Virus record (IMG/VR): IMGVR_UViG_3300022742_000086
Coordinates: 1-34,794 of that record
DNA length: 34,794 bases
DNA from: a virus
Taxonomy: Duplodnaviria > Caudoviricetes
Strand: one strand, 5' to 3'
This document shows positions 1-34,794 of the stretch, piece after piece (position 1 is the stretch's first letter; each line of letters starts with the position of its first letter). The position numbers and the translations under genes are program-made. A model generated the notes under the pieces. That model did no database searches, had not been told where the DNA came from, and worked only from the letters and a program-made list of their open reading frames with translations.

Positions 1-621
1 TTACTTCTTTTCCATCCAGGCCAGCAGAGAAGCCCATTGTTCCAAATCTTTCTTGTGCCGAGCCTTCGGGGGATCAAAGATCGTTGCGCCGGCTGCAGCA
101 ACATTTACATAGTTCTGCGTATTACGGAGATAAGCCACGATCGGCAAATCAAAATGCGTGAGGAACTCCTCAAGCATACCCGCCGCACGAGTCCGGGGAT
201 CAACCCGCATCGCAACGATACCGACCTTCGCCTTGGCCCCGCGAATCTCACTGCGTATTACATTAAGAAAGTCTTCGGTTGCGGCCATATCAAACACCGA
301 CGGCACCAGAGGCACGATGATTTTATCAACCGAGCGCATGGAGTCGCTCAGTTTGTAGCCCTGCAGCCCTGCCGGCGCATCGACAACAACCCAGTCCGCT
401 TCCTTGGGGAAATTCAGTCCGATCTGGTTTCCGGCAAAATATCCGGTCACCGGCGCCAGCGACGCATCGCGAAAAGCCATCCAGCGCAGAGCCGATTGCT
501 GCCGATCCAGATCACACAGCGTGGTCGTCAGACCCTGATTGGCGAAATAACCGGACAGGTTGGTCGCCAGCGTCGTTTTTCCCGCCCCACCCTTGGGGTT
601 TGCCACCAGTACGGACCGCAT
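1..621 (-). CDS. ParA/MinD-family ATPase (orphan ParA, host gene)
   Basis: Deviant Walker A NPKGGAGKTT, CDLDRQ, VVVDAP and PS..D motifs; 206 aa; no parB visible in the window. Confidence 0.9.
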   Translation of the reverse strand: MRSVLVANPKGGAGKTTLATNLSGYFANQGLTTTLCDLDRQQSALRWMAFRDASLAPVTGYFAGNQIGLNFPKEADWVVVDAPAGLQGYKLSDSMRSVDKIIVPLVPSVFDMAATEDFLNVIRSEIRGAKAKVGIVAMRVDPRTRAAGMLEEFLTHFDLPIVAYLRNTQNYVNVAAAGATIFDPPKARHKKDLEQWASLLAWMEKK

Positions 622-715
622 GTGTTTTCCTCCTTTGTGATCGGGAAATTATATTCGCCCCCGCAATCGGCTGATAGATGCATAAAATAGTCGTTTGCAT
701 CGCACCCGGAAAAAT

Positions 716-1543
716 ATGATCACCAAGGTTTCCAGCGACCGCCAGGGCATTCAGTCAGTCGAAATCGGCTTTCGACTGTTGCGCATTCTGGCCGCCAACA
801 ATCGGCCGATGATGCTGCGCGATATTGCAGCCGGTGCAGGCATGGCCTCGGCCAAAGCCCACCGCTACATGGTGAGTTTCATGCGCATCGGCATCGTCGA
901 GCAGGATCCGGCCACAGGCCGCTACGATCTGGGTGCCTATGCACTGGAACTCGGCCTGGCCGGACTCGGCCGACTCGACCCCGTTCGACTGGCAGGCCAG
1001 GTACTGGACAATTTATGCGAAGAAATCCACGAGACCGTGGCGCTGGCCGTCTGGGGTACGCATGGAGCGACCATCGTCCGCATTGTGGACGCAGGCGGCC
1101 CGATCACGATCACACTACGCCCCGGCACCGTTCTGTCGCTGGCCCGCTCGGCAACCGGACGAGCCTTCTCGGCTTTCTATCGATCGCCCTTCCTAAAGCA
1201 AAAGCTTGACGAGGAATTGAAGGAGATTGCCCAAGGAAAGGCCGGGATCACAACACAACGGCGACAGCTTGAGAACACGCTTGAAGAAATACGAAATCGA
1301 GGGATCGCCAGGGCAACGGGCAGTCTGACCCCCGGCATCAATGGTTTTTCCGCGCCGGTATTCGATAGCACCGGTCAGATGGTTGCGGCCATCACGTCGC
1401 TGGGCGCGACCGGAGAATTCAATGCCGACTGGGACGGGCCGGTCGCGAACGCAATGCGCATGGCAGCCGACTCATTGTCCCGCCGACTGGGCCATACGCC
1501 AGCCGGGGATTCCGCTGGTGCCCCCGCTCGGCAACGAAAGTGA
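716..1543 (+). CDS. IclR-family transcriptional regulator (host gene)
   Basis: N-terminal GIQSVEIGFRLL wHTH; C-terminal SATGRAF and GINGFSAPVFD effector-domain motifs; ATG at 716 preferred over the TTG at 695. Confidence 0.92.
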   Translation: MITKVSSDRQGIQSVEIGFRLLRILAANNRPMMLRDIAAGAGMASAKAHRYMVSFMRIGIVEQDPATGRYDLGAYALELGLAGLGRLDPVRLAGQVLDNLCEEIHETVALAVWGTHGATIVRIVDAGGPITITLRPGTVLSLARSATGRAFSAFYRSPFLKQKLDEELKEIAQGKAGITTQRRQLENTLEEIRNRGIARATGSLTPGINGFSAPVFDSTGQMVAAITSLGATGEFNADWDGPVANAMRMAADSLSRRLGHTPAGDSAGAPARQRK

Positions 1544-1560
1544 CCATCTGGAGACGATCT

Positions 1561-1590
1561 TCGGGATTCTTGGGGAATTTTTGGGGAGTC
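1561..1590. repeat. Three short direct repeats T(C/G)GGGA, possible integrase arm-type sites at the prophage end
   Basis: tcgggattct / tggggaattt / ttggggagtc, 10-11 bp apart, between the IclR stop and the last phage terminator. Function inferred. Confidence 0.4.
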
Positions 1591-1595
1591 GTTCA

Positions 1596-1624
1596 ATAAA
1601 AAAGGCCGCGCAAGCGGCCTTTGT
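1596..1624 (-). terminator. Intrinsic terminator of the late/lysis transcript (possibly bidirectional)
   Basis: aaaggccgc-gcaa-gcggccttt hairpin; the A-run on its left gives a U-tract on the minus strand; sits between convergent genes. Confidence 0.8.
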
Positions 1625-1890
1625 CATTTGGCCAAATCACCTCGGCCAGGCTGACTCGCACTGCTCGACGTCGGCAAGGTGGCCGTCAGCCGCTGCTGCC
1701 ACGCGTCGATATTCTCGGCCGCACTCGCCGAGTAGGGTTGCGGCGGTGTCTGCTGCCTCGCGGCAGGTGGCGACGGTAGCGTCGGACAGGCGGCGGCGCC
1801 AATCGTCGACTGACCGGCGCAGGCGGTCATCAGCAGCGTCAGCGGCAGCGCGATAAACCGCCAGCTTTTTTTCGGTTTCGGTGCGTTCAT
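1624..1890 (-). CDS. o-spanin (Rz1-like lipoprotein), largely nested in the i-spanin
   Basis: Signal peptide with lipobox LMTA-C, Pro-rich CPTLPSPP segment, alternative frame inside Rz. Confidence 0.8.
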   Translation of the reverse strand: MNAPKPKKSWRFIALPLTLLMTACAGQSTIGAAACPTLPSPPAARQQTPPQPYSASAAENIDAWQQRLTATLPTSSSASQPGRGDLAK

Positions 1891-2119
1891 TGGATGCCCT
1901 TTCTGCGTTGAGAAACCAGCCCTGCTCGCGCAGGCGAGCGGCCGCGGTCTGTTGATCGAGCTTTTCCCGGTACTCGGCCGCGGCGCGCTCGTAGCCGACC
2001 CGCTGCTCAGCCGCGTTGTGACTTTTCCACCACGCGACGCCGGCGACGATCGCGAGGCCGGCAGCGATCGCCAGCAGCGCCGGGCGCCAGGCAGCGGGGA
2101 CGATGGCCGGCGGGATCAT
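1637..2119 (-). CDS. i-spanin (Rz-like)
   Basis: Start MIPPAIV overlaps the endolysin stop (ATGA); one N-terminal TM helix then an Ala/Arg/Glu coiled coil with Cys residues. Confidence 0.85.
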   Translation of the reverse strand: MIPPAIVPAAWRPALLAIAAGLAIVAGVAWWKSHNAAEQRVGYERAAAEYREKLDQQTAAARLREQGWFLNAERASNERTETEKKLAVYRAAADAADDRLRRSVDDWRRRLSDATVATCREAADTAATLLGECGREYRRVAAAADGHLADVEQCESAWPR

Positions 2120-2595
2120 GCGGTCACCCCGCCGGCCTTGATAAATTCGACGCGCAGCCGATCCAGCTTGTTTTCGTGCTGGCCGTAGCCGGCACCGGGC
2201 AAGCTGGCCCAGATGTTCGCGCAGCGCCGGACGGCGTGATCGAGATCGCCAGCCGCGAGCGCCGGCAGTGCGCCCTGCTCGCGGATCTGCTGCAGCGCGA
2301 TCAGGTCCTGAGAGCGCGGCGCGAAATCCGGCAGCCGCAGTTGCCGGCGGTAGGCGTCGTAATACCTGGCCAGCAGCTGATACCGGCCGGCGGCCGTGCT
2401 CTTGACCTGCCACTGCGGGATCGTGACCAGCCGGCGCGGGTGGTCGGCGTAATCGGCAAACAAGGCCCCGCCGACGATGACGTTGTAGCCGTCGTCCGAT
2501 CCTTTGATCCTGGTCGTGCCCTCAGACCAGGCGATCATATCGAGAAAGGCCAGCACGTTCTGGCCGCCGGCGTCGTCTTTTGAGATTCTTGGCAT
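2116..2595 (-). CDS. Endolysin, lambda R-like lytic transglycosylase
   Basis: AFLDMIAWSEGT, STAAGRYQLL, DFAPRSQD and IWASLPGAGYGQHE, typical of lambda R. Confidence 0.95.
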   Translation of the reverse strand: MPRISKDDAGGQNVLAFLDMIAWSEGTTRIKGSDDGYNVIVGGALFADYADHPRRLVTIPQWQVKSTAAGRYQLLARYYDAYRRQLRLPDFAPRSQDLIALQQIREQGALPALAAGDLDHAVRRCANIWASLPGAGYGQHENKLDRLRVEFIKAGGVTA

Positions 2596-2599
2596 ATGG

Positions 2600-5500
2600 T
2601 TAACCCTGGAAGTTACGGGCGAGCACGGTGTATTGCACGCTTAATGGCCAGCCTATTTCAATTAGATTTTTAATTAGCCCGGAAGGCCTATCGAAAACCG
2701 TTAAATATTTCGCCGCGATGATCCTCACAGAATTTCCGTATATCAGCGTTCCGTGATCCGCACGGCAGTTGATTCCTGTGGTAAGGATGGCGTTCTGATT
2801 TGATCCTGACGTCACTGTGTGTGCCTTGAACCGGAATCTTCCAGTGCCCGGAGCGGGAGTATCCACTTCTCGATAAGATGCCGATGGATTCAGCGTCGCG
2901 TTGAATCGATATATTGTGTTGCCACCGGCCGTCAAATATTCCCAGGCGGCGTTGTGGTCAACCATCAAATTCCCGATGAAATAACCATCCTGATTACTGA
3001 CCGGATTAAGTATTATTTCGAGCTCAGACAAGGTAAATGTTCCGGGTAATGAAATATCTACTCCGTATGTTCCGTCTGCATTAAGCGTCGACGGCATCGT
3101 CACCGTGCCGCGCGCGACGATCGTGCCGATGTCCGGCGTCAGTACGGCCGTCTTCGTGCCGGCAGCATTGCGCACGATCGCGCCGTATTCGCCGCTAGCC
3201 AGCAGACCGGCGCGGAAGCGCTCCAGCCCCATCGGGTCCTTGATCGACAGGTATTTATTGAGCAGATCGAGGTCGACCGCATTACTCGGCGCGTGCAGCC
3301 GGCCGGCGGTGATGTCGCCGAGGTCGGCGGCGATCGCCGACAGCTGCGCCACGGCCAGCCGGTCGGCGGCGATCGAGGCGGCGAGAATGTCGGCGCCGTC
3401 GGCCGCCTTGCTGTAGCTGCTCGTCGCCGCGTTCCAGCGCCAGATTTTTTTGGTGGTCAGGTCATAGACCGCCCAGTGCGACGGGCTGACCAGCGACGTC
3501 AACGTGGCCGCGTTCGCGACACGCGGGATGCCGCCGATCGCGCCGATGTAGTCGACCGCGATCTCGCTGCTGACGTTGAGCGAATCCGTGCCGAACCGGT
3601 CGTAATGCGCGACCCGCACGTAATACACGCCAGGCGCCTGCGCGACCGACGACAGAAACCAGTCCGGCCCATCGTAGGCCGGCACCGTCGCCAACGGATT
3701 GAAACCGCTGGTCTGGCTGACCCATATCTTTGTGGCGACGTAATCCGGCAGTGTCGGCTTCCCGGTCATGACTTCGAGCACCGGGCCGTTGCCGGTGACC
3801 GACAAGCTGGCCGGTGCCGGCATCTGCGCATTACTGGCCGTGAGGATCGCCGGCGACGTGCTGGCGCCGTTGGCGCTGATCGCGGTCAAGCGGAATTCGA
3901 GTGTGCGATACGGCCCGCCGTCGGACTGGTTGTCTTCCCACGCGTAGACAAAGGCGGTGTCGGCGATGCGGGTCACCGTGCGCCGCTTGACGCCCCCCGA
4001 CCAGACTTCCATGGTGTAGTGGGCTGCGCCCTTTTGCGCAGCCCATTTGACCGCACAATCCAGCCCGGTCCAGGGCTGCGCCAGGGCCAGCGACGAGACC
4101 TGCCCGAGCGGTGCGCCGGCGATGGTATAGCTGACCGGCGACAGGTCTTCCAGCTGCTGGATGCCGCCGCCGAACAAATTAAACGACTGCAGCTTGACGT
4201 AGAGCGTTTTGCCCAGCAGGTCGGGGTCATAAGTGTATTTGAACACCGCATCATCGAGCCGGACGAACGGCACGCCGGCGGCATGCGCCGCCACCGGCGA
4301 CCCATAGGCGCCGCGCCGCAGGCTGGAGATCGCGTAGGCGTTCGGGCCGGTCAGCACGGCATTCTGATGGGCGATCAGTTCGCCGCCCGCCCACGACAGC
4401 GTGGCGAAAGCGTCACGCTCGGCGGCCGTGGCACCGGCCAGCGTGCCGCCGGAGATCGTCAGATTGACGCCGAGCACCGTCGTGCTGTCAGGGTCCGCGA
4501 CCAGTGGCAGGGGCGTGGTCGTGACGCCCATGCGGGCCTTGCCGGTCGTCCGGCCGATCATCCGATATGTGATGTTATCGAGGCTGATCCAGACGTTTGC
4601 ACCGCCCCAGGTATCGCCGCCGGCGGTGCCGATCCAGACCTCCGGCTGACCGGCCAGCGCAATCGGCGGCTCAAAGATGACCGGCGTCGCCGCGTTGCCC
4701 GGCGCTGCGTTGTAGTCCTTGTTGTAGCCGGTCGCGGGCTGACGCGGCAGCAGTGCGGCACGGCCGGCGCCCTCGGGGAAATCCTCGGCCGTGCACTGGA
4801 TCTTCATGTCGGACGTTTCGATCACCTGCAGCAGCCGCACCGGTAGCCGGTCCATGCGCTGCGGCCCATCGGTCAGCGTCACGATGTCCATCGGCTGCAG
4901 ACGCATGTACGTCCACGGCAGATCAAATTCGTATTCGTTGCGCGTGCGGATGCGCCGGCGGACCTTCAGCTCGCCGATGCGCACCGCGACGTCCGGATGC
5001 AGCAGGCCGTGCGCCTTGAGCGTCGTCTTGTTTTTCTTCGCGCCGTACATCGCCACCGAGGCGGGATCATCGCCGTCGACCGTCTCGGCGTTGTACTCGT
5101 TCGCGGCGTTGCGAAATTCGACGGGCTGGATATTAAAAGTCTCGCTGTCGGCCTTCCTGCGCACGCGCACCGGTTCGTCTTCGTCGCCCAGAAAATCGTC
5201 ATCGGTCAGGTCATACACCGGCGTCACGTTGGGCGACCAGGTGCGGCCGTTACCGCTGACGGCCTGATCGCCCCAGGGGACGATCTCCAGGTGATCGGCC
5301 GCCCAGACGGCCGCCGAGTCGGTCTGCTCCAGGATCTCCTCGATCCAGTCGGCGGCCGGGCGCTGTTCGGCCATTTCCAGCCCGATCACAAAGCCCATGG
5401 CCACTGCGTAGTCGCCGTAGCCGCCGGCGAGCGGGAAGCGAACTGGCGGCGCCCCCGCGCCCCAGCGCTTGTTGACCGCGATTTCCTGCACGGCCTTGGC

Positions 5501-6028
5501 CGGATCGGCGCCCCCGATCTCGGCATCGTAGTGAAACCCAAACACTTCGCACGACAGATTCGGCGGCGAGTCAGTCGAGAACTCGCCCATCTGGATGGCG
5601 GTAATGTTTGCCAGCCCCGGGTAGCGATAAAACAGGTCGGGATGCTTGGCTTCCAGCGCGGCGCTGTAGCTGTTCGGCAGCGCCCCATTGTAAAAGGCAT
5701 AGCCGTAGTCGCTGCCGTCGAGCCGCTGCTTTTGATTGCCGTCCTGCATATAGATCGCGCCGACGCTAACCGGGCCTTCGCATACCCCCCACTGGATGTC
5801 ATAGCGGTAGGTGTACGTGACGTTGGTCATACCCCCGCCGCCGCCCTTGCCGCCGGCCATTTTTTCTTCGTGGCGGATCGCCAGCAGGTCGCCGTAATAG
5901 AGCAGGTTCAGCGCGCAGCGCTGCCGGCCGATGACGACGGGCACCGATCCGCCGTAGCAAGAGGACTGGATGCGCAACGCCGAAATGGCCGGCGTCTCGT
6001 TGATCATGCTGCCGCTGCTGCCGCTCAT
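2600..6028 (-). CDS. Tail tip / host-specificity protein (gpJ-like central fibre)
   Basis: 1142 aa after NlpC; CEGP motif, FN3-like repeats, ITAG coiled-coil linker, AT-richer C-terminal domain. Confidence 0.88.
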   Translation of the reverse strand: MSGSSGSMINETPAISALRIQSSCYGGSVPVVIGRQRCALNLLYYGDLLAIRHEEKMAGGKGGGGGMTNVTYTYRYDIQWGVCEGPVSVGAIYMQDGNQKQRLDGSDYGYAFYNGALPNSYSAALEAKHPDLFYRYPGLANITAIQMGEFSTDSPPNLSCEVFGFHYDAEIGGADPAKAVQEIAVNKRWGAGAPPVRFPLAGGYGDYAVAMGFVIGLEMAEQRPAADWIEEILEQTDSAAVWAADHLEIVPWGDQAVSGNGRTWSPNVTPVYDLTDDDFLGDEDEPVRVRRKADSETFNIQPVEFRNAANEYNAETVDGDDPASVAMYGAKKNKTTLKAHGLLHPDVAVRIGELKVRRRIRTRNEYEFDLPWTYMRLQPMDIVTLTDGPQRMDRLPVRLLQVIETSDMKIQCTAEDFPEGAGRAALLPRQPATGYNKDYNAAPGNAATPVIFEPPIALAGQPEVWIGTAGGDTWGGANVWISLDNITYRMIGRTTGKARMGVTTTPLPLVADPDSTTVLGVNLTISGGTLAGATAAERDAFATLSWAGGELIAHQNAVLTGPNAYAISSLRRGAYGSPVAAHAAGVPFVRLDDAVFKYTYDPDLLGKTLYVKLQSFNLFGGGIQQLEDLSPVSYTIAGAPLGQVSSLALAQPWTGLDCAVKWAAQKGAAHYTMEVWSGGVKRRTVTRIADTAFVYAWEDNQSDGGPYRTLEFRLTAISANGASTSPAILTASNAQMPAPASLSVTGNGPVLEVMTGKPTLPDYVATKIWVSQTSGFNPLATVPAYDGPDWFLSSVAQAPGVYYVRVAHYDRFGTDSLNVSSEIAVDYIGAIGGIPRVANAATLTSLVSPSHWAVYDLTTKKIWRWNAATSSYSKAADGADILAASIAADRLAVAQLSAIAADLGDITAGRLHAPSNAVDLDLLNKYLSIKDPMGLERFRAGLLASGEYGAIVRNAAGTKTAVLTPDIGTIVARGTVTMPSTLNADGTYGVDISLPGTFTLSELEIILNPVSNQDGYFIGNLMVDHNAAWEYLTAGGNTIYRFNATLNPSASYREVDTPAPGTGRFRFKAHTVTSGSNQNAILTTGINCRADHGTLIYGNSVRIIAAKYLTVFDRPSGLIKNLIEIGWPLSVQYTVLARNFQG

Positions 6029-6453
6029 GCGATACCTCGGGGAGAAAAAAAGCGCGGGGTGCGGCGCTGCAGCCGCTGGTCATCGGCGACCGACATTTCG
6101 ATCACCCGGCCGATGGGCGCATAGGCATGGATCACCGTCGGCCAGTCGGCGACGATGCCGCCGTGCGACCAGGTCTTGCCGAACCGCCACAGCACGACGT
6201 CGCCCGGCTGCGGCTGCTCGACCTCGTCGCAGTACGCCAGGACGGCATCCAGATAGCTGCTGTCGGCGCTGTGGAACATCATGTCGTGCGAGTAGTCCGG
6301 CACGACCAGGTCGGCCGGCAGCAGGCCGGCGGCGGTGAAAGCCTCGACGATCAGCATCAGGCAGTCGCATCCGGCGTCGAGGACGCGGGCGCGGTGGTGA
6401 TACGGCGTGCCGATCCAGCGGCGCGCTTCGGCAACGATGCGCTCGCGGGTCAT
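6025..6453 (-). CDS. NlpC/P60 tail-tip assembly protein (gpK-like)
   Basis: ARRWIGTPYHH, GCDCL, PGDVVL, SHGGI and IHA motifs. Confidence 0.9.
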   Translation of the reverse strand: MTRERIVAEARRWIGTPYHHRARVLDAGCDCLMLIVEAFTAAGLLPADLVVPDYSHDMMFHSADSSYLDAVLAYCDEVEQPQPGDVVLWRFGKTWSHGGIVADWPTVIHAYAPIGRVIEMSVADDQRLQRRTPRFFSPRGIA

Positions 6454-7331
6454 ACCGTCGTCTCCGGCACGGGCACGTGCGGGTGCCCGCGGAACCGGTT
6501 ACGCCAGCCGGCCGGATCAAACGCCGCGCAGGCCGACATCGATTTCGGGCACCCCGGCGCCAGGGCCAAGGTATGGCCAACGTTGAGATCGTCCGGGAAC
6601 GGGTAGAGCAGGGTCACCGCGCTGGCAGTGTTGCCCCACACCGTGACCTGCTGATTGACGTTGCCGCCGAGCAGGCCGGTGAAGCGCGCAAAGCCGGCGA
6701 GGTACTTGTCGGCCGGCAGCACGGCACCGGTAATGCCGACCGTCATCCGGTCCTCGCTGACGCTGGCCACCGTGACGTGCGTTTCGCGGCTGGCGCGGTC
6801 GAGCCCGCAGGTGCTGTCATAGACCGTGTTGCTGCACGACGGCTGATAGACGTTTTTGGGCACCGGCGCCTGCAGATAGGCGAGATGCGAATCGACGGTG
6901 ATCGTCGACAACGACCGGCCCGGATCGGTCGGCCCGACGCGGCCGGCAAAGCGCGGCACCACGCCGGCCACTGTGCCGGCGCCGAAAGCACCGACGGCGC
7001 GCGATAACTCGACATCGGCCGCATCGAACAGACCGACGCGGATCGCCATCGGCCAGGGCATGCCGGAGACGCGCAGATCCGCGCCGTGCATGACCTCGAT
7101 GGACAGCTGGTCGACCGACAGCCCGATCTGATACGTGATGTCGCCGCGCGACACGACCGGCACGGCGGCCCGCGCCGGGGACAGCCAGGTTTCGCCGCCC
7201 CAGGTCACGTTGACATCGGCCGACGTGATCCGGATGACATCACCGGAAATCAGCCGGATCGTGTAAAGGTCGGCGTACCAGGCCGACCCAGAATCCAGTA
7301 CGGCCTGCACGGCCTCGCTGACGGCAATCAT
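6450..7331 (-). CDS. Tail hub protein (DUF2163/BR0599, gpL-like)
   Basis: C-x8-C and PGC-x6-C cysteines, C-terminal FRGHPHVP; position between Dit and NlpC. Confidence 0.85.
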   Translation of the reverse strand: MIAVSEAVQAVLDSGSAWYADLYTIRLISGDVIRITSADVNVTWGGETWLSPARAAVPVVSRGDITYQIGLSVDQLSIEVMHGADLRVSGMPWPMAIRVGLFDAADVELSRAVGAFGAGTVAGVVPRFAGRVGPTDPGRSLSTITVDSHLAYLQAPVPKNVYQPSCSNTVYDSTCGLDRASRETHVTVASVSEDRMTVGITGAVLPADKYLAGFARFTGLLGGNVNQQVTVWGNTASAVTLLYPFPDDLNVGHTLALAPGCPKSMSACAAFDPAGWRNRFRGHPHVPVPETTV

Positions 7332-7996
7332 GCGCGCCCCTTGTGCGTCTCGAATTCGATGGCCTTGGCTTTCCAGAGCCGGTAGAGAAAGCGCTCCAGG
7401 TCCATCTCATCATCGGTGAACCGGCAGCGCCGGTAATACTCGCCGGACCAAACCAGCGGCACCCCCGCGGCCGGGGCCGTCGAAAACTGGATGCGACCGC
7501 CGCCGGCGTAGGCGTAGTCGTTGACCCAGACCTGGTAGACGCCAGCCAGAAAATCCAGCGACAGCGATTCCGCCGGCGCGCTGGAGAGATCCGAGTACAT
7601 CGGCACGCCGCCGGCGGTGAGGCTGCCCAGCGTCTTGATGTCGGTCACCGGCTCGACGAAGCCGCCGAAGTCGCGGACCAGATAAAAATCCGTGGTCACC
7701 CCGTCGCCGACGCCGAACTGCTGGTCGACGACCGTGCAGTCTTCTTCGTCGAAGAACAGCCAGGTGTCGGCCCGGCCGCCGTGCCGGTTGTAGAAGCCGA
7801 CCAACTGCTGCAGTTCGGCCTCGCTGCCGGAGCGCAACACCTCGAACGACAGCCGGTAGCGGTACTTAGGGTAGGTCATCGATGACAGCGCCACGCTGCA
7901 GCCGGAGACCGACTCGTGCACGGTCGTGTTCCAGATGGGCGTTTTGCTCATCTCGACGCTGACGCCGGCGAGGGCGGGGAAAATCAGATTGCTCAT
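7328..7996 (-). CDS. Distal tail protein (DUF2460-like)
   Basis: FGVGDGVTTDF, APAAGVPLVWSG and CRFTDD motifs; follows the tape measure gene. Confidence 0.85.
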   Translation of the reverse strand: MSNLIFPALAGVSVEMSKTPIWNTTVHESVSGCSVALSSMTYPKYRYRLSFEVLRSGSEAELQQLVGFYNRHGGRADTWLFFDEEDCTVVDQQFGVGDGVTTDFYLVRDFGGFVEPVTDIKTLGSLTAGGVPMYSDLSSAPAESLSLDFLAGVYQVWVNDYAYAGGGRIQFSTAPAAGVPLVWSGEYYRRCRFTDDEMDLERFLYRLWKAKAIEFETHKGRA

Positions 7997-10377
7997 TTCG
8001 TCGTCTTCACCACGCGACGGCGGACCAGATCACGCAGCGCCTTATCGAGCGCACCGCCACGCTTTAGCGAGCGCACGACATCCTGCGAATCCTGCGCCTG
8101 GATCGATATCGGCGGCAGCGCCATGCCGCCGCCAGCGCCCTCGAAACCGGCATCAGCCAGGCGCCGGATCACTGCCGCGTGCTGCGACGGCAGCACCATT
8201 TCTTCTTCGTGGAGCTGAGTCACCGGATTGACGCCCTTGGGGATCGAGTAGCCCCGGGACGCGGATTTCATCCGTCCGCTCATCGCTGAGACCGCGGCAA
8301 AGATGGCGCCCATCGCCGCAATCGCCAGGATCGGCCCAACCCAGGGGATCGACGCCTGCGATGCCGCCGCGCCTGTGCCTGCCTCAACGGCGTTGGCCGC
8401 GGCGACGGATGTTGCCTCGGCGGTTTTGGTCGCGACGACTGCCGTGCTGGCCGTGGTCTGCGCGGCCTGCTCTTGCGTCAAAAACCCCATTTTCATGGCG
8501 AGCTTCGTGGCTTCGCCCACCAGCCACTTACGCACCATTTCGCCGACGACCGACGTCGCAAACCAATTGGCCATTTCCAGGCCGATGGCGCGGAACGCGT
8601 TGCGCCAGCGGAAGGTGCCGTTCATCATCGCCTGGATGCCCTGCCCCCACAGCGTCTGCATGCGGCTGCCCAGGTCGTCCCAGATGCGGCCGCTTTCCTC
8701 GGCCGACTTGTTCTGCAGCTGGCGCAGGCGCATCAGGTGCTTCCGCTCCTGCTCTTCGATCTGATGCTGTAGCTTGAGCCGGGCGACCGGGCTGGTATTC
8801 GGATCTTCGTCGGCCATCTGCAGGCGCTCTTCCAGCGCCTGGCGCTGCACCGCGTTGCGCCGCTGCTCGAACTGCATCTCCTGCTCGATGTACTGCTGAT
8901 TGGTCATCAAGCCGATGTTGAGCGCGGCTTGCGCGGCGGCCTGCTCGGCTTCGATTCGATCAAGCGCCACGGCCTCGTGGTAGGCCGTCATCTCCGCGTC
9001 GACGTCCTGCTTTTCCTTGGCCTCCTGCCGGCGCACTGCGACTGTCAGATCGGAGACTTTTTTCTCGATGGCTAGGCGGTCCTTTTCCTTGAGGTCCGCA
9101 TACTTCGCCAGCTGCGCCCAGAAGGCCAGTTCTTCTTGCTTCGTGTACTCGCGCAGCGCGTCCTTTTCAGACGCCAGGCGCTTCTCTTCGGCCAGGGCGG
9201 CCTCGTAATACTGCATGTAGCTGGGGTCGGACTCCTTTTTTTCGGTATCAGGCTTGACCAGGCCATTGGCGCTTTTTCCGCCTTTTGCACCGTCGACCGC
9301 AGTTGCGGTGCCCTGCCCAAAGATCGCGGCGATGCGGTCGCGGGTGCTCTGCGCCTTGGCCGTCATGACGTCAAACGCCTGCCCCCAGGCGCCGGAGATA
9401 ACACCGCCCATGCCGCGGATTTCTTCGGCGCCGCCATAAAAATCGCCCGCCATGGCCTTGCCCAGCGCCATCGTCATCGCACGGATGGGCTCGGTCACCG
9501 TGACGACCATGGCGTTGATCGTTTCCCACAGCACCGTGACGCCGGTTGTGACAAGGTGAAACGCCGAGGCCAAGCCACCAAGCGCCCCGCGAATGACCAG
9601 GACAGCAGCCGGGCCGACCGCGATAAACCAGTTGCCCAGCGTAGCCAGCACCGGCATCAGCACGGTGCCGATCGTCTGCTGCACGGCCCGCAGCGTGGCG
9701 CTGACACCCTTGGCCGACTTGTCGTAATCCTCGAAGGCCGCGACGCTTTCTTCGGTGATCGTCGCGCCCAGCGCCTTCTGCCGCTCGATGTTTTCATCGA
9801 TCAGTTGCGTGTTGATTTTGGCGAGGTCGCCGGCGATTTCGAAGCCCTTGCCGAATAGCTCCGACGCGGCAATCGCGCGATCGGTGCCGGCCTTGTATTT
9901 GCCGGTGAGCGCAATGGCCTCGATCGTCAGTTCGTTGAGCGGGCGCAGGTTACCGGCGGCATCGCGCGTGGCCAGCCCCATGCCCTGCAGGCCGGACTCG
10001 TTGTTTTTGAGGTTCGCGGCCAGCTTCTGCGCGGCCCCCATGAAGGTGCCGACCTCGACGTTTTCTTCCGCTAGGGCGGCCTTGAGATCGCCGGCGGCCG
10101 TCGCCGTGATGCCCATCGCAGCGGCCATGTCGACGCTCTGCTCGTTCCACTCCTTGGCCATGTTCACGGCTTCGGCGAATACGGCGCCGCCGGCCAGCAC
10201 GGCGCCGACGGCCAGGAACTTATCGCGCAACGCATCGAGCGGGCCGCCGAGTTTGCCGAGCGATTTCTCGCCTTCCTCACCAAATCGCTTGAGGTCGGTC
10301 AGCGCCTCGCGCAGTTTTTGCCGAAACGGCGAAACATCGCCGTCGACGATGATTTCCGGGTTTTTGTCACTCGCCAC
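7993..10377 (-). CDS. Tail tape measure protein
   Basis: 794 aa, Ala-rich helical; C-terminal ASIPWVGPILA and QLHEEEMVLP; follows the chaperones. Confidence 0.92.
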   Translation of the reverse strand: MASDKNPEIIVDGDVSPFRQKLREALTDLKRFGEEGEKSLGKLGGPLDALRDKFLAVGAVLAGGAVFAEAVNMAKEWNEQSVDMAAAMGITATAAGDLKAALAEENVEVGTFMGAAQKLAANLKNNESGLQGMGLATRDAAGNLRPLNELTIEAIALTGKYKAGTDRAIAASELFGKGFEIAGDLAKINTQLIDENIERQKALGATITEESVAAFEDYDKSAKGVSATLRAVQQTIGTVLMPVLATLGNWFIAVGPAAVLVIRGALGGLASAFHLVTTGVTVLWETINAMVVTVTEPIRAMTMALGKAMAGDFYGGAEEIRGMGGVISGAWGQAFDVMTAKAQSTRDRIAAIFGQGTATAVDGAKGGKSANGLVKPDTEKKESDPSYMQYYEAALAEEKRLASEKDALREYTKQEELAFWAQLAKYADLKEKDRLAIEKKVSDLTVAVRRQEAKEKQDVDAEMTAYHEAVALDRIEAEQAAAQAALNIGLMTNQQYIEQEMQFEQRRNAVQRQALEERLQMADEDPNTSPVARLKLQHQIEEQERKHLMRLRQLQNKSAEESGRIWDDLGSRMQTLWGQGIQAMMNGTFRWRNAFRAIGLEMANWFATSVVGEMVRKWLVGEATKLAMKMGFLTQEQAAQTTASTAVVATKTAEATSVAAANAVEAGTGAAASQASIPWVGPILAIAAMGAIFAAVSAMSGRMKSASRGYSIPKGVNPVTQLHEEEMVLPSQHAAVIRRLADAGFEGAGGGMALPPISIQAQDSQDVVRSLKRGGALDKALRDLVRRRVVKTTK

Positions 10378-10379
10378 GA

Positions 10380-10715
10380 TCAGAGATCCAGTAGGTCAAG
10401 CATGGGGTCATCCGGGCGGCCCTCGGTGATCGAGATACCGCGCGACTCCGCAGCCCGCAGAAAGTCGTCAAGGGACTGCGGTTTTTTTGGTGCAGACGCC
10501 TGCACTGGCGCGGGATCGGCGATGCCGAGAAACAGCGCGATGCGGCGCAGCTGCACATCCGGCCGCTGCACGACTTGCCAGTAATTCGAGAGCCGGAGCG
10601 CATCAGGAAAGGTCAGTGAATCGAGGACGTAGTCCCAAGTCCAGCCGGTGCCGACGACGATGCCGGCCAGGAATTCGTCCCAGTCGATTTCGCCATCGTC
10701 GTCAGAAGCTCCCCC
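10380..10715 (-). CDS. Tail assembly chaperone T portion (expressed as a G-T fusion by -1 frameshift)
   Basis: The -1 frame is open from the slippery site: GASDDDGEIDWDEFLAGIVVGTGWTWDYVLDSLTFPDALRLSNYWQVVQRPDVQLRRIALFLG... Confidence 0.8.
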   Translation of the reverse strand, partial: GGASDDDGEIDWDEFLAGIVVGTGWTWDYVLDSLTFPDALRLSNYWQVVQRPDVQLRRIALFLGIADPAPVQASAPKKPQSLDDFLRAAESRGISITEGRPDDPMLDLLDL

Positions 10716-11107
10716 AGGTCGGCCCGGCCAGCCTCCACGACCGGCAGACCATTGACGCGGGCGATCACATCGATGACCGGCGACAGGTCAAACAGCGATA
10801 CCGTCAATCGCTCGATCGTAGCCGGCGGGGCGTTGAGCCCGAGCGCCAGCACCTGGACCAGGTCGTCGTAAAGCGCTTCGTCGATCTCCCAGGCGGCGAA
10901 GCGACGCGAGCAGCGGATCAGCGCCGGCACCAGATCGCGGCAAGCGCGGATCGGCCGCGGCCGGACCACGAACACCCGACCCTCGATGACGACCGGCTCG
11001 CCCCCGGTGAGTCGAGCGACCAGCCGGCGCACGCGCAGACCACGCAACCAGGCGCCAGCGCGGGCCAGCAGGCCCACACCGGGCAGCGGCGCAATGACGG
11101 TCGTCAT
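10613..11107 (-). CDS. Tail assembly chaperone G
   Basis: Between the major tail and tape measure genes; has CTG GGG GAG near its 3' end. Confidence 0.8.
   Translation of the reverse strand: MTTVIAPLPGVGLLARAGAWLRGLRVRRLVARLTGGEPVVIEGRVFVVRPRPIRACRDLVPALIRCSRRFAAWEIDEALYDDLVQVLALGLNAPPATIERLTVSLFDLSPVIDVIARVNGLPVVEAGRADLGELLTTMAKSTGTNSWPASSSAPAGLGTTSSIH
10709..10715 (-). promoter_or_regulatory. Programmed -1 frameshift slippery site G GGG GAG
   Basis: In-frame heptamer where the overlapping T frame becomes chaperone-like. Confidence 0.7.
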
Positions 11108-11109
11108 GG

Positions 11110-11865
11110 TCAGAACAGGCAGATGTAGCCGACGATTCCGGCCGAGTTGGCGAAGGCCTGCGCCTCGAAATCGCCAACCGCGAAATCGTCCGACTTATAC
11201 GGCAGACCCAGCTTGCCGGAGACGCAGCGGTTGAGCTTCATCACCAGCGTCTTGCCGTCATAGCCGTTCTGCAGCAGCAGCGTGAACGAGGGCGTGTAGC
11301 CCATCGTGTCGTTGGTCATCGTCCAGATTTGGCCGCCGGTCGCGGCGCTGTACTCGTAGCTGACGGCGATGGGCTTGCCGGTATCGGCCGCGGCAAAGGT
11401 GTATTTCCCGCCGGCGCTGAGCATGTATTGACCGGTTGCCGGTGCCGCCGCGACACGTGTCATCTGCACGCCGGTATCGGTCCGGAAAACCCCCAGGTCG
11501 GCGACGAACGTGCCGGCGCCCGGCGGGGCAACCGTCAGTTCATACGGCGCCGCTGCCGGGATCGTCGCGGCGAAATCCAGCTGGGCCGCCTTGATGCCCG
11601 CCGCCGCCGTCTTGCCGAAGAACAGCGAGCCATACACGCCGCCGTCGATCTCGGCATTCTTGCCCTTGATCTCGATCTTGCCCTTCCCCTGCCCGACGGC
11701 GATCGGGTAACGGCCTGCGCCGTAGAGCGTCTTGATTTCGACCGAGATGTCGACGGAGACATCCTGCATCGAGCCGAGGATGACCGGGGTCGGGGTGGCG
11801 ATGACCGAGCCGTCGTAAGCATTGGTGGGCGTGCAGATGAGCTTGCCGGAGCCGAACTGGAACAT
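11110..11865 (-). CDS. Major tail tube protein
   Basis: 251 aa, beta-rich, strong SD (AAGGAG); between tail terminator and chaperones. Confidence 0.85.
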   Translation of the reverse strand: MFQFGSGKLICTPTNAYDGSVIATPTPVILGSMQDVSVDISVEIKTLYGAGRYPIAVGQGKGKIEIKGKNAEIDGGVYGSLFFGKTAAAGIKAAQLDFAATIPAAAPYELTVAPPGAGTFVADLGVFRTDTGVQMTRVAAAPATGQYMLSAGGKYTFAAADTGKPIAVSYEYSAATGGQIWTMTNDTMGYTPSFTLLLQNGYDGKTLVMKLNRCVSGKLGLPYKSDDFAVGDFEAQAFANSAGIVGYICLF

Positions 11866-11876
11866 GGTGGTACTCC

Positions 11877-12308
11877 TTAACTGAGGTTCCGGGTCACGTC
11901 GCCCGGGCGGGTGAGAAACTGGATTTGATAGCGCGCGGTGAGCACGTCGGCGGTGATGTCCGCTTCGTCGGATTCGGTGTCGGTCGCCAGCAGGCGCAGG
12001 TCATAGCCGAGACTGCCGAGCGCGGCGTCCGACATCAGCACGGCATGCGTCGCCACATGCAGCGCATCGGCGGCGGTTTCGCCGGCGACGACCAGGTGCG
12101 AGACCAGGAATTCAAACCGCACGCGCTCGACGCGAGCCGCGTGCGCAGAGACATCCGACGGGCCGCGCTTGATCTTGATCGCCGGCAACTCCTCTTCGTC
12201 CAGCGCCGCGCGGCGGTTGCGGAAAACACGATCGGCGACGATGCCGGCGGTCAGCAGCGTGGATTGCACCTGCGCGAGGATCTGCTCGCAGACGCTGGCT
12301 GTACTCAT
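11877..12308 (-). CDS. Tail terminator (gpU-like)
   Basis: RVFRNR...ELPAI pattern, 143 aa, just upstream of the major tail gene. Confidence 0.75.
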   Translation of the reverse strand: MSTASVCEQILAQVQSTLLTAGIVADRVFRNRRAALDEEELPAIKIKRGPSDVSAHAARVERVRFEFLVSHLVVAGETAADALHVATHAVLMSDAALGSLGYDLRLLATDTESDEADITADVLTARYQIQFLTRPGDVTRNLS

Positions 12309-12610
12309 GCGCCGCTCCGCTTGAGTGAGAGCGTGTATTCGGCGCCATCCTCGGTCAGCACAGGGGCTTCGCGCGCGAAATAGGTCTTTCCGCCGATGAC
12401 GAAAATATCCTCTTTGCGGACCACCGGCAGTGCGCCGGCCGGGTAGCGGATGCCGAGGTCGACCGCCTGGACCTCACCGTTGACCAGGCCGATGCCCGGC
12501 TGATCGAACAGCACGCGAGCATCCGTCGACGCACCACCCCCGCGCGGCGTATGCCGGGCGAGGGTGGAGAATTCGTCATAAAAAAAAGGAAGGTCGGCGG
12601 CAAAGTCCAT
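12305..12610 (-). CDS. Head-tail joining protein (gpFII-like)
   Basis: MDFAADLPFFYDEF start; small beta-rich protein; position. Confidence 0.75.
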   Translation of the reverse strand: MDFAADLPFFYDEFSTLARHTPRGGGASTDARVLFDQPGIGLVNGEVQAVDLGIRYPAGALPVVRKEDIFVIGGKTYFAREAPVLTEDGAEYTLSLKRSGA

Positions 12611-12661
12611 GCGCCGATGATCGGTTTTCGGCGCGGACAAAAATAGGCAAAAAAGGTCCGC
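12611..12661 (-). promoter_or_regulatory. Putative late promoter 3: 27-bp box, 12 nt, GATCAT, 6 nt, ATG
   Basis: Box 12635-12661 is identical to those at 19422 and 21634. Confidence 0.7.
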
Positions 12662-12670
12662 GCCGGCCGG

Positions 12671-12961
12671 TCAGTCCGGCCGGTAAAACCTCGCCGGCAC
12701 GCCGTTGCGCCAGTAGTGCGCGGTGACAATCTGGACCAGCGCAATCGCCGCCAGCAGCGCCATCGAAAACCACCCGGGCTGCAGCCCCCAGGCCAGCGGC
12801 GCGACGAGGCCAGCGCTCGCCACCAGGCCGAGAGCGACGAAAGATGCACGCACTGCCACGCGCACCCGCGACGTCGATTGCACGGCGCGGCAGAACACCG
12901 ACCACAGCACGACCAGGCACAAGGCTTCGTGCATGACCAGCAGTGCGGCGCCGGCGGTCAT
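12671..12961 (-). CDS. Small multi-TM membrane protein (holin/antiholin candidate)
   Basis: 96 aa, about 3 hydrophobic helices; overlaps the upstream holin stop (ATGA). Confidence 0.65.
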   Translation of the reverse strand: MTAGAALLVMHEALCLVVLWSVFCRAVQSTSRVRVAVRASFVALGLVASAGLVAPLAWGLQPGWFSMALLAAIALVQIVTAHYWRNGVPARFYRPD

Positions 12962-13335
12962 GATCGCCCCCCGCCGGCCAGCCGTTCGAGCAGCGTTCGG
13001 ATCGCGCCAGCGAGCGCATCCCAGACCATGCGCCAGCCGTTGCCCAGCGCGCCAATCATCAGCGCGACCGGCGCCAGCGCCTCAAGCGCCGGCAACCCCC
13101 AGCTGCGCTCGATGGCGGCGGCGAGGAACACCGTTAGCACGACGGCCGTCGTCGTTACGCGGATCAGTAGCCAGGCGCCGGCCGTGCGACTGATCGTCTC
13201 GGCCGACGACAGCGGCCACATTGCCCCGGCGAGCGCGGCAAAGATGATCACGGCGTACGGGCCGACCATCGGCCCCAGCAGCGCGATTGCCAGCACCGCC
13301 AGCGACATGCCCGAAGTTGAGGTAGGTTCTGCCAC
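12958..13335 (-). CDS. Putative holin
   Basis: GTG start after GGGAG (MAEPTSTS...), 3-4 TM helices, charged C-terminus. Confidence 0.7.
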   Translation of the reverse strand: MAEPTSTSGMSLAVLAIALLGPMVGPYAVIIFAALAGAMWPLSSAETISRTAGAWLLIRVTTTAVVLTVFLAAAIERSWGLPALEALAPVALMIGALGNGWRMVWDALAGAIRTLLERLAGGGRS

Positions 13336-13349
13336 ACTGACTCCCTGGG

Positions 13350-13736
13350 TCAATCAATGGTGTGCCACGGCTCGCCCGCGGAAAATCCGGAGATAGCGAG
13401 CCATGCGTAATCGAGATCGTCGCGCCGGACGACATCCGGCAGGCGGTTGTCGAGCACCCAGCCGGCGACCTCGGCGACCAGATGGGAATCCCCGACCTCG
13501 GTAAAGCAGAGGACGAAGCGGGCCGGCAACCCCTGCTGCCGAGCGAGCATGACGGCCAGCGAGGCGAAATCGTCGCAGTCGCCAAGGACGCGACCGTGCG
13601 CGGCCAGCTGTTCGCGGATCTCGGCCGTGGAAATCCAGTGCTCGGCCGAGCCGAAGGCCAGCAGGTCGGAGGCATAACGAAACTGCTGCAGGCAGGTCAG
13701 CTGCAGATGATGCAGCGTGCGGTAATCAACAGTCAT
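13350..13736 (-). CDS. Transglutaminase-like cysteine peptidase (BTLCP/LapG-like catalytic domain)
   Basis: Y.SD...FG..EHW, GDCDDFA, HLV and VLDN give a Cys-His-Asp triad; start MTVDY at 13736. Confidence 0.8.
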   Translation of the reverse strand: MTVDYRTLHHLQLTCLQQFRYASDLLAFGSAEHWISTAEIREQLAAHGRVLGDCDDFASLAVMLARQQGLPARFVLCFTEVGDSHLVAEVAGWVLDNRLPDVVRRDDLDYAWLAISGFSAGEPWHTID

Positions 13737-13893
13737 GACCGCGCGCCCGGGCATCGGTACAGCCGGCCGGCGGCGCGATCTCACGGCCGGCGGTAAAGGG
13801 GGTCGGGGCACAGGCCGCGAGACCAACGGCCAGTGCCAGCATCAGCACGACCAGGACGGCGGCGGTCTGGAGTACGTGCGGACGGCGCTTCAC
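13726..13893 (-). CDS. Small lipoprotein (55 aa) overlapping the peptidase start
   Basis: GTG start overlapping the upstream stop; MKRR, hydrophobic stretch, LAA-C; mature part APTPFTAGREIAPPAGCTDARARGHDC. Confidence 0.65.
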   Translation of the reverse strand: MKRRPHVLQTAAVLVVLMLALAVGLAACAPTPFTAGREIAPPAGCTDARARGHDC

Positions 13894-14234
13894 GATGCCC
13901 ACACCCGGTATGGCTGCGCCGGCGGCGCCGGCAGCAGCACGTCGGCCAGCGCGCCGCATTGTTCGTCCGACAGCTCGGCGAGCAAGTTCGCATGCCAGCC
14001 CGGCACCGGCGCCATTTCTGGCACTTCCATGCCGTCGACCGTCAGCGTCACGCCGGTTGGCTTGTGAATCGTCCCGATCACGTCAAGCGCGTAGTCCGCA
14101 TTTGTGATAAATGCGGCGGGCATCGGAACGCCGTCAACTTCTGTTTCCTCGCTGTTTGACACCGAAACTATCCCCACAGCCAGCAACGCGGCGACAAGCC
14201 GATCTTCTGACTCTGCTTTAAGAAAATAAACCAT
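13890..14234 (-). CDS. Fibre-associated protein (possible chaperone)
   Basis: 114 aa, SD AGGAG, ALDVIGTIHKPTG...GWHANL...PYRVW; directly after the fibre gene. Confidence 0.65.
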   Translation of the reverse strand: MVYFLKAESEDRLVAALLAVGIVSVSNSEETEVDGVPMPAAFITNADYALDVIGTIHKPTGVTLTVDGMEVPEMAPVPGWHANLLAELSDEQCGALADVLLPAPPAQPYRVWAS

Positions 14235-14243
14235 CGTTCACTC

Positions 14244-16523
14244 CTAGGCCATGTGCGGTGTTATTGCCGCAACGTAGTCGGGTACAAGCAGCGAGGTGCC
14301 GTAACTGCTCGGGTGTAAAAGATCGGTAAACAGAGATGCGTTCGAGGTATTTGCGATGTTCCCCATCACCGGATTTGCCGCCAGGTCGACGATAAAATCG
14401 GCGCCCCAGGCGGCATAATTTTCACGCACCAAGTCGTTATAGGCTTGAGCGGCCACCCACTTTGCAGAATCCAACACCCAGTTGTATCGCGGGAGGCATG
14501 TTGCTATCCCGACCCGATCAATCAGTGCTGTTTTCGCGTCGGCTATTCGCGCCTGCGCAATAGCAGCGATCGCGCTCGCCGAAGTCCCCGCAGCAATATC
14601 GTTCGCACATGCCTCAAGTATCCAGATGAGCCGTTTCTGGCTCCAACCCTTGAATGCATTGAAGTAGTTCGGTGCCGCAGGAATTGCGGCCATGGTCGCT
14701 CCGAAGACACCTGCGTTGATCAGCCTGCTCCGCTTCGGCAGCGCCGCATCCAGCTGCCGGGTCAGGTTCTGACACAGCGTCGTTCCGGTGCCTTCGAGAA
14801 TCGAGTCACCGGTCAGCCCGATCGTATTGTCGAAATCGGTCTGCACGCCAAGTGACCCCTCGAACGACATGCGCGCGGCTGCCATCGCAGCGGCTGGCAG
14901 AACGCCGGTGTAGAGGCTGATTGCCAGTGCCTCGAATTTCCCGCGACGGACGCCAGAAAGGTCGTTCGCAATCATGCCGCCGGCAGACACGCCGCTGCCG
15001 CTGATGGCAGACCGACTGAACGAACGCTCCGCGATGTAGTGCTTGACGTTCGATTCGCTCGATGTGACACCGAAAATACCCGGATTCGACGGCACATATT
15101 GAGGCGTCGTCTGAGTCGATCCGGCGACAAAACTCTGCCCGTTCAGCACCTCGAACTTGCCAATCGTTGCCGGGGTGCCGTCCTTGAGAGACACCCAGCA
15201 CGATGTGTTTTGTCCGATCGTTTGCCGGCCGAAGAACAGCATCGTCAAATTGCGGACATTTAGCGCAATAGACGACGGCAGATCAAGCTGAGCCGTTATT
15301 AGGGGCGACCCATTCGAGCCGTCGAAAATCAGCGATGGAACCCCGTTGACCGTGATGTCTGCGCGGATTTTCGGCCGGTTTGAAGCAGCCGTTGGCGTGT
15401 GCTTCGAGCCCATCTGATCATAGAGCTTTGTGACCTGCCCTGTTTCTGCGCCGAGAAATTCCGTCAACGCTGCTGTATCAAGCTTTTGTCCAGAAAATCC
15501 AATAGTGATAGATGCGCTATCGGACGGACGCACCACGTCGAAAGCGGGGCCGAAATACCCGGCCAAGGGCACAACACCGTAATAAACAGCAGGAGCCACT
15601 GGCGAACTGAAATAAAGAGCATCAGCTGGCTGCCCGAGAGGACCGGAAAGAGTCCTGATGTCGCTGATTCTCCGCGGGTAATAATCGAATTTAGAAACGT
15701 GGCATTCTGCTCCATCCGACGCCGGAAATATCCTCAACACACCGGCCCAGGTCACTGCTTTATGCCAGACGATCTGCCCGCCCTGATGACTCGTGTAAAC
15801 GCCGTTGGCGTCGTAGCTAATAGCGGTTTTTCCTGGACCGTAGGAACTCACAACCGTTGTTCCGCCGATGCTGATCAGCGCCTGGCCGGCTGGCGCGTCG
15901 TGCTCGATGACGAATGTCCCAGCGGCTCCAGAAAACCATTGCTGTGCGGTGTCGATTGTCGCTTGATCGGCGACAACGGTTATCTGAGACCCTTCGCCGG
16001 TGATCAGGGACGTGGCTTGTGTTCCAGCCTCAACCTGTAGATTCGTGACCGTTCCGGAAGGCGTCAGCACAAGCGATCCGGCCGACGTTGGAAAAGCGAA
16101 GGTTTTCCGCGCGGGCCCGAGTCCGTTGATCGTGCCAGCATAGGCGCCGCTGAGTGTGATTGATCCGTCGCCCCAGAAGCTGACAGTTAAATACCCCTGA
16201 GAAACCGCAATCGTCTCGGACGAAACAGGTGATGCTGACACGGTATTAAGGCGTGTTCTTTGTGCCGAGATCAAGAGCCCTAGTGCGGAATGCGTGGTTT
16301 GATCGTGGTCGAATCTCGGTTGATTTGCCGCGACTGACTCGACGACGCCTGCCGAATTGATGCGTGTGGCCGCTCCGGTGGCTCTCGATAGCGAAATGAT
16401 GTCGCCGAAGCCCTTAGTGGACAAGCCCATGCTGTACCTCTGCTGCAGAAAATTCAGATTAAGTGACGACTGGTCGCCGCGACGCGGCGCCAGGGCTAGC
16501 GTCAGGCCGAGCGGGATGTTCAC
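14244..16523 (-). CDS. Putative head-spike fibre with lectin-like domains and C-terminal SGNH/GDSL hydrolase
   Basis: N-terminal LGLTLAL and SLNLNF...Y, SRATGAATRINSAG, PRFDHD...GLLI fibre motifs; SGNH blocks GDS, NAGVFG, AND and DLLHP. Confidence 0.75.
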   Translation of the reverse strand: MNIPLGLTLALAPRRGDQSSLNLNFLQQRYSMGLSTKGFGDIISLSRATGAATRINSAGVVESVAANQPRFDHDQTTHSALGLLISAQRTRLNTVSASPVSSETIAVSQGYLTVSFWGDGSITLSGAYAGTINGLGPARKTFAFPTSAGSLVLTPSGTVTNLQVEAGTQATSLITGEGSQITVVADQATIDTAQQWFSGAAGTFVIEHDAPAGQALISIGGTTVVSSYGPGKTAISYDANGVYTSHQGGQIVWHKAVTWAGVLRIFPASDGAECHVSKFDYYPRRISDIRTLSGPLGQPADALYFSSPVAPAVYYGVVPLAGYFGPAFDVVRPSDSASITIGFSGQKLDTAALTEFLGAETGQVTKLYDQMGSKHTPTAASNRPKIRADITVNGVPSLIFDGSNGSPLITAQLDLPSSIALNVRNLTMLFFGRQTIGQNTSCWVSLKDGTPATIGKFEVLNGQSFVAGSTQTTPQYVPSNPGIFGVTSSESNVKHYIAERSFSRSAISGSGVSAGGMIANDLSGVRRGKFEALAISLYTGVLPAAAMAAARMSFEGSLGVQTDFDNTIGLTGDSILEGTGTTLCQNLTRQLDAALPKRSRLINAGVFGATMAAIPAAPNYFNAFKGWSQKRLIWILEACANDIAAGTSASAIAAIAQARIADAKTALIDRVGIATCLPRYNWVLDSAKWVAAQAYNDLVRENYAAWGADFIVDLAANPVMGNIANTSNASLFTDLLHPSSYGTSLLVPDYVAAITPHMA

Positions 16524-16526
16524 CGG

Positions 16527-16805
16527 TCAGGCCCCCGGCGTGAGATGCGCCGTGCCGCTGGCATTGCTGATGATCGCCAGCCGGTTGCCCCTTGCGATGC
16601 CGGTCAGGCGCACAAAGGAACCGGCGGGCACGAACTGGTCGGTGCCGTCGGCCACGGCCACCGGTGCGGCGCCCTGGCGGACGTAACAGTCGACGTCGCT
16701 GTAGATCGAGCAGCTGGATGCGTTGATCGGAGCGGACTGCGCAGATACGCCGGACACGGCGATTTTCTGGCTGTTGCCGGGGGCAAGGTCAAGTGTCAGG
16801 CTCAT
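16527..16805 (-). CDS. Small beta-rich protein, candidate head-spike base
   Basis: 92 aa, SD GGAG, between the capsid genes and the fibre. Confidence 0.6.
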   Translation of the reverse strand: MSLTLDLAPGNSQKIAVSGVSAQSAPINASSCSIYSDVDCYVRQGAAPVAVADGTDQFVPAGSFVRLTGIARGNRLAIISNASGTAHLTPGA

Positions 16806-16822
16806 TGCGGTTTCTCCATGCG

Positions 16823-16847
16823 CACTGCGCGCCCGAGGCGCGCAGTG
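16823..16847. other. Intergenic 11-bp perfect hairpin
   Basis: cactgcgcgcc-cga-ggcgcgcagtg; no U-tract. Confidence 0.6.
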
Positions 16848-16871
16848 TCTAGGGTTTGAGTTGATCCAGGC

Positions 16872-17198
16872 TTAGCTCTGTTCGCCGCCGTTGCCGCCGT
16901 TGCCGCCGGCGTTTACCTGCGCTGCAGCAGCGGCCGCAGCTGCTGCTGCAGCCTTGGCTTCACGGGCCTTGGCGGCGGCGAAGGCGCGGGCGGCGTCGAG
17001 CACTTCCTTGCTGGCGGTGTAGCGGCCGTCCTTGGTCGGGTCGTCGCTCTTGCTGACAAACAGCGCGCGGTTGATCTGACAGAGCTTGAGCGCCTGGTCT
17101 TTCGTAACCTCGACGATTTCGCTGCTGTCGACGTGCTGGCCGCCGCGGTCGTCGCCGTAGTTGACCTGCGTGGATTCGGTGATGAGGATTTTGGGCAT
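16872..17198 (-). CDS. Small capsid-adjacent protein with poly-Ala and NGG tail
   Basis: 108 aa, SD GGAG, directly after the major capsid gene. Confidence 0.7.
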   Translation of the reverse strand: MPKILITESTQVNYGDDRGGQHVDSSEIVEVTKDQALKLCQINRALFVSKSDDPTKDGRYTASKEVLDAARAFAAAKAREAKAAAAAAAAAAAQVNAGGNGGNGGEQS

Positions 17199-17225
17199 TT
17201 CGTTCTCCGGGTGCCGGGTGCCAAT

Positions 17226-17248
17226 CCGCCCGGCGCGATGCCGGGCGG
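17226..17248. other. Hairpin after the capsid gene (mRNA stabiliser or weak terminator)
   Basis: ccgcccggc-gcgat-gccgggcgg. Confidence 0.55.
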
Positions 17249-17267
17249 GATCGGTTGCGGGCGGGGG

Positions 17268-19397
17268 TTATTGGGTAAGCAGGTCCTTGACGACCGCGAA
17301 CGAGGCAGGGTTGCGAACATTGACATCAACATCCTGCAGCGCGATCACACGACGGCCGCCGCTGGTCGAGTTGGCGTAGGGGTCGAGCATGATGTCCAGG
17401 CCGCCCCACATCGCGATGATCATGTCGGACCAGTTCCCGAACGCGGCGGCCGAGCAGACGCCGTTCGAGGTGCCCTTGGTCAGGTTGCTCGGCACGGTGT
17501 TGGTGACAAACGCGTCATAGCCCAGGACCTCGCCCAGGCCGCGCTCGGCGCCGCTGGTCCACACGGCCTTGCCGTTGGTGCCGGTGAACTCCTGCGTCTT
17601 GCGCAGCTTGCCGCGGACCTTCGTGTTCGTGAGGTAGGCCAGGTTGCCGATATCGGCGTTAGCGTTCGAGACGGCCGTCTCGAGATCAACCATCGCGTCG
17701 TAGGTCGGCGCGCCGCCGTTGGCGCCCATGGCGACCGAGCCGAGGCCGGCCATGTTGAACAAGCCGGTCGGCATGTTGCCGGTGCCAGTGCCGTTCAGGG
17801 CGCCGTCCTGGATGCCCAGGGCCAGCTGCATCGCGAGATCCATGCGGACAAAGGCCTCGACGTCGAGCGACGACTGCAGCAGCAGGCGGCGGGTGTAGTC
17901 GGTGAAGGCGCCGATGGTTTTCGGCGTCAGCCCCACTTGACCGACGGTCTGCTGCGATTCGGTCGGCGCGTTGCCTTCGGCGATCCAGTAGGTCTGCGCG
18001 GTGCCAGTCTGCGACGGGATTGCGACGTTGCCGTTGAGGTCGCGCAGGAATGTGACGCCGAGGCGGTCGAGCACCATGGCGTTGCGCAGCAGGTCGATAA
18101 AGGCCGTGCCAAGCAGTTCGGTGGCGACCAGGTTGCCGCCGGCCGTCGGCGCGCCGACGTTGAGGTCGCGCACCATCTGCTGATACTGCAGCGAGCGGCG
18201 TTGCGCATTACCGATCAGATGGCGAGCAGCGGCAGCAGCTACCGCGTGATTGACCTGGATGCCGCGCGACAGGACATCCATCGGCAGGGTGATCGCGGCT
18301 TCGCGCTCCTTCTGCCGGATGTCGGCGCTATCGCGCTTGGCCTGCGCGGCGGCCGAGCACTCCATCTCAAACGGGGCCAGCTTGCGGGCATTGGCCGGGT
18401 CGTTCGCGGCGAGCAGCGCGCGACAGAACGAAAATTCCTGCAGGTCGCGTTCCGACATGCCGATCTCCGGCGACTCGGCGGTGCGCAGCTGACCGGCATC
18501 CTTGAGCTTGTCGAGAATCATCGTGCGGAAGGCGTCGACCGTTGTGCCGCTGTCGATATGCTGGTCGGCCAGGTCGCGCATGTTGAACTGCTGGCCGAGG
18601 GCACGGATGTCACGCGAGCGCTCGCGCTCGGCGACCAGCGGGTCCTGGCTGGTGGTACGGGTGGCGGTAGCGGTGGTGGTGGCCGCCGAGGCTTCTACGG
18701 GATCGGGCATGGTTCGTTCTCCTTGAACGGTTTGGGAAGTTTCCCCGGCGGTCGGGGCATCGAGCGAAATCACGCGGTAGCGGACTTCGGGATTCTTGGG
18801 GTCGGGCGCATCCATCGAGCGCCCGAGACCGACGGTGGCGTCGGCAGGGATATCAACCAGGCTGACTTCGTACGGCAGCCAGTTCGTTACGCGATACTCG
18901 TCGGCCTCGCCATCCTTGCCCTGGCGGACCAGGATGCGCTCGTTGATCAGGTAGCCGATCGAGACGTTACGGACAAGGCCGTCGACGATGTCCTGCCGCA
19001 GGTCGGCCAGGGCTTCGCGGCGGCTGATCGCGATGTCGATCTCCTGCTTGTCGCCGATCAGGCGGGCGGCTTCAATCGCGCCGATGCCGGCGAGCGGCGT
19101 GTTGCCGACGGCGTTCCAGCGATTGTGATTAGCCAGCAGGACACCGGCGCCGCCGTTGAAGCGTGAGAGATCGCACTCGTCAGGCTTGTGCCCCAGCACC
19201 TCGATCCACGGATCATCCCACCAGTTATCGCGCAGGTACGGGATTTCGGACGAACAGGTGATCGTCAGGCGCATCAAGCCGTCGTCTTCGCCGGTTGATC
19301 CGTCGGCGGCCGGATCGATCGAGCGCAGACGGATCGACGCCGGCATCTGGCGATGCAGGGCACCTTCGATTTTTGAGCGTTGATTGGTATTGGGCAT
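17268..19397 (-). CDS. Prohead protease-major capsid protein fusion (HK97 fold); internal capsid start at 18710
   Basis: Protease motifs LLANH, VSIGY, PYEVSLVDIPAD; capsid motifs GGNLVAT, WIAEG, AFGNWSD; AAGGAG upstream of internal ATG 18710. Confidence 0.92.
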   Translation of the reverse strand: MPNTNQRSKIEGALHRQMPASIRLRSIDPAADGSTGEDDGLMRLTITCSSEIPYLRDNWWDDPWIEVLGHKPDECDLSRFNGGAGVLLANHNRWNAVGNTPLAGIGAIEAARLIGDKQEIDIAISRREALADLRQDIVDGLVRNVSIGYLINERILVRQGKDGEADEYRVTNWLPYEVSLVDIPADATVGLGRSMDAPDPKNPEVRYRVISLDAPTAGETSQTVQGERTMPDPVEASAATTTATATRTTSQDPLVAERERSRDIRALGQQFNMRDLADQHIDSGTTVDAFRTMILDKLKDAGQLRTAESPEIGMSERDLQEFSFCRALLAANDPANARKLAPFEMECSAAAQAKRDSADIRQKEREAAITLPMDVLSRGIQVNHAVAAAAARHLIGNAQRRSLQYQQMVRDLNVGAPTAGGNLVATELLGTAFIDLLRNAMVLDRLGVTFLRDLNGNVAIPSQTGTAQTYWIAEGNAPTESQQTVGQVGLTPKTIGAFTDYTRRLLLQSSLDVEAFVRMDLAMQLALGIQDGALNGTGTGNMPTGLFNMAGLGSVAMGANGGAPTYDAMVDLETAVSNANADIGNLAYLTNTKVRGKLRKTQEFTGTNGKAVWTSGAERGLGEVLGYDAFVTNTVPSNLTKGTSNGVCSAAAFGNWSDMIIAMWGGLDIMLDPYANSTSGGRRVIALQDVDVNVRNPASFAVVKDLLTQ

Positions 19398-19448
19398 GTC
19401 GGCAGTCTCGGTTTTTCAGGGGGACAAAAATAGGCAAAAAAGGTCCGC
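19398..19448 (-). promoter_or_regulatory. Putative late promoter 2: 27-bp box, 12 nt, GAGACT, 6 nt, ATG
   Basis: Box 19422-19448; fills the portal-protease intergenic gap. Confidence 0.7.
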
Positions 19449-19449
19449 G

Positions 19450-21060
19450 CTATTTCGGCGGTTTCTTGCCCGAGGTATCGGCCGCGGCATCGGCTGCAGC
19501 ATCGGCAGGATCGGGCGCCGGTGCGTTGCCGCCGGCCGGACCGAAGCGCTTTTCTTCCTCTTCGATCTCCGCAAAGACTTCGTCCGGGTCTTCGTTTCGG
19601 TCGAGCAGGATTCGGCGGCGAGAGGTAAGGCGGTTTTTGAGATCGGTGTCGTTTGCGCTGGCGGTCTTGGTCGGGTCGACATGCGACCAGCGGCGGCCGG
19701 GGAAATAGGCGGCGGCCTGGTAAGTGGCGAGCATCGCCGGGCGCAGGCCGGGCGTGGCGGCGACCAGGTAGGGCAACACGGTAGCGCGGACATCATCATG
19801 CAGCCAGCTGCGCAGGATGCCCTGCAGGCGCTTGAAATGTTCGCGCTCGCCGACAATGCCGACGTTTGCACTGGAGTAGTTCACGCCCTCCAGGTCATTA
19901 CCGATCGTCACATAGCTGATGCCGCGGGCGGCCGACCAGCCGCGCAGCTGCTGCTTGACGTAGCCGTCGGCGGAGACGTCCGGCCACTTTGATTCAAACG
20001 GCTTGAAATCGTAGCCCTGCGGCAGGGTGTCATACTGCCCGGGCATCGTGGTGCTGTACTTCTCGGCCGCGGCAGTCAGCTGCTGCACCTCTTCCGGCGT
20101 CAGCACCTTGCCCTGCGCCTTCGCCGCTTCCATCACCCCGGAGATGATCACATCGGCGAAGCCGGCCGGGGCCTCGCCGTCGACCGACGTGAAAAAGCCC
20201 TGACGCTTGGCGGCGTTGCTGCTGGCCACCGCCGCCGCCTCTTCAAAATCGTGCAGCATCCAGAGCCGGCGAGCACCGCCGGAAAGCCACGGGTAGCCGC
20301 GCAGCTGGCCGACGTGACGACGGACAAAGCGGTGCCGGATCTCGCCGGCCGGGATGCGGACATGCGGGCCGATGGCCATGGCCGTCGCATCCTCGCCGGC
20401 CTTGACGGCCTTGAGCCAGTAGGCGACCGGCCGGCCGTCGTTATCGATCTCGATTCCCATGCGGACACGGTTGCCGCCCCAGTCGCGACGCAGATTGACG
20501 TCGATCAGCGCCGGGTCGAGCAGCTGCAGCTGGATGCGATACTTGCCGGCGCCGATCCGCCAGCGATACAGCAGTTCGCCGTCCTCCGGGCCGGCAGCCA
20601 GGGCCAGGGATTCGACCTCCCGAAAACTGAGGCCGGTGATTTCGCAATCCGCCCCCCAGTCGGAAAAGGCCGATTCGAGGCGATCATTGTTGACCTTGTC
20701 TGCCGTGCCGTCCGTCTGCTTGAGCCGCATCTGCAGCGGCATGCCGTGCTCGCCGAGTACATTGTCGTCGAGCCGCAGCATGTAGCCGATCGCCCACTCG
20801 TCGTTGCGAGCGGCGGCCCGGGCGCGGGCGCGCAGGGTCGGCAGCTGGCGGGCGAGGTCATCATTGATCGGGCCGGCGGTGGTCGGCCAGCTATCGACCC
20901 AAGCCGGCGTCTCGGCGGCGGCGAAACTGCGCTGTGCCTGGCGCAGGCCGATCAGCTGCTGATGCTGGACGGCGGCCGCGGCATCGCGCAGGGCGCCGGA
21001 CATCCAGGCCGCACGGTCGGCGGCGGATTCGCGACGGCGGAAGAGATCGCGTAGGCCCAT
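19450..21060 (-). CDS. Portal protein, lambda family
   Basis: LRARAR..ARND, GRPVAYW, GQLRGYP, D...VNYSS and VDP.K motifs. Confidence 0.93.
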   Translation of the reverse strand: MGLRDLFRRRESAADRAAWMSGALRDAAAAVQHQQLIGLRQAQRSFAAAETPAWVDSWPTTAGPINDDLARQLPTLRARARAAARNDEWAIGYMLRLDDNVLGEHGMPLQMRLKQTDGTADKVNNDRLESAFSDWGADCEITGLSFREVESLALAAGPEDGELLYRWRIGAGKYRIQLQLLDPALIDVNLRRDWGGNRVRMGIEIDNDGRPVAYWLKAVKAGEDATAMAIGPHVRIPAGEIRHRFVRRHVGQLRGYPWLSGGARRLWMLHDFEEAAAVASSNAAKRQGFFTSVDGEAPAGFADVIISGVMEAAKAQGKVLTPEEVQQLTAAAEKYSTTMPGQYDTLPQGYDFKPFESKWPDVSADGYVKQQLRGWSAARGISYVTIGNDLEGVNYSSANVGIVGEREHFKRLQGILRSWLHDDVRATVLPYLVAATPGLRPAMLATYQAAAYFPGRRWSHVDPTKTASANDTDLKNRLTSRRRILLDRNEDPDEVFAEIEEEEKRFGPAGGNAPAPDPADAAADAAADTSGKKPPK

Positions 21061-21062
21061 AG

Positions 21063-21608
21063 TCAGCCCCGGTAATAGACGCGGCCGGGCGTGCTGCCGC
21101 CGGAGATCAACGCCATGGCGGCGTTCTCGCGGGCGACCAGCGGCCGGTAGTGATTGATCAACTCGACGATCTGCGCCGCGTCGCGGAATTTGAGCTTGCG
21201 GCCGGCGATCTCGTATTCGGCGACCATGCCCTTGCCGCCGGCCAGGTAAGCCGCAAGCGCCGCCTCGGCAGCATCCAGCGCGCGCCGATTAAGGCTCCGG
21301 CCATCGTGCTGCGCGGCCGACGTCAGATCCGGCAGGATTGTGACCGGGTTGCTCGATAGGGTTTTTTTCGCGCCGGAGTGCTCGACCCAGCGGACCAGCG
21401 TCGCCGGGCCTGCTGCCCAGGTGGCGGTATCCGCCGACGACAGGGTAACGGTGTAGCCGTCACCGGACGGCGCCCCGTTGAATTGCGCATTGCCGGTCGA
21501 CCAGAGCAACCGGAAGTGCAGGGACCAGCCATCGGCCGGCAGGTAGTCGGGCAGCGACTCAGACCAGGTGATCGAGTCGCCAGCGCGGAAGGTGTCGGGA
21601 GTATCCAT
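21063..21608 (-). CDS. Head-tail adaptor (gpW-like C-terminus)
   Basis: EYEIAGRKLK motif; immediately upstream of the portal. Confidence 0.75.
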   Translation of the reverse strand: MDTPDTFRAGDSITWSESLPDYLPADGWSLHFRLLWSTGNAQFNGAPSGDGYTVTLSSADTATWAAGPATLVRWVEHSGAKKTLSSNPVTILPDLTSAAQHDGRSLNRRALDAAEAALAAYLAGGKGMVAEYEIAGRKLKFRDAAQIVELINHYRPLVARENAAMALISGGSTPGRVYYRG

Positions 21609-21660
21609 GCGCGCAGTGTCTGCGCGGATGGGGGGACAAAAATAGGCAAAAAAGGTCCGC
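21609..21660 (-). promoter_or_regulatory. Putative late promoter 1: 27-bp box, 13 nt, GACACT, 6 nt, ATG
   Basis: Box 21634-21660. Confidence 0.7.
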
Positions 21661-21675
21661 GGATGGATCGGGCGA

Positions 21676-21960
21676 TCAGGGCGGGCAGAGCATCGCCGCG
21701 AGGCGGTCTAGCTGATCGTCGCCGCTGGGCGGCACGCCGCCGCACTGGCGGATGGCATGCGCGACACACGTGCGCAGCATCCAGTCCTGGACGGGCTGAG
21801 GAATTGGGCGTTCTGCTCGACGCCACTTGCTGAGGTAGTTGGTCGTGTATCGCGCGCCGAGGTCGGCATTGATCGACTCAATAATTGCCGTGGCCGCAGT
21901 GCGGTCAGTGTGGCCGAGCTGCTTGATGGCGTCGACGGTGGATTTGACGAGGTCATACAT
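21676..21960 (-). CDS. Small HTH-like protein, last gene of the accessory operon (Aca-like candidate)
   Basis: 94 aa from MYDLVK; NYLSKWRRAERPIPQPV resembles an XRE recognition helix followed by a W..G.R.IP-type motif. Confidence 0.6.
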   Translation of the reverse strand: MYDLVKSTVDAIKQLGHTDRTAATAIIESINADLGARYTTNYLSKWRRAERPIPQPVQDWMLRTCVAHAIRQCGGVPPSGDDQLDRLAAMLCPP

Positions 21961-22459
21961 GGTCCGCATCCCCGAGTGCCGGGTTGCGCGTGACCCATGC
22001 CCAGGCGATACAACGCTCCAGATCACCGAGCCACTGCAGTGCGTCCAGGTAGCCTACGATGGTGTCGTGTATAGCTACCGCGACCCATGGCGCGGCCGGC
22101 GCAGTAATGCCTGGCTTGCTGCCAAAATTGGCCTGCAGGCTAGCCCAGAGGTCGACCGACTCTCGCGAGCGCTGGGCAATCCCGAGAGTTGCCAGCGGTA
22201 ACCATTCGCCGCTATGCGGCCGACCCGGCGTGTGCGGGCCGCGGGGCCCATAAATCGTAACGACGAGACCAATGTCTTTGACCACACGGGCGCCGAAGTG
22301 AGATAGCGGCGCCACGGGCAACGGTTCAATTTTGCCGCTGGATCGCGCCTGGTTGAGCCAGGGCACAAGGACGGCAAGCGTCTCATCATGGACCTCAGAC
22401 CGCGGAGAGCGACGGCAATCGCCGGTGCCGAGAGTGATGTGGTTGATGTAGTTAGACAT
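21953..22459 (-). CDS. Hypothetical protein (accessory operon gene 3)
   Basis: 168 aa; overlaps both neighbours by 8 nt. Confidence 0.7.
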   Translation of the reverse strand: MSNYINHITLGTGDCRRSPRSEVHDETLAVLVPWLNQARSSGKIEPLPVAPLSHFGARVVKDIGLVVTIYGPRGPHTPGRPHSGEWLPLATLGIAQRSRESVDLWASLQANFGSKPGITAPAAPWVAVAIHDTIVGYLDALQWLGDLERCIAWAWVTRNPALGDADHV

Positions 22460-22670
22460 TTAAGGTACGTGTCTTGACGTCGCCGTGAGAATTCCAGGCC
22501 TGGAAGAGACGGCCATCCGAAAGGTCGACAGAGGCAGCTGTTTCATTTCGGTAGCCGCTTTGGACAAAATCCTTGATTTCGCTCATGGCCTGCTGATCGG
22601 TTTTAGCCTTAAGCGTGAGGGTGCCGCCGACGTTATTTTCGCCATGCGAATAGGTTGCCGTATAGCTCAT
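22452..22670 (-). CDS. Hypothetical protein (accessory operon gene 2)
   Basis: 72 aa; SD AAGGGG. Confidence 0.75.
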   Translation of the reverse strand: MSYTATYSHGENNVGGTLTLKAKTDQQAMSEIKDFVQSGYRNETAASVDLSDGRLFQAWNSHGDVKTRTLNV

Positions 22671-22715
22671 GTTTTTCCCCTTCAGATTGGCCCGGAGATA
22701 TCCGGGCCTTGACTG

Positions 22716-23015
22716 TTAAGCAAGCTGCGCCTTTGCGTGGGCGATACTATCTTCGATGATTTTCCGGCCGAAAGGATCTGTGACCTTTTCCAGGCGGGCC
22801 AGGTCTTTTTCGAGGTTTGCGCGAAGAGCGCTTTCGCGAATGTTGTTGCCGCGCATGTCCTTGAGCAGACGGTCAGATTTTTGCTGTTCGGCGGCCGCGA
22901 TTTTCTCAGCTGGCTTTTCTTCAGCGGAAATCCACTTTTTATGCGGGTTGTACCCTTCGCCACCTTCGTTGAAAAAGTCGTTGTACTTTTTCCATTCCGG
23001 GTTGAGCTTGAACAT
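22716..23015 (-). CDS. Hypothetical protein (accessory operon gene 1)
   Basis: 99 aa from MFKLNPEW, SD CAGGAG; YN...NEGGEGYNP motif, highly charged. Confidence 0.75.
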   Translation of the reverse strand: MFKLNPEWKKYNDFFNEGGEGYNPHKKWISAEEKPAEKIAAAEQQKSDRLLKDMRGNNIRESALRANLEKDLARLEKVTDPFGRKIIEDSIAHAKAQLA

Positions 23016-23072
23016 TTTTTTCTCCTGCCTACTACCGGAGGCGTCGGGGATCAGCGCTATTGCTGAATCCAT

Positions 23073-23106
23073 GGCTCTATTATAGGTCAATTTTGACCCA
23101 TTGCAA
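23073..23106 (-). promoter_or_regulatory. Sigma70 promoter TTGCAA-16-TATAAT with palindromic operator in the spacer
   Basis: -35 at 23101-23106, -10 at 23079-23084, inverted repeat GGTCAA-N2-TTGACC at 23085-23098. Confidence 0.8.
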
Positions 23107-23125
23107 CCCCCTGAGAAAAATATTT

Positions 23126-23377
23126 TCAGAGCAGTTTTTTCAGGCGCCGGACATGGCGGATGCTGACCCCGAGCTTTTCTGACAGCGCCGCCGTATCCTG
23201 GTCGGCGCAGGCTTCAAGCGCCGCCAGAATGGACCCTTTTTTTTGTGCTGCGATGTACGGGCGGGAGGCCCCGAAGTGCGTGCGGATGCTACGCTCAAGC
23301 GCAGACCAGGCGTGCGGCGGGATGTCTGGGCAATCCCGCTTGGCTTGCTCCAAGATATCGCGCAGGTCGTCAGCCAC
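23126..23377 (-). CDS. Mor/C-like transcriptional activator
   Basis: HFGASRPYI (compare the FGG...YIP pattern of Mor/C) and C-terminal HTH LSEKLGVSIRHVRRL; overlaps the terL stop. Confidence 0.65.
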   Translation of the reverse strand: MADDLRDILEQAKRDCPDIPPHAWSALERSIRTHFGASRPYIAAQKKGSILAALEACADQDTAALSEKLGVSIRHVRRLKKLL

Positions 23378-25604
23378 GGCGACCTCCTCGGCGGTTGCGC
23401 ATCATCGCTTCCCAGGCCTGCTTATACCCGGCGGAAGTCATCAGGTCGGTCACAGTTGGCGCAGCTTCTGACGAGCTTTCCGGCGACGCGGCCGCCGGCG
23501 CCACAGGTGCAGACGCCTGTACTGGCGCCGCCGGGGTTTCCGCTGGTTCGGTTTTTTGCGATTCCGGCTGGTCGACCGTGGTCGGCAGCAGCACGCCCTG
23601 GCGCAGCCGGATCTCGTCCAGGTCCCATTGACCCGGCCGGCGCAGGTGCAGCTTGAGGTGCCGGCACAGGTAGACGGCGTAGACCGTGCAGTCCAGCCCC
23701 TCGTTGCGGCGGTCGGTGCGCGCCTTCCAGCGCCGGCGCTTGGGGTTGAGCCGGTCGGGAATCTTGATCTCGCTCAGCAGCTGCTCGAAGAAGTCGTCGC
23801 GAACGCCCTCATACCAGTGCATCCGGCCGGCGCCGCTGCCCTCGAGGCGAACCCGGCCGCCCTCGGTCGCCCAGCCGAGGATCAGATCCTTGGCCTTCGC
23901 GGTGCCGACGATATGCACCTGGACGCCGGCCTTGCTCGCCTTGGTCGCCTTGCGGTTCGGATCGATGGCCTTCGGCGGCGTCCAGATTTCGACCCGGCCG
24001 ACGTCGTCGGGCGCGCCCTTGAGCGCGAGCACCGGGCGGTTGACGCCGCGGTCATGCCGGCGGACGAAGGCGTAAGAGGCCTCGCTGGTCTGGCCGTCGG
24101 AACAGTCAATGCCGCTGGCGGCGATGCGCAGCGGCACGCCGGCGGCGGTGTTGATCGTCTGGTTATCCAGGATCTGCTGCAGCTCGACCCAGGCGCCGGC
24201 GTGCGGCACGATGGTCTGGCCGAAGACCTCGCCCCAGTACGCGAGCCACATTTCCTCGCCGCGGCCGACGACCCAGCAGGTCAGCGCCAGGCGGTCGTGC
24301 TGCACGTCGACGGTAAGCAGCGGGATCAGGGCGCCGGCCGGCACGCTCCATTCGGCGTAGCGCTCGGCGCGCTTGCGCAGCTCGTCCTCCTCCGGCAGCT
24401 CGCCGGAGTATTCCCAGCAGCGGCCGCGCGTCGAGTTCTCGAACGTGACCATCTCGGTCGCGTCGCCCTGCTCGAGCAGGTTGAGCGCGCGCAGGTATTT
24501 CTCGGCGAGCATCGGCACACGCGAGCCGTCGAAAACGCTCTGCAGCTCGTTGCAGTAAAAGCCGGGGTCCGGCGCGTCGGCGGTCGGTTCCCAGCCGTAG
24601 AGCGGCGGCACCGACGCGGCCTTGCGGATGTTCGCGATACGCTGGTCGTCGGTCCAGATGCTGCCGCAGTGCGGGCAGCTGTAGTAGGCGTCCTCGTGCC
24701 GGGCGCGGCCGTAGACCTCGCGCGACGGGTAGCGCTGATCGATGTCCGGCGCCGCCAGTTCCTCCGGCGTGAGGTTTAGGCCAGGGATTGTGACGTGCGC
24801 CCACTCGACTTCGTGGCGCTCGCCGCAGTCGTGGCAGGCGGCCATGAAGCGGCGCTGGTCGGTCGTCCGCATCTCCTGCTCGATCTCGGATGCGCCCTTC
24901 GCCGTCGGCGATCCGCCGATCAGTTCGAAGTTGTTGCGGATACTCTTGCCGCGCTCGCGCAGCATCGCGATCGACTTGCCCTGCCCCTTGACATCCTTGT
25001 TCGTATCGTCCGGCTCTTCGACGATGCGGATCTTCGCCGAGGTCGACTTGACGTCACTCGGCGAGTTCGACGCGACGAGCTTGATCAGCCCGCCCGGGTA
25101 GTGCTTGCGCGTCTGGCTGTTGCCGTCGCTGCGGCTCTTGAGCTTGATGCGCTTGGCCAGCACGGGCGTCGCACGCACCATCGGCGCGAACTTCTCGGCG
25201 TCGAAATCCTTGGCAGACTTTTCACGCGGGAACATGACGACCTGCACGCAGGGTTCCCAATGTACGTGGTAACCAAGGACGTTGCAGACGATGCCGGCGG
25301 TGTAGCCCAGCTGGGCAGACTTCTGGACAACGACGCGCCGGTTGATCGTCGGATCGCACGCCGCAAGGATGCCGCGCAGCGCCGGCGTATTCTCCAGCGA
25401 GTAGGGGCCGGCGAAGTCGTTGGCCTCCTCGCGGCTGAGCGTCCGGTACGTCTCCGCCCACTCGATCGGCGACAACGGCGGCGGCGGCTGCAGCTCGGCA
25501 AAGCACCGCTTGAGCATCGCATTCAGCGCCGTCGACGCCCAGCCGTCCAGGGCAGCGATGTCGTACGCGTCGAGGGTTTTATAGGAGACGGGTGGGGCGT
25601 TCAT
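23370..25604 (-). CDS. Terminase large subunit, lambda gpA family
   Basis: QKSAQLGYT Walker A, GSPT, CHDCG/CPHCG, TVDVQ and RNEGLDC motifs. Confidence 0.95.
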   Translation of the reverse strand: MNAPPVSYKTLDAYDIAALDGWASTALNAMLKRCFAELQPPPPLSPIEWAETYRTLSREEANDFAGPYSLENTPALRGILAACDPTINRRVVVQKSAQLGYTAGIVCNVLGYHVHWEPCVQVVMFPREKSAKDFDAEKFAPMVRATPVLAKRIKLKSRSDGNSQTRKHYPGGLIKLVASNSPSDVKSTSAKIRIVEEPDDTNKDVKGQGKSIAMLRERGKSIRNNFELIGGSPTAKGASEIEQEMRTTDQRRFMAACHDCGERHEVEWAHVTIPGLNLTPEELAAPDIDQRYPSREVYGRARHEDAYYSCPHCGSIWTDDQRIANIRKAASVPPLYGWEPTADAPDPGFYCNELQSVFDGSRVPMLAEKYLRALNLLEQGDATEMVTFENSTRGRCWEYSGELPEEDELRKRAERYAEWSVPAGALIPLLTVDVQHDRLALTCWVVGRGEEMWLAYWGEVFGQTIVPHAGAWVELQQILDNQTINTAAGVPLRIAASGIDCSDGQTSEASYAFVRRHDRGVNRPVLALKGAPDDVGRVEIWTPPKAIDPNRKATKASKAGVQVHIVGTAKAKDLILGWATEGGRVRLEGSGAGRMHWYEGVRDDFFEQLLSEIKIPDRLNPKRRRWKARTDRRNEGLDCTVYAVYLCRHLKLHLRRPGQWDLDEIRLRQGVLLPTTVDQPESQKTEPAETPAAPVQASAPVAPAAASPESSSEAAPTVTDLMTSAGYKQAWEAMMRNRRGGRRG

Positions 25605-25619
25605 TTTTATACGGGTAAA

Positions 25620-26057
25620 TTAGGCTGAGATTGGCAACTTGACGCCGACGAAATTCAATTTCTGCATAGCTTCGACTACCGTCTCCCCGAACCGCTTCTC
25701 ACGCACAAACGTGTGCACGTTCGGATACCTGTGCACGTTCGGCCTGTGGTGCCAGAAGTCTCTCGGCACCTCCCGCAGAAAATTAACCAGGTCAAAATCG
25801 TAGTAGCGCTCAAGCGCCCGCTTAGACCCAAAGGCATGGTTCCAACACAACACGGGGTAGCCAACCCCATCCCACTGACCTACCTCATGCACCAACTGGC
25901 TGCCACAAAAGCCGCCAGGGTGAGGACCGATGTAACTCACCATTTCACCCGCAGTGACATAAGGCGACCGACTATCTTTGAATGCAGGAACAGTCGCTCC
26001 AGAAGCAATCGCAGCGGCGATCAGTTTCAGAAATCCACGTCTTGAAATCAGCATCAT
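25620..26057 (-). CDS. Hypothetical protein with twin-arginine (Tat) signal peptide
   Basis: SRRGFLK, hydrophobic h-region and V-P-A; lower GC than neighbours; ATGA overlap with terS. Confidence 0.6.
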   Translation of the reverse strand: MMLISRRGFLKLIAAAIASGATVPAFKDSRSPYVTAGEMVSYIGPHPGGFCGSQLVHEVGQWDGVGYPVLCWNHAFGSKRALERYYDFDLVNFLREVPRDFWHHRPNVHRYPNVHTFVREKRFGETVVEAMQKLNFVGVKLPISA

Positions 26058-26524
26058 TCGTCTCCGTCATCAACGACCGCCGCGTCCTGCCAGCGCGACA
26101 GTTTCACCAGGAAGGCCTCATACGAGCCGGCCAGCAGGTCCTCAATTTCCTTGATCGGTTTGCCCGGCACCTCGCGCGCCAGGCGCGCCGGTTCATTGCG
26201 CCACATCTCCCGCGCAGCGATCAGCGCCGCGCGCAGCTTGGGTTCGATCTGGTCCGCCGGCAGCAGCTGGCCGCGCTTCTCCATCAGCTCGATCTCAATC
26301 TTGTCCGCCTGCAGCCGCGCCAGCCGGTCCTGCGGACGCTCGGCCTGGACCTTCCTGACCTCGCGCTGCACGTACCAGGCGATGCAGGCCTCGCTGTCGT
26401 ACTCGCTCGGCACCCCCGGTCGACCGCGCACGGCGATCGGCATGCCCTGGTCCTGCCACTCGACAATCGTCTTCGCCGCGACGCCGAACATCGCGCCCAC
26501 CTGTTCCTGTCCGATGATGCGCAA
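26054..26524 (-). CDS. Terminase small subunit, Nu1-like
   Basis: wHTH FGVAAKTIVEWQDQGMP...YDSEACIAW then coiled coil; TTG start after AGGGAGG. Confidence 0.9.
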   Translation of the reverse strand: MRIIGQEQVGAMFGVAAKTIVEWQDQGMPIAVRGRPGVPSEYDSEACIAWYVQREVRKVQAERPQDRLARLQADKIEIELMEKRGQLLPADQIEPKLRAALIAAREMWRNEPARLAREVPGKPIKEIEDLLAGSYEAFLVKLSRWQDAAVVDDGDE

Positions 26525-26554
26525 CTTACTTACCTCCCTTGGCGTCAGAAAACT

Positions 26555-26610
26555 GGCGAGAAATCGGGGTCGTTTCGCGCCGTATAGGGGTCGGCTGGGA
26601 AGGACCCGCG
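26555..26610 (-). other. Putative cos site (cosQ GGGTCCT and cosN region)
   Basis: Minus strand CGGGTCCTTCC...TACG-GCGCGAAACGAC upstream of terS; GGGTCCT (26601-26607) equals lambda cosQ. Confidence 0.7.
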
Positions 26611-26632
26611 AGGGGGGGGTGGGGGGGGTGGG

Positions 26633-27250
26633 TCATCGGACGAAGCCCTTCAGGATCGCGCCGACCTCGCGGTCGAAGTTCGCGGCGAATCGCTGCAGCA
26701 TGACGCTGCGGATCGCGCCGTTGATCCGCTTGGTGTTGAACATCTGGCGGACATCGATCGTGGTTTTGGTCGCGATGGGCATGCGGTCTTTGCCCTCGCG
26801 AACGAATACCGCCGTGCCGCCTGTCCGCTTGTTCGTTGCGATGAAGGCGCCGGGTATCTGCTTCCGACCGCCCCCGCGCTTGATCTGGAAGTTCAGCTGC
26901 CGCATCTTGCCCTTGGCCGTGCGCTTTGGCTGGCCGCCGACCACGAACGCGATCAGGTTCATCCCACGGGATTCGTCGCTACCGAACAGGCCATTCTCCT
27001 GGGTAGCGAGCAGCGAGGCCGACAGCCGCAACTGCCCCTTGACGGTCGCCCTGGTGATCGCCAGCCGGCGCTTGACGTCACCCACGCGCACCCGGTATTC
27101 GGCGCTGATCGCACGGGCCATCTCTGCCCGGCCCTGCTCTACCGTCTTGTTGAGCGCGCGAGCCATGGCCTTGTTGGCGATCTCGTCCGGCAGCTTTTCC
27201 AGGCGGCGGGAGACCTCGGGGAAGTTGTTGCGGATCGACAGCTTGATCAT
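26633..27250 (-). CDS. Minor tail protein Z-like
   Basis: ARALNKT, IPGAFIA and VFVREGKDRMPI motifs; very basic. Confidence 0.75.
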   Translation of the reverse strand: MIKLSIRNNFPEVSRRLEKLPDEIANKAMARALNKTVEQGRAEMARAISAEYRVRVGDVKRRLAITRATVKGQLRLSASLLATQENGLFGSDESRGMNLIAFVVGGQPKRTAKGKMRQLNFQIKRGGGRKQIPGAFIATNKRTGGTAVFVREGKDRMPIATKTTIDVRQMFNTKRINGAIRSVMLQRFAANFDREVGAILKGFVR

Positions 27251-27489
27251 CGCGCACCCCGCTTTTTTGGCAGGGCCATCGGGCCGACCAGCGTTTCGGA
27301 CAGTTTGATGCCCGGCGCCGAGTTGTCGGGCGTGCCGATCTCGTGGCCATTTTCCGATGCAAAAAACGTCGGCTTGCCATTGATGCCCGCGCGGATCTGC
27401 GCATCGACCATGTCTTTGCCAAAAACGGCGCGCCACTCGTCGACAATCGCGGCGACGGTCGGCATTTCGTCGCGGAGAGACTTGCTCAT
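27247..27489 (-). CDS. Hypothetical phage protein
   Basis: 80 aa; FFASENGHEIGT; stop overlaps the next start. Confidence 0.7.
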   Translation of the reverse strand: MSKSLRDEMPTVAAIVDEWRAVFGKDMVDAQIRAGINGKPTFFASENGHEIGTPDNSAPGIKLSETLVGPMALPKKRGAR

Positions 27490-27503
27490 ACGCCCCCCCG
27501 CTG

Positions 27504-27780
27504 CCGGTGTCCTACCTCGGCAAAAAGGTGTCCCACCTCAGAAACGAGGTAGGACACCGGAAACCCGCGTGGTTGCGTGTGGTGTCCTACCGTCCTACCT
27601 GAATCCTCGTGTGTGTGTACGCGTATACGTACGCGCACCCGCACGCGCAGGGGGGGCTCAGGTGGGGTCACCGGGACACGCCCAGTGTTGGCGGGCGTTT
27701 CCGGTGTCCCACCCGGTGTCCCACCTCGGCACAGGTGGGACACTCCTAGAAGCGACGCGGCTTTTCGGTGTCCTACCTGT
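27504..27780. repeat. Putative replication origin: GGTGTCC(C/T)ACC(T) iterons in both orientations around an alternating purine-pyrimidine tract
   Basis: Direct copies at 27506, 27527, 27581, 27592 (partial), 27703, 27715, 27767; inverted at 27547 and 27733; RY tract 27608-27637; directly downstream of VapE. Confidence 0.75.
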
Positions 27781-27789
27781 TTCGTGCAA

Positions 27790-29208
27790 TCAGATCGGAA
27801 GATCATCTGCCTGCTCCAGTATAGCCGTTCCGAAGCTCGGCGTCGCGGCGTCAGCCGGCGGCACGAAAGCCCAGAAGCGTGCATTTTTCGGGCCAACCTT
27901 CTGGCGCTTGAATCCCAGCCGTCTCAAAATGGCGCCGGCCCGCATCTGCTCCGGCTTGCTCCATCGCGCCGTATCAAGGCCGAGGGCACTCCCGAGGATG
28001 TCTGCCGTAGTCACATATTCAAGGCGATTGTTTTGCCGGAGCCAGTCCTGCACCTTGTAGCTCCAAGCGTCGATTGACATGCGCTCCTCGGCCTGTCGGT
28101 CGAAGAGGTCGCGCTCGTTGATCGGCTCGTCAAAGAGCCCGGCAAAAGGCTCCTTGGCCGGGTCGATCACGATCACCTCTTTGTCGACCCACCAGCGCGC
28201 CTTGCGGTGGTAGTAATGCACCGCTTCCGCCCATAGCTGGTCGCGGTCGTCGGCGACCTTCTGGCGGTCGATATACCCGACCGTCGCCGGCCAGATACGC
28301 CGCATGCCAGTCTCGTCTTTGCCGTACTCGTCCATGTTGGTCGTGCCGCAGAACACCGACTGACGCGGCACGTCTTCGGCGCGCCGGCCGTAATGCCAGC
28401 GCACCCGGTCGACCTGGGACGACATGAACTGCTTGAAAGCCGTCGCATCGGCCTTGCCGTGCGAATCCATCTCGGCCATCTCATAGCACCACTTTCCCTG
28501 CATCTGCGCCAGCGCATCCTTATCGCCGACGACGAGCTTGCTGTCGCTGAACCACTCCGCACCGAACAGCACGCGCAGGGTCGAGGATTTGAACTCCCCT
28601 TGCCCGCCCTCCAGGACGACCATCGTGTCGAGCTTGCAGCCAGGTTCCATCACCCGCGCCACCGCGCCCACCAGCCACTTGATCGACAGCAGCCGCAAAT
28701 ACACCGCCAGTTCGATCATTTCCGCCTCCCCCAGCGAAGCTGTTGAAGGGGTAGAAATGGCGCCGAAATAATTGGCCATCAGGCCCGGCAGGCGGGCAAC
28801 GCCATCCCAGGTCAAGCCCTCCAGGTACTCACGGACCGGGTGAAATGCGTACTGATGCGCCACGGCGAGCACAGCATCCATGACGAGATTCTTTTTCGGC
28901 TCGAAACCGAACTCTTCGGAGATGTAGGCCAGCGCCTGGACGTCGTCCAGGTCGGACCACTCGCCGACTTTGGAAACCCGCGTCGGGGGCGGCTTGCGCT
29001 TGACGATGCGATACGCGAACTCGTCAAAGGCGATCACCCCCTGCCACGGCTTGTCGTTTTCCAGCACCAGCAGCGAGTTGTACAAGGTCGGCAGCGTCTT
29101 CCCGTCCTTGTTCTCGCGCAGGTTGTCCATCCATGCGGCCTTCTCGAAGGCATCCGCCTTGGCCTGCTCGATGGCATCGTCGACGGCTTTCGTTGTCGGG
29201 TCAGTCAA
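27790..29208 (-). CDS. VapE-family helicase/ATPase
   Basis: FHPVREYL..L.WDGVARL, PGCKLD, LEGGQGEFKSS (Walker A), GTTN and DETGMRR. Confidence 0.92.
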   Translation of the reverse strand: MTDPTTKAVDDAIEQAKADAFEKAAWMDNLRENKDGKTLPTLYNSLLVLENDKPWQGVIAFDEFAYRIVKRKPPPTRVSKVGEWSDLDDVQALAYISEEFGFEPKKNLVMDAVLAVAHQYAFHPVREYLEGLTWDGVARLPGLMANYFGAISTPSTASLGEAEMIELAVYLRLLSIKWLVGAVARVMEPGCKLDTMVVLEGGQGEFKSSTLRVLFGAEWFSDSKLVVGDKDALAQMQGKWCYEMAEMDSHGKADATAFKQFMSSQVDRVRWHYGRRAEDVPRQSVFCGTTNMDEYGKDETGMRRIWPATVGYIDRQKVADDRDQLWAEAVHYYHRKARWWVDKEVIVIDPAKEPFAGLFDEPINERDLFDRQAEERMSIDAWSYKVQDWLRQNNRLEYVTTADILGSALGLDTARWSKPEQMRAGAILRRLGFKRQKVGPKNARFWAFVPPADAATPSFGTAILEQADDLPI

Positions 29209-29711
29209 GCGGCCTCCCCGAGTAGCGCCACCAGGAAGGCTTCGCGGGCCGGATCATAATCGGCGGATCGATACGGCCCGATCTGCTGTGCCAGCGAATA
29301 CATCCGGTACGCGCGTACCGCTGCCGCAAGGCCCCGCAGCGGCACCGGATCGCCATCGGTTACCCAGCTGCGCCCCACCCGATCCAGGCGGGAAAATCCA
29401 TCCTCGAATTCGGCCCAGATCGACGCCGGCTGATATAGCGATAGCGAATCGGCCACGGCATACAGCACGTCGTCGTCGCAATCGCCGCACAGCACCACGT
29501 CGAGATGCAGCGCGCAATCAAAGCGCAGCAGGTCCGCCGGCTGGTCCGGCGGCACGACCACGCGGGCGACCTCGGCGCGCTCGCCGAACCATTTCCCGGC
29601 CCGCCAGGAATGGATAGCCACCACCAGCAACCCGATCCGATCACCTGCCTGCCGGCGGGCAATCACATCGCGAGAAAAGGCCGGATGCTTGCGCCTGGTC
29701 GGCTTGCTCAT
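29205..29711 (-). CDS. Hypothetical protein coupled to VapE
   Basis: 168 aa with 4-bp overlaps at both ends. Confidence 0.7.
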   Translation of the reverse strand: MSKPTRRKHPAFSRDVIARRQAGDRIGLLVVAIHSWRAGKWFGERAEVARVVVPPDQPADLLRFDCALHLDVVLCGDCDDDVLYAVADSLSLYQPASIWAEFEDGFSRLDRVGRSWVTDGDPVPLRGLAAAVRAYRMYSLAQQIGPYRSADYDPAREAFLVALLGEAA

Positions 29712-30205
29712 TTTCCGCCGACACGCGACAAGTGGATCGGATCGCTGGCCGCCGGCACCTCGCGCACCAGACCTTCAAGCTCGCGCAGGCACTGCGCAAC
29801 GGCCGCAATCGTCCGTCGACCGCGCAGGGAAATCCCCGCAAATTCGGCGGGATCGATGATGCCGTCCGCCCTGGCCTCAGTGAACTCCCGGGACAATTCG
29901 CCCATCTGCCGGATGATGTCCAGGTACGACTGCAGCACGTCGTCGTCGGTCGGCGACCCTGCCGCGACCGGCAGAAACACGCCATCGAACTGCTCGCAAA
30001 CGGCCTCGACATAGGCCGTCGACCGCACCGACTTCGCCAGCGCAATCGCCTCGCGCGCCGTCACCTCGTAATGCGGCATAGCCTCCGAAAACTTGTTGTG
30101 CAGATGCCCGGGCGAGCGCCCTACCACCTTTGCCGCCGCGGTAATACCGCCCTCCGACGCCAGTAGCGCCGCATGCAAAACATCGATCGGATCACGCTGA
30201 GACAT
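29708..30205 (-). CDS. CII-like phage regulatory protein
   Basis: GGITAAAKVVGRSPGHLHNKF HTH and ADGIIDPAE motif; SD GGGGAG. Confidence 0.8.
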   Translation of the reverse strand: MSQRDPIDVLHAALLASEGGITAAAKVVGRSPGHLHNKFSEAMPHYEVTAREAIALAKSVRSTAYVEAVCEQFDGVFLPVAAGSPTDDDVLQSYLDIIRQMGELSREFTEARADGIIDPAEFAGISLRGRRTIAAVAQCLRELEGLVREVPAASDPIHLSRVGGK

Positions 30206-30260
30206 GACCACTCCCCCTCAGTAAACACGCCCGGGCTGCGCTGGCAACATAGGCGTCGAG

Positions 30261-30310
30261 AAAAGCCCCGGACCCGAAGGCCCGGGGAGAAAGCCCGGCG
30301 AGGCCGGGGC
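30261..30310 (-). terminator. Tandem GC hairpins with short U-runs upstream of the CII-like gene
   Basis: Minus strand GCCCCGGCCTCGCCGGGC-TTTCT-CCCCGGGCCTTCGGGTCCGGGGC-TTTT. Confidence 0.5.
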
Positions 30311-30390
30311 GCAAGGAAACGGGTGGAGGCCCCCAGACATGACAGAATCCGCTTTGCACAGACAGACCGCTGACCACAAAAGGAACCCCC

Positions 30391-30702
30391 ATGACACTCG
30401 ACGACCGCCTGACGGCCTTGGAAAATGCGCTATCCCGCGAGACCGGGAAACGGAAAATGCTCGTCGCGGAAGTGCTGGTACTGCGTGCGGCACTCATTGG
30501 CATCACCATCACCGAAGACGCCTCAGGCGCCGGACATACCACAGCGAAATCCCGAGCGATGGATCGATTGGCGGCCCACTTGATCGCGGCCGAATACCCG
30601 CCGGCCGAGGCGCAAGAAGCGCTAGCGCTACTCGAAGACACGTTTTACGAAATCGACGCGGCGCGAACCGCAGCGGATCAGCCATCGCCGCCGCTTTCGT
30701 AG
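30391..30702 (+). CDS. Counter-oriented hypothetical protein
   Basis: 103 aa, SD AAAGGA, helical. Confidence 0.7.
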   Translation: MTLDDRLTALENALSRETGKRKMLVAEVLVLRAALIGITITEDASGAGHTTAKSRAMDRLAAHLIAAEYPPAEAQEALALLEDTFYEIDAARTAADQPSPPLS

Positions 30703-30774
30703 GGTCGCGGGCGAGCCATTCCAATCGGGTAAGATTCAGTTTCCACGCTCAACCCAACCCGAAAGGAATGACTC

Positions 30775-30951
30775 ATGAGGACCAGCGACGCACAAACGCA
30801 CTTCGAGCAAGCTATCGATATTGCCAAGGCCAACAACGACGCCTTCGCGGAACAACTGGCGCTCGGCATGATCGACTTGCTCAAATCGATCAGGGCCGAA
30901 CTGCATCAGCACCGACAGCAGCTCGACCGGATTCAGCGCCAGACGAACTAG
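30775..30951 (+). CDS. Counter-oriented small protein (58 aa, not in the ORF track)
   Basis: MRTSDAQTHFEQAIDIAKANNDAFAEQLALGMIDLLKSIRAELHQHRQQLDRIQRQTN; SD AAAGGA; TAAGAT at 30730-30735. Confidence 0.65.
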   Translation: MRTSDAQTHFEQAIDIAKANNDAFAEQLALGMIDLLKSIRAELHQHRQQLDRIQRQTN

Positions 30952-31294
30952 CGGCGCGGATCGTCCCGATCGCGCAGGCCACCGCCGCCGACACCGACAA
31001 CACCAGTTCCGCCGGCGGTGCTGAAACGTCCCGGCAATCCAGCGCCGCGACCACAATCGCCTGCACGCAACGCAGGGCTTCGACTTCAAGTGAATCGGTC
31101 ATTTCATTTCCCTCTATCTGGTTAAAAAAACCTGCTGCCATCGCTGGCAATCCGGCAAGCCATTGCTGCACAAGCCGCCGTCGAGGCAGAGACGTTGCTG
31201 CGAAAGAATCCATTGACAAATCACTAAGCCGCGAGACGCCATCCCAGGACGGAAGTCGGCAGCCTGCCAGTCGGTTTGTTTTGCTCATCACCAT
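30890..31294 (-). CDS. Hypothetical protein downstream of cro (start uncertain: 31294, 31288 or 31102)
   Basis: Open frame starting just after the cro stop; internal SD-like GAGGG before ATG 31102. Confidence 0.35.
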   Translation of the reverse strand: MVMSKTNRLAGCRLPSWDGVSRLSDLSMDSFAATSLPRRRLVQQWLAGLPAMAAGFFNQIEGNEMTDSLEVEALRCVQAIVVAALDCRDVSAPPAELVLSVSAAVACAIGTIRAASSSGAESGRAAVGADAVRP

Positions 31295-31295
31295 C

Positions 31296-31523
31296 TCAGG
31301 CCTCCACCGCCTGCTCTGCATCGGCCGGCATCGCGTCGGTCGGGTTCGGGTAAAGATCGGGCCGCAGCTGATGCGGGGTTTTTCTCCAGCCGATGACCGA
31401 GCAAACAAACAGGACACGCTCAGCCGGCACGCCGGATCTATCCCACTTTCGGACAGCTTCGCGGGATACCCGAAAGGCAATAGCAGCCTCGGAAAACGAC
31501 GGGAAAAGGTCAGGAACTAACAT
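31296..31523 (-). CDS. cro: Cro-like repressor (YdaS type)
   Basis: AAIAFRVSREAVRKW...VPAER...QLRPDLY; divergent from cI. Confidence 0.85.
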   Translation of the reverse strand: MLVPDLFPSFSEAAIAFRVSREAVRKWDRSGVPAERVLFVCSVIGWRKTPHQLRPDLYPNPTDAMPADAEQAVEA

Positions 31524-31606
31524 GGCGCGAAGTATCGCAACCGATAGTTGTCATGTCAACAACTGAAACGTGCGAACGAACTAGGTAATCTGCAACTTAT
31601 GGTTGT
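31524..31606. promoter_or_regulatory. Right operator/promoter region: PR TTGACA-17-GATACT (minus), PRM -10 TAATCT (plus), GCAAC-N5-GTTG operators
   Basis: -35 at 31554-31559, -10 at 31531-31536; TAATCT at 31586-31591; operators at 31537-31550 and 31592-31605. Confidence 0.8.
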
Positions 31607-32060
31607 CTCGACAAAAGAAGACTTCGCACGGCGCCTGCACAAGGCCTGCGACAATGCATCCCCGCCTCTTACTCAGGGACGAGGAAGGCGCGCCGAACTC
31701 GTCCGCCGGGTATCTGCCGTCGGCATGCTTGTATCAGGAGAAGCTGTGCGCAAATGGCTATCGGGAGAATCCATCCCAGCCATGGATAGCGTTCGGCACA
31801 TCGCAAAAGCCCTTGGCGTTGACACTGATTGGCTGCTAACAGGCCGGTGTGTCGAAGCAGGTATAAAAAGGCCTGGAATCGTCGCGAAAGAACCAGACGC
31901 GCCCATCTACGAACTACTGCCGCAGTCGATACTCGACGTTGTCGAGATCATGCGTGATCTTGACCAGAGCTATCAATCCAAGGTGCTCTTTGCGGCCCAG
32001 CTGGCGAAACACGAGCAAAGCCAGGAACGCAGTCGAAACTCTTCGGCGCGCGTCGGATAG
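31599..32060 (+). CDS. cI: CI-like XRE repressor lacking an S24 autoprotease domain
   Basis: VSGEAVRKWLSGESIP...IAKALGVDTDWLLTG; 153 aa with a short helical C-terminus. Confidence 0.85.
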   Translation: MVVSTKEDFARRLHKACDNASPPLTQGRGRRAELVRRVSAVGMLVSGEAVRKWLSGESIPAMDSVRHIAKALGVDTDWLLTGRCVEAGIKRPGIVAKEPDAPIYELLPQSILDVVEIMRDLDQSYQSKVLFAAQLAKHEQSQERSRNSSARVG

Positions 32061-32092
32061 CAGTCCCGCTCCAGACGCGCGAAGCCGGGGAT

Positions 32093-32170
32093 ATGACTAA
32101 CGTCATATTGCTTTCGGAGTGGAAGTCTCGTAGATTTGATCGGTTCAGTGAGACGCACGGGGATCGATGA
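32093..32170 (+). CDS. Possible 25-aa peptide in the immunity operon
   Basis: MTNVILLSEWKSRRFDRFSETHGDR; its stop abuts the lipoprotein ATG. Confidence 0.35.
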   Translation: MTNVILLSEWKSRRFDRFSETHGDR

Positions 32171-32455
32171 ATGAAACGACTTATTTTTTCGCTTGCCATC
32201 GCCTTGTCGGCTTGTGCCGGCACCCCATTCCAATGGTCCGATGCCCGCCGAATTGAAGCCGGCATGACAAAGCAACAGGTCACCGGACTCCTCGGAGCAC
32301 CGACCAGGGTCGCGACGATCCCGAGCGATGGAACGCGATACGTATGGGTATGGGTCAACGGCTTGACCGCATCGAATCGCAGCCTTGTCATTGATTTTGA
32401 CAGTACGGGGCGAGTCATCAAGGCTCCACCAATTCCAGACGAATTCCAGGACTGA
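32171..32455 (+). CDS. BamE/SmpA-like lipoprotein, candidate superinfection exclusion factor
   Basis: Lipobox LSA-C; GMTKQQVTGLLGAP motif; in the same unit as cI. Confidence 0.8.
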   Translation: MKRLIFSLAIALSACAGTPFQWSDARRIEAGMTKQQVTGLLGAPTRVATIPSDGTRYVWVWVNGLTASNRSLVIDFDSTGRVIKAPPIPDEFQD

Positions 32456-32461
32456 CCAAAC

Positions 32462-32487
32462 AACCGCCGCGACCGGCGGTTTTTTTT
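32462..32487 (+). terminator. Intrinsic terminator of the cI-lipoprotein transcript
   Basis: aaccgccg-cgac-cggcggtt followed by a T-run. Confidence 0.9.
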
Positions 32488-32497
32488 CGCCACAATC

Positions 32498-32556
32498 GCA
32501 ACTTTCGGTTGTTGACATCGGAAAAATTCGGGTGATAATCCGCAACCGTTAGTTGC
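32498..32556 (+). promoter_or_regulatory. PL-like promoter TTGACA-16-GATAAT flanked by two GCAAC-N5-GTTG operators
   Basis: Operators at 32498-32511 and 32542-32555; -35 at 32512-32517; -10 at 32534-32539. Confidence 0.85.
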
Positions 32557-32576
32557 CATTCACCCCGGAGGTCACC

Positions 32577-32894
32577 ATGCCCGACAAGATCATCACCACC
32601 CCGAGCCCATTCCAGCAGGTCGGCGAGCAACAGGTTTTTCGTCGCCACAGGATGACATCGGCCAATGGCCGGGCAGTACGGCCCGGCGTCGATAACAAAT
32701 GCGTCACCGGCTACCACCAGCTCTGGCACGGGTATGACCTGGCCGGAGAAACCAGCCAGCATGACACCGATGTTGCAGCGGCGCCGCTCGATGCGCCTGA
32801 CTACATTCCCGGAGGCGGGTGCAGGGCCGAATTCTCGGGCGGTGAAAGCAATCTGACCCGTCACTGCTCTCAGATGGTCGTTAGGAGAGGGTGA
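32577..32894 (+). CDS. First early-left ORF, hypothetical
   Basis: SD GGAGG before ATG 32577; an antisense ORF (32418-32864) competes. Confidence 0.45.
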   Translation: MPDKIITTPSPFQQVGEQQVFRRHRMTSANGRAVRPGVDNKCVTGYHQLWHGYDLAGETSQHDTDVAAAPLDAPDYIPGGGCRAEFSGGESNLTRHCSQMVVRRG

Positions 32895-32896
32895 TC

Positions 32897-33295
32897 ATGT
32901 CGCTCAAGATCATCACCCCCGACCGCGCCCTGCGCGCGATCCAGAGCAAGCTGGAAAAGCTCGAACTGGCGCACCTGCGCAAATTCATCGTGCAGCAAGA
33001 AGAGCGCATCGAGGCGCTTGAGCATGACCTGCAGAATGCCCACTCCGATGCGGACGGCTGGCGGCAGGACTGGTTTGATCTGGCGCACGGCATCGCCGAA
33101 GAAACCGGCGCCGCCATCGCCATGACCAAAGACGGCCAGGTCGGCCTGGTCGACCGCCGCGACGCCCTGATCCGCAAGATTGCCGGGCTCAATCCGGCCG
33201 CCGGAGAAATCGGCGACGGGATGCTGAACTACCTGGTCGGCGAAGCCAACATCCTGATCGGCAACACCGAGTCGCCGGAAGGCGGTGCCGCATGA
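32897..33295 (+). CDS. Hypothetical coiled-coil early protein
   Basis: SD AGGAGAGG; GC3-rich codons. Confidence 0.75.
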   Translation: MSLKIITPDRALRAIQSKLEKLELAHLRKFIVQQEERIEALEHDLQNAHSDADGWRQDWFDLAHGIAEETGAAIAMTKDGQVGLVDRRDALIRKIAGLNPAAGEIGDGMLNYLVGEANILIGNTESPEGGAA

Positions 33296-33456
33296 ACATC
33301 CTGCTGCTGCTGACCGCCGCTTCGTCCATCGCCACGCTAGGCCTGATGGCCTATGCGGTGGTTTATTCGATCCTGCTCCGCCGCGAGAATCGGCGGGAAA
33401 AAGCGCTGATGGCCGTCCGCCGCTGCAACGAAGAAGGAGGGATCGGCCATGGCTGA
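33292..33456 (+). CDS. Small single-TM early protein (54 aa, not in the ORF track)
   Basis: MNILLLLTAASSIATLGLMAYAVVYSILLRRENRREK...; ATGA overlap with the upstream gene. Confidence 0.65.
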   Translation: MNILLLLTAASSIATLGLMAYAVVYSILLRRENRREKALMAVRRCNEEGGIGHG

Positions 33457-33643
33457 CCGCAACCCCCTGCAGGTCCTCAAGGAAGCACGCCAGATTGCGG
33501 CCGATTACGGTTGCACCATCTCCGAGCGCGGCGGGCGCTACTCGATCTATCGCAAAACGCCGACCCGACCGGTCTGGTGCGGCAGTTGCCGCGACGTGAA
33601 CGCCCTCAATCGGCTGGTCCGAAAAATAACGGGGTTCCGCTGA
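33449..33643 (+). CDS. Hypothetical early protein
   Basis: 64 aa, SD AAGGAGG. Confidence 0.7.
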   Translation: MADRNPLQVLKEARQIAADYGCTISERGGRYSIYRKTPTRPVWCGSCRDVNALNRLVRKITGFR

Positions 33644-33843
33644 TGACCGCCGCCGCCATCTTCCCCGAAGACATCCTGCTCGACGACGTGGCGAAAGCCG
33701 CGCAGGCCGCCGGGATGCACCTGATCAGCGACGGCCGAAAGGTCGTCGTCTCGCCCATCGTTCCGCCGGGATTTTACAAAGTCGCCGTCAAGGTCAAGAA
33801 CGCCAACCGTGCCGCCCTGGAGGTGCTGCCATGCGCCGCCTGA
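33643..33843 (+). CDS. Hypothetical early protein
   Basis: 66 aa from MTAAAIF; TGATG overlap. Confidence 0.7.
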   Translation: MTAAAIFPEDILLDDVAKAAQAAGMHLISDGRKVVVSPIVPPGFYKVAVKVKNANRAALEVLPCAA

Positions 33844-34103
33844 TCGATTTCTTTGCCGCGCTGCTGGCCGAGGCCGGCGAGCGCATCCAGCGCCAGGCGC
33901 TTGATCTGCGCATTGCCGACCTGGAAGCGATGCTGTCGCAACAGCTCGACGAGCGCGAGGCGCTGGACGGCGCCATCGATACCACCGCCGGCGAACTTGT
34001 TGCCGCGCTCAACGAACGCGACCGGCAAAGCCTCGCCGTCCGTCTGCGCTGCACCAACGCCGCCATCCTTCCAATCCGGAGTCATCATGTCAAAACACGC
34101 TGA
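33831..34103 (+). CDS. Hypothetical coiled-coil early protein
   Basis: 90 aa, SD GGAGG. Confidence 0.65.
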   Translation: MRRLIDFFAALLAEAGERIQRQALDLRIADLEAMLSQQLDEREALDGAIDTTAGELVAALNERDRQSLAVRLRCTNAAILPIRSHHVKTR

Positions 34104-34794
34104 AAAAAGCCGCACCCAGCAATCGCTTGAGGTGATCTACCAGCACCCGCGCGGCATCCGCACTGACGAAATTGCCCAGAAAATCGCCGTCGACCGCAAG
34201 CAGGTACACAGCATTGTCGCCCCCCTGATCGCCGCCGGGCTGGTCATCAGCAGCAAGATCGAGCGCCCGGGCCAAAAGGATATTTTCGAATTTCGTATCT
34301 CGGCCTCGGCGCCCGACATCCCGCCCGACTACCTCGCCTGGAAGCGAGACCACCCCATCACCCCGAGCGAGGTCGTCAATCCCTGCCGGAAACCCAACAC
34401 AACCACGGCCGGCCCGCGTGCGGCCGCCGCGGCCCAGAAAATCGCCCGGGAAGGTGCGACTCGACCCCAGCCACCGGAGGGGATCAATATCAGTGGCAGC
34501 CGCGCATCGGAAAGCCCCGTCGGGGCAGCTACCGCCTCCACCGAGGGCGCGGCCGGAGATGACGCGCGGGCGGGGAGTCATGGCCCCGAGTCGGCAGTGG
34601 CAGCTGCCGACGAACCCGCGGCGTCGCCCGTACTGGACAGGGTCATAGCCAGGACGTTTGAACCGAAAGAGACAAAGCTGTCCATCGATGGCAACGGACA
34701 ACTCAGTATCGGACAGATCACATTCAACGCGGCTGAGACCACTCGAATCGGCCTGTTCATGGCAGGAACTGAACCTATCTGGAGTCAATCATGA
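34087..34794 (+). CDS. Early protein with N-terminal winged HTH and disordered linker
   Basis: GIRTDEIAQKIAVDRKQVHSIVAPLIAAGLV; SD GGAG before ATG 34087. Confidence 0.7.
   Translation: MSKHAEKSRTQQSLEVIYQHPRGIRTDEIAQKIAVDRKQVHSIVAPLIAAGLVISSKIERPGQKDIFEFRISASAPDIPPDYLAWKRDHPITPSEVVNPCRKPNTTTAGPRAAAAAQKIAREGATRPQPPEGINISGSRASESPVGAATASTEGAAGDDARAGSHGPESAVAAADEPAASPVLDRVIARTFEPKETKLSIDGNGQLSIGQITFNAAETTRIGLFMAGTEPIWSQS

Follow-up and report, generated by a model that had tools for sequence, protein, structure and literature searches.

A probable new family of Aca-type repressors, its operator decoded, closes a candidate counter-defence operon among phage head genes

Introduction

The architecture of acr-aca operons is well known. 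In those under Aca1, Aca2, Aca7, Aca10 and Aca11, a strong core promoter with an inverted repeat between its -35 and -10 boxes precedes small, variable genes, and the operon ends in a gene for a small helix-turn-helix (HTH) protein. As a rule, Aca operons have an inverted repeat inside their core promoter (PMC9410906, PMC12658196), and for most Acas the same repressor site is reported also to lie in front of neighbouring operons (PMC13551039). Aca1 of Pseudomonas phage JBD30 has an IR2 element containing TAGGCAC-AAT-GTGCCTA (PMC8633003) and also binds a hairpin that starts just after the transcription start (PMC13551039). Aca7, from the Halomonas acrIF11-aca7 operon (PDB 9lx1), binds a 19-bp inverted repeat overlapping the -35 and -10 boxes (PMC12658196).

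Here we analyse a four-gene insert (g1 to g4) in a 34,794-base window, by which we mean the whole stretch of DNA studied, a complete virus record with genes for tail, capsid, portal and terminase proteins, a primase-helicase, a CII-like protein and a repressor. The insert shares with the acr-aca operons named above a strong core promoter with its repeat between -35 and -10, small variable genes and a terminal small HTH gene, and AcrIF9 occurs among the cargo of g4 relatives. It differs from them in that g4 has two additional C-terminal helices (residues 55-91) outside the aligned HTH core, that the g4 profile matches no Aca in the PDB, and that the cargo of the window matches no known Acr in PDB searches. 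We conclude that the insert is probably an acr-aca-type counter-defence operon, expressed early and regulating itself, in which g4 would represent a new Aca-type repressor family and g1 to g3 would be candidate anti-defence cargo.

Results

All features of the insert and of its flanks are on the minus strand. The insert lies between a small HTH-like gene (23126..23377) and a head-tail joining gene (21063..21608; phrog_5774, E 1.6e-30). The former sits behind the terminase large subunit gene (23370-25604, GpA domains), and the latter is followed by portal (19450-21060) and capsid (17268-19397) genes, both assigned by Pfam. A preliminary description of this DNA had called the upstream gene Mor-like; it is a small HTH-like gene, but the name draws on Pfam HTH matches that are weak (E 0.026). 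The anatomy given there for the insert itself was recovered when all positions were re-derived: a promoter with a palindrome in its spacer, then g1 (23015-22716, 99 aa, its ATG behind AGGAG), g2 (22670-22452, 72 aa), g3 (22459-21953, 168 aa) and g4 (21960-21676, 94 aa), whose start overlaps the g3 stop. GC content is 51% in g1 and g2, 62.5% in g3 and 64.6% in g4, and 65-68% in the terminase, portal and capsid genes. In a scan of the minus strand, the stretch from g4 to the head-tail gene showed nothing resembling a terminator. A candidate element near 21642 has a single occurrence in the window, and a search for relatives of the head-tail gene that might display an empty insertion site found none. 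Three public DNA runs tile the region, with no listed variants; one public RNA run contributes a lone 159-nt piece at 22620-22778 and does not amount to evidence that the genes are expressed.

A 427,324-base metagenome contig (L103) encodes g4 at 100% identity together with the same four genes, and the window is therefore inferred to come from a prophage. Those relatives of g4 and g3 that carry names belong to Azonexus and Accumulibacter. None of the window genes that were scanned was recognised as an integrase gene. At the left end of the window (1-1543) are a ParA-like gene and a gene for an IclR-family regulator, which may be host genes flanking the prophage, and between the head and tail genes a 759-aa gene with a GDSL-like esterase domain (14244-16523) has a GC content below that of its neighbours.

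The predicted sigma-70-type promoter, TTGCAA-16-TATAAT (23079..23106), agrees with the consensus at 10 of 12 positions, with -35 TTGCAA at 23106-23101, a 16-nt spacer, -10 TATAAT at 23084-23079 and the start region AGAGCCATGG next. The spacer holds the perfect palindrome GGTCAA-AA-TTGACC (23098-23085), which extends with 7 of 9 pairs to the 18-bp TGGGTCAAAATTGACCTA (23100-23083). This operator-like palindrome, TGGGTCAA-AA-TTGACCTA (23083..23100), fills the spacer, touches the -10 box and is the sole such site in the window when up to 4 mismatches are allowed. Promoter and palindrome each barely beat chance when taken alone: 4 kb contain 2 promoter-like sites where shuffles give 0.8±0.8, and perfect palindromes of the same shape (arms of at least 6, 2-nt loop) number 17 in the window. 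Their significance comes from conservation in relatives, which keep the promoter as TTTACA/TTGACG/TTGCAA-16-TATAATAGAGYCATGGA with the start region conserved, and in which the operator consensus of the g4 family reads TAGGxCAA-NN-TTGxCCTA.

Fifty g4 loci were fetched (10 viral, 2 genome and 38 metagenome), among them the window's own sequence (L103) and near-copies. A palindromic promoter was scored where TATAAT follows a spacer in which 7 or more of the 9 pairs are palindromic and lies no further from the g4 start than 1.6 kb on the upstream or 450 bp on the downstream side. By this rule one stands beside 28 of these 50, compared with 2 of 360 background TATAAT sites taken from other loci after removal of palindrome-scan finds and of duplicates of g4 contigs; many of the g4 loci are near-copies, and the counts overstate their independence. 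The link between the g4 family and a palindromic promoter is thereby borne out. The promoter is upstream only in 16 of the 28, downstream only in 10 and on both sides in 2, which resembles the placing of repressor sites before neighbouring operons in acr-aca systems, and g4 is the last gene behind an operator-promoter in 18 of the 50. Most of the 22 loci without a promoter by this rule are short contigs, while L004, L008, L009, L010 and L102 have long flanks; L101 has a diverged palindrome with a different -10, found by eye. As a separate observation, comparison with L007 suggests that L008 and L125 have lost the promoter together with the 5' part of the first cargo gene, the remainder being fused to an upstream gene, so that g4 is left as the end gene of another operon.

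A scan for the promoter core TATAATAGAGYCATGGA that was blind to g4 returned 32 loci; the 6 with a palindrome (5 contigs) all encode g4, which is found in none of the 26 palindrome-less loci, two of which have fewer than 100 bases downstream. The reverse scan, for the palindrome plus TATAAT, returned 11 contigs, 5 with g4 and 6 without, and the palindrome alone is therefore not exclusive to g4. In one of these phages without g4 (L149:3000-4175), a near-identical palindromic promoter with a good -35 heads a small operon that ends in a different XRE-like gene, as judged by eye. Such cases would be expected if a host regulator or another phage regulator bound the palindrome and g4 were a passenger; most of the six g4-less contigs, however, lack a good -35 and the conserved start region, and the operator base pair tracks the g4 helix in 27 of 27 classified loci, which leaves the passenger reading scarcely credible.

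That tracking concerns the variable pair x of the consensus (pair 5/14), in 29 loci where both helix and operator could be read. A helix with R-x-G-Q before the conserved W-R-R goes with C·G in 16 of 16 loci, and one with D-L-G-K with G·C in 11 of 11. The window's Y-L-S-K helix goes with T·A, while the Y-L-S-K helix of L101 goes with G·C in an otherwise diverged site, two proteins of one helix type thus differing in operator. Changes at the pair, among T·A, G·C and C·G, are two-sided, and the g4 residues that change with it, 42 and 45, fall in the predicted helix 40-47. On a tree of the 26 distinct g4 proteins, computed with the helix columns kept in the alignment and with most rows kin, the C·G label needs two changes, forced by the branches starred on that tree, and the second origin of the pairing is one long-branch row (L003). 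This covariation is the best evidence that the g4 protein itself would read the palindrome, through which it very likely represses; given the two-fold symmetry of the operator, it would do so as a dimer.

The protein encoded by g4 (21676..21960) is predicted to be an XRE/Cro-type HTH protein with the recognition helix at T40-R47 (TNYLSKWR), and it has 47 homologues at 54-100% identity. The HTH nature of the terminal gene, proposed earlier from inspection of the sequence, holds as a prediction: the AlphaFold model (pLDDT 92.1) has five helices, and the top rows of a VIA fold search are mostly XRE/Cro-type HTHs. The same fold search places Aca7 first (Z 6.8, rmsd 2.4 over 60 residues), a score that unrelated HTHs equal and that is often reached by proteins with no real kinship, followed by HigA2 (6.0), MqsA (5.7), Aca10 (5.6) and Aca1 (5.2). 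It supports an XRE/Cro-type HTH fold and not kinship with one particular Aca. A Foldseek search gave nothing at E<=0.001, and the Pfam, PHROG and NCBIfam libraries gave no sequence family. Searched against PDB sequences at E<=10, the g4 profile returned one unrelated match and no Aca, and a single-sequence search likewise; by this measure, Aca1, Aca2, Aca7, Aca10 and Aca11 have no detectable sequence homology to g4. A g4 motif is absent from the supplement texts of AcaFinder (PMC9765179) and PMC13551039, neither of which need contain sequences, and a search of 400 further genomes from the family of the Azonexus MAG gave no g4.

Between promoter and g1 lies a leader of 57 bases (23016..23072) with two predicted hairpins (-16.7 kcal/mol, z only -1.7), the second of which abuts the Shine-Dalgarno sequence AGGAG. 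Hairpin 1 begins at the predicted transcription start, the place where Aca1 binds its hairpin, and recurs behind most g4-type promoters; in an alignment of 19 rows, with shorter variants not gap-aligned, 68% of the cells are paired but two-sided changes are seen at only 2 of the 7 pairs, which amounts to weak covariation. Aca1 and Aca2 bind leader hairpins of such a kind (PMC13551039), and by analogy it is possible, and weakly indicated, that g4 binds leader RNA. Rfam gave no meaningful match to the leader. Hairpin 2 with AGGAG stands before the first cargo gene of about 20 loci, irrespective of which regulator they carry: besides the window (23016-23047), it was seen in L002, L003, L017-L020, L055-L057, L062, L064, L065, L068, L073, L074, L083, L101 and L187, which include a Xanthomonas plasmid.

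Behind the g4-type operators stand 29 first genes that fall into 17 single-linkage families. The site of the insert itself shows such turnover: in an Azonexus prophage (L101) with the same insertion site, a similar upstream gene and a nearly identical leader, g3 and g4 are kept and g1 and g2 are swapped for other genes. L002 has another cassette between terminase and portal genes. The cargo is thus highly variable; invariance had been named beforehand as an outcome that would count against an anti-defence operon.

Homologues of g4 also neighbour a known acr gene. In L139 the order is operator-promoter, AcrIF9 homologue (PDB match, E 2.3e-12), an 82-aa gene and g4, and in L122 and L126 close relatives of this AcrIF9 homologue stand behind an operator just downstream of g4; these are the 3 of 29 first genes that match a known Acr, all of one family. 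A weaker link is seen in L138, where an AcrIF23 homologue (E 3e-69) comes directly after g4, behind a different promoter and followed by a 217-aa gene of its own. This separate cassette (L138:175-1428) has its own palindromic promoter, and the 217-aa gene, which no library names, has an HTH-like C-terminus and is possibly another unnamed Aca. Among 44 cargo proteins picked from g4 loci, two Acr homologues included, there was no Pfam match and no named PHROG. Pfam, PHROGs and NCBIfam failed on the AcrIF9 and AcrIF23 positive controls, and their blanks therefore carry little weight.

In PDB searches none of g1 to g3 matches a known Acr, in agreement with the preliminary description. The first of them, g1, has 16 homologues and consists of an invariant N-terminal NPxW...NEGGEGYNPH motif on a variable helical tail, without a significant Pfam, NCBIfam or PDB match and without a named family in PHROGs. 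In 44 viral loci the motif is found again, joined to unrelated protein bodies and often in a gene that comes first behind a promoter, and no AcrIF9-like or AcrIF23-like gene was found in these 44. In L011-L054 the position of the NEGGEGYNP segment may be initial, central or terminal, and the phage proteins that bear it are unrelated and range from 70 to more than 800 residues. Neither Pfam, PHROGs, NCBIfam nor the PDB gave a family for g2. One homologue lies directly behind a g1 relative in L017 (E 6e-17), and another (38%, E 5e-6) comes second in the group of genes that ends Dickeya phage Sucellus, ahead of an adenosine phosphosulfate reductase gene. A likeness of g2 to AcrIF9 seen by eye gained no support from a profile comparison (hhalign probability 0.3%, from shallow alignments of 3 and 5 rows), and nine g2 'relatives' from a viral scan were dropped as matches inside larger unrelated proteins.

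With 119 homologues, g3 is the best-supported anti-defence candidate among the cargo genes, on the grounds of its genomic company. Its AlphaFold model is alpha/beta (pLDDT 94.5) and has no clear match among solved folds (best VIA Z 4.1, many GNAT rows at noise level); BFVD gave one uncharacterised viral match (E 1.3e-7) and PHROGs one match of unknown function (E 1.3e-5), and an Atlas search gave no usable lead for g3 or g2. Neither g1, g3 nor g4 was found among GenBank phages. Relatives of g3 share an apparent operon with an AcrIF9 homologue in L079 (E 5.7e-28) and its near-copy L080, and with an AcrIF23 homologue in L060 (E 8.8e-40) and its near-copy L061, that is in 4 of 37 viral loci, two near-identical pairs, with regulators other than g4. 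The earlier proposal that all three cargo genes encode new inhibitors may hold; it gains from these PDB-matched neighbours in the case of g3, whereas g1 and g2 are linked to it through architecture alone. In L079 (4593-5450), and likewise in L080, g3 is fused behind a domain of about 140 residues; on a Polaromonas plasmid (L188:2396-3447) a domain that looks similar by eye is a separate gene before g3, with an AcrIF23-like gene, also judged by eye, next. Further terminal HTH or RHH regulators end g3-containing operons in L057, L062, L063, L064 (after g3) and L079-L089, and the RHH regulators among them may be related to Aca14.

The overlap of g3 and g4 also calls to mind a type II toxin-antitoxin or addiction pair, with g4 as a HigA- or MqsA-like antitoxin repressing its own operon. 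HigA2 and MqsA score as well as the Acas in the g4 fold search, and among nine genes picked from the 37 g3 loci for lying directly after g3, eight have an HTH- or RHH-type match (E<=0.001). Such a pair would, however, be expected to stay together, whereas g3 was detected in 2 of the 50 g4 loci and its relatives precede unrelated HTH and RHH families, or none; g3 also lacks a clear toxin-fold match. We consider an addiction module very improbable.

Discussion

Taken by the features that define the class, g4 encodes a predicted HTH protein and closes an operon of small genes carried by a mobile element, with an inverted repeat in the core promoter and with homologues that share an operon with an acr homologue. 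The naming of an Aca calls for linkage to at least two unrelated known acr families. Under g4-type operators one known family was found, AcrIF23 being adjacent in L138 behind another promoter, in a comparison in which PDB Acrs alone are recognisable. We regard g4, from the sequence patterns described above, as likely to be a new Aca-type autorepressor family with a decoded operator. A literature search by the g1, g3 and g4 motifs, by operator-plus-TATAAT strings and by topic, with most subscription papers outside its scope, found no description of the family; HMM sets or figure-only supplements could list g4.

The commonest g4-type operators resemble Aca1 IR2 in their TAGG ends and in a core of GCA...TGC or CCA...TGG. 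They differ from it in being 18 bp with a 2-nt centre instead of 17 bp with a 3-nt centre, and the fold match of g4 to Aca1 (Z 5.2) comes with 11% identity. Aca7, although the best fold match, is 12% identical to g4, has an unrelated AT-rich operator and leads HTHs that are not Acas by less than 1 Z unit, which makes it a tie. AcrIF9 and AcrIF23 homologues, while absent from the window, fill cargo slots of g4-linked and g3-containing operons elsewhere.

A model for the operon follows. Phage DNA would enter a cell free of g4, where host sigma-70 polymerase would fire the near-consensus promoter, and the resulting burst of g1 to g3 would blunt host immunity. As g4 accumulates it would dimerise, bind the 18-bp palindrome between -35 and -10 and block polymerase, and its repression would also stop read-through into the co-directional head-tail, portal and capsid genes. 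Since no terminator-like site was found between g4 and the head-tail gene, repression would shield the late genes from early read-through, a role that repression is reported to play in work on Aca1. For at least one cargo protein, g3 first, the best guess at a target is a type I CRISPR-Cas system and most probably I-F, since AcrIF proteins are the sole neighbours that could be recognised and since 21 of 201 genomes in the family of the Azonexus MAG have Csy3; no Csy3 match was found in the Azonexus MAG itself.

That at least one cargo protein inhibits a host defence seems to us probable; that at least one is an anti-CRISPR is quite conceivable, though somewhat short of probable. The cargo might instead serve host take-over or competition between phages, including superinfection exclusion or modulation of replication or metabolism, with g4 still an Aca-like autorepressor. 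At least 14 of the 17 first-gene families have no known function, g1 to g3 match no Acr in the PDB, and of the genes that stand under Aca1 and Aca2 motifs less than half have been given a function (PMC13551039). Yet the only functionally named cargo under the operator or beside g3 relatives is anti-CRISPR, and none of g1 to g3, as read from their sequences, resembles a membrane protein. A cargo directed elsewhere than at immunity is on this evidence unlikely, and a counter-defence operon is the reading we retain.

A more far-reaching version would have g4 as a new Aca family with a helix-to-operator code that also binds 5' hairpin RNA, g3 as an anti-CRISPR or anti-defence protein of a new fold and the g1 NEGGEGYNP segment as a portable inhibitor motif, whose presence on many unrelated early phage proteins would point to one conserved host immunity target. 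That all of this should be true together strikes us as rather doubtful.

Each new Aca family is a bait for finding inhibitors, and an operator that can be written down is in addition a search handle at the level of DNA. The g4-type operator has already led to 17 cargo families, nearly all without a known function, in phages whose relatives, where they carry names, are betaproteobacterial (Azonexus, Accumulibacter). Hairpin 2 before AGGAG could serve as a regulator-independent handle for candidate anti-defence operons, and the natural variants of helix and operator are ready-made material for swapping specificity. Among the cargo, g3 is a strong candidate for testing because it is well predicted, has no clear fold match and shares operons with AcrIF9 and AcrIF23 homologues.
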